From a virus (taxonomy: Duplodnaviria > Caudoviricetes), in the IMG/VR virus record IMGVR_UViG_3300037516_000265, positions 1-34,052 of that record: 34,052 bases of DNA; one strand, 5' to 3'. Of this stretch, positions 1 through 34,052 are shown one piece after another. Under the pieces are notes generated by a model, which had not been told where the DNA came from, searched no databases, and was given only the letters and a program-made list of their open reading frames with translations. Position numbers and translations under genes: made by a program. Positions within the stretch are counted from its first letter, which is position 1; each line of letters opens with the position of its first letter.

Positions 1-127
1 ATAAACGACTCTGACTTTTGATATTTGAAAGATAATTTCTTAAATACATTTGCCTTCTCAATATCTATAGAATCTATATCCGTGTATTCTGTAATATCAA
101 AAATATTACCTCCATTATACCACATAT
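1..127. repeat. Terminal direct repeat identical to 33926-34052 (circular assembly overlap)
   Basis: ataaacgactctgac...tataccacatat is identical at both ends; 127 nt is a common assembler k-mer; it falls inside a gene that reads in frame across the junction. Confidence 0.97.
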
Positions 128-1430
128 CCAAAGGCTCAATTGTAAACACATCTACACTCGTAGCATAGCAAGTAGCGTTGAACATCTTAAGTAATCCACT
201 AAAGAATTCTGATACCTTCATGTCAGGTATGTATGAACTAATATCTATTTTTGCAGGTGCGACAATTGGATTGTTAAATTTTATAGTTTGATTAAAAGTA
301 TTTGTGTAAGACGTGACAGATGGAGGATATTTCACCGTAGCTTCTAGCCAAACCAACATTACATCTTCAGCCCTAGCCTTTATTTGAAATACAGAATTAT
401 TGTCAGAAGTATAAAAAGTATATATTTTAACAGGCGCAAAACTATCAACATTTTCATACGTAGCTACTATTTTCCCATCTTTATATAAATCAACATAACA
501 TTTCACTCCTGTAAATTGTCCCCTAACTGCTACATGTAATTCTGGGGAGGTTATAGAAGTGTTAATATTAAAAATATTTTTAGCTGTAAATGTATTATTT
601 GCAGAATTAAATTCAAAGATAGGCACATTTCCATAAGGTATATATGTTTGTCCATTCGGGGAGGCTATATCCGCGACAACTGGGGAAGTTATAAACTTAT
701 ATTCCTCCCTATTTTTTAGCCACAAATACAACTTGTCCCACTTATCATTTGTATCTACAAAAAATTGCGAGTTAAATGTCACATCAAATTTAGCTTGTAT
801 AGCATCAAATATACTACCAGCTTTTAGTGCGGGAAATAACTCGTTATATCTAATCGCTCCACTACTTATTTTAATGTCTGTACTAGTCCCGCCTCCATAG
901 CTCCATAACCGCTTAGAAGTAATTAAAGGGAACATAACATCCTCTAATGTACTTGATGTAACTCTATTAATTACATTTGTTCCAGTATATTCAAAGTCGT
1001 AGGAAGTTAAATCTAAATCACTTAATTTTGCGTCTCCAAATTTATCCTTAAGACTTACCAAGTCACCATAGAAAGTGATCGTGTAACTATCCGTACGTCC
1101 ATCCTTTATATTAGCTTTCTCCATCATGATTGTCCCCGTTCTAAATGGGACCAAATCGATTTCAATTCTTGCTCTAATTCTAAAATTAAAATTCCATTCG
1201 TTATTAGTGATATTTACATCCGACTGATAAAAGTGATGAAGTATGGAATTATTAATTGTACTCGCTGGTATGGTAAACGATTGTGTAAAGTCGGTATATA
1301 CTTTAGATATATCCTGTATGTTCTGAATAGTACTTGTGAGCTCAATTTTTTCATCATTAAACAATTCTAATTTTAAATAGTCACCACTCCCACTGATACT
1401 TTCAACGTATATGTCTACAATTCTCTTCAT
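1..1430 (-). CDS. Large tail-tip/baseplate structural protein, 5' part (continues across the origin into 33925-32971; ~794 aa total)
   Basis: Missing from the ORF track. ATG at 1430 overlaps the upstream TAA (TAATG). Reads MKRIVDIYVESISGSGDYLKLELFNDEKIELTSTIQNIQDISKVYTDFTQSFTIPAS...; near the end ...IEPLDMWYNGG is in frame with ORF 32971-34050. The middle was not translated base by base. Confidence 0.8.
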   Translation of the reverse strand, partial: MKRIVDIYVESISGSGDYLKLELFNDEKIELTSTIQNIQDISKVYTDFTQSFTIPASTINNSILHHFYQSDVNITNNEWNFNFRIRARIEIDLVPFRTGTIMMEKANIKDGRTDSYTITFYGDLVSLKDKFGDAKLSDLDLTSYDFEYTGTNVINRVTSSTLEDVMFPLITSKRLWSYGGGTSTDIKISSGAIRYNELFPALKAGSIFDAIQAKFDVTFNSQFFVDTNDKWDKLYLWLKNREEYKFITSPVVADIASPNGQTYIPYGNVPIFEFNSANNTFTAKNIFNINTSITSPELHVAVRGQFTGVKCYVDLYKDGKIVATYENVDSFAPVKIYTFYTSDNNSVFQIKARAEDVMLVWLEATVKYPPSVTSYTNTFNQTIKFNNPIVAPAKIDISSYIPDMKVSEFFSGLLKMFNATCYATSVDVFTIEPLDMWYNGGNIFDITEYTDIDSIDIEKANVFKKLSFKYQKSESF

Positions 1431-2485
1431 TATATTACTGCATTTATAGTGTTATAAGCTAACTCGAATTCTAAACTATAGTTAATCATGTGATTATTTA
1501 TATTTTTCATCAACTCTAAGGACTTTGTTTTGCATATTGCAGGCTTATTATCAACCAATACACGTTCACTCATTAGAAGCTGTTTAATGTTTGAGCTAAA
1601 ATCTTCATTTACATAACCGCTATTTACAGAAATTGTCTCCTTAGCATTGGTATTAAATGATTTCTTTTGTCCCTGTAGTATATCGTAGCTAGTTATCGAA
1701 CTCTGCATTACGTTATAATCGTTCGACTCTATTGCTAGCGTATTCTTTGACGCCTTAAAAAAGAACTCTCGTTGCCAAGCACCATACTGATTAATGAAGT
1801 CAATCACTACAGGCGTATATTTAGGCTCGCAAATTGGAAGGAATGTATATGTAGCTAATAACCCATCAAAGACACTATATATTTGCACTTTATTTCCCGT
1901 TGCTGTATAGGATGGATGTACCCTTGGCACACATTTCCATCCACTACTTGTTGTATTCAATGTAATTGACGCGCTTAAATCAGGTTTAGTATAAACAATA
2001 TAATCTGAAACGTAAAGACTATCATAGAATAAATAAGTGTTGATCTGTCCTGAATAAGTTCCCGCATTATAATAGTATGTCTTTGGCTCTAACAAACATT
2101 TTCCTAGGTCTACATTGCTTCCACTCTCGTAATATGTATAGCCATCAAGCGCGTAGTAATTGGTAGTATCTAGTAACGTATATGTAGTAACGTCTAGTTT
2201 ATACCGCTTAATTCTAACGTTACACCATTGACTTGTATTTAATGCCGTGATTGCTGTTGGATCTTGTCTCGTAGCAAATGACAAATACTCTCTAATATAT
2301 GGTGAGATATCGTAGGTTGTTAACGTATTGTTCGATGCTGGTATCAATTTAGATAGTGTATACTTCGCGTTGTTTGGAGACGGCTCACTTGTACCATTCC
2401 ATAGAAATATCTCTATCTTACTACCTTCCTGTCCCGTTTCGTTTACGGATATAATGTAAGGACTTCTCGCAAATATATTAGCCAT
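1430..2485 (-). CDS. Tail structural protein (distal-tail/Dit-like by position)
   Basis: 351 aa, Tyr/Thr-rich, beta-type; C-terminal FINQYGAWQREFF...SVNSGYV; translationally coupled within the tail cluster. Confidence 0.6.
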   Translation of the reverse strand: MANIFARSPYIISVNETGQEGSKIEIFLWNGTSEPSPNNAKYTLSKLIPASNNTLTTYDISPYIREYLSFATRQDPTAITALNTSQWCNVRIKRYKLDVTTYTLLDTTNYYALDGYTYYESGSNVDLGKCLLEPKTYYYNAGTYSGQINTYLFYDSLYVSDYIVYTKPDLSASITLNTTSSGWKCVPRVHPSYTATGNKVQIYSVFDGLLATYTFLPICEPKYTPVVIDFINQYGAWQREFFFKASKNTLAIESNDYNVMQSSITSYDILQGQKKSFNTNAKETISVNSGYVNEDFSSNIKQLLMSERVLVDNKPAICKTKSLELMKNINNHMINYSLEFELAYNTINAVI

Positions 2486-3034
2486 TTATTTAGGTTGTTG
2501 AATTGTATACTTAAATAACTCCAAAGCATCCAATCCGTACTTTTCGACTAGCTCATCAGGAAGTTGCTTGTATGCCTTCTCGAATGGTTTTGTAAAGAAT
2601 AGTGACGGCTTTATACCTCGCGCCCAAATGTTTTTAGCTGTGATAAATCCTATAGCTTTGTAACTACCTTTTACATATTGTCCTTTCTTATCCCTTAACC
2701 TTAAGTTCTTTCTTTGAGCCCACTTTGCTATTAAGTCAGATGGTGGTTTCTTAGTCTTAAAACTATATGGACTATTAGGTGCTTGTTGTCCTTTTACCTT
2801 TGCGTTTGGTGAAACCTGTGATGGATCCGCACCCTTTACACCTTTATCGACAAACGCTCCATATTCTCCTAAATCAAATGCAAGGTAGAAAGAGTTCGGC
2901 ATTGCTTTTGCTTCGCCTTTAATCGTATTATACAATCCTTTCCTATCGTTTTTCTTTAGCTTAGATAGATTCGATTTAGATTGTTGTATTACATAATCCT
3001 TAAACTTATCTAATTCCTCCTGTACGTTTAACAT
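2486..3034 (-). CDS. Putative neck/tail-completion protein
   Basis: 182 aa basic protein, YGAFVDKGVKG...RGIKPSLFFTKPF resembles the HK97 gp10/tail completion class; position in tail cluster. Confidence 0.5.
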   Translation of the reverse strand: MLNVQEELDKFKDYVIQQSKSNLSKLKKNDRKGLYNTIKGEAKAMPNSFYLAFDLGEYGAFVDKGVKGADPSQVSPNAKVKGQQAPNSPYSFKTKKPPSDLIAKWAQRKNLRLRDKKGQYVKGSYKAIGFITAKNIWARGIKPSLFFTKPFEKAYKQLPDELVEKYGLDALELFKYTIQQPK

Positions 3035-3483
3035 ATAGTCATTTGATTAGCCATCGTAATATCAAAAGTCATAGTGCAACCAGCAACATCATCCGTAAAT
3101 CTATCGACAAATAATTCGAATGATGCCGCGTCGGATTCTATTGAATAGTCATCACTCATCTGGCCTCTTCGCATACTTTCAAACGCACGTTGACAAATCA
3201 TTATCGTTTGATTGTGTATGTCGTCTTCATTGTTATTACCATAATACAAATGTGTTAAATCTTCTTTTGTATAGTCTACAATATCCATGACAATTAACGT
3301 AACAGAAAACTTAATCGTATTGCTTTCAAACACACCATTGTCAATCATAATGTGAGCTAACGGATACATATCCTTTTTAGCATTCGTAATCTTATCCAAA
3401 CTTCCCTTCGTAACTTGGTTTACTAGTGGATCAGTTATTAAGAAATTGTGCAATTCAGTTGTTAAATCATAGTATCCTTTCAT
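3028..3483 (-). CDS. Putative tail terminator protein
   Basis: 151 aa, acidic, YPLAHI motif, size and position typical of tail terminators. Confidence 0.5.
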   Translation of the reverse strand: MKGYYDLTTELHNFLITDPLVNQVTKGSLDKITNAKKDMYPLAHIMIDNGVFESNTIKFSVTLIVMDIVDYTKEDLTHLYYGNNNEDDIHNQTIMICQRAFESMRRGQMSDDYSIESDAASFELFVDRFTDDVAGCTMTFDITMANQMTIC

Positions 3484-3742
3484 GTGCTCTTTTTAGTTGT
3501 CTATTTTCTATTTCCATTTTCTGCTTTTCAAACGTCAACATCGTTAAGCACTCAAAAAGTCCACTTCCTGTAACTCTGTCAAACTTCGTAATGTCTCCTT
3601 TAGCGAGTTGATATATTGACTGATACCATCCCCATCGTTGTCCAAATTGAGTTGTTTCGCTAAAATCGTTTTGGTCTTCTTGGTCATCTGATTCTCCAAA
3701 TAAGATAGGGTAGCTGTCAATAGTTCGCTTCCTAAATTCCAA
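3467..3742 (-). CDS. -1 frameshift extension of tail assembly chaperone (gpT-like)
   Basis: Frame opens at the T9 run (3741-3749) with TTG, no ATG; LEFRKRTIDSYPILFGE...FGQRWGWYQSIYQLAKGD; its end overlaps the start of the next gene. Confidence 0.75.
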   Translation of the reverse strand: MEFRKRTIDSYPILFGESDDQEDQNDFSETTQFGQRWGWYQSIYQLAKGDITKFDRVTGSGLFECLTMLTFEKQKMEIENRQLKRAHERIL

Positions 3743-4233
3743 AAAAAAACCGATGCAGGTAATACAACATCTAAAGGTGCATACTTCATTAGGTCCGCAT
3801 AGTTCGCCGTCCCGCTGTATTTATCTATGGTATACTTATTCCCTTTCTCACTCGTAATAGGTCGGTACATTACAGCCATTGCTTTATGGAATGATTGTAC
3901 GTCGATAATGTTGGACTCTAAATCTATGTACTCACCAAACGATATATCTTCTAACTCATTAATGAATCCGAACTTTACACCTTGTATCTCGAATGTTCTT
4001 TTAAGTTCTAGTTTCTCACTAAATAACTTCTTGAAATGAGTTACTAAGTCTATTACATCCGATAGCTTAATGTTAACTACGTTCTTTAATTCTATACCGC
4101 AGAATATCTCTATCATTTTCTGTGATATAAACAGCTCTGAGTTATCCTTATTAGATGCAACTACCATGTATTTTTGGTAGTGCATCAAAGGGATTTCATT
4201 TAACGATGTTGGTATTACTAATTCTAACTTCAT
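3544..4233 (-). CDS. Tail assembly chaperone (gpG-like)
   Basis: 229 aa; contains TCG GTT TTT TTT TGG slippery site; overlapping -1 frame ORF. Confidence 0.7.
   Translation of the reverse strand: MKLELVIPTSLNEIPLMHYQKYMVVASNKDNSELFISQKMIEIFCGIELKNVVNIKLSDVIDLVTHFKKLFSEKLELKRTFEIQGVKFGFINELEDISFGEYIDLESNIIDVQSFHKAMAVMYRPITSEKGNKYTIDKYSGTANYADLMKYAPLDVVLPASVFFWNLGSELLTATLSYLENQMTKKTKTILAKQLNLDNDGDGISQYINSLKETLRSLTELQEVDFLSA
3741..3750 (-). other. Programmed -1 ribosomal frameshift slippery site (G TTT TTT TTT)
   Basis: Nine consecutive T on the minus strand give a T TTT TTT heptamer; a -1 slip enters the 91-codon frame. Confidence 0.75.
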
Positions 4234-4373
4234 TCGCCTATTAAAAAATTAACTAAATCTTTTATTGCTTCTTTGTCTAATTCTATTTGAGCCCCTTGTG
4301 GTCCTCCATCATCTATATCTATTTGGTCTAGATATGATATACAAGTTCTATCTTTAAAGTCTTTAATCTCCAT
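4230..4373 (-). CDS. Small hypothetical protein (47 aa)
   Basis: Hand translated MEIKDFKDRTCISYLDQIDIDDGGPQGAQIELDKEAIKDLVNFLIGE; fills the gap with TAATG/ATGA overlaps at both ends. Confidence 0.7.
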   Translation of the reverse strand: MEIKDFKDRTCISYLDQIDIDDGGPQGAQIELDKEAIKDLVNFLIGE

Positions 4374-4579
4374 TATTTAATATTCTTTCTAATAGCTTTC
4401 CAATACTCTAAGCTCCCTTGAAACTTCATGATCTCGTTGTCGATAGCTTCGTACATCTCTAACTTCCATCCCTCTCCATGTTCAGCTTTAAACTTCTCGA
4501 TTAAGTCTAAGGTTACATCCTTAATAATTTGTTTCTTGTTCGGAACTTGAAACGTTACTTCTTTAACTTCTGTTTTCAT
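4373..4579 (-). CDS. Hypothetical protein (68 aa)
   Basis: ORF track; tightly packed after terL. Confidence 0.75.
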   Translation of the reverse strand: MKTEVKEVTFQVPNKKQIIKDVTLDLIEKFKAEHGEGWKLEMYEAIDNEIMKFQGSLEYWKAIRKNIK

Positions 4580-4586
4580 ATTTTGT
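4564..4586 (-). promoter_or_regulatory. ACAAW-N13-AGTTA motif (putative phage-sigma late promoter for the tail cluster)
   Basis: ACAAA-ATATGAAAACAGA-AGTTA; overlaps the start of ORF 4373-4579. Confidence 0.45.
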
Positions 4587-4588
4587 AT

Positions 4589-5815
4589 TTAGTAAATTGA
4601 ATACTTTCCTTTGTTTGGATTAGCTAACTGGTAACTAATCGCATATCTCATTGCATCTAAGCAGTGATTCCATTTATCTATTGGTGTCTCACTCTTCTTT
4701 TCAAGCCAGCAATAGTTGTTTAATTCCTTTATCAAATTTACGGAATTTTCTTCAATAATCAAGTCATAATCTTGAATTAAACTTATCCCATATTTGACAG
4801 AATCTGCACCTTTAATTGTAGGTACTATATTTAAACCTCTTGCCTTAAGTTCTGCTATCAATCTAGGCTCTGAATTGTCGCCTACGATTAAATCACGTCC
4901 TGCAAATTGTTGGTTTAGTTGTGCAAGTTCGGACGTTGTTAAACCTTGCTTATGTATGTGCTCTTTAATATATATTCGTTTGTTAGTCCTATCGATTGAC
5001 GTTTCAATTAATGTCGATGGATCGTTACTGAATCCATAATCCTGACCGAACACACTGCCATTATCTTTATTGAACTCTCCTATCCTCCAATTCGTAAATA
5101 TAACTCCTTCTGCTTTGTCTAGCCATCCACCTAAGATCGTGTGCTTATACTTATCAGGTCTACGTTCCTTTATCGTTTCTATTTGATTTAAAAATGATTC
5201 AGATAAGTTCTCTGCATTATCTAAGTATGTCGTGTGAATGTATGTTGTATCTCCTTTGATTGTATTACTTCCAGCTTCAACTCCTTTCGCTTCAAAGAAC
5301 TTCTTGTAAATAAAGTGAGTCTTAGTAGCAGGATTAAGTATAAGTATAACTCTATTTTGTTTTTCCTTTGAACGTATAGAGAAATCTATCTTGTCAAATA
5401 CATCTTCGTCGGTTAACTCTTCAGCTTCATCCAATACGAAACAAGTTACACCAGCTAATGATTTAAGGTTTGCCGTTTGTTGACCTGAAGATGTTTTTAT
5501 CCCTTTGAATAATATCTTACTACCCGTTGTTAAGTTTATAATCTCGTCTTTTGTTATATGGAAATCTTGAAACCTATCTAGTATTTCTATCTTCTCTATG
5601 AACTCAGGTATAATTGATATATGAGCAGAAGTAAGAGTATAACGAGTGAATAAAATCGTGTGTCCAGGTTCATATGTAAGTGCTAATAAAAAACTATTTA
5701 TACTATACGATTTCCCTGATCCCCTCCCGCCTGTAATTACAAAGTATCTACTTTCTGAGAATAAATCATTATACTTTTCTGACAACCCCAAACGCGGTTC
5801 TGATATCGAACTCAT
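4589..5815 (-). CDS. terL: Terminase large subunit, PBSX/Terminase_3 type
   Basis: Walker A GGRGSGKS, Walker B VLDEAEE, coupling motif LNP, nuclease motifs GQDYG, DNSEP, HCLDAMRY; true start may be a TTG near LGLSEKY. Confidence 0.95.
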   Translation of the reverse strand: MSSISEPRLGLSEKYNDLFSESRYFVITGGRGSGKSYSINSFLLALTYEPGHTILFTRYTLTSAHISIIPEFIEKIEILDRFQDFHITKDEIINLTTGSKILFKGIKTSSGQQTANLKSLAGVTCFVLDEAEELTDEDVFDKIDFSIRSKEKQNRVILILNPATKTHFIYKKFFEAKGVEAGSNTIKGDTTYIHTTYLDNAENLSESFLNQIETIKERRPDKYKHTILGGWLDKAEGVIFTNWRIGEFNKDNGSVFGQDYGFSNDPSTLIETSIDRTNKRIYIKEHIHKQGLTTSELAQLNQQFAGRDLIVGDNSEPRLIAELKARGLNIVPTIKGADSVKYGISLIQDYDLIIEENSVNLIKELNNYCWLEKKSETPIDKWNHCLDAMRYAISYQLANPNKGKYSIY

Positions 5816-6050
5816 TTAATGAAATATTATTATCGATTGTTTCTTTAGGTTTACCAAATATATGCTCTGAAATAAATATCTTACCTCTATCGAATGTCAT
5901 TAACTCTTTAGCTAATTCTATTCTAGCATCATCATCGGTATCGACTGACTTTAATTGTTTGATTGCAGCTAGGAAGATAGCATTTGATTTTTGTTCATCT
6001 GCTACTGATTTTCTTCCTGCTCCTGGTCTTGCACCTCCTGTACCTGCCAT
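5769..6050 (-). CDS. Putative terminase small subunit
   Basis: 93 aa directly upstream of and overlapping terL; N-terminal GGARPGAGRK, C-terminal IFGKPKET. Confidence 0.65.
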   Translation of the reverse strand: MAGTGGARPGAGRKSVADEQKSNAIFLAAIKQLKSVDTDDDARIELAKELMTFDRGKIFISEHIFGKPKETIDNNISLNEFDIRTAFGVVRKV

Positions 6051-6069
6051 TGATTTTAGTATTGGTTAT

Positions 6070-6141
6070 TCAATTCAGGCAAACTACAAAAAAGAAGCTC
6101 CCTGAATCTATTACTTGAATTACGTCTTGTTGATTAGTCAT
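6070..6141 (-). CDS. Very small hypothetical peptide (23 aa)
   Basis: MTNQQDVIQVIDSGSFFFVVCLN; start overlaps the end of the upstream ORF and it fills the gap. Confidence 0.45.
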   Translation of the reverse strand: MTNQQDVIQVIDSGSFFFVVCLN

Positions 6142-6334
6142 TGCGATGTGCTTTTACTGCTACTTTATCATTGTTATATATTGGATCATATTCTAGTTTA
6201 TATCCTTTATATTTAAAATCCATTTCTTTTGCCTCTTCTTCAAACTCAACCCCATATTTTATCCATTCTACACTGTCGTTTTCATTGATATCTTCAAACA
6301 TAGAATCTAAGCAATCAATTATTGTACGTTTCAT
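6134..6334 (-). CDS. Hypothetical acidic protein (66 aa)
   Basis: ORF track; overlaps neighbours in the operon. Confidence 0.7.
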   Translation of the reverse strand: MKRTIIDCLDSMFEDINENDSVEWIKYGVEFEEEAKEMDFKYKGYKLEYDPIYNNDKVAVKAHRND

Positions 6335-6677
6335 ACACTTTCTTCAAATCATTGTATTGGTCCCTCAAACAAGATGCACAAGAAGTATATTGTAAGTTTC
6401 CTGTTTGGAATATTCTGTTATGTGTTCGTTGCATTAACATAGAATCTACTAGGGATGTTTCTGCTTTCTTTAATCCTCCTTCATTTAACCATAGATATTC
6501 GTCTTCATTAAGGCAAAGTGGTTTCTTTCTATAAGACCAAAGTTTGTTATATTTTGCTTTACGTTCATCGCATCCACAATCTTCCCCTAATATAAACTTT
6601 GCTACCTTATCAATTCCTGTTGCTTGAAGTACATTCTCTATTGTATCTCCTAGTCCTTGTGCTTTTCTTTTAGCCAT
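6315..6677 (-). CDS. Phage protein with Cys pairs (DCGC...SCASC), possible Zn binding
   Basis: GLGDTIENV...EDCGCDERK...TSCASC; lies between the sigma factor and terminase. Confidence 0.75.
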   Translation of the reverse strand: MAKRKAQGLGDTIENVLQATGIDKVAKFILGEDCGCDERKAKYNKLWSYRKKPLCLNEDEYLWLNEGGLKKAETSLVDSMLMQRTHNRIFQTGNLQYTSCASCLRDQYNDLKKVYETYNN

Positions 6678-7174
6678 TCGTAATCTTCGTTTAAGTAATC
6701 TTCATAGTCTTCATAAAGTAAACTCTGTAATTGCTTTTTTGTTCTATTGGTGGTGTAGAATATACAAGAAAGTGATATCCCAGTCTCTTTTGAAAGCTCT
6801 CTCATCGATTTACCACTAGTAACGTATAGTTCAAATAGCATTTTGTCAAACCAATCGACATTGTTTAGCTCGTCTCTAACGCGTTTATTTAACTCCTCGT
6901 ATGCAATTATACTTTCGGTCTCACAAACGGCTTCAGAAACGGTCTTATCTAGTTCAAACGTTAATGGTTCTTTCTTTAGGAAGTCGAAGTAAATGTTTCG
7001 TAAAGTAATCCATACGAATGATGACGTTATCTTTTGGTCTGGCTTGATGTATTTATCTAGTCGAAGGTACATTTCTTGCACTAAATCCTCGGCTTCAGTC
7101 TTCGCGCCAAAGGACCGAGCGATATTCACCCAGTCCTTATGTTTTTGTGCTATTATTTCTATTTGCTTAATCAT
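6650..7174 (-). CDS. RNA polymerase sigma-70/ECF-like sigma factor
   Basis: Region 2-like AEDLVQEMYLRL...FVWITLRNIYFDFLKK; region 4 HTH SMRELSKETGISLSCIF; ATG at 7174 preferred over the track start at 7225. Confidence 0.85.
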   Translation of the reverse strand: MIKQIEIIAQKHKDWVNIARSFGAKTEAEDLVQEMYLRLDKYIKPDQKITSSFVWITLRNIYFDFLKKEPLTFELDKTVSEAVCETESIIAYEELNKRVRDELNNVDWFDKMLFELYVTSGKSMRELSKETGISLSCIFYTTNRTKKQLQSLLYEDYEDYLNEDYEWLKEKHKD

Positions 7175-7445
7175 GCTTTGTAATCTTCCAACTTTGAATC
7201 GTATTGAAAAACACTCCAGCTTCACGTTTTGATTCTTGAGCTTTCAAGTTGTAGTCTACTTCGACAACATCACCAACTCGATTGTATTTAAGAACGTTAT
7301 CCACTTTTGCTTCACCAAATACTTCAAAGTTACATGACTGTGCATAATCTACGTCGTTTTCCATAACGTGAACATACAACTTTTTGTAGTTTCCTACTTC
7401 GATTACCTCTCCAATGTGTGTAATCACTCCAATAAATTTACCCAT
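7167..7445 (-). CDS. DUF3127-like OB-fold single-stranded DNA-binding protein
   Basis: YAQSCNFEVFG...VGDVVEVDYNLKAQE...FFNTIQSWKI matches the Bacteroidota DUF3127 pattern. Confidence 0.75.
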   Translation of the reverse strand: MGKFIGVITHIGEVIEVGNYKKLYVHVMENDVDYAQSCNFEVFGEAKVDNVLKYNRVGDVVEVDYNLKAQESKREAGVFFNTIQSWKITKHD

Positions 7446-7473
7446 CCTTTTAAAATTTTTACTAATATAAGTA

Positions 7474-7809
7474 TTATTTATTTAACTGCGTCTTAATTTC
7501 TTTTAATTTTTCTACGTAAAGTGTCGCATCCATTAACTCCTCCTGTAAGTGCTGCAGAAAGTTATCGGTGTTATTGTCTTCTAGTGTTGTTCCATACTTC
7601 GCTATCCCAATCTCTGACCTTGTTTTGTATGCTTCGATAACCTTTGCTACGATAGCGTCTTTTGGTGTGAAGTAGTCTTTACTAAGCTTAAATACATCGT
7701 CTCGCATTACAGCATTCTCGTGTTTTAACTCTCGGATCTTCTCAAACAATTGACTTGTTAAAAGTCTTTCCATTTGTAATGCGTGCTTCAATTCTTCTTT
7801 CTTAGTCAT
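7474..7809 (-). CDS. Phage protein, possibly all-alpha NTP pyrophosphatase-like
   Basis: RSEIGIAKYGTTL...LQHLQEELMDATLY; EExxD motif. Confidence 0.5.
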   Translation of the reverse strand: MTKKEELKHALQMERLLTSQLFEKIRELKHENAVMRDDVFKLSKDYFTPKDAIVAKVIEAYKTRSEIGIAKYGTTLEDNNTDNFLQHLQEELMDATLYVEKLKEIKTQLNK

Positions 7810-7991
7810 AACTTTTCTATTTCTTGTTTAACTTCTTCCCAATAATCTTTATATTTTCCAGTTGGATCTTCAATTACTTCTAATATCTCATCAACTACAA
7901 TTAATGCATCAGCTTTACCTCCGTCAATGGTCAATAAGATTTCATTTGAAAACTTATCAACTAATTCTCTTGCTTTTTCCTTTGGTGTCAT
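7806..7991 (-). CDS. Hypothetical protein (MTPKEKA-type small phage protein)
   Basis: MTPKEKARELVDKF...ALIVVDEIL...YWEEVKQEIEKL. Confidence 0.75.
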   Translation of the reverse strand: MTPKEKARELVDKFSNEILLTIDGGKADALIVVDEILEVIEDPTGKYKDYWEEVKQEIEKL

Positions 7992-8308
7992 ATCTTTTTA
8001 ATTTTAACGTTAATTATCCCTTTCTCTAATTCCGCTATCCGTTCAAATGCTTTCTTGGATAGATCCAATGTCACTTTTCTGAAACTTCCTGTATCGGTTA
8101 CTTTAACTATCACACTCTTCCCGTTCTCTAAGTTAGTAACTTTTAGCTTGGTTCCTAGCTTGTGAGTGTTAGACGCACAAGTTAATCTATTCTCGTTGTA
8201 TACCTCACCGCTCTTTGTAACCTTACCATGAAACGATGAATGATAATAAGATGCTTTGAATGAAGTTAAGCAATAGAAACACATTGATATAATTATTATA
8301 CGTTTCAT
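7988..8308 (-). CDS. RlpA-like double-psi beta-barrel protein with signal peptide
   Basis: ASYY..FHGKVTKSGE...LGTKLKVTNLENGKSVIVKVTDTG...LDLSKKAF; hydrophobic N-terminus. Confidence 0.85.
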   Translation of the reverse strand: MKRIIIISMCFYCLTSFKASYYHSSFHGKVTKSGEVYNENRLTCASNTHKLGTKLKVTNLENGKSVIVKVTDTGSFRKVTLDLSKKAFERIAELEKGIINVKIKKI

Positions 8309-8727
8309 TAGTCAAGTATTTTAATTCGTTTCATTTGCGTGTAAGAAACATCATCCTCTGTAACATATGGAAATTCAGCATTTGGAATGTAACCTGCAAA
8401 TTTTCTTACTGACCATGAATGATTGTCTATATCCCTAACTAAACACAACTCACCAATTTTTGGAAGTACAATAGGTCTTTCTTGACTAAATCCTTGTAAG
8501 GTGTATTCAGTGAATGAAAGTAATTTTCCATCAATGAAAGTAATTGTATCATCTGAAAATTTAACTGTAATAATCTTATCTTCTTCATGAGATGTAACTT
8601 CACCCCATCCATAAGTATAATGATAAACTCTATCTCCTACTTTAAATATTTCTTTCTTCATCTTTTCTTTTATTTCTTGTTTAACATAATCATTTAAATA
8701 TTTGCTAAAATACCCAAAATTACTCAT
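8308..8727 (-). CDS. Hypothetical protein with SH3-like repeats
   Basis: FKVGDRVYH..YGWGEV and PKIGELCLVRD motifs; may start at the internal MKKEIFK. Confidence 0.7.
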   Translation of the reverse strand: MSNFGYFSKYLNDYVKQEIKEKMKKEIFKVGDRVYHYTYGWGEVTSHEEDKIITVKFSDDTITFIDGKLLSFTEYTLQGFSQERPIVLPKIGELCLVRDIDNHSWSVRKFAGYIPNAEFPYVTEDDVSYTQMKRIKILD

Positions 8728-8972
8728 TTTATTCTTATTTTATCAATTACTTTCCTGATGTTCTTCGTGATATAAACATATTGATCCGACTCCTGTACGT
8801 TAATCTCACTTGTCAACGGCTCTACATTCGATTCAAGATACTTAATAAAGTTATCTATTACATCGTAGTTATTCTCTCTGAAGATGTTACCCTCTGGCAT
8901 ATCTTCTAACTTCTCCAAAGCTACTTGCATAAGGCATAGTACTTGGAATGTATTATTTATTTGCTTATTCAT
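8724..8972 (-). CDS. Hypothetical protein (82 aa)
   Basis: ORF track; coupled to neighbours. Confidence 0.7.
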   Translation of the reverse strand: MNKQINNTFQVLCLMQVALEKLEDMPEGNIFRENNYDVIDNFIKYLESNVEPLTSEINVQESDQYVYITKNIRKVIDKIRIK

Positions 8973-9147
8973 GTGTTATATATTTTAAATCTTCAATTCT
9001 AAATATTCCTTTAGTTCCATTTGGTCTTGTAATTTGTCTCCATTCTTTATCATTATTTAATAAAAGACGCTGTGAATATGATATAAAGTCTTTATCAGTT
9101 TTAACTTTTATAATATCATTATTTTTCATTGTTAATATAATTATCAT
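8965..9147 (-). CDS. Hypothetical protein (60 aa)
   Basis: ORF track; coupled to neighbours. Confidence 0.6.
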   Translation of the reverse strand: MIIILTMKNNDIIKVKTDKDFISYSQRLLLNNDKEWRQITRPNGTKGIFRIEDLKYITHE

Positions 9148-9299
9148 ATTTTCCTATAATTTTCTTCAAAAGATTTTTTACTTAAAACAATATCAAGTCC
9201 GCGTTCAGGTTTTACCCTTACAAATCGTTCACTAAGTAGAACTAACGTGACAATGGTGTTATCTCTCTTATCGTAATAACGTACTGATTCTTTCATCAT
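9144..9299 (-). CDS. Small hypothetical protein (51 aa)
   Basis: Hand translated MMKESVRYYDKRDNTIVTLVLLSERFVRVKPERGLDIVLSKKSFEENYRKI; ATGA overlap with the next gene. Confidence 0.65.
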   Translation of the reverse strand: MMKESVRYYDKRDNTIVTLVLLSERFVRVKPERGLDIVLSKKSFEENYRKI

Positions 9300-9897
9300 A
9301 TTTTTTTAAAAATGCTCTACAATTCAAAACCTTATCTTGCATTGCTAAAATCATTTCTTTATCATATTCCAAGTCAAATGCAAAGAATCGTTGCTCAATT
9401 GGTAGGTGAGAGTATGTAACCTCGTTACCATAGTTTACAAAGTCAGGCGTATCTAATAGAACGTAAACTAACTTCGCTTTCTTTAATCCTAATAGATGCA
9501 TATACACTTGTAATTGTGCTTCGTAGTCTTTATTAATCGGAGACGTTACAGCATCTAAGAAAGTAATGTGGTCCCAATTACATTTCAAGTCAATTACTAA
9601 CTCATCAGTGTACACATCAGGACTGCCTTGGAAGTATTCATCATTAAAATGCACTAGGTTCTTTTCTAACATACCAAGTCCTAAACGTTCTGCACATACA
9701 TCGATTGCTTCCGCTTCACAATGCACACCTTTCTCCATGTACTTTGAATGTATATCTTCACGAATACCATACTTCTGTTCTGCATACCAACGCTTTAGAT
9801 AGCTTGTTAAACTTGCACCTAGTTTTAATTCATCTTTGCCGTTAGTAGAAAGCAAACCAGCTTGGCTTGCTCTCATTCTAAATATTTTATTTTCCAT
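9268..9897 (-). CDS. YqaJ/lambda-exonuclease family recombination nuclease
   Basis: RASQ, MEKGVHCEAEA, GSPD, DLKC, YEAQLQVYM PD-(D/E)xK motifs; start at MENKIF (9897) preferred. Confidence 0.85.
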   Translation of the reverse strand: MENKIFRMRASQAGLLSTNGKDELKLGASLTSYLKRWYAEQKYGIREDIHSKYMEKGVHCEAEAIDVCAERLGLGMLEKNLVHFNDEYFQGSPDVYTDELVIDLKCNWDHITFLDAVTSPINKDYEAQLQVYMHLLGLKKAKLVYVLLDTPDFVNYGNEVTYSHLPIEQRFFAFDLEYDKEMILAMQDKVLNCRAFLKKYDERISTLLR

Positions 9898-10375
9898 TCT
9901 GTAATAGTTTTTGTACTGATTCACTTACTTGATACTTTGATTTCACCTGTTCGATAGTGAATTTACCTGAACTTAATGCTGTCTTTACGGCTTCGAAGTT
10001 AGGTGTTCCTTCTTCTAATTCGGGAAGTTGTTTAATACTTGTAACTGTCTTTACTCTTAAAGCGTCTACATTCTCACCAAAGGCTCTAATCTTCGCTACA
10101 TACAACGTAATATCTTTACCAACCCAATCCTCAATGTAAGGACTATTTAATGCTTTAGAAATGTTCTTTGCATTGGTTGAATTTACAATCATTGGTTTGT
10201 GACCTTTCAAGTAAATTACCATAGCTTCTTCTTTCTTGTCGCCAGATTGAATAAGTTCCTTAACGGCTCTTTCGATTGTCACATTCAACTCTACTGAATT
10301 AGCTCCAACCATTAACTCGTAGCTTCCAATATAGCTTGGATTACGTAGCTTTTTAAAGTGTGTTTTATTCTCCAT
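9887..10375 (-). CDS. Putative ssDNA annealing/binding partner of the exonuclease
   Basis: Adjacent to YqaJ; NSTNAKNI...EDWVGKDITLY...DALRV core plus a small C-terminal helical domain. Confidence 0.5.
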   Translation of the reverse strand: MENKTHFKKLRNPSYIGSYELMVGANSVELNVTIERAVKELIQSGDKKEEAMVIYLKGHKPMIVNSTNAKNISKALNSPYIEDWVGKDITLYVAKIRAFGENVDALRVKTVTSIKQLPELEEGTPNFEAVKTALSSGKFTIEQVKSKYQVSESVQKLLQNGK

Positions 10376-10562
10376 CTTCTACTAAAATATTAATTAAATC
10401 TTCTTCGTGAAATTGTCCTACTAAAATTTCTAATATATCTAAACCAAAACTGATTTGTTGAGGCTTCGTGTTCACTTCGCGGTTAAGAATATATCCCAAC
10501 CGCTTTAAGTTTTTTAAAGTCTTTTCTTGACTATCATTTAAATCTGCTACTATTTTGCTCAT
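10365..10562 (-). CDS. Hypothetical protein (65 aa), possible small DNA-binding regulator
   Basis: ORF track; beta-alpha-alpha-like pattern; function is speculative. Confidence 0.6.
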   Translation of the reverse strand: MSKIVADLNDSQEKTLKNLKRLGYILNREVNTKPQQISFGLDILEILVGQFHEEDLINILVEDGE

Positions 10563-10786
10563 AATTTAATTAATTTTAATACGTTTAACTTTTCTTGTAT
10601 CATTTCAGTAAGACTAGGATACTTGTCTAATGCATTTGTATACATCACTTCCATTTCTTGGATGGTTTGCATTAACTCGTCATATTTCTTAGCTTTTGCT
10701 TCGATACTTTCTTTTACTAATTCACAACTTCCCGTTGCGAAATTCATCTTAAACTTTGTCTTAAGATATGGACTTGGATAACTCAT
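10559..10786 (-). CDS. Hypothetical protein (75 aa)
   Basis: ORF track; first gene after the promoter at 10816-10823. Confidence 0.7.
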   Translation of the reverse strand: MSYPSPYLKTKFKMNFATGSCELVKESIEAKAKKYDELMQTIQEMEVMYTNALDKYPSLTEMIQEKLNVLKLIKL

Positions 10787-10815
10787 AATTCAAATATTAA
10801 ATTGTTTCTATAGAA

Positions 10816-10840
10816 CAAATATAACTATATTATTATAATA
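10816..10840 (-). promoter_or_regulatory. Bacteroidota sigmaA-type -7 box TATATTTG with upstream TATTATAATA palindrome
   Basis: TATATTTG at 10816-10823, palindrome at 10831-10840; same arrangement at 20504-20531. Confidence 0.65.
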
Positions 10841-10845
10841 TTATA

Positions 10846-11169
10846 TCATTTCTGTAATATATTTTCAATTAATTTCATTACTGAATCGTAACTTTCTATC
10901 TCTGAATCGATTACCTTGCCATAAGTTATGCCTTTATTTTTTTGTAAGCATATAGCTGAAGTGTTTTGTTGGTTTAATTCGTCAATTCTAAACTTTTGTA
11001 ACGGCTTTAAAGTATCTTTTATTTCTTTGGACTCAACAAAAATTGATACTCCATTCTTTATACAAATTAAGTCGGTTATACCATTCTTATTTGTCTTGAT
11101 TAGATTAATAACATACCAACCATTTTTCTCAAATGTGGTCTTTATCTTAGTTTGGAATGCTGATGCCAT
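10846..11169 (-). CDS. VRR-NUC domain nuclease
   Basis: GWYVINL...NGITDLICIKNG..IFVESK...LKPLQKFRIDEL. Confidence 0.85.
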   Translation of the reverse strand: MASAFQTKIKTTFEKNGWYVINLIKTNKNGITDLICIKNGVSIFVESKEIKDTLKPLQKFRIDELNQQNTSAICLQKNKGITYGKVIDSEIESYDSVMKLIENILQK

Positions 11170-11681
11170 TATATTAATTCTTTAAGTTTATTTTGATAGG
11201 CTAAATATGCAGCTAGTTCACAATTAAAATACCCTAAGTGGATTTTTTTACCACTAACTCTAATTCCTGACATCCATTTATTATTAAATCTATTCCAACA
11301 CACTCCTGTGTATTTAGAAGTTTTATTTTTCTTGTCTTTTGAAGTATTCTCTCTTTGAGTAATAACCTGTAGATTTTCTAATCTATTATCTGATCTATTC
11401 CCATTTATATGGTCTACTACTATTCTTCTATTGTTTTTATTATGATTTAAAAAGGTTTCTGCAACTAATGAATGTAATGTTTTTGCTTTAAACCTATTAC
11501 CTAATCTTAACATGACTAATAAATAACCAGTTCCATTTCCCCCTGGCTTTAGTATTTTATCTTTAGAAATAAAAAAAACTTTTCCATTCCATATTTTTCT
11601 AGATAAACTCTTAACATTACCTAAATTACTCACTTGATACATTCCTTCATAACCAGGAATGTCTTTAAATATTTCTTTCAT
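11169..11681 (-). CDS. NUMOD4-HNH-AP2 homing endonuclease
   Basis: FKDIPGYEGMYQVSNLGNVKS (NUMOD4), VDHINGNRSDNRLENLQ (HNH), SKYTGVCW..W...HLGYF..ELAAYLAY (AP2); in-frame upstream ATGs at 11723 and 11732 lie inside the RNA hairpin. Confidence 0.92.
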   Translation of the reverse strand: MKEIFKDIPGYEGMYQVSNLGNVKSLSRKIWNGKVFFISKDKILKPGGNGTGYLLVMLRLGNRFKAKTLHSLVAETFLNHNKNNRRIVVDHINGNRSDNRLENLQVITQRENTSKDKKNKTSKYTGVCWNRFNNKWMSGIRVSGKKIHLGYFNCELAAYLAYQNKLKELI

Positions 11682-11686
11682 AAAAT

Positions 11687-11777
11687 AAAAAAGCCCACTA
11701 ATCAGAGGTCGCTGTCTCGTCATAGTAGGCATTTAAAAAGTTCTTAATGTATCAGCGACAATACAGATATAAAGATA
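11687..11777 (-). ncRNA. Structured 5' leader A: promoter, hairpin and terminator-like hairpin with complementary loops
   Basis: TATCTTTA; TGTAT-[TGTCGCTG]-ATACA; GCCTACTA..GAG[ACAGCGAC]CTC..TAGTGGGC-TTTTTT; GTCGCTG/CAGCGAC are complementary. Confidence 0.65.
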
Positions 11778-12992
11778 CTAAATATATTTCTTAAATTGTG
11801 CTTCTGTAAAGTTTTTTTTCTGTTTTACTACATTGTGAATTTGCTCTGTTAAACTACCTTTGCCATACACAAAATAAACATCGTTTTCTTTACGGTCTTT
11901 AGTCGTTAATCTGTCGATGGATTGAATGTAATTTGTCCCACTAAACCCAAAATTAAAGAGTATTAAGCAATCTGCTGCACTTAAATTAATACCCATTGCA
12001 GAACTATACTGCTGTCCTATATAATGTTTATCGGTTGTATTAAACTCTTCGATATCCATTGTATGATTAGGAAATGTGAACTGAAGTAAATGCAACTCCT
12101 CGATGTAATAATAGAATATAGCTAGCTTTTTACCTTTGAAATAGTCTTTTATGAATAGCGCTTTTGATTCATCCGTAATCATACTAGAACCGCTTTCAAA
12201 CTTAATCGTACCGCTTTCTAGTTGATGTATCTTACTCATCATTTTTGTTCCTGAATCTGCTAATATTACCTCTGATTTACCTTGAACTACCTTATCTTTC
12301 TTTAATATATCAATCACTTTTTTATTACAGCTATCGAAATATATTACTTTCTCGTTTACTTTGCTTTCGAACCCAGCTTCTTCTTGGGTAAATTTTAAAA
12401 TATATGGCTGTATTACTGCATCTATTAAATCTATTTTAGCACATGAATAGTCTTTAGCTGGCCCGTATGAAGTATAAATCATATTAGGAGTAGTAAACAC
12501 CTTGCACCACGCATAAAAGTTTTTATATTGATTAAATGGACTATAAGCACTCAGATAAAATTGATGGAATATTTGTGAATACGATTCAGATGCCATTGTT
12601 CCTGAAAGTAATATTAATGGAATACGTGAGAATCTTGATTTAAATTCCTTTGTTTTATTACTCGGTTTAGGGAATGCACCCATTCCATGCGCTTCATCTT
12701 GAATAACTACATCAAAATCATTATCTGTAACCTTAGATAGTGATTCATTATTGATAATAGTTAGGTTAAAAGTGAATCCAAAATCTCTATAGTCATCTTG
12801 AATCGAACTAATAGCCTTTTTCTTAGTTAAGAATAGAACTTTTTTAGCTCCGTATAGTCTACACGTTTCTAATGCAGTTGCTGATTTGCCAGTTCTAACA
12901 GAAAAATTTAGGTACACTATCTTCTTATCTTTTAATATTTCAACAGCTTTTTGTGATAGGTCAAGTTGGTACGAACGTAGTTGCTTTGTCAT
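11778..12992 (-). CDS. Superfamily 2 (DEAH) helicase
   Basis: Q motif LRSYQ, Walker A-like VRTGKS, DEAH, LSGT, GINLS, motif VI-like QSIDRL. Confidence 0.85.
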   Translation of the reverse strand: MTKQLRSYQLDLSQKAVEILKDKKIVYLNFSVRTGKSATALETCRLYGAKKVLFLTKKKAISSIQDDYRDFGFTFNLTIINNESLSKVTDNDFDVVIQDEAHGMGAFPKPSNKTKEFKSRFSRIPLILLSGTMASESYSQIFHQFYLSAYSPFNQYKNFYAWCKVFTTPNMIYTSYGPAKDYSCAKIDLIDAVIQPYILKFTQEEAGFESKVNEKVIYFDSCNKKVIDILKKDKVVQGKSEVILADSGTKMMSKIHQLESGTIKFESGSSMITDESKALFIKDYFKGKKLAIFYYYIEELHLLQFTFPNHTMDIEEFNTTDKHYIGQQYSSAMGINLSAADCLILFNFGFSGTNYIQSIDRLTTKDRKENDVYFVYGKGSLTEQIHNVVKQKKNFTEAQFKKYI

Positions 12993-13192
12993 AATTCTAT
13001 TTCGTTTAAATATTCATCAATTAAATATAACTTACCTTCTTTTTTTATAAATCCAAAGGCATCTTTTACATCGTAGTAATAGGAAAAAATTTCATGACTT
13101 TTACCTGACAATATCACATCGTACTCATTGATGCATTTTATGTATTTATCTATTGATTTTTTCATAGTCCTTTCATTTCTGGTAAATCCCAT
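12989..13192 (-). CDS. Hypothetical protein (up to 67 aa)
   Basis: ORF track; bridges primase and helicase with an ATGA overlap; start may be MKKSIDK. Confidence 0.65.
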   Translation of the reverse strand: MGFTRNERTMKKSIDKYIKCINEYDVILSGKSHEIFSYYYDVKDAFGFIKKEGKLYLIDEYLNEIEL

Positions 13193-15582
13193 ATGTCTGT
13201 TGATACCACTTTCTTTTGAGTTGTTATTTCAAACCATCTTTGACCTTGTGAATTACCTTCTTTATATTGCTTACCATGAAATTGGCAATACTTTTGAATC
13301 CACATGTTGAATCGTTTTGACTTTAGCCAGCTTCTAAAATCTTTATTTTCTTCAACAAAATTATCAAAGCAAATAGATTTAATGTGTCTATGGTCTTCAG
13401 AAATGTTTCCATCCCCCATCCACTCTAAGAATTCAGCAGAAGTCTCATTTATTAATTTACGATTTTCAAGATTTGTAAATTCAAATGGAACCAGTCCTTT
13501 CTCTAAATAATACTTTAAGCAATTAATCATGAAGTGGTCGAACCTAGCCCATTCTTGTGAGTTCCAGTCATCAAACAGCATGTGTCCAAATTCATCTAAT
13601 GGTGTGTGATTTGAATTAAAATAACTACTCATTTCTACCTCAAATTTTCTACGTTCAAAAGAACCACCAACACCACCAATAGTGTAGTTAGTTGTAATAA
13701 TTATTTTAGGAGATTTATTTACAGGAAGTTTAACAGCATCCTGACCTTTGTATTCCAAAGTTATCCCTTCAGTAATTAAAGAAAATAGATATTCAAAATT
13801 AAAGTTTTTCTTAACGTCATCAAATACTAACAACTGAGTGTCTACCGGAACTGCTTGGTAAGGGAATGACTTGTTAAATTCAAATGTTTTACCATCTATA
13901 GATGCTACTTTCTTCATTTTAGATAGTGCATTCCAAAATAAAGATTTACCACTACCACCATTTGGATTGTCTGAAATAGTTTCGTCGTTAAAAATAATTG
14001 CTTTATTGTTTGCGCTTGTCTTGTAGCTATGCATTAAATACCCTATAACACTTTTTAAAGAGTTGTATTTGTTTACATTTTTACTGCTTGCTAGCCATAG
14101 GAATGTCCTAAACTCACTTTCGTGGTGGTCTGCATCTATAAAGTCTCTATCAATTACTTGTTTCTTCCATACAAACCCATTTAGATTTTCATATTCTACC
14201 TTTTCAAATCTATCTTTGAATATTTTCAAAGCGCAATTCTTATAATAAATTATAGAAAAGTCTGGACCATCTTCCTCTATGTTAAATTTTGCAGTTTCTA
14301 ACATGGATAAGTATTGTGGTGTGAATGACTTTGTAGAGCCAGCAACTAAATCAAATGGATCTAAGTTGTCATTGTTCAATAGTTCATTTAACACATGGTC
14401 TTTAACTTGAAATTCCGTAACCTCGTCAACAAAATTACCATCCTTAGTAATGAAAGTAAATGTTTTTGATTTGTCAATAGGGAAATATTTAAAGAAGTTT
14501 TTATTTTCTAAATAGAATTTAAATTTATGGTGTGAAATAGTTAGTTTACCATCTTCATTGTAAGTCCAGAACTGATTAACATTAATTTTCTTTTTTTGCT
14601 CTAAAATTTCTGCTTCAATTTTTTCTTTAGAAAGTTCTGAGAATTGACTTGAAATATAATCATTTGATTTACCAACTAAAACCATATTGGAAATAGTCTT
14701 AATCTTTTGCTTATCTTCAAATTGTTTACTGCCAAAGTTAGAAGTATGCTTATAAGCTGAATTTATAAGTGCTAATATTTCATTACTATCAAAGTCTTTT
14801 TGTTGATTAGCTAAGATATATTTTTCAGCAATGTACTTTTCAATCCCAAAATCATTAAATGACAATGCTAATTTATGAAACGAATTGTTTCTATTAGTCC
14901 CATTGTACGACTTTTTAAACCATACCATTAATCTATTAGCAATTTGGTCTTGATCTACCAAAGGGATGTTCGTTACTACTCCTAATGTATTATTTATTTC
15001 TACTAATTCAGTTTGGATAAAGTCAACGTATAGACTAGATTCTTGGTTAATGTAAATATTAGGATCGTATGATTCAAAACATAGTCTAGAAATGTCTTGA
15101 CCTGATGTGTCAATTACACCTTCTCCATACTCTTTGTTTACCCAATTATAATAAGCTACAATTGATTTATAGTATTTATTATACTCGTCGTTTGATTCAA
15201 TTGGTGGTATTCTAACTAATGCTTTTAAACCATCCCCTGAAGGAGATACCCAACAAGCATTAATGTATTCATTGTTTGATAACTTTTCTTTTAATTCTTT
15301 TACTAAATCAAAGCTTTTTAACTTATCGAAATCAAGTATACATAATCCACTTGCTTTTTTTAATTCTGCTTTAGCTCTTTTGTTAAATGTCCCAGCAAAA
15401 GTAACAGCAGATAAAGAACCTTTAATCTCTTTCTTTTTTACGTCATCTAATTCAGAACGTAAAGATTCAATAGTTTTTCTAACATATCCATCTCTAATTC
15501 TTTCTAGGTAATATATAGCATCTTTAGGTCTTCCAACTGGTACTACTGAAGTTTTGTTTTTGTATAGGTCTATTAAATTCAT
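13162..15582 (-). CDS. Primase-helicase: BT4734/VirE-N AEP-type primase, PriCT, SF3/D5-like helicase
   Basis: SGLCILDFD, WVSPSGDGLK, DISRLCFESYDP (VirE-N); RNNSFHKLA (PriCT-like); GGSGKS Walker A, VFDD Walker B, IIITTN motif C. Confidence 0.88.
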   Translation of the reverse strand: MNLIDLYKNKTSVVPVGRPKDAIYYLERIRDGYVRKTIESLRSELDDVKKKEIKGSLSAVTFAGTFNKRAKAELKKASGLCILDFDKLKSFDLVKELKEKLSNNEYINACWVSPSGDGLKALVRIPPIESNDEYNKYYKSIVAYYNWVNKEYGEGVIDTSGQDISRLCFESYDPNIYINQESSLYVDFIQTELVEINNTLGVVTNIPLVDQDQIANRLMVWFKKSYNGTNRNNSFHKLALSFNDFGIEKYIAEKYILANQQKDFDSNEILALINSAYKHTSNFGSKQFEDKQKIKTISNMVLVGKSNDYISSQFSELSKEKIEAEILEQKKKINVNQFWTYNEDGKLTISHHKFKFYLENKNFFKYFPIDKSKTFTFITKDGNFVDEVTEFQVKDHVLNELLNNDNLDPFDLVAGSTKSFTPQYLSMLETAKFNIEEDGPDFSIIYYKNCALKIFKDRFEKVEYENLNGFVWKKQVIDRDFIDADHHESEFRTFLWLASSKNVNKYNSLKSVIGYLMHSYKTSANNKAIIFNDETISDNPNGGSGKSLFWNALSKMKKVASIDGKTFEFNKSFPYQAVPVDTQLLVFDDVKKNFNFEYLFSLITEGITLEYKGQDAVKLPVNKSPKIIITTNYTIGGVGGSFERRKFEVEMSSYFNSNHTPLDEFGHMLFDDWNSQEWARFDHFMINCLKYYLEKGLVPFEFTNLENRKLINETSAEFLEWMGDGNISEDHRHIKSICFDNFVEENKDFRSWLKSKRFNMWIQKYCQFHGKQYKEGNSQGQRWFEITTQKKVVSTDIWDLPEMKGL

Positions 15583-15821
15583 GAAACTGTTTCTTTAAAT
15601 TGGTAATGAAAAACTTTAACATTTCTTTCGTCTATTTTTACTCCTTTCAAAGTGAATATAGCATCTCTATTATCGTTAACCGTACACATTACAAAGTCGA
15701 TTAACTCACTAGATTTTTGTACTTGTTGCTCTAAGTCATTTAAACATGCAAATGTATTAAATTCAACCATACTAAAATACTCTGCTAAATTAGTAATTTG
15801 TACTCTCTTTCTTTCTTTCAT
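15579..15821 (-). CDS. Hypothetical protein (80 aa)
   Basis: ORF track; ATGA-coupled to the primase. Confidence 0.7.
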   Translation of the reverse strand: MKERKRVQITNLAEYFSMVEFNTFACLNDLEQQVQKSSELIDFVMCTVNDNRDAIFTLKGVKIDERNVKVFHYQFKETVS

Positions 15822-15823
15822 AA

Positions 15824-16303
15824 TTAATTTGTTTGTTTAATACAATTAAAGTTGTTTCTTATTTTCTTTGCTTGGAATGCATATACAACCATCTCGCTTA
15901 CTCCACATCGAACACCATTTATTAACTTGCCTTCAAAAGATTCTAGTTGTTCATTGGTTAAAATAATCTGTACAAAATTGTAATAATACCCACTAGCATC
16001 ATATTCACACATCGATAAACTTGAATTACTTCCTTGCACAACGGAACCATCTTCAAATTTAACATAAATATTTTGTCCTTTATCTATTATTTGTGGCTTG
16101 TAACAATTTACTTTTAATAATAATGCTGTATACCCACTGCTTTTATAAATTTGGTAACTACCTGATATTAATTTTATATAGCTAGTTTGGATAGTTCTTT
16201 CACCAGTATAGTCATCTACAATTGTTTTGACGTTACATTCTTGAGCAAATGAAGTTAAACCTATTGTTAAAATCGTTGCTCCTGTTAAAATAATTTTTTT
16301 CAT
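15824..16303 (-). CDS. Secreted/periplasmic protein with Sec signal peptide
   Basis: MKKIILTGATILTIGLTSFA|QE: classic signal peptide, mature chain starts with Gln as is typical in Bacteroidota; several Cys; in-frame upstream ATG at 16366 lies inside the RNA hairpin. Confidence 0.75.
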   Translation of the reverse strand: MKKIILTGATILTIGLTSFAQECNVKTIVDDYTGERTIQTSYIKLISGSYQIYKSSGYTALLLKVNCYKPQIIDKGQNIYVKFEDGSVVQGSNSSLSMCEYDASGYYYNFVQIILTNEQLESFEGKLINGVRCGVSEMVVYAFQAKKIRNNFNCIKQTN

Positions 16304-16321
16304 AATGAATAAATAATAAAT

Positions 16322-16427
16322 AAAAAAGCCCCTATTACTCCCAACACATCCTACCTTGTTGTTCATAATAGAGGCTTTAAAAATCTCTCTGTTCTTATAA
16401 TGTAGGATGAGAACGTCTACAAATATA
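16322..16427 (-). ncRNA. Structured 5' leader B: promoter, hairpin and terminator-like hairpin with complementary loops
   Basis: TATATTTG; GTTCT-[CATCCTACATTATA]-AGAAC; AAGCCTCTATTA..AACA[AGGTAGGATG]TGTT..TAATAGGGGCTT-TTTT; CATCCTAC/GTAGGATG are complementary. Confidence 0.7.
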
Positions 16428-16471
16428 ACTCAATTATTCTTTACTTGTTTCACTTATTTGAAAATATATTG

Positions 16472-16494
16472 TTATTTATACTCAATCTAAATAA
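16472..16494. promoter_or_regulatory. Imperfect palindrome resembling a Flavobacteriales Fur box
   Basis: TTATTTATA-CTCAA-TCTAAATAA; central 19-mer ATTTATACTCAATCTAAAT. Confidence 0.45.
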
Positions 16495-16500
16495 GGATTA

Positions 16501-16789
16501 GCAACACTTTTTTGCGTCAACAACACTTTTGCAACACATTTATTTTACGATGTGTTGCTAGTTAATTTATTGCATATCAACATCTTAACGCGCCTTGCAA
16601 CACATTCAACACATTTTTTACCCTATTTTAGTTTCGTCGGTAGGTTTAAAAATATTTGTTTTGTGTAAATTAATATATTATTAAAGGTAAATAATATAAG
16701 GGTATAGGGATTTTTTATGAAACGTGTTGCGTTTGCATGTAATTAGTTAAAAAGCAAAGAATTATAGACAACACATTTTGCAACACGTT
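16501..16789. repeat. Nine (G)CAACAC repeats in both orientations; putative replication origin
   Basis: CAACAC at 16502, 16521, 16532, 16598, 16607, 16769, 16781; GTGTTG at 16552, 16724; AT-rich core ~16645-16700; largest non-coding gap, upstream of the primase operon. Confidence 0.7.
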
Positions 16790-16795
16790 TTACTT

Positions 16796-17014
16796 TTACT
16801 CCATCAACAACCCATTATCATGCATTATTTCACGAATTTTTTCACGAACAAGCTCTGCCATTTGTATTTCAGAACCTATTTCTGAGTATTTATATATACC
16901 TCGATAGTATTGGTCTAGTTCATCAATTACAAGCGCGTACTTCCATCCGTATAGTGCGTACTTAACATCGTCTTGGTCTTCTATTGAGTCAAATTCTAGT
17001 GTTACTTTTGGCAT
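16796..17014 (-). CDS. Hypothetical protein (72 aa)
   Basis: MPKVTLEFD...ALYGWKY...ELDQYYR...VREKIREI. Confidence 0.75.
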   Translation of the reverse strand: MPKVTLEFDSIEDQDDVKYALYGWKYALVIDELDQYYRGIYKYSEIGSEIQMAELVREKIREIMHDNGLLME

Positions 17015-17018
17015 AATC

Positions 17019-18137
17019 TCAGAATAAAGTGGTTAAACGTGCAACTTGTCCATGTGTTTTGTGAAATATAAACCCCTCGATTGCTAGTGGTGAATGTTGA
17101 TATCCTGATTTGTGATGCCAACTATCTGCAGGAGATGGTGATCGTAGGGATTCAATCTGTACACTCATTACATCTTTGCTTGTTTTGTGGTGTACGTGGT
17201 GAGTAAACCAGTATCTATGCTTGCAATCGTGCCAATGTTGACTAGCTTCGTGGCACATTAATAGTGGAAGGTCTGTTTGTTTAGCTCCGTCTCCATGCGT
17301 TGTACCTATTAAGTTCTTTCCGTATACCGAATACTTTCGATGTGCTGGTGAACGATTAAATGTAATGTTTGGATGCTCGTTATACCATGAATAGATACTA
17401 TCCATTAGAAAGAACCCACTCATCTCGTCGTGGTTGGATACATTATATACAACTTCTAGGTCTGCAATAGCTACGAGTGTACTAATAATGTCAATATATA
17501 ATTGCTTTGCCATTAGAAATGCATCGAACCACTTCATGTGTGTATCTTGCTGAGTTCCCTTTGTTGTTTGATTTCGCGTGTTATCCGTGTTTAAAACATC
17601 GTTACCTACAATAAGTATTATCTTATCTATATTAAAGCCCTTAGACTTGCTTATAATCGATGATACGCCATCTCTGACACGTTGTACAGCAATCTGTGAA
17701 TTGTATTCCTCACCTGTTTCAAATGCAGAACATAGCTTATTCACGTGGATGTCGGCTGGATCGATTAGTAAGCAATGCGATTCTTCCTCTGAATCCGTTC
17801 GAATTATCTGAATGTAGTTTGGTTTAATATCCTTAACCGATGCAATAAAGTCTTCCTTAAAGTCTTCGTACTTGAACGTATCCGTTTCGCCTTTTACGTT
17901 GATGGAATAGTGCTTACCTTTATACCAATAATTCTTTATTTTATCAGGATCTATTCCTACGGCTTCACATTCATCAAATACACCTTTGTTTTTCTCTTTG
18001 TTTATGATTTCGGAAGTTCTTCTGCGTTTGCTATCCGTAAATTCAATGTTGTTTTCTTTGCAGATTTTCTTTGCTATGTCAGCGATAGGTAATCCTGACT
18101 TGTATAGACTTAGCATTTGGTCCTTGTATTGCTTCAT
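17019..18137 (-). CDS. Calcineurin-like metallophosphoesterase with N-terminal HTH-like region
   Basis: ADIH, GND, SNHD, HGD, HHVHH metal-binding motifs. Confidence 0.85.
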   Translation of the reverse strand: MKQYKDQMLSLYKSGLPIADIAKKICKENNIEFTDSKRRRTSEIINKEKNKGVFDECEAVGIDPDKIKNYWYKGKHYSINVKGETDTFKYEDFKEDFIASVKDIKPNYIQIIRTDSEEESHCLLIDPADIHVNKLCSAFETGEEYNSQIAVQRVRDGVSSIISKSKGFNIDKIILIVGNDVLNTDNTRNQTTKGTQQDTHMKWFDAFLMAKQLYIDIISTLVAIADLEVVYNVSNHDEMSGFFLMDSIYSWYNEHPNITFNRSPAHRKYSVYGKNLIGTTHGDGAKQTDLPLLMCHEASQHWHDCKHRYWFTHHVHHKTSKDVMSVQIESLRSPSPADSWHHKSGYQHSPLAIEGFIFHKTHGQVARLTTLF

Positions 18138-18144
18138 GCTTAAT

Positions 18145-18167
18145 TAACTAACAATTTAATTAATTGT
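18145..18167 (-). promoter_or_regulatory. ACAAW-N13-AGTTA motif 7 nt before ATG
   Basis: ACAAT-TAATTAAATTGTT-AGTTA-ATTAAGC-ATG, directly after a terminator. Confidence 0.7.
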
Positions 18168-18174
18168 TTTGCAT

Positions 18175-18199
18175 AAAAAAACCAACTATATTAGTTGGT
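18175..18199 (-). terminator. Rho-independent terminator
   Basis: ACCAACTA-ATA-TAGTTGGT followed by a T run. Confidence 0.75.
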
Positions 18200-18423
18200 C
18201 ATTTTCTTAACATGTATTTAATTGGATTAATATTGACAAAGGTAAATTTATTATCTATTCTTTGCATTATACCTTTATATTTTTTCATTCGTTTGTAACA
18301 GCATATTCTACATTCTATTGTCACACCTTTATCTGCTTCACGTGTGTATTTAGATGTATTTACATGAAACATTATTAATGGATATGTTTTCTTACATCCA
18401 AAACATTTTTTTGTGCTTATCAT
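18199..18423 (-). CDS. Small CxxC...CxxC zinc-finger protein
   Basis: KKCFGCKK...F...ECRICC. Confidence 0.75.
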   Translation of the reverse strand: MISTKKCFGCKKTYPLIMFHVNTSKYTREADKGVTIECRICCYKRMKKYKGIMQRIDNKFTFVNINPIKYMLRK

Positions 18424-18935
18424 AACAAATTAATTAACGCTTGGTTATATGCACGACTTGCTTCTAATTCATTAGTAAAATATCCTAAATGATTTAATTT
18501 ATTTTTTATTTTTATGTAAGAAATCCATTTTTTAGCCTTTTTATTCCATGATACACCTATATACATTGAAGATTTAAATTTTTGAGATTTCCCAACGTTA
18601 AATCTATTCGATACAATCTGTAAATTTTCTAATTTATTATCTGATTTATTTTCATTTATGTGGTCAACTACTAAGTTATGACCACATACAATATGGTTTA
18701 AAAAAGCCATTGCAACTAATTGGTGAGTTTTAAATTCTTTTCTGATTCCGTCTTTAGTTAAAGTAACTCTTAAATATCCAAATTTATTAAAATGTTGCTT
18801 AATCATTTTTTCTTTGCTTACTCTATCTCCATTGCCAGTTATTATTACTCTTGACAATGATTTAACGTTACCTAAGTTGCTTACTTGATATATTCCCTCG
18901 TATGTAGGTATATCCTTCCAAATTTCTTCTTGCAT
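18420..18935 (-). CDS. NUMOD4-HNH-AP2 homing endonuclease
   Basis: EIWKDIPTYEGIYQVSNLGNVKS, VDHINENKSDNKLENLQ, YIGVSW..W...HLGYFTNELEASRAY. Confidence 0.92.
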   Translation of the reverse strand: MQEEIWKDIPTYEGIYQVSNLGNVKSLSRVIITGNGDRVSKEKMIKQHFNKFGYLRVTLTKDGIRKEFKTHQLVAMAFLNHIVCGHNLVVDHINENKSDNKLENLQIVSNRFNVGKSQKFKSSMYIGVSWNKKAKKWISYIKIKNKLNHLGYFTNELEASRAYNQALINLL

Positions 18936-18937
18936 AA

Positions 18938-19030
18938 TTTACGTTTTTATTCACGTTGTTAAAAAAGAATGGAGCAGGAACGTGAACCTTTTGCATAAGA
19001 CCGCTAAGCCTTAACTCCATCGCAAATATA
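18938..19030 (-). ncRNA. Structured 5' leader C: three-way-junction RNA whose loop is complementary to two sites before the HNH start
   Basis: TATATTTG; ATGGAGT/GCTCCAT closing stem; TAAGGC[TTAGCG]GTCTTA; AGG[TTCACGTT]CCT; T run; then AACGTGAA and AACGTAAA just before ATG. Confidence 0.65.
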
Positions 19031-19035
19031 CTAAA

Positions 19036-19305
19036 TTATAATGAATTATATATCGCTTTTTCTTGTAAACTTAAATCTTCATATCTTGCACAAAATCCAC
19101 GCAACATATTTTCCTCTGTGTCGTAAGCTGCTGTCTTGCTTCCTAACACCGCTTTAGAACTAATGTTATACTCACGTTCATTTTCTAGTTTTAAGTTCGC
19201 TAAATAGCCCACAGATACCTTATACTTCTTTTTTAATCGATATGCCGAATAGAACATTACGTTCCATTTTATTTCAGCTCTTAATTCTTTACTAATACCT
19301 GCCAT
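19036..19305 (-). CDS. Hypothetical protein (89 aa), possible HTH
   Basis: ORF track; SAYRLKKKYKVSVGYL is HTH-like. Confidence 0.7.
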   Translation of the reverse strand: MAGISKELRAEIKWNVMFYSAYRLKKKYKVSVGYLANLKLENEREYNISSKAVLGSKTAAYDTEENMLRGFCARYEDLSLQEKAIYNSL

Positions 19306-19352
19306 GCGATTACTATTATTATTACTACTAATATTATTTTTGCTAATTTCAT
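19281..19352 (-). CDS. Tiny single-TM peptide (23 aa)
   Basis: MKLAKIILVVIIIVIAWQVLVKN; ATGA-coupled to the upstream ORF. Confidence 0.5.
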   Translation of the reverse strand: MKLAKIILVVIIIVIAWQVLVKN

Positions 19353-19489
19353 AAACTTGTATAGTATTGTATACGATCCTGTGGAAAAACTTTCTTTTTA
19401 GCGTCTTTTAATCTTTTTTTGATTTTACGCTCTTCTTCTATTTTTATGATTATGTAATAAATTACACCACCTAATATTAATTCAATCAT
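19349..19489 (-). CDS. Small membrane-anchored basic protein (46 aa)
   Basis: MIELILGGVIYYIIIKIEEERKIKKRLKDAKKKVFPQDRIQYYTSL; fills the gap. Confidence 0.6.
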   Translation of the reverse strand: MIELILGGVIYYIIIKIEEERKIKKRLKDAKKKVFPQDRIQYYTSL

Positions 19490-19494
19490 GATTT

Positions 19495-19725
19495 CTAGTT
19501 TTTAAATTGTTCAAGCCATATTTTCAATAAGTCTGCTTTACTTTTATCTTCTTTTCTATTAGACCACTTAGCAAATTTAATCATATCATCTTCACTATAC
19601 ATTCTTTCAGCTTTTTCTTTTTTTTCCATTTCTTTTGCGCGGTTAAAAATCTTTTGTTTTACACTCCAACTCGAAGTATCGTATTTTATTAGTTTGTTCC
19701 AAAACCATTCTATTGACGAATCCAT
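19495..19725 (-). CDS. Hypothetical protein (76 aa)
   Basis: SSIEWF...AKEMEK...ERMYSEDDM...WLEQFKN. Confidence 0.75.
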   Translation of the reverse strand: MDSSIEWFWNKLIKYDTSSWSVKQKIFNRAKEMEKKEKAERMYSEDDMIKFAKWSNRKEDKSKADLLKIWLEQFKN

Positions 19726-19988
19726 TATTTACTACCGAATAAATTTTCAAAATAATTATCTTCTTCATATTTTTTTTCACATTCTGCTTTATCATCATTT
19801 TGTCCTGGGTAATAATAATCTACACTATTTACCATTCCCGTTACAAATGCCGATTTTATAAACGCTTCAAATAACATTTCTGCTTTTTGATATGAGTTTA
19901 ATTTATCTCCATCAATTTTAATTCTAAAATCTTTACCAAATAAATCATTCATTAAGATTTCTACTGGTGTTTCTCTAAATTTGCTCAT
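19725..19988 (-). CDS. Hypothetical protein (87 aa)
   Basis: ORF track; coupled. Confidence 0.7.
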   Translation of the reverse strand: MSKFRETPVEILMNDLFGKDFRIKIDGDKLNSYQKAEMLFEAFIKSAFVTGMVNSVDYYYPGQNDDKAECEKKYEEDNYFENLFGSK

Positions 19989-20266
19989 AATTCTTTAAAT
20001 TCTTTTTCTAATTCTTTTATTTTATAATTTATTTCTTCTTCCATTTCATTAATTACAACATCAATTTTATCTTTGAATAGTTCTTTTATTTCATTAGCAC
20101 CGTTAAGACTTATTGAAATATCGTTACGTGATACCATCAACTGTAATTTAAAATCTTCTCGATTTCTTCTTTCTTTATATTCAAAACACAAAGAGTTTAG
20201 TACTCTTTTTAATTTTTCTATTTCTCCAACTAAAGCAGATGCTTCATTAAATCTTTCAATTTTCAT
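19985..20266 (-). CDS. Hypothetical coiled-coil protein
   Basis: Start MKIERFNEAS (20266) preferred over 20329, which overlaps the upstream gene. Confidence 0.7.
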   Translation of the reverse strand: MKIERFNEASALVGEIEKLKRVLNSLCFEYKERRNREDFKLQLMVSRNDISISLNGANEIKELFKDKIDVVINEMEEEINYKIKELEKEFKEL

Positions 20267-20270
20267 ACTT

Positions 20271-20483
20271 TTAATTATTATAAGCGTTATAGTAAATATC
20301 ATAATTATATACCTTGTTTGCTTTATCAACTAATATAGTTGAAATCGCTAAACTTTTACTGTCACCTAATCTAACTAAACAATTAAAATCTTGCAATTCT
20401 TTTTTACCCTCCCAAGAAAAAAGAATATTTTCAATTTGTTGTTCTGTTAATTCAGATGCTAATTTATAAGTCTCGTTTTCCAT
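20271..20483 (-). CDS. Hypothetical early protein
   Basis: Start MENETYK (20483) lies just downstream of the promoter at 20504-20511. Confidence 0.7.
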   Translation of the reverse strand: MENETYKLASELTEQQIENILFSWEGKKELQDFNCLVRLGDSKSLAISTILVDKANKVYNYDIYYNAYNN

Positions 20484-20503
20484 ATTTTCTCTGTTTGTTT
20501 CTA

Positions 20504-20531
20504 CAAATATAATGCTTTTATTATAATAAAA
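20504..20531 (-). promoter_or_regulatory. Bacteroidota -7 box TATATTTG with a perfect 16-bp palindrome TTTTATTATAATAAAA
   Basis: Follows the lysis-module terminator and heads the early small-gene cluster. Confidence 0.7.
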
Positions 20532-20555
20532 TAACAATTCAAGAAAAAAAGTTAT

Positions 20556-20586
20556 AAAAAAAACGCAACCCTTTTAAAGATTGCGT
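20556..20586 (-). terminator. Rho-independent terminator after the endolysin
   Basis: ACGCAATC-TTTAAAAG-GGTTGCGT followed by a T run. Confidence 0.8.
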
Positions 20587-20609
20587 CTAATATGCTGTTA
20601 TGTAAGGTG

Positions 20610-21101
20610 TTATATTTTTGGATAAGTTAATCCGTTTACGTCTTTGAAGCTATCTCCTGTGTCTAGTTTACGTTTTAAACTTTGCCACGTGTGACCAAAT
20701 GCCTTTTGAAAGTGTGGATAGTCTTTGAATGATTTCCAACTTCCGCCCCATTCATAACCTTTAGATTGAAAATAGTCTACTACTACTTTATGGTATGGTG
20801 ACTTCAAATCCCATTCGATAGTTTCAAAAGTGCCGTTATTGTCTTTATCTAACATAATAACGTAATCAAATGCTAAAGAATAGTTATGTATCGATTGACC
20901 TCCTTTAGCGTTCGTTACTTTAGGTCTTTGGTTGTATAGTACGTTTTGTTCCGCAATACTTCGGTAAACGTACGCAAAACGCAATCTAACACCTTTCGGC
21001 AACTTATTATTACATTCGATGTAATATTGCTTTAACTCTTCCCTAATCTTTGGATGAGCCTGTGCTATTCGATCAATCGTTAGCTTGTCCATTGTCTTCA
21101 A
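20610..21101 (-). CDS. Endolysin, M15 family Zn peptidase (L-Ala-D-Glu peptidase-like)
   Basis: YRSIAEQNVLY, SIHNYSLAFD, WGGSW..FKDYPHFQ. Confidence 0.9.
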   Translation of the reverse strand: MKTMDKLTIDRIAQAHPKIREELKQYYIECNNKLPKGVRLRFAYVYRSIAEQNVLYNQRPKVTNAKGGQSIHNYSLAFDYVIMLDKDNNGTFETIEWDLKSPYHKVVVDYFQSKGYEWGGSWKSFKDYPHFQKAFGHTWQSLKRKLDTGDSFKDVNGLTYPKI

Positions 21102-21273
21102 TTGCTAAGTGAGAAATACTTTTGATTGTAGCTCCTGCCGTTAATAATACACCGCCTACGATTGGCAGTGGAGTTACTAATACACCTCCTACGATTGTAA
21201 GTGCTACACCTACTTTTCCAACTTTCACCCAAAAGCGTGGACGCGGAGATTTAATTCTATCTAATAATTTCAT
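21073..21273 (-). CDS. Holin-like small membrane protein
   Basis: 66 aa, basic N-terminus, two short hydrophobic segments, overlaps the endolysin start. Confidence 0.65.
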   Translation of the reverse strand: MKLLDRIKSPRPRFWVKVGKVGVALTIVGGVLVTPLPIVGGVLLTAGATIKSISHLAIEDNGQAND

Positions 21274-21275
21274 AT

Positions 21276-21890
21276 TTATTTTGTTGTTAAAATTGTACCT
21301 ATTTCGTTTGTTAAGCTCTTAAATTCGTGGTAATCAAATTCTCCTTGATATTCTTCCTTTACAAAATCTAAACCTATATAAGCTACGAAATTACCATCTA
21401 GAAAATAAGGTGCTATATATAGACTTTTTATCCCTTGTTTTTTTAATGCAATCTTTGTGCTAGTTTCCTTTATATTGTCTATGCATTGGTATTGTAACCT
21501 ATCTAGTAATATCTGCTGTAAGAATACAGGGAATAGACTAACGGGTAAGTTTTGTAAGTTAGCGGCTTCAGAAGATATTCCGTTAGCACACACTTCAAAA
21601 CTCATTGACTGATGGTTACGGTGATTGCCATCGTAGTACATAATTGAGTTATGAAATTGGAATATGTAAGCCCTATCTGCTTTATATCTTAATATAAGGT
21701 CATTTAGCATTTGTTGTACTAGAACGTTATTGTTAATGTCTTTCTTAACCTCGTCTACCTTTACTTTGGATTCCACTACTTCCGTAATCAAAGCCTTGTA
21801 ATGAAAAAGTATAAACGCGATTAATAGAACAATAACAACTAGTGTTTTCATTTTGCGTATCTGCTCTAATATCGACCTTACCTCGTTCAT
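21276..21890 (-). CDS. Single-TM protein with GAF-like C-terminal domain; T4 gpT-like holin candidate
   Basis: TM TLVVIVLLIAFILFHY; ADRAYIFQF...GIKSLYIAPYFLDGNFVAYIGLDF is GAF-like; located in the lysis module. Confidence 0.55.
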   Translation of the reverse strand: MNEVRSILEQIRKMKTLVVIVLLIAFILFHYKALITEVVESKVKVDEVKKDINNNVLVQQMLNDLILRYKADRAYIFQFHNSIMYYDGNHRNHQSMSFEVCANGISSEAANLQNLPVSLFPVFLQQILLDRLQYQCIDNIKETSTKIALKKQGIKSLYIAPYFLDGNFVAYIGLDFVKEEYQGEFDYHEFKSLTNEIGTILTTK

Positions 21891-22123
21891 TATATAAACT
21901 CAGTTACTACAGGGTTGTAATCTATTTCAGGAAGTGTCAATAACCATGCATCGCAAGGTATAGATTCAGCTTGTTGTAATGTACATCCGTTTACTTCTTC
22001 ATTTGATATAAACCATACCTCATTTGCATCTAGTTGAGGATTGAATAATTGACCTTGAAAACCCCATACTTTTCCTGCAAGGATATTCTTTTGTTCTAAT
22101 GTTAATTGTCTTACTTTAGTCAT
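21890..22123 (-). CDS. Small protein following the LamG gene (possible fibre chaperone)
   Basis: FNPQLDANEVWFISNEE...WLLTLPEIDYNP. Confidence 0.7.
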   Translation of the reverse strand: MTKVRQLTLEQKNILAGKVWGFQGQLFNPQLDANEVWFISNEEVNGCTLQQAESIPCDAWLLTLPEIDYNPVVTEFI

Positions 22124-22125
22124 AA

Positions 22126-22872
22126 TTAATAAGGATAAAATTTACCAGTTCCTGCGTTATATAATGTTGTTACTTCTGTTGCTGTTAATTCTTTGTTCCA
22201 AATGTTTAACTCGTCTAGCCTCGAACCATTACTTGCATAATATTGAACTAAATTTAAATATGTTGGCCCGTAATTAGTAGCTCCAATTGACGGAGTCATT
22301 GTTGCGTGATAATTTGGATTTTGAACATTTGAATTAGAAGCTACCAAAGTGCCATTAATATACATTTTAGTTCCTGTTGATAATTTTCTAGTTATAACTA
22401 TATTATTCCAACTATTAAACAAACTTCCGGTAACGTAATTTAAGTCCACACTTCCACTATTATTTGCAATCTTAAAAATTAGTGAGTTGTTGTAATAGTA
22501 TAATAAATAACCATATGCATAGACTCCGTCATAAGTAAAATTTCCAAATATTGTTTGAAAATCAAATGTATTTCCTGAAAAGTTTGACCATACATTAATA
22601 GAGAAATCACCAGTAAATTTAAATTGATTAGTAGGTAAACTAACATAAGCATTTGTGGCGTTAAAAACATAAGCATTTCCACTCTTACCTGCACTATAAG
22701 TTAATCCACCTTGTGCCGTTCCATTGTATGTCGCTAGTGAATCGTTTGCGTTTGATTCAGCTTTATATACGGCATATAAACTAGTGTTAAGTGGATTACT
22801 ACTCCCACCTTTCATAACAGTAGCCTTTAACGTTGGAACGTGATTATTAAGAATTCCGTATCCGTAGAACAT
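22126..22872 (-). CDS. LamG/concanavalin-A-like domain virion protein (putative adhesin)
   Basis: FSINVW, WNNIVIT, KMYING, RLDELNIWNKELTATEVTTLYN. Confidence 0.85.
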   Translation of the reverse strand: MFYGYGILNNHVPTLKATVMKGGSSNPLNTSLYAVYKAESNANDSLATYNGTAQGGLTYSAGKSGNAYVFNATNAYVSLPTNQFKFTGDFSINVWSNFSGNTFDFQTIFGNFTYDGVYAYGYLLYYYNNSLIFKIANNSGSVDLNYVTGSLFNSWNNIVITRKLSTGTKMYINGTLVASNSNVQNPNYHATMTPSIGATNYGPTYLNLVQYYASNGSRLDELNIWNKELTATEVTTLYNAGTGKFYPY

Positions 22873-22873
22873 A

Positions 22874-23143
22874 CTACCCTAAAATAAGATTTACCGAACC
22901 GCTTGTTAAGTCAACACCGCTGAATAATACACCTTGACCTGTAATCAAAGCACCAGCTTTTACGGCAGTACCTGGAGTAGTAATATAAGTAGATTTAACG
23001 TCTACACCACCAACTTTAATTGATGCAAATACCGTATCTTCTAACACAAAAATCCCTGCAATTGTAGCAGTTACTTCCGTTGTATCATTCACTAATTTAG
23101 TTCCTTTCGTAGCAACTAATCTATCTAAATTTGGTAAACTCAT
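22874..23143 (-). CDS. Small beta-rich structural protein
   Basis: 89 aa, Thr/Gly/Val-rich; FSGVDLTSGSV. Confidence 0.65.
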   Translation of the reverse strand: MSLPNLDRLVATKGTKLVNDTTEVTATIAGIFVLEDTVFASIKVGGVDVKSTYITTPGTAVKAGALITGQGVLFSGVDLTSGSVNLILG

Positions 23144-23145
23144 AT

Positions 23146-23601
23146 CTATTTTATTATTTTGATTTCTAATGTAGCAAGGTCTAGTAATGAATCGGTAAGA
23201 GTACCTGTCGTACTATCTGCAGTGTAAAAAACTATCTCTGTTGTGGAAGTTTTATAAGCACCAACATTAGCACCCGAACCACTGCCACCTAACGATATAT
23301 TTATAAATGTTTTACTATCTGTGAATAAAGCGCTGGATGCCGTTATTGTATATTCCCCTACAGCAGACCTTGCAAGTGTAAATGTTTGTGTCACTTCTGT
23401 TTCATAGCTCCAGTCTTTAGTTGGAGCAGATGTTCCCGTTTGTGTTAATGCAAATAAGATAGTTTTGTATGGTCTTATCTCCGCACCTGTAACAGACTTA
23501 GTATCGTATGTAGCTCCGTTGTAATCGGAAATCATTACCAAGTCACTATCTTCTAATTGTGATGCTTTCGGTGTTAGTTCGCTTATCTTTTTGTTTGCCA
23601 T
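23146..23601 (-). CDS. Fibre-like minor structural protein
   Basis: MANKKISELT N-terminus; LTQTGTSAPT...ARSAVGEY; Thr/Ser-rich. Confidence 0.65.
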   Translation of the reverse strand: MANKKISELTPKASQLEDSDLVMISDYNGATYDTKSVTGAEIRPYKTILFALTQTGTSAPTKDWSYETEVTQTFTLARSAVGEYTITASSALFTDSKTFINISLGGSGSGANVGAYKTSTTEIVFYTADSTTGTLTDSLLDLATLEIKIIK

Positions 23602-23677
23602 CTTTATTTATCTTCTTTAGATATAACTCTAATTTAATTACATTGTTTTGTTTAGGCTTGTATACCTCTCTAATCAT
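23546..23677 (-). CDS. Small basic hypothetical protein (43 aa)
   Basis: MIREVYKPKQNNVIKLELYLKKINKDGKQKDKRTNTESITIRR; ATGA-coupled to the upstream gene. Confidence 0.55.
   Translation of the reverse strand: MIREVYKPKQNNVIKLELYLKKINKDGKQKDKRTNTESITIRR
23624..23646 (-). promoter_or_regulatory. ACAAW-N13-AGTTA motif
   Basis: ACAAT-GTAATTAAATTAG-AGTTA, 22 nt before the ATG at 23601. Confidence 0.5.
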
Positions 23678-24174
23678 ATATACCAATTTGATAAGTAATT
23701 CTTCTTTTGTGGCAAAACATCGCCGTTTGTGTTGGTTTGATATTCAGGAAATAATGCTTCGTTATCACATATATAATCCAAGAATCTTTGCGCGTAATTT
23801 TCTGCAATACGTTTCTCTTTTTCAACCAAATAATCTACCTCTTCTTTGCTTACTACTTCTGCATTCTCAGAACTATGCTTATACAATCCTTTATTAGAAA
23901 TCGAATAAGCTGCGAATGGTAAATATTCTACCATCGTAAAGTGGATCAACATCGGTTTTAAATATGTATTTACCAATGTCGCATAGTTACCCGTTAACGT
24001 ACTTGCTGAAATATCACTTTTAATCTTAGTCATTAAGTCAGTGCCCACGTATTGTAACACCCAAATATCTTGTGCTATCTTTATAAATGGTATTATCTTG
24101 TCAGAATCTACATTAGCATTTAATGCCGTGTACGCTTGTAAATCTGCTTTTCCTATTAGTAATGCTTCTGCCAT
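23674..24174 (-). CDS. Putative head-tail adaptor protein
   Basis: 166 aa helical protein directly after the portal (TAATG-coupled). Confidence 0.55.
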   Translation of the reverse strand: MAEALLIGKADLQAYTALNANVDSDKIIPFIKIAQDIWVLQYVGTDLMTKIKSDISASTLTGNYATLVNTYLKPMLIHFTMVEYLPFAAYSISNKGLYKHSSENAEVVSKEEVDYLVEKEKRIAENYAQRFLDYICDNEALFPEYQTNTNGDVLPQKKNYLSNWYI

Positions 24175-26027
24175 TAGTTGAATCGTTTATTTGTTGGTAA
24201 GAATCCATTGTACGGCATATCCGTTGGTCTTTGATATACGCGTTTGTCATTCGTTGGCGCAATTTCACCAGCCTTTCTAACCTTAGCTGGTGTAAGTGTT
24301 TTTGCTATTTCTTGAGCTATTGGTGAATTAGCATCTGATTTACGTAAATACGTTTCTCTCATCCATTTATGGTGGCAATCTCCACCGCCTTTGTACAACC
24401 AAATAGAGTAATTTGTAGCACCTTCTGGACCCCACCCTTCATTTACTGCTTGTGATTCCATTGCTATAATATCTTCTTTACGATAGATCTTATTTGCTTG
24501 CACCATTTTTTTGCAAAAGTCTCTAGTATTGTCAGAAACTCCTCCAACATATCTATATCTATGCTTAAAAATAGTACCATCTTGGTCTGATTTTATGTTA
24601 GGTCTTGCCGTTCCTGTAGAAACTAGATTAACAATCTTTGATAATAACGTTTTTTTAGGTGAATTTAATGCTTCAAGTTCAGCATCTAACTCATCTTCTA
24701 AGTCATAATCAACCTCTCTACTATCTATTCTAATGTATTCATGTCCATCAATCCACTCAATATGATCTTCAGCACTCATTAAAGTAGTTTCTTTTGGCTG
24801 TAAATCGCTACCACCTTTCTCAGGAACTAACCCAACAAGCGCACGAATCTCATTTGCAGTCATAGATTCAAGAACTTTATTAGCAACTAATGGAGAAAGT
24901 GAATTAATTCCATCAATAATACGTTTAGAACCACCATCCGTTAACTCTCCTGAGCTATCTAACGGCTGTAAAGGAATGAATTCAAGGTCTAAAGATATGC
25001 CGTTAAAGGTTAAAACCTTGTTTATTGATTCAATTAGAGTCTTTTGTTTAGGTTGAATTACCATGTTATCAAACAAAATAACACTATTCTTTAACTCATC
25101 TGCATTTGCACTAAATCCTGTAGTCGTAGCAATACCAAAAATAAGTGGGGAAGTTACGCAATGTCCAGTTAATATCTTACTTCTGCACTCGTCTGATAAG
25201 TATTGGTAATGTTCAGGTGCATCGTTAAGTGGCACGCTATCGATTGTAGTCTTTTTCGCTTCATCTTCGTTGAATGATACTACTATTTTCTTACCCGTAG
25301 ATCCTGTTAATTTACTTATAACACTTCTTGCTATCTCATCTTTTTGCTCATCGGATGGTATAGAATTATTAAAGTTTACTATAGTAGTCGGACTGAATCC
25401 GTTAGAAACTTCATTAATAAGATATTCACTAATTTTTTCTTCAAGTACCGTATACTCTAAAGCACCTTGGTAATCAACTCTACTGAAATACTTAGCACCT
25501 ACCGAATAAGGCTGTATCATTAATATCTCTATCTCTGAACTCCCTTCACCAAACGCATCGAATCTCTTAGGCACAAATTTCTTTGGATCTTCCCAATTAT
25601 CGGAATAGTAATAACCTACAATATTTCCATCTTTATCGCACTTCTCAGGACGCAATAACTGCACAGGGATATGATATACCTTAACAACATTCTTATGTCC
25701 TTTATCGTAATGTACTTGAAATGCACCCTGACCTAATAAATACAAGTCTTGGATAACTCTACGCAAATCATTTGCTGTAAATAGAGTCAACATCTGAGCG
25801 TAATCATTTGGCTTTTTAGACGCATCTAATGCACTTAAACCTTTTCCGTAGATTAATCTACTAATGTTGTTCACAACAGCGCTATGTGTAGCACTATTCG
25901 AATATCTATCGATTAAGAATTGGAAATAATTATTATCTTCTCCATAGTTTACCCATTCATTACGTTTGTCTTCCGTAACTACAGGCGATGTATATGCAGA
26001 TAATTCTATAACGTGGTTACTAGTCAT
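24174..26027 (-). CDS. Portal protein with C-terminal Mu gpF/SPP1 gp7-like extension
   Basis: Portal-like YGEDNNY...SATHSAVV...YGKGL, NGFSP, ILTGHCVTSPLIFGI; C-terminal RYRYVG..NTRDFC...KGGGDCHHKW. Confidence 0.8.
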   Translation of the reverse strand: MTSNHVIELSAYTSPVVTEDKRNEWVNYGEDNNYFQFLIDRYSNSATHSAVVNNISRLIYGKGLSALDASKKPNDYAQMLTLFTANDLRRVIQDLYLLGQGAFQVHYDKGHKNVVKVYHIPVQLLRPEKCDKDGNIVGYYYSDNWEDPKKFVPKRFDAFGEGSSEIEILMIQPYSVGAKYFSRVDYQGALEYTVLEEKISEYLINEVSNGFSPTTIVNFNNSIPSDEQKDEIARSVISKLTGSTGKKIVVSFNEDEAKKTTIDSVPLNDAPEHYQYLSDECRSKILTGHCVTSPLIFGIATTTGFSANADELKNSVILFDNMVIQPKQKTLIESINKVLTFNGISLDLEFIPLQPLDSSGELTDGGSKRIIDGINSLSPLVANKVLESMTANEIRALVGLVPEKGGSDLQPKETTLMSAEDHIEWIDGHEYIRIDSREVDYDLEDELDAELEALNSPKKTLLSKIVNLVSTGTARPNIKSDQDGTIFKHRYRYVGGVSDNTRDFCKKMVQANKIYRKEDIIAMESQAVNEGWGPEGATNYSIWLYKGGGDCHHKWMRETYLRKSDANSPIAQEIAKTLTPAKVRKAGEIAPTNDKRVYQRPTDMPYNGFLPTNKRFN

Positions 26028-26406
26028 TTAATATAAATTGGTTTGTTGTTGTATTTTCTATGTATTTACCATCATTTACACTATAATCTCTTACGTCTGC
26101 GAATCCTTGTGAAGCAGATACCTGAGCAGTGCAAAATATTTTACCCTTCCAAGTGTACTTGTCAATAGTACTATAGTAAAGTACGGCTTTGTATGTATGT
26201 CCTTCCTTTAATGCTGGATTGATTGTCAAGGATAAAGTATCGTAGTAGTCCCACGCAGTTGTCGCGGTGATTGTTATCACCCTAGATATATTTGTTTCTT
26301 CATCCGTAATCTGTAATTTATTAGCTCTAGGTAATGCCGCTAAGTCAGTTACTCTTTGTGTAACGACGAATCCTTGAACGGCTGTTGTAGGTTGCAATAC
26401 TATCAT
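26020..26406 (-). CDS. Hypothetical structural protein (128 aa)
   Basis: First gene after the motif at 26414-26436; KGKIFCT. Confidence 0.7.
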   Translation of the reverse strand: MIVLQPTTAVQGFVVTQRVTDLAALPRANKLQITDEETNISRVITITATTAWDYYDTLSLTINPALKEGHTYKAVLYYSTIDKYTWKGKIFCTAQVSASQGFADVRDYSVNDGKYIENTTTNQFILND

Positions 26407-26413
26407 GTTAATA

Positions 26414-26436
26414 TAACTTAAAGAATTACATTTTGT
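26414..26436 (-). promoter_or_regulatory. ACAAW-N13-AGTTA motif 7 nt before ATG
   Basis: ACAAA-ATGTAATTCTTTA-AGTTA-TATTAAC-ATG, directly after a terminator. Confidence 0.75.
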
Positions 26437-26445
26437 TTTTAATGC

Positions 26446-26476
26446 AAAAAGGGATACCGAACTTAATCGATATCCC
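26446..26476 (-). terminator. Rho-independent terminator
   Basis: GGGATATCGA-TTAAGT-TCGGTATCCC-TTTTT. Confidence 0.85.
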
Positions 26477-26502
26477 CTCTTAGCCTAGTGAACTATTTTA
26501 GA

Positions 26503-27051
26503 CTATGAAGTAACTAAAGTCGCACTTGTAAATAACGCTAACATAGCAGTTGATGTTGATGCATTCAAGAAGTTAGCAGGAACTTTCTCATCTGCTACGA
26601 AATTCAATGAATATCCTGAAGCAGATTTCATTTCACCACCTGTAGAAATTGAACCACCTACAACATCTGCACCTTGCTCAAGTCCCATAATGAAGAACTG
26701 ATCGTTGTTAGTCTGAACCACGATGTGAGGGCGTCCATAAGACAACAATTTAATTTGCTTATGCGTAGCAATATCTTGATGCTTTAATCTAATGTTTAAT
26801 TTTTGACTAAAATAAGTAGTACCAGCATTACGATCAGACACTACATCTTGGTCGAATGTATTATCCACACCTTTTAATTCGTACTTATATAAAGTATCTA
26901 CGTTAGTAATCGCTGTAATCATATCCGTATCTGTAGCATCGTACGTTACGTCAGCTCTAGCTATTTGGTAATTGATAAAGTAAACAGCTTTAAGACCACC
27001 CACCTGATCTTTGCATTGTTCTACCCTACCTTTTGCAATATCACATGCCAT
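26503..27051 (-). CDS. Major tail tube-like protein
   Basis: 182 aa, MACDI..GR...CKDQVGGLK, SGYSLNFVA; directly follows the capsid gene, flanked by terminators. Confidence 0.6.
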   Translation of the reverse strand: MACDIAKGRVEQCKDQVGGLKAVYFINYQIARADVTYDATDTDMITAITNVDTLYKYELKGVDNTFDQDVVSDRNAGTTYFSQKLNIRLKHQDIATHKQIKLLSYGRPHIVVQTNNDQFFIMGLEQGADVVGGSISTGGEMKSASGYSLNFVADEKVPANFLNASTSTAMLALFTSATLVTS

Positions 27052-27074
27052 GAGTTTATAGTTTTAATGTTTAT

Positions 27075-27103
27075 AAAAAAAGGGAGGAGTCAATCCCCTC
27101 CCC
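27075..27103 (-). terminator. Rho-independent terminator after the major capsid gene
   Basis: GGGAGGGG-ATTGA-CTCCTCCC-TTTTTTT. Confidence 0.85.
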
Positions 27104-27123
27104 TAGTATTTGTTTGCTAGTTA

Positions 27124-28077
27124 CTAATTAGCGGAGTTAGTGATTCCGTATGTTACGATATCAGAAACTGAGTGGTAGTTTACCGCGTAACCAGCTCTCA
27201 TTACAACTCTTACATTGTCATCTCCTAATGTCTCAGCAGTGTCAATCAAACGTACTTCGTTAGCATCGTTCAATAAACCACAACCGAAGAATAAGTTAGA
27301 AGTTTGAGCAGCTAACATTTGTTGTGCAGTCAATCCGTTTGCTACGAATAATGGAATACCACCATAAGTCAAAGATCCGTTAGTATACCATTGTGTACCT
27401 TTATTGTCAGTACCATTGTTAGATGTAGCAGCTACACCGAAACCACCTAATGCAGAGATGTAAGATTTAGCGATGTTTTGAGATACATAAATCTTCAAAT
27501 CGTCAGCTCCGTATACTGCAGCAGGGATAGCTTTGTAAACTTTCTCTAACTCTTCGATAACGTTTGATGCAGTAACAGTTGTTCCAGCAACCTCGTTAGC
27601 AGTTGGTAAAGCAGCGTCAGCAGTTAACAAAGTCATGATACCAGCAACTTGTCCGTCGGTAGCATTAACACCATTCCAAATAGAAGATTCAATTGCAGCA
27701 GCAACTTTCTCAACTACGAATGCAAGTAAGTAATCAGCAAAAGATTTAGCTAAAACTTTGTTTGCAGAATACCCCATTTCTTCTGATTGCCAAGAAGTGA
27801 TGTAGTCTTTTTTACATAAAGATAAATTAACTTGGAAGTTCTCTAAAGTTAATGTACGTTCTGTAATTGTTACCGTAGAAGTAGCAGAGAAATCACAGCT
27901 TGCATTTGCAAGAAGTCCGTCTGTACTCAATTTCGAAATTACCGCTTTGTAAGCGATGTTAGGCATGATAGTCATACCTCCGTTAGATAATGTGTTACCG
28001 CTTAATAAAGCAGCTTTAACCCACATTCCTGAATGTTGACCACTATATGTAGTCGTTAATGATGTGCTTGTTGCCAT
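27124..28077 (-). CDS. Major capsid protein
   Basis: 317 aa after the scaffold, followed by a strong terminator; HK97-fold-like VAAAIESSIWNG, GGIPL. Confidence 0.85.
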   Translation of the reverse strand: MATSTSLTTTYSGQHSGMWVKAALLSGNTLSNGGMTIMPNIAYKAVISKLSTDGLLANASCDFSATSTVTITERTLTLENFQVNLSLCKKDYITSWQSEEMGYSANKVLAKSFADYLLAFVVEKVAAAIESSIWNGVNATDGQVAGIMTLLTADAALPTANEVAGTTVTASNVIEELEKVYKAIPAAVYGADDLKIYVSQNIAKSYISALGGFGVAATSNNGTDNKGTQWYTNGSLTYGGIPLFVANGLTAQQMLAAQTSNLFFGCGLLNDANEVRLIDTAETLGDDNVRVVMRAGYAVNYHSVSDIVTYGITNSAN

Positions 28078-28085
28078 AGTTTATT

Positions 28086-28682
28086 TTATTTATAAATTGT
28101 TTCTAAAATGTTGTCGCGAATACTTCTCGCTTTTCCTGGTGTTAAGTCGATATGCTCGATTGTTTTTGAATTCTCAGGGTTGAACTGGATTGGTTTAGGC
28201 TCTTCTGCTAGCTCTACAACCGAATCAGTAACCTTAGAAAGCTCTACAATCTTAGCTTCTAACTCTGCAATCTTTTCTTCTAATTCAGAAAAATGTTGCT
28301 CTTCAACTTGTGAACGAACGATCTTTTTAACCTTCGCTTGTTCAGGTGTTTTTTCAGCTTCAACAGGTACTTCTGTTTCTGCTTCTTCAGTGTTCTCTTC
28401 AGCAGGTAAAGCCTCAACGATTGAGTCAATAACTCCATCTTCTTTAACTACTAAGATTTTGCCGTCTGCTAGTTCATATTCACCAACAGGAAGTGGCACA
28501 GGTTCAGCATCAGTTACAACGATAAATACGCTTTCACCTGGCTCAAACATATCAGCTTGGATAGTAGTCATACCATCTGCTAATACTTGGTCTTCTAACT
28601 TCGTGTCTAATACTTCAGGCTCTACACCTGTCAATTCAACAAGGAAGTTTTTAACCTTTTTTAAAAGTGTTTCTTTTTCCAT
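28086..28682 (-). CDS. Capsid scaffolding protein
   Basis: Very acidic; PLPVGEYELADGKILVVKEDGVI; coiled coil; immediately upstream of the capsid gene. Confidence 0.7.
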   Translation of the reverse strand: MEKETLLKKVKNFLVELTGVEPEVLDTKLEDQVLADGMTTIQADMFEPGESVFIVVTDAEPVPLPVGEYELADGKILVVKEDGVIDSIVEALPAEENTEEAETEVPVEAEKTPEQAKVKKIVRSQVEEQHFSELEEKIAELEAKIVELSKVTDSVVELAEEPKPIQFNPENSKTIEHIDLTPGKARSIRDNILETIYK

Positions 28683-28689
28683 ATATTAT

Positions 28690-28712
28690 TAACTAATTAT
28701 TAATTACTTTGT
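28690..28712 (-). promoter_or_regulatory. ACAAW-N13-AGTTA motif 7 nt before ATG
   Basis: ACAAA-GTAATTAATAATT-AGTTA-ATAATAT-ATG. Confidence 0.75.
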
Positions 28713-28718
28713 TTTAAA

Positions 28719-28889
28719 TTACCCTCTCGATTCAGAGATAACTCGCTCAACCACAACATGATTGATAGTCGCTGTAGATTGTGCAGATTCACGTCCAATT
28801 CCTTGCACATTATGCTCTTCGCAGTTAGCAATGGAGTACTTTCCATCCTTGCCTAAGCACCCTTTTTTTCTTCTTGGTTTCTTTTCCAT
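28719..28889 (-). CDS. Small Cys-containing hypothetical protein (56 aa)
   Basis: MEKKPRRKKGCLGKDGKYSIANCEEHNVQGIGRESAQSTATINHVVVERVISESRG; fills the gap. Confidence 0.7.
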   Translation of the reverse strand: MEKKPRRKKGCLGKDGKYSIANCEEHNVQGIGRESAQSTATINHVVVERVISESRG

Positions 28890-28903
28890 GGTTATTTATT
28901 TAT

Positions 28904-30253
28904 TTATACTGGTATTTTTACTACATTAAAATTAAAATCTGTTACTCTTATATCCGTAGAACTTGTATTTCTAACAAATAGTTCTACATAATCATTTGCA
29001 ACCATTTCCACAACTGCTTGTGTACTTCCTCCATGCTCAACATTGGCTGTTGCTGTTCTAATTATACCTTCACTTTCGGATATTATAGTGCCGTTTTTAG
29101 CTACTCCAATAGATATACTTTGATTCGTTCCCGCACTTCGAACCGTTGCATTCAATGTTACTAAGAATGAATTGGTAAATGCTCCATTATAGGTAAGTCT
29201 ATTCGTTGTATGTGTGAACTTTGAATTAGTTCCTGAAGTTGTTGTACCCGATGCTTTAACCCATGTATTTACGTTAGGTGTACCAATAGCAGTGTCCGTA
29301 CCATTGTTAAGCATATACATAAATCCTTTAGTCGATGTATTCGTTAACCCTACACAATTAACGAATAAAGCTTTATTATCCGTATATGTCACACCACTTG
29401 TATATGTACCGCCACCTGAGAAATTTACCGTATCTAAAATGTATCTCTCACTAGAAATCGTAGCACTCGCATTAACATTTATTCCTGTCTCACCACTCAA
29501 CACTACGAATGAAGAATATATGATTCTAAATCTTCTACTCACAGTTAGTGTACTTGGAAGGATTAATGCAGTCGAAGTCGTAGCACAATCAAATAAGCAG
29601 TTGCTCATTCCAATAGTTCCAATTGTACCATCAAAAGTTAGGTTACCACTATTCAAGAAAGCACTATCACTCATTACAAAGTTTGTATAGTCTTTAATAG
29701 TTCCAACCGTAGCACAATCCGTAAAGTTCACTCCGAACCAATCTAGTGCAGTAGTAGTGCCATCACCATCTAGATTTAAAGCAGTGCCGTGAGTGATTGT
29801 GATATTTCTAATTGGTAACGAATATACCGATGTAATTAATGCAGTCGATGAACTTAGTCCCGTAGATTTAAGAATACAATTCTCAGAAGATCCACCGATA
29901 ATAACACTATTCACACCAGCTACTATTCTATCCCCTGTTAAGTCAATTGTCTTTGTAATGAAGTATGTATAGTTATTAGCTAATGTAATTACACCACTAA
30001 CTGGTGTAGGTAAATCTAGTTTAGAAAAAACAAATACAAATTCATTTCCAGCCAAACCTGTAGACGTTGGAAATAATTCAACAATCGTGCTATCATAACG
30101 CGTGTAGTTTAATCCGTTTACTGTATCTAAATATAACTCACCCTCGTAAATATCACTAGCTAACCACGTTCCATCTGTATGGTCTGAGCTACTTGGAATA
30201 GTTGGAGTACCAGCACCTTTTTTTATTATTATCCTTCTTGTTTCGTTAGCCAT
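28904..30253 (-). CDS. Fibre/spike-like virion protein (beta-helix-like body, C1q/BclA-like C-terminus)
   Basis: 449 aa, T/S/G/N-rich; N-terminal GELYLDT anchor; C-terminal NRLTYNG...VEMVANDYVELFVRN. Confidence 0.65.
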   Translation of the reverse strand: MANETRRIIIKKGAGTPTIPSSSDHTDGTWLASDIYEGELYLDTVNGLNYTRYDSTIVELFPTSTGLAGNEFVFVFSKLDLPTPVSGVITLANNYTYFITKTIDLTGDRIVAGVNSVIIGGSSENCILKSTGLSSSTALITSVYSLPIRNITITHGTALNLDGDGTTTALDWFGVNFTDCATVGTIKDYTNFVMSDSAFLNSGNLTFDGTIGTIGMSNCLFDCATTSTALILPSTLTVSRRFRIIYSSFVVLSGETGINVNASATISSERYILDTVNFSGGGTYTSGVTYTDNKALFVNCVGLTNTSTKGFMYMLNNGTDTAIGTPNVNTWVKASGTTTSGTNSKFTHTTNRLTYNGAFTNSFLVTLNATVRSAGTNQSISIGVAKNGTIISESEGIIRTATANVEHGGSTQAVVEMVANDYVELFVRNTSSTDIRVTDFNFNVVKIPV

Positions 30254-30506
30254 TATTTATAGTATTTGAATTTTTAGAAACTCCATTTAATCCACCTGTC
30301 AATTGTGGTACATCCTCATCTTGATTATTAACGCCACCACTTAATATCGTGTTGTTAGTTGTGTAAGTACTTGGCAATCCATCCATGAAGTTGGTGAGTG
30401 ATATCTTCTTAGGTACATCACTCGTAGCATCATCCAAATAAATACTATCCGTACTATCTAATGTAGTTACATCTTTGTATCGTACGAAATATGGAATTTC
30501 ACTCAT
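30246..30506 (-). CDS. Small structural/hypothetical protein (86 aa)
   Basis: ORF track; coupled to both neighbours. Confidence 0.65.
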   Translation of the reverse strand: MSEIPYFVRYKDVTTLDSTDSIYLDDATSDVPKKISLTNFMDGLPSTYTTNNTILSGGVNNQDEDVPQLTGGLNGVSKNSNTINNG

Positions 30507-31075
30507 AGTTTGCCAAGTAGTTCTTTAATCTCATTCATAATATCATCTTGCATTTCTAACTGCTCTAATCCATCGTATTTACCCTCTATGCTGAATCCGT
30601 TGAATTTACCATCTTTTATCCCTTGGTAAACTTCTTCATTGTAAACTTTCATCTTTACAACCCACGATCCAAGTGGTGCATTAAGTTTATATAGGTTTGA
30701 TTTATCATTCTTAGTATCCTCAACAATCCAGGACTCAATTAATGCTACACCATCAACGTTTTCTGCATGGTCTACTGTTACATTATTTCCGTACAATTTC
30801 TTCATATAAAGCTCCTGAGTCTTAGCGATTGTTTCAGCGCTAAATGAGACCGTGAATTCCTTATCTTTTATACGTCTTAAAATCTTCTTTTCAGGGACCA
30901 ATGCAAGCCCAATTACCTCACGTTTATTCTCGTCAATTACTTTCATCTCAACTTCCATTTCAGAAAGCAAAATGAAATCTTCCTCAATCGCAGGTCTGTC
31001 CACAAAACTTATTGCGAAGACACCTTGTTCTTTCTCGTCCTTAATTGTAAGCTCTATATTCTGTAACTTTTCCAT
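30503..31075 (-). CDS. Prohead protease, XkdF/Peptidase_S78_2-like
   Basis: AISFVDRPAIE, TVDH, LIESWIV, PLGSW, GKFNGFSIEG. Confidence 0.85.
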   Translation of the reverse strand: MEKLQNIELTIKDEKEQGVFAISFVDRPAIEEDFILLSEMEVEMKVIDENKREVIGLALVPEKKILRRIKDKEFTVSFSAETIAKTQELYMKKLYGNNVTVDHAENVDGVALIESWIVEDTKNDKSNLYKLNAPLGSWVVKMKVYNEEVYQGIKDGKFNGFSIEGKYDGLEQLEMQDDIMNEIKELLGKL

Positions 31076-31082
31076 ATTATTA

Positions 31083-31105
31083 TAACTTAAATTGTAGCGT
31101 TTTGT
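31083..31105 (-). promoter_or_regulatory. ACAAW-N13-AGTTA motif 7 nt before ATG
   Basis: ACAAA-ACGCTACAATTTA-AGTTA-TAATAAT-ATG. Confidence 0.75.
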
Positions 31106-32820
31106 ATTTTTTTCTTGTCTAACATTTGCTGTGTCGTAACGTCCGAACCTACAACATACGCTTTAACTGGTGCTTGGTTTAATTGTGCTAATTGCGTTTG
31201 GTTTTGGTTGCCTATAATATTAAAGTTCGGTGTTATTGCTTGGTTGTTAGATCCACCACCACCAAGACTACCTGTGCTAGATGGAGCTGAGCTAGTATTC
31301 GCCCCGCCACCAAATTGTTGCTTTGATATATTGTTAACATTTGCTATACCTGCAGCAATAGCAACACCCGCAGCAGCAGCACCTAAAAACGGACCAACAT
31401 AAGGGATTCCTGACATTGAGGCATAGGCACCATTCGCAGCTTTATAGGTATCCATTACAGCACCAGCGATATTAGCGGCTTTCTGAATATTAAACGCTCT
31501 CTTTTGTTCTCTCTCTGACTTGCCAGCAAATGACTTTGCTAAATCACCAATTGCTGAAAATGTATTCCTAGCTATGTCAAATTGCGCGTTTTTAATTTGT
31601 TTCTCAATCTTTGCGTTTTCCTCTTTGTTTTTTAAAATTCTATTATCAAGTTCAATCTCATCGTTCATCCCTTTAGTTAGTATTGCTAACCTATCTTCTG
31701 TCGCTTTACTTAGTTCTTCAGCTTGTCTATCATTTCTTTTTTTACCTGAAGCACGCATATCACCTTCTAAATCATCAAGTGCTTTTAAATCGTCTTCGCG
31801 TTTTTTCTTGGCTTTTGCTTCTTTATCGGCATCTGTTTTAGCTCTATCTTTGTTGCCTTTTTCTGCAATCTTAGTGCTTTCAGTTTCAAACTTAGTTCTC
31901 TCAACAAGCAAGTCTTGATTGCCAGCTTTTATTTCTCCTTTTAAATCGCTGATTTCCTTTACTACTTCTTTACGTTTAGCAATGTTTTTCTTTACAAGTT
32001 CGTTATATTCCTCTTTACTTGATGCCATTACGCCTAGATCGACTTCACGTAACGCTTTTAATCTAGCTCTTGCCGATTCAATTTCTTTATATATTTGAGC
32101 GTTTGTTTTATTAGCATTTGATTCCTTTAATTTTAGAAGTTCACTTCCAGATTTTCCTTCTGCTTCGGCTAATCTAATTTTAAAATCTAGGTCTTTTTTT
32201 AATTCCTCCCTATCCTTACGCAATGCCTTTTGATGGTCTTCTAAACTTGCGTTAAGTTCGTCTTGCTTTTTTTTCGCTCTTCCTGTGAAATCTGCCCACT
32301 CTAAAATTTTAGGAAGTAGCAACCCAATCGCTATAACTAAGGCTCCTATTCCTGTAGTTATTATAGCCGCTTTTAAAGATGAGAATGCAGAAACTAAAGT
32401 TGTCTTTATAACATTCCCTAAATTGACAAAGGAATCTTTAGCAGCCATTATTCCATTGATACCTTCTGACAATGCCATTGCAGATTGTACTTTCAATAAA
32501 GTCTTTTGTACGGCTTCACCTTCAACACCAACCAAACCAAGTGCGCCTTCGAACGCTTGGAACCCATTTAAAACACCACTAATAGAAGTTGATAAAGCAT
32601 TGAATTTAGCGTCAGGATTGAACGCGTCCGTTAAGGCTTTTGCATCTCCAATAGCGTCTTTAAGTTGTGCCGCTTTCTTCGCTGCTTCTGTAGCCTCTTT
32701 AGAAGTAATGCCAAACTTTTCCGAAAGTGTCTGTACTTCTTGTTGTGCTTCCTTTAATTGTGCTTTAAGGGATTGTGCGTTTGTCTTTACTTCGAGTTCA
32801 ATTACTTTCTTTTCTGCCAT
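31087..32820 (-). CDS. Tape measure protein
   Basis: 577 aa, Ala/Lys-rich coiled coil with hydrophobic segments (IITTGIGALVIAIGLLL; PFLGAAAAGVAIAAG); C-terminal VKAYVVGSDVT. Confidence 0.75.
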   Translation of the reverse strand: MAEKKVIELEVKTNAQSLKAQLKEAQQEVQTLSEKFGITSKEATEAAKKAAQLKDAIGDAKALTDAFNPDAKFNALSTSISGVLNGFQAFEGALGLVGVEGEAVQKTLLKVQSAMALSEGINGIMAAKDSFVNLGNVIKTTLVSAFSSLKAAIITTGIGALVIAIGLLLPKILEWADFTGRAKKKQDELNASLEDHQKALRKDREELKKDLDFKIRLAEAEGKSGSELLKLKESNANKTNAQIYKEIESARARLKALREVDLGVMASSKEEYNELVKKNIAKRKEVVKEISDLKGEIKAGNQDLLVERTKFETESTKIAEKGNKDRAKTDADKEAKAKKKREDDLKALDDLEGDMRASGKKRNDRQAEELSKATEDRLAILTKGMNDEIELDNRILKNKEENAKIEKQIKNAQFDIARNTFSAIGDLAKSFAGKSEREQKRAFNIQKAANIAGAVMDTYKAANGAYASMSGIPYVGPFLGAAAAGVAIAAGIANVNNISKQQFGGGANTSSAPSSTGSLGGGGSNNQAITPNFNIIGNQNQTQLAQLNQAPVKAYVVGSDVTTQQMLDKKKIQNATI

Positions 32821-32974
32821 TGTACTTTGCTTTCAATAATAACTCTCTTTTCCCTTGTTTGTAGTTTACGCGAAAACTATCCGATAATAGATATTTTCCC
32901 TTTGCAATGTCTATGCTTTCACTAATTCCGTAGAAATTATCTATCTTTAAAAGTGCTATTATTTGCTCTATCAT
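32798..32974 (-). CDS. Small hypothetical protein (58 aa)
   Basis: MIEQIIALLKIDNFYGISESIDIAKGKYLLSDSFRVNYKQGKRELLLKAKYNGRKESN; ATGA-coupled. Confidence 0.7.
   Translation of the reverse strand: MIEQIIALLKIDNFYGISESIDIAKGKYLLSDSFRVNYKQGKRELLLKAKYNGRKESN
32840..32862 (-). promoter_or_regulatory. ACAAW-N13-AGTTA motif upstream of the tape measure gene
   Basis: ACAAA-CAAGGGAAAAGAG-AGTTA, 19 nt before the ATG at 32820. Confidence 0.45.
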
Positions 32975-34052
32975 TCTTGTAATAAATTAATTGTATTTGT
33001 AAAACTTGTGCCATCATTATTTAAGTTAACCGCATCAACAGGTATTACAACTCCAAAACCTTCTTCATTTACTATTCCCCATCCATCATCTGTTATTATA
33101 ACATCTATTGTACTTTCAGTCCACATCGGTTTAGGTGTATTCGTGTTTACAGGTGCAGTAACTCCAACAGATGTATTTGTAGTCGTACTAGCTGGTGATA
33201 TTATAGCACCTGGATAAGGAGTTGAAAAAATTGTGCTAATTACCCCATTTGGCTTCTTCCATGGGAATGTAATAGTCCCACCTGTACTTGGCACAACTAT
33301 CGTAGGCGTGATAGCGTCGTTAATCATTGGCCTGAAATCATTGATCAATGTCAAATTAACTTCCCCGCTTGTAATATCTGACTTAAGCTCGTTGATAATA
33401 TATCTTTTATCTCTAACTATTAACCTATCATTCAATCGTAATTTTGTAATCAATGACAAAGGGAAGTGAGCCTTTATTCTTATAAGTCTACATTTAGGAT
33501 CAAATAAGTTTTCTAGGTAACTACTATAATATAATGAGTATAAATTATTTACTAACGTATCATTAGGACTTTTAACATCTGTCTCAGGATGGAATGTAAG
33601 CGAATATAAATTACCATTTGATTCTAGTACATTGCTGAATATATTAAAGTAGCTATATGAAGTTTTTGTACTTCCATTATCTAAATATAAAGTAGCGTTT
33701 ATCCTTTCGTTAAAATATAAGAATACAGGCTTTGGAATATATGGTTTATAGTCTGGTTCTTTTGTTAAACAATATCCAACTTGAAAGTCTTTCTTGTCTA
33801 GATTGTTCATTAACAAGTTTTCAAAAGGCAACTCAACACTATAATCTATTCCTTCGTTTGATAACGTTTTATTAGTATCTGCATACTCTCGTTCCATGAT
33901 TCCGTTGTCGTAATACTTACGATTCATAAACGACTCTGACTTTTGATATTTGAAAGATAATTTCTTAAATACATTTGCCTTCTCAATATCTATAGAATCT
34001 ATATCCGTGTATTCTGTAATATCAAAAATATTACCTCCATTATACCACATAT
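32971..34052 (-). CDS. Large tail-tip/baseplate protein, 3' part (continuation of 1-1430)
   Basis: In frame across the circular junction; LRLNDRLIVRDKRYIINELKSDITSGEV; Thr/Pro-rich C-terminus. Confidence 0.8.
   Translation of the reverse strand, partial: MWYNGGNIFDITEYTDIDSIDIEKANVFKKLSFKYQKSESFMNRKYYDNGIMEREYADTNKTLSNEGIDYSVELPFENLLMNNLDKKDFQVGYCLTKEPDYKPYIPKPVFLYFNERINATLYLDNGSTKTSYSYFNIFSNVLESNGNLYSLTFHPETDVKSPNDTLVNNLYSLYYSSYLENLFDPKCRLIRIKAHFPLSLITKLRLNDRLIVRDKRYIINELKSDITSGEVNLTLINDFRPMINDAITPTIVVPSTGGTITFPWKKPNGVISTIFSTPYPGAIISPASTTTNTSVGVTAPVNTNTPKPMWTESTIDVIITDDGWGIVNEEGFGVVIPVDAVNLNNDGTSFTNTINLLQE
33926..34052. repeat. Terminal direct repeat identical to 1-127
   Basis: Exact identity by inspection. 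Confidence 0.97.

Follow-up and report, generated by a model that had tools for sequence, protein, structure and literature searches.

A short leader lies between a promoter-type box and the replication genes of a small phage, and it raises the question of what two hairpins with complementary loops, one of them the hairpin of a predicted terminator, could do to the transcription of the genes behind them. The leader, termed leader B here, is encoded in the window, that is, the whole 34,052-nt stretch of DNA that was analyzed. The first-pass annotation had described two such kissing-loop leaders in this genome (A and B), and had proposed that they belong to a family of orthogonal RNA switches, with leader B gating read-through into a primase-helicase operon in the manner of plasmid antisense control of replication.

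Anatomy of leader B and its surroundings

All features listed for leader B by the first-pass annotation were present, and the element lies on the minus strand (Table 1). The promoter box was read against the Bacteroidota -7 consensus and numbering, with G at -5, of PMC6847099. Transcription is predicted to start at about 16415, one base ahead of hairpin P1, which would give an RNA of about 95 nt up to the U tract. The loop of P1 is composed of the word X and a near-invariant ATTATA, which was present in 103 of 109 elements (the motif was fixed by the pattern in the word-free search and left free in the word-fixed search). A reading of ATTATA backwards as a sigma-70 -10 box was rejected, since Bacteroidota use another consensus (PMC6847099). 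The linker is 13 to 14 nt long in 91 of 109 elements by the parse used. In the predicted terminator, the outer stem P2 pairs AAAGCCTCTATTA (16378-16366) with TAATAGGGGCTTT (16337-16325) and runs into T6 at 16327-16322; above it lie a UGAA/GGAG internal loop and a 5-bp inner stem, P3, both omitted from the first-pass annotation, and a 10-nt apical loop that contains the word X'. Folded alone, the terminator hairpin reached -22.7 kcal/mol (z, -6.15; 0 of 200 shuffles as good), and folding of P1 alone was not significant (z, 0.69). Leader B has the stable, G+C-containing hairpin followed by a U tract that defines an intrinsic terminator; in 101 of 109 elements, 6 or more of 8 nt in this tract are U. 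It is one of only three strong hairpin-plus-T sites on the minus strand; a simple terminator scan misses it because the loop limit of that scan is 8 nt.

Table 1. Positions of the leaders, their parts, and the neighboring features in the window
Feature	Position	Strand	Basis
Bacteroidota -7 promoter box TATATTTG	16420..16427	-	Sequence and consensus of PMC6847099
Hairpin P1, 5 bp, 14-nt loop	16391..16414	-	GTTCT 16414-16410 / AGAAC 16395-16391
Loop word X, CATCCTAC	16402..16409	-	Covaries with X'
Single-stranded linker, purine- then U-rich	16379..16390	-	Parse of elements
Predicted intrinsic terminator (P2, internal loop, P3, apical loop, U tract)	16322..16378	-	Fold and covariation
Loop word X', GTAGGATG	16347..16354	-	Exact 8-bp complement of X
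GCAACAC repeat cluster, both orientations, directly upstream of the leader B promoter	16501..16787	.	
First gene after leader B, 159 aa, signal-peptide-like N terminus	15824..16303	-	Signal peptide judged by eye
Primase-helicase-type protein, 806 aa, third gene of the operon	13162..15582	-	PF08800; phrog_18375 DNA primase/helicase; phrog_28855
SF2-type DNA helicase, same operon as the primase-helicase	11778..12992	-	ResIII; phrog_62
Leader A, same design as B, before the NUMOD4-HNH-AP2 endonuclease gene	11687..11777	-	Sequence

The window is a complete phage genome of ~33.9 kb with a terminal repeat of 127 nt, and its minus strand holds the recognizable genes. The host is probably a flavobacterium, since the structural genes cluster with those of Nonlabens phage P12024S and tblastn matches to the 806-aa primase are primase/helicase annotations in Flavobacteriia phages. 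The minus-strand genes from 16303 to 11778 abut or overlap. Leader B heads the primase-helicase operon here, and it heads replication operons in relatives; the first-pass claim of a link to this operon is upheld in this respect. Close relatives place other short, exported-looking proteins in the slot of the first gene. The 159-aa protein itself gave no match in Pfam and PHROG scans, and an atlas search with it returned unnamed Bacteroidota clusters only. It has 17 homologues, with an MKK start called in 11 of them, and its true start is most likely 16303 and not 16366. Superinfection exclusion is a possible role for the slot.

Upstream of the leader promoter, six of the seven GCAACAC copies in the genome sit within the repeat cluster, which is likely the replication origin. 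Separately, primase-helicase-type relatives (G002, G008, G011, G019, and, more weakly, G020) have a repeat word of their own in the same place, and genomes of the initiator-plus-helicase type are without a repeat cluster upstream of the leader promoter. Elsewhere in the window, another TATATTTG box, followed by a three-stem fold of ~55 nt and a U run, was seen at 18960-19030 (minus strand) ahead of a second NUMOD4-HNH gene; its folding was not significant (z about -1), and a tRNA search of the window, including this region, found none. A sigma-factor-like phage gene at 6650-7225 (minus strand), directly upstream of the terminase region, may drive the late genes.

Word match and covariation

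The first-pass annotation had noted loop-loop pairing over 8 bp, and the two words are indeed exact complements in the window. A viral search with both words fixed returned 48 loci in which the spacing was 78-85 nt and the stems varied. With both words left free, at least 120 loci were found (about 280 stored stretches were estimated for one subtype). Among the matches listed, 93 of 102 unique ones had complementary words, 83 pairing at 8 of 8 positions and 10 at 7 of 8, and the other 9 paired at 4 or fewer. When X' was permuted among 87 unique word-blind cores, on average 13.8 and at most 24 cores paired at 7 or 8 of 8 in 2000 permutations, versus 78 observed, which excludes chance as the source of the match. 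A metagenome search, in which no promoter was required and six word positions were free, gave 107 unique matches from at least 120 loci (about 310 stored stretches estimated), of which 80 paired at 5 or 6 of 6 positions and 27 at 4 or fewer. In this promoter-blind search, a TAnnTTT[GA] box stood at leader spacing in 74 of the 78 true elements with enough flank, versus 1 of 27 chance matches. The pairing is strict: one G-U was found in X:X' among the 80 metagenomic elements. About 10% of elements (L105, L130, L071, L072, L132, and similar ones) have seven straight X:X' pairs, and in these a bulge could allow pairing of an additional G that lies one nucleotide beyond them.

Covariation over all helices was measured in 35 representatives, a set chosen for having the word match and so not blind to it; 96.8% of cells were paired, versus 36-45% in slid controls, and 25 of 28 pairs over the four helices showed compensatory change. 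These comprised 5 of 5 pairs in P1 (91% of cells paired), 11 of 11 in P2, 3 of 4 in P3, and 6 of 8 in X:X', where the other 2 are invariant. One-sided changes of the G-U type, 47 of them in P2, fix the strand and rule out a reading as a single-stranded DNA hairpin. By mutual information, X with X' was the top-ranked pair, and no alternative helix appeared among the top 45 pairs. An antiterminator helix between the linker and the terminator 5' arm was likewise rejected; this pairing was no better than permuted (40/200) and showed no covariation. A covariance model built without the subclass of the window still found leader B with 82 bits. Collectively, these sequence comparisons indicate that leader B is a real two-hairpin element with a strict word match and four covarying helices. 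The expectation of the first-pass annotation that a search would find further instances with covarying loops was borne out, with 32 spellings of X seen in all.

The proposed family of RNA switches stands as a set of kissing-loop leaders with covarying words. An orthogonal code is not supported: the rate of change in the word helix does not exceed that of ordinary stems, and 99 of 462 foreign word combinations still matched at 7 or more of 8 positions. Compensatory changes per pair numbered 8.1 in P1, 6.7 in P3, 4.9 in P2, and 4.5 in the kiss (6.0 per variable pair) on spanning trees of 54/66 cores, where the zero one-sided change in the kiss is due to the filter. Diversifying selection on the word was not supported by this comparison, words changing no faster per base pair than P1 or P3. 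Among leaders with identical P2 and P3, the words differ in 11 of 17 pairs.

Genomic position and subtypes

Nineteen of the 20 whole genomes examined carry the B subtype. A replication gene, counted as a DUF6291 or DnaD-like initiator, a DnaB-like helicase, or a member of the primase-helicase family, lies within five genes of the leader in 16 of these 19 by direct family match and in 2 more by likeness; in the remaining genome the downstream gene was not traced. Two carrier genomes have a second leader upstream, before a methyltransferase or a gene without known function. The first genes behind the leader fall into 25 families, and 49 of 107 belong to one cluster with initiator-like proteins; some are methyltransferases, HNH nucleases, or small unknown proteins and not replication genes. 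One and the same word precedes unrelated replication modules. The leader travels with function and not with a particular gene, heading initiator-plus-helicase and primase-helicase operons alike. Where two B-type leaders occur in one genome, their words differ in 3 of 3 cases, which is uninformative because the chance of a common word in two leaders drawn at random is only 7%.

A search for related loci with the primase of the window returned two. The closest primase relative, G001 (92%), has two leaders of other subtypes instead of B (L189 3440-3546 and 1717-1816, minus strand), with different loop layouts and words; leaders are thus exchanged between close relatives. A genome-contig search gave 18 matches, of which 7 were true elements, each of them on a MAG contig (1.6-33 kb). 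The covariance model matched 2 of 151 genomes of the genus of G024 with only 25 candidates scored per genome, which speaks weakly against an occurrence in prophages. When the leader was compared with cultured phages by BLASTN, only short chance matches resulted, and the kissing-loop leader was not found in P12024S, Leef_1, phi46:1, RAP44, or the half of MW202828 examined.

Leader A (11777-11687) is present as the first-pass annotation described it. Its words are 7 nt long (GTCGCTG and CAGCGAC), its internal loop is UGAC/UGAU, and the B-type covariance model gives it only 29.6 bits (E, 0.02). The A subtype was found ahead of NUMOD4-HNH genes. Of its 18 word-blind matches, 8 have the complementary word upstream, five of these being one identical sequence. 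A generic, promoter-anchored scanner found 28 matches in 27 genomes versus 0-3 in five shuffles. In the cultured phage mumin6-4, an A-type leader precedes the HNH gene (L234 11160-11258), and a version with the two loop types swapped between the hairpins precedes the helicase-primase genes. This loop-swapped version has three word pairs among Baltic isolates, and 9 of its 17 word-blind matches pair at 8 of 8. In filifjonk9-1 (L238 2749-2760) both the A-type leader and the HNH gene are missing and the flanking genes abut, so that promoter and leader travel with the endonuclease. Cultured Muminvirus and Lillamyvirus phages have three different words on hosts LMO6 and LMO9, and the mumin phages are described as virulent in PMC7077304. 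In phage morran9-1, an Rfam DUF805b RNA match (52 bits; L240 1757-1791) lies before gp040, away from the kissing-loop leader.

Candidate mode of action and relation to known systems

The reading that we favor, with about even confidence, is that the leader is a transcription attenuator in which loop-loop pairing hinders the predicted terminator from closing. Host RNA polymerase would start near 16415, and P1 would fold and display X. X' would emerge some 19 nt ahead of the last base of the terminator 3' arm and pair with X, so that the kiss should form before the stem is complete. The docked, tethered structure would slow zipping of the long, interrupted stem, and polymerase would then continue into the primase-helicase genes; where the stem prevails, transcription would stop and leave an RNA of ~95 nt. 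We lean toward a balance that is set kinetically, and short RNAs might lower this set point as they accumulate. Two public RNA runs consist of contigs, with records of up to 41 kb in the run labeled as RNA, and so do not bear on expression. The terminator has a median energy of -16.9 kcal/mol, P3 of -0.6, P1 of -0.9, and X:X' of -10.4. A strong terminator before essential genes would need an opener more than a helper, and the kiss is left as the opener because neither a competing helix nor a universal small protein was found; at the BLASTP level, at which a divergent antiterminator protein would be missed, no small non-structural protein family was common to all carriers. Ordinary strand-exchange antitermination is unlikely, since there is no alternative helix and the kiss is the only conserved candidate. 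That the loops can be swapped between the hairpins fits docking as the event that matters. Nevertheless, since P3 covaries and no part of X' lies outside the loop, the kiss and the full terminator may coexist, and the hairpin might just as well be stabilized by the kiss. Eight Watson-Crick pairs may also hold the kiss too firmly for switching, and the first genes without a replication function speak against the model.

The strongest competitor of the attenuator, which we consider doubtful, is a kiss that would stabilize a weak inner stem and promote termination, giving a compact RNA of ~95 nt; read-through would then depend on a factor of host or phage origin, able either to disrupt the kiss or to bind to the invariant loop letters. 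P3 alone, near -0.6 kcal/mol, is weak and covaries, the linker length is tightly kept, and the invariant unpaired letters AC-ATTATA and UGAA/GGA could be a protein site; however, the terminator is already strong without the kiss, no universal candidate protein was found, and the invariant letters differ between subtypes. Action in trans is a similarly tentative proposal. If finished terminators lose the kiss here, short RNAs with free loops could act in trans, in the way that IsrK targets its own long form and P4 CI RNA limits replication genes (PMC4825925). The predicted short terminated RNAs, with both loops free, might pair with nascent leaders and block the cis kiss. A lytic phage would in this way count its genome copies and throttle replication, and the word would tell self from non-self.

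It is rather improbable that the element is a true riboswitch, with a small molecule or Mg2+ gating the kiss so that the phage senses the state of the host before replicating. The topology is that of the guanidine-IV riboswitch, conserved unpaired nucleotides adjoin the kiss, and several unrelated genes lie downstream, but a kiss of eight strict Watson-Crick pairs, at about -10 kcal/mol, would be expected to need no ligand, no nucleotide core is common to the B, A, and swapped subtypes, and the downstream genes point to no metabolite.

Control as in plasmids or P4, with a separate antisense or trans-encoded RNA reading the word and giving immunity groups, is more improbable still. It would accord with 32 words and one G-U in 80 elements, and with near-identical leaders that differ only in the word (11/17 pairs; mumin versus stinky). 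Against it, words change no faster than P1 or P3, the window has no third copy of the word, and over 22 elements (20 genomes) 5 extra copies were found versus 8.0 expected, so there is no excess. Of 109 linker regions, 2 had an exact antisense TAnnTTTG box, and 3 such boxes were located in the 100 nt downstream; with neither an exact counter-promoter box here nor a third word copy, the plasmid-like antisense control suggested by the first-pass annotation is not supported. As for lysogenic immunity, 21 genomes, the window phage and 20 related carriers, were scanned, and none has a tyrosine integrase (PF00589) or an above-threshold match to HTH_3 repressors; PMC7077304 calls the cultured mumin carriers virulent. 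Thus, faster change of words, a separate antisense RNA, and lysogenic immunity are not supported by these comparisons.

We regard as highly improbable a coupling of read-through to translation in which the stem is opened by a ribosome that starts at the AUG in the terminator 5' arm. The ATG at 16366 is, as had been claimed, in frame with the gene at 16303, and an ATG is present at this place in 155 of 167 B-type elements; it is fused in frame in 3 of 6 elements of the window's own subclass and is in frame in leader A. It is not conserved as a design, however: only 18 of the 155 have it in frame with an uninterrupted path into the gene, and the length of the upstream open reading frame (uORF) depends on the word (2 to 40+ codons). 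The A of the AUG is a base-paired position that covaries from A-U to U-A, the UGA is part of the internal loop, and the loop-swapped subtype and the two G001 leaders have no AUG there. Finally, a leaky terminator of the ordinary kind whose 8-nt match arose by chance, for which only the nonsignificant folding of the 5' hairpin alone speaks, has a negligible probability given the permutation and word-blind tests and the 28 scanner matches in 27 genomes versus 0-3 in five shuffles, and for the structure it is refuted by covariation.

If the attenuator model holds, the kiss would determine the extent to which the replication genes are transcribed. The leader family is widespread, as the estimates of about 280 and 310 stored stretches for one subtype indicate, and the carrier genomes show no repressor that would explain replication control. 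To our knowledge, such control is essentially undescribed in small lytic Bacteroidota phages. The cultured Muminvirus and Lillamyvirus carriers offer a bench system for the direction of control, its input, and word specificity. Were the trans reading true, co-infecting phages would have a means to tell self from non-self without a repressor or lysogeny, and a natural set of 30 or more programmable kissing-loop attenuators would be at hand for Bacteroidota.

Among known systems, plasmids pT181 and pIP501 use antisense-RNA attenuators, in which a leader terminator gates the replication initiator and which need a counter-transcript and a mutually exclusive antiterminator helix. As there, loop sequences could define specificity; in contrast, no counter-transcript promoter and no competing antiterminator helix were found here. 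The CI RNA of phage P4 with seqA/seqC, and likewise the c4 antisense RNA motif (RF01695), also belong to leaders before phage replication genes, and according to PMC4825925 and PMC2864571 RNA-RNA pairing in the leader controls premature termination and limits the replication genes. In P4, however, a single RNA is flanked by two targets and the system provides lysogenic immunity, whereas two sites only, one of them in an intrinsic terminator, are present here and the carriers examined lack a tyrosine integrase. IsrK of Gifsy-1 has a promoter, a short terminated RNA, and partial read-through into an operon, with a model for the short RNA acting on its own long form; as described in PMC4825925, it acts mainly on translation via a required uORF, and the uORF of the kissing-loop leaders is not conserved.

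Rfam covariance models gave no match at leader B with E up to 5 and none at the gathering score at the leaders of 14 relative loci, and RF01695 or related models matched neither leader B nor these loci. A published description of the kissing-loop leader family was not found in the mainly open-access literature; the 10,006 unnamed phage RNA candidates of PMC10690425 may include it. The closest likeness is to the guanidine-IV riboswitch (GGAM-1/mepA), which, according to PMC7736828 and PMC11611296, has the same order of 5' hairpin, linker, and terminator hairpin with kissing tips. There, the kissing loop with the terminator tip gives read-through, an ON switch, without using the strands of the terminator stem, and the same layout is seen here; the authors propose steric exclusion of the full stem (PMC7736828), and single-molecule work describes competition of kiss and stem, the kiss being lost once the stem is complete (PMC11611296). 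The terminated product was 93 nt in that assay, and the product predicted for leader B is of similar size. Unlike guanidine-IV, which precedes guanidine exporters (guanidine-related genes such as sugE or mepA), leader B has an 8-bp, freely variable kiss with no ligand known, and the genes downstream of these leaders are for replication, HNH nucleases, methylases, or unknown functions. A covarying kiss onto a terminator tip would give the guanidine-IV topology a second natural example, one that apparently lacks the ligand. The leaders form an RNA family that is absent from the catalogs and in which an already known topology takes on a new role.

Follow-up and report, generated by a model that had tools for sequence, protein, structure and literature searches.

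Introduction

Small branched RNAs placed in the leader of the transcript they are thought to repress have been described in phages, the closest to the element considered here being c4 of P1 and P7 (Rfam C4, RF01695) and CI of P4. Each of these has two complementary sites, and a passage of PMC4825925 reports that CI pairs with seqA and seqC; c4, an RNA of 77 nt according to a title in the reference list of PMC8546580, is said in an excerpt of the same article to act in trans on ant, and both RNAs are presented as processed substrates of RNase P in a passage of PMC5499578. A table row in PMC10695390 also entered the comparison made below. RNA structure limits the translation of mobile endonucleases in T-even phages too, where, as excerpted from PMC2988022, the I-TevI/II/III, segB and mobE genes have simple cis hairpins at the ribosome binding site, which are bypassed from a late promoter.

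Structured RNA candidates from IMG/VR lying within 25 bp of NUMOD4/HNH genes can be found in table rows of Fremin et al. 2023 (PMC10690425), namely DNAVirus_1203 (96 nt, 18 sequences) and DNAVirus_8377 (105 nt, Bacteroidetes, terminator-positive), and the accessible portion of its main text mentions neither HNH nor NUMOD. Since these NUMOD4-adjacent candidates are unnamed, the scaffold reported here, compared with them by table rows, may already be catalogued anonymously. A literature search that included the available portions of Weinberg 2010 and Weinberg 2017 returned no description of the element, and the available part of the Minerva preprint (10.64898/2026.09.22.753630) does not describe it.

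Here we report on a leader RNA preceding an endonuclease gene in a phage genome. Judging from sequence comparison, it is a real and conserved family, a self-targeting leader RNA of the c4/CI type that probably works like c4 and CI and is a member of neither. The family is absent from Rfam 15, and the three-way co-variation of one loop with two targets is unusually clean.

Genomic context and layout of the leader

The window analysed is the whole virus record of 34,052 bases. It has direct terminal repeats, its long ORFs are nearly all on the minus strand, and Pfam identifies genes for a terminase, a portal protein and a prohead protease. The endonuclease has NUMOD4 and HNH_3 above the Pfam cut-off and an AP2 match below it, and its best tblastn matches among cultured phages fall in Polaribacter, Flavobacterium and Cellulophaga phages, which makes a Flavobacteriales host likely. 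Read from 5' to 3' on the minus strand, the leader is composed of a -7 promoter, a three-way junction, a U-rich tract, two sites complementary to loop L3 and the AUG. The features of the region are the following:

19036..19305, minus strand: upstream flank gene, 89 aa, no assigned function (homologue comparison)
19030-19023, minus strand: Bacteroidota -7 promoter element (TAnnTTTG), TATATTTG (sequence; consensus from an excerpt of PMC6847099)
18969..19020, minus strand: three-way-junction RNA, 52 nt (fold, covariation, model R1)
19020-19014 with 18975-18969, minus strand: stem P1, 7 bp, ATGGAGT/GCTCCAT (sequence, fold)
19018-19017, minus strand: predicted transcription start (4-5 nt spacing from the -7 box, excerpt of PMC6847099)
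19013-19008 with 19001-18996, minus strand: stem P2, 6 bp, TAAGGC/GTCTTA (sequence, fold)
19002..19007, minus strand: loop L2, UUAGCG (sequence)
18989-18987 with 18978-18976, minus strand: stem P3, 3 bp, AGG/CCT (sequence, fold)
18986-18979, minus strand: loop L3, variable specificity loop, DNA TTCACGTT, RNA UUCACGUU (sequence, loop comparison)
18968-18961, minus strand: U-rich tract after P1, TCTTTTTT, candidate leaky terminator or linker (sequence, T content)
18957-18950, minus strand: target 1, DNA AACGTGAA, RNA AACGUGAA, -22 to -15 from the AUG (sequence)
18945-18938, minus strand: target 2, DNA AACGTAAA, RNA AACGUAAA, -10 to -3 from the AUG (sequence)
18420..18935, minus strand: free-standing NUMOD4-HNH_3(-AP2) endonuclease gene, 171 aa (Pfam, PHROGs, ORF list)
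18199..18423, minus strand: downstream flank gene, 74 aa, weak Lar-like PHROG match (PHROGs, homologue comparison)

A bidirectional terminator-like hairpin at 18180-18200 ends the transcription unit 3' of the downstream flank gene.

The preliminary description of this DNA had reported a Y-shaped fold of 52 nt, its loop and two targets, and each of them was found where it had been placed, the fold being the minimum-energy structure of the element. Two nucleotides separate the -7 element TATATTTG from P1, and 4-5 of the 7 bp of P1 fall within the predicted primary transcript. The complementarity of L3 is also as described: it extends over 8/8 positions of target 1 (computed duplex -8.1 kcal/mol) and 7/8 of target 2, where there is one C-A mismatch (-3.4 kcal/mol); target 2 takes in the A at -3, and 2 nt separate it from the ATG at 18935. 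The U-rich tract (18961..18968) is not called a terminator by a simple terminator scan. As a single sequence, the folding was not significant (z -1.28, with 22/200 shuffles equally stable), and the 80.5 bits given to the element by model R1 were obtained with the window sequence as part of the R1 training set. The 8-mer of target 1 (AACGTGAA) recurs in the window, on the minus strand at 7221-7228, and a single 8-mer match is not unusual here. It is therefore the comparative evidence, in which the stems co-vary and loop and targets change together, that sets the element beyond chance, rather than the lone fold or the 8-mer.

In the same genome, the loop 8-mer and its complement both occur without mismatch in an ssb-like ORF (7167-7445), at 7221-7228 and 7365-7372, probably by chance. 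The apparent GTG start of a sigma-like ORF (7221-7228) was considered as a target in trans and discarded, because the site is internal to the ssb ORF upstream and the sigma-like ORF more likely starts at an ATG that overlaps the ssb stop codon.

A conserved family of leader RNAs

The endonuclease homologue search gave 39 loci, and in the leaders of the 24 loci whose match starts near the N-terminus the element was present by eye in 11. Early patterns produced mostly chance matches, and two of them specified target letters and were used for discovery alone; in the later blind scans loop L3 and the targets were left unspecified. A scaffold-only parser accepted 42/51, 83/106, 5/74 and 24/112 loci; over all loci it yielded 93 unique elements, one of which was dropped at a contig end, and 80 of the resulting 92 have a blind-scan copy. 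Subfamily A, which includes this genome, has P1 stacked straight on P2, a YGYAAR junction and a 3-bp P3; subfamily B is distinguished by GGA-UA-G, a GAHA junction and a P3 of 5-6 bp. In the 23 sequences of subfamily A 98.1% of the stem cells are paired (slid controls 38-45%) and 11/16 pairs show two-sided changes, with which RNAalifold agrees, and in the 16 sequences of subfamily B the values are 91.9% and 10/17; the parser demanded pairing, which inflates the paired percentages and not the two-sided changes. Model R1, of subfamily A, scores several B elements weakly at the correct position (10-16 bits) and two intermediates at 26-34 bits, so that a common ancestry of the two subfamilies is plausible.

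The Bacteroidota -7 consensus is TAnnTTTG, and the start site is expected 4-5 nt further on, as reported in an excerpt of PMC6847099. In subfamily A, where the parser did not require it, the -7 box is found in 42/44 elements, with the invariant first G of P1 lying 3-6 nt past it in 42/44. Given this distance, a primary 5' end is predicted, and the RNA would be transcribed from its own promoter with no leader for RNase P to remove; the processing from a leader that had been proposed is thus not supported for this transcript, and RNase P might still cleave transcripts reading through from upstream. A TTG at -33, found in only 17/42 A and 17/49 B elements, is for that reason uninformative. The U-tract is short, with the longest T run of at most 4 in 16/43 A and 23/49 B elements, and several scan patterns demanded T's at its position.

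Membership in the c4/CI families did not hold. The Rfam scan gave no match in the window at E<=5 and none at the element at E<=10, RF01695 alone had no match in the window, Rfam C4 had none in 38 homologous loci and, in the Rfam 15 scans overall, nothing rose above any gathering score. As in c4 and CI, complementary sites that co-vary lie on the same transcript; however, the sites of the known RNAs flank the RNA, whereas here both are downstream, in tandem, before the AUG, and a downstream match is found in 92/92 elements while an upstream match of at least 6 nt occurs in just 1/92. The present RNA differs also in its size of ~55 nt, its predicted primary 5' end, its single variable loop, its Bacteroidota promoter, a palindromic L2 in most variants and a nuclease or primase gene downstream. 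A c4/CI-like logic, with an RNA that would repress its own transcript, is nevertheless plausible. The three-stem layout, the UAG and GAAAA junctions and the U tail recall the int-alpA motif (RF02996), reportedly a product of the study of Weinberg 2017, but the best score reached with it was 25.5 bits (subfamily-B element L172) against a gathering score of 35.8, in 1/38 loci and nowhere in the window. From the T-even hairpins the element is set apart by a promoter upstream of the whole fold, by the pairing of a loop with single strands and by two sites outside the conserved structure. The likeness to a tRNA, noticed from the beginning, is one of topology and does not go beyond it: ARAGORN finds 0 tRNA genes in the window, the T-loop-like letters are not conserved, L3 varies freely and CCA lies inside P1.

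Co-variation of the loop with its targets

A loss of the loop-target complementarity in homologues had been named beforehand as the observation that would speak against the preliminary description; the complementarity was, instead, upheld in two sets of elements. The first consists of 24 loop types, counted with one variant merged and including one (L120) known solely from the early discovery patterns that specified target letters. Within the 45 nt that follow P1, 24/24 loop types had a Watson-Crick match of 6 nt or longer, compared with 19/552 mismatched pairings, and a second non-overlapping site scoring at least 5 was present in 22/24, compared with 37/552; in 100,000 permutations, the mean of the first-site or of the second-site score was reached 0 times. 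For the second set L2, L3 and the targets were all unspecified, and acceptance depended on scaffold and promoter. Among the matches listed, which comprise 177 unique parses, 28/28 accepted parses match over at least 6 nt, 24/28 with a second site, and 10/148 scorable rejected parses match, 4 of these 10 being elements that fail the promoter test alone. The two sets overlap, and jointly hold at least 35 loop strings, at least 11 of them new in the second set and some only one base apart.

Held-out phages gave the same picture. The cultured phage P12002S has a subfamily A element (48.2 bits) and C3_41T2LP a subfamily B element (51.6 bits) ahead of a helix-turn-helix gene, both keeping the match with a loop absent from the models; in the cultured phage P12002L, the loop-target match is kept in a subfamily B element of 49 bits. 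On these comparisons, loop and targets very probably pair as RNA. The deviations from perfect complementarity are 13 G-U, 8 A-C and 52 other (p=0.38), those flanked by pairs 10 G-U, 2 A-C and 7 other (p=0.039), and those in the seed 9 G-U, 4 A-C and 4 other, compared with 1.6, 6.0 and 10.4 in mismatched pairings (p=0.27); the tests involve related sequences and the excess is modest, and the lean towards G-U is supportive, not decisive, for a pairing of RNA over DNA.

The genes headed by the element bear on two further explanations. Among 31 downstream ORFs scanned of 76, 23 have NUMOD4 and/or HNH_3, 5 are BT4734-like, 1 is GIY-YIG, 1 is another HNH and 1 has a weak PadR-like match. The RNA had been linked at first to the HNH gene, but the subfamily-A RNA, same loop included, precedes BT4734-like primase genes as well as HNH genes. 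The primase genes headed in this way are those of L178, L184, L188, L268 and L326; an R1 search gave no match at the BT4734-like gene of the window itself (13162-15582).

In one of these explanations, the three matching 7-9-mers are operator boxes on DNA, one inverted and two direct, through which the downstream protein represses its own gene, the fold being incidental. An excerpt of PMC2988022 mentions an operator site of I-TevI, the downstream proteins carry NUMOD, AP2 or HTH domains, and the G-U bias is merely modest. We nonetheless consider operators very improbable, since the same loop stands before unrelated proteins (HNH and BT4734-like), the inverted copy is invariably in the loop of a co-varying stem and U-G pairs are common in the stems. 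The occurrence of one loop before unrelated proteins argues equally against an OMEGA-like guide or cofactor of the nuclease, in which the variable loop would set the cleavage site. A conserved scaffold with a variable segment adjoining HNH and GIY-YIG genes is what a guide would look like, but the matching sites are in the RNA's own leader, 7-9 nt are short for DNA targeting, and non-nuclease genes are also preceded by the element (the BT4734-like 5/31 scanned). Moreover, in P12002L the 7-nt complement of each loop is found near its own start codon and at most one other of 91 ORFs, and we regard the guide as hardly credible.

The palindromic second loop

The second loop shows a property absent from the preliminary description. 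In subfamily B, L2 contains a palindrome of at least 4 nt in 16/16 types, with several different hexamers, and of at least 6 nt in 12/16, compared with 2.1 expected and a maximum of 8 in 5,000 shuffles; loop L3 has a palindrome of at least 6 nt in 0/16 loop types. In subfamily A, with L2 unspecified and among the matches listed, UUAGCG was found in 16/28 and a 6-nt palindrome in 10 of the 12 others. The L2 of this genome, UUAGCG, is not palindromic (computed self-duplex -2.1 kcal/mol). Since L2 is a 6-nt palindrome in most variants, its sequence suggests RNA-RNA dimers. The HIV-1 dimer initiation site, whose loop has a 9-nt purine-flanked layout, is likewise a stem capped by a palindromic hexamer loop; it differs from L2 in its separate origin, in that dimers are here only predicted, and in that the palindrome is absent from the L2 of this genome. 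In that site, palindromic hexamer loops form kissing dimers, as stated in an excerpt of PMC5192399.

Possible mode of action

The loop-target match that related phages keep while the letters change points to a block of translation, and we lean, if slightly, towards a self-targeting RNA that pairs at the two sites before the AUG, at least one of the pairings probably being contributed by a second RNA molecule. Transcription would begin at P1, a fraction of the transcripts would stop at the U-tract, releasing a short RNA with a free loop, and this RNA, on accumulating, would bind the -22 to -3 region of the read-through mRNA, so that the nuclease would be shut off after an initial burst. In variants with a palindromic L2 two copies could kiss, and their two L3 loops would fill both sites; elements with unlike loops would not cross-repress. 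Because the U-tract comes before both targets, transcripts that end in it keep L3 free and could act in trans; one loop with two conserved sites, together with a self-complementary L2, fits an intermolecular and concentration-dependent shut-off. According to an excerpt of PMC6847099, initiation in Flavobacterium (F. johnsoniae) depends on a lack of structure upstream and on adenines at -3, -6, -12 and -13. In the window the targets flank the adenines at -12 and -13 and include the A at -3, all positive determinants in F. johnsoniae, and therefore pairing should block initiation. Points against this model are the non-palindromic L2 of this genome, the weakness of its target 2 (-3.4 kcal/mol) and the shortness of the U-tract. 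If the predicted repression is true, the element shows how free-standing endonuclease genes limit themselves in a phylum lacking Shine-Dalgarno sequences; it could account for specificity groups among mobile nucleases, and would provide orthogonal repressors of translation from nature for use in Bacteroides and Flavobacterium.

More tentatively, the element may be a self-dimerising riboregulator of ~55-65 nt, in which two copies kissing through their palindromic loops would clamp two tandem sites and make it a cooperative sensor of copy number built of RNA only. Its reprogrammable loop of 7-9 nt would sort the mobile endonucleases and the replication genes of Bacteroidota phages into dozens of orthogonal immunity groups, and a resident cassette would silence a newcomer with the same loop, driving loop diversification.

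A purely cis action would be permitted by the linker between P1 and target 1, which is short and fairly constant (4-15 nt, median 9-10 nt). In this reading the read-through mRNA would fold into a pseudoknot, loop L3 pairing with one target or the other in alternative registers, and translation would be damped, constitutively or co-transcriptionally, with no free small RNA. The pairing uses chiefly the 3' 5-7 nt of loop L3, and in H-type pseudoknots too it involves mainly the 3' part of the loop; the weak U-tracts and the non-palindromic L2 of this genome also accord with it. On the other hand, one loop is unable to pair with two sites simultaneously, yet two targets are retained per loop (22/24 loop types; 24/28 among the matches listed), the palindromic L2 of most other variants has no cis partner, and the three-way co-change required by at least 35 loop strings is more easily explained by selection for trans specificity. 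We judge the cis reading rather unlikely.

Alternatively, the pairing might act chiefly on transcription, by premature and possibly Rho-dependent termination downstream, as in P4 CI, with the block of translation secondary. An excerpt of PMC4825925 describes termination by CI RNA through pairing with seqA and seqC, and the HNH stop codon overlaps the start of the next gene in the ORF list, which makes polarity possible. Both targets, however, are 3' of the U-tract and so have no means of gating termination at it, in nearly all elements target 2 ends 0-12 nt 5' of the AUG, the upstream target exists in 1/92 elements and the terminator scan found no hairpin between the targets and the ORF; transcription as the chief level of action seems improbable to us.

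Distribution and probable mobility

The unit formed by promoter, RNA and endonuclease is likely a mobile cassette, a feature that the preliminary description did not contain. In L003, a relative, homologues of the two flank genes of the window abut via an ATGA overlap with no cassette between them, and L003 carries its own cassette at another place; similarly, a B cassette follows gene 32 of P12002L and is lacking at that place in P12002S. The 59 ORFs upstream of elements belong to 35 families. P12002L (L914) has an A and a B element at 13098-13156 and 27938-28002, with different loops and an HNH gene after each. Six contigs have two elements each, and the loops differ in 6/6; these pairs are few, were picked by eye and include two with the same loop pair, making them weak evidence. 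The Polaribacter phages P12002L (one A, one B) and P12002S (one) and the Bacteroides phage C3_41T2LP (one) are carriers in which the element can be tested. A blastn search of the window leader against cultured phages gave no match.

In the bacterial chromosomes searched, the element was uncommon. R1 matched 1/5 genomes at E<=1 and 3/151 at E<=0.01, none with promoter and targets by eye, and R2 matched 16/151 and 15/151 at E<=0.05, G001 alone being strong (80 bits); 28 of the 35 weak R2 places were viewed, with the full layout in none. Four equal R2 matches of 24 bits (L645, L659, L662, L663) fall in one genome, G184, and may belong to a repeated mobile element; in the one viewed there is a B-like fold with a palindromic loop and no evident promoter or targets. 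Segatella copri HDD04 carries one element in its chromosome (L469, NZ_CP152484.1, about 902,096-902,160), and dRNA-seq data are available for this strain; the accessible part of the corresponding preprint (10.1101/2024.04.05.588293) makes no mention of phage.

Other leaders in the same genome

Two more leaders of the window, both on the minus strand, were noted. At 16427-16310 a -7 promoter is followed by a hairpin, and its loop, CATCCTAC, complements GTAGGATG, found in the loop of a terminator-like hairpin further downstream; this leader precedes an ORF without assigned function, whose true start is probably after the hairpin. At 11790-11680 there is a like two-hairpin leader before a second NUMOD4-HNH gene, with loop TGTCGCTG facing CAGCGAC, and two-hairpin leaders similar to the latter are found in L006, in L013 and in Flavobacterium phage tooticki6-1 (L682).
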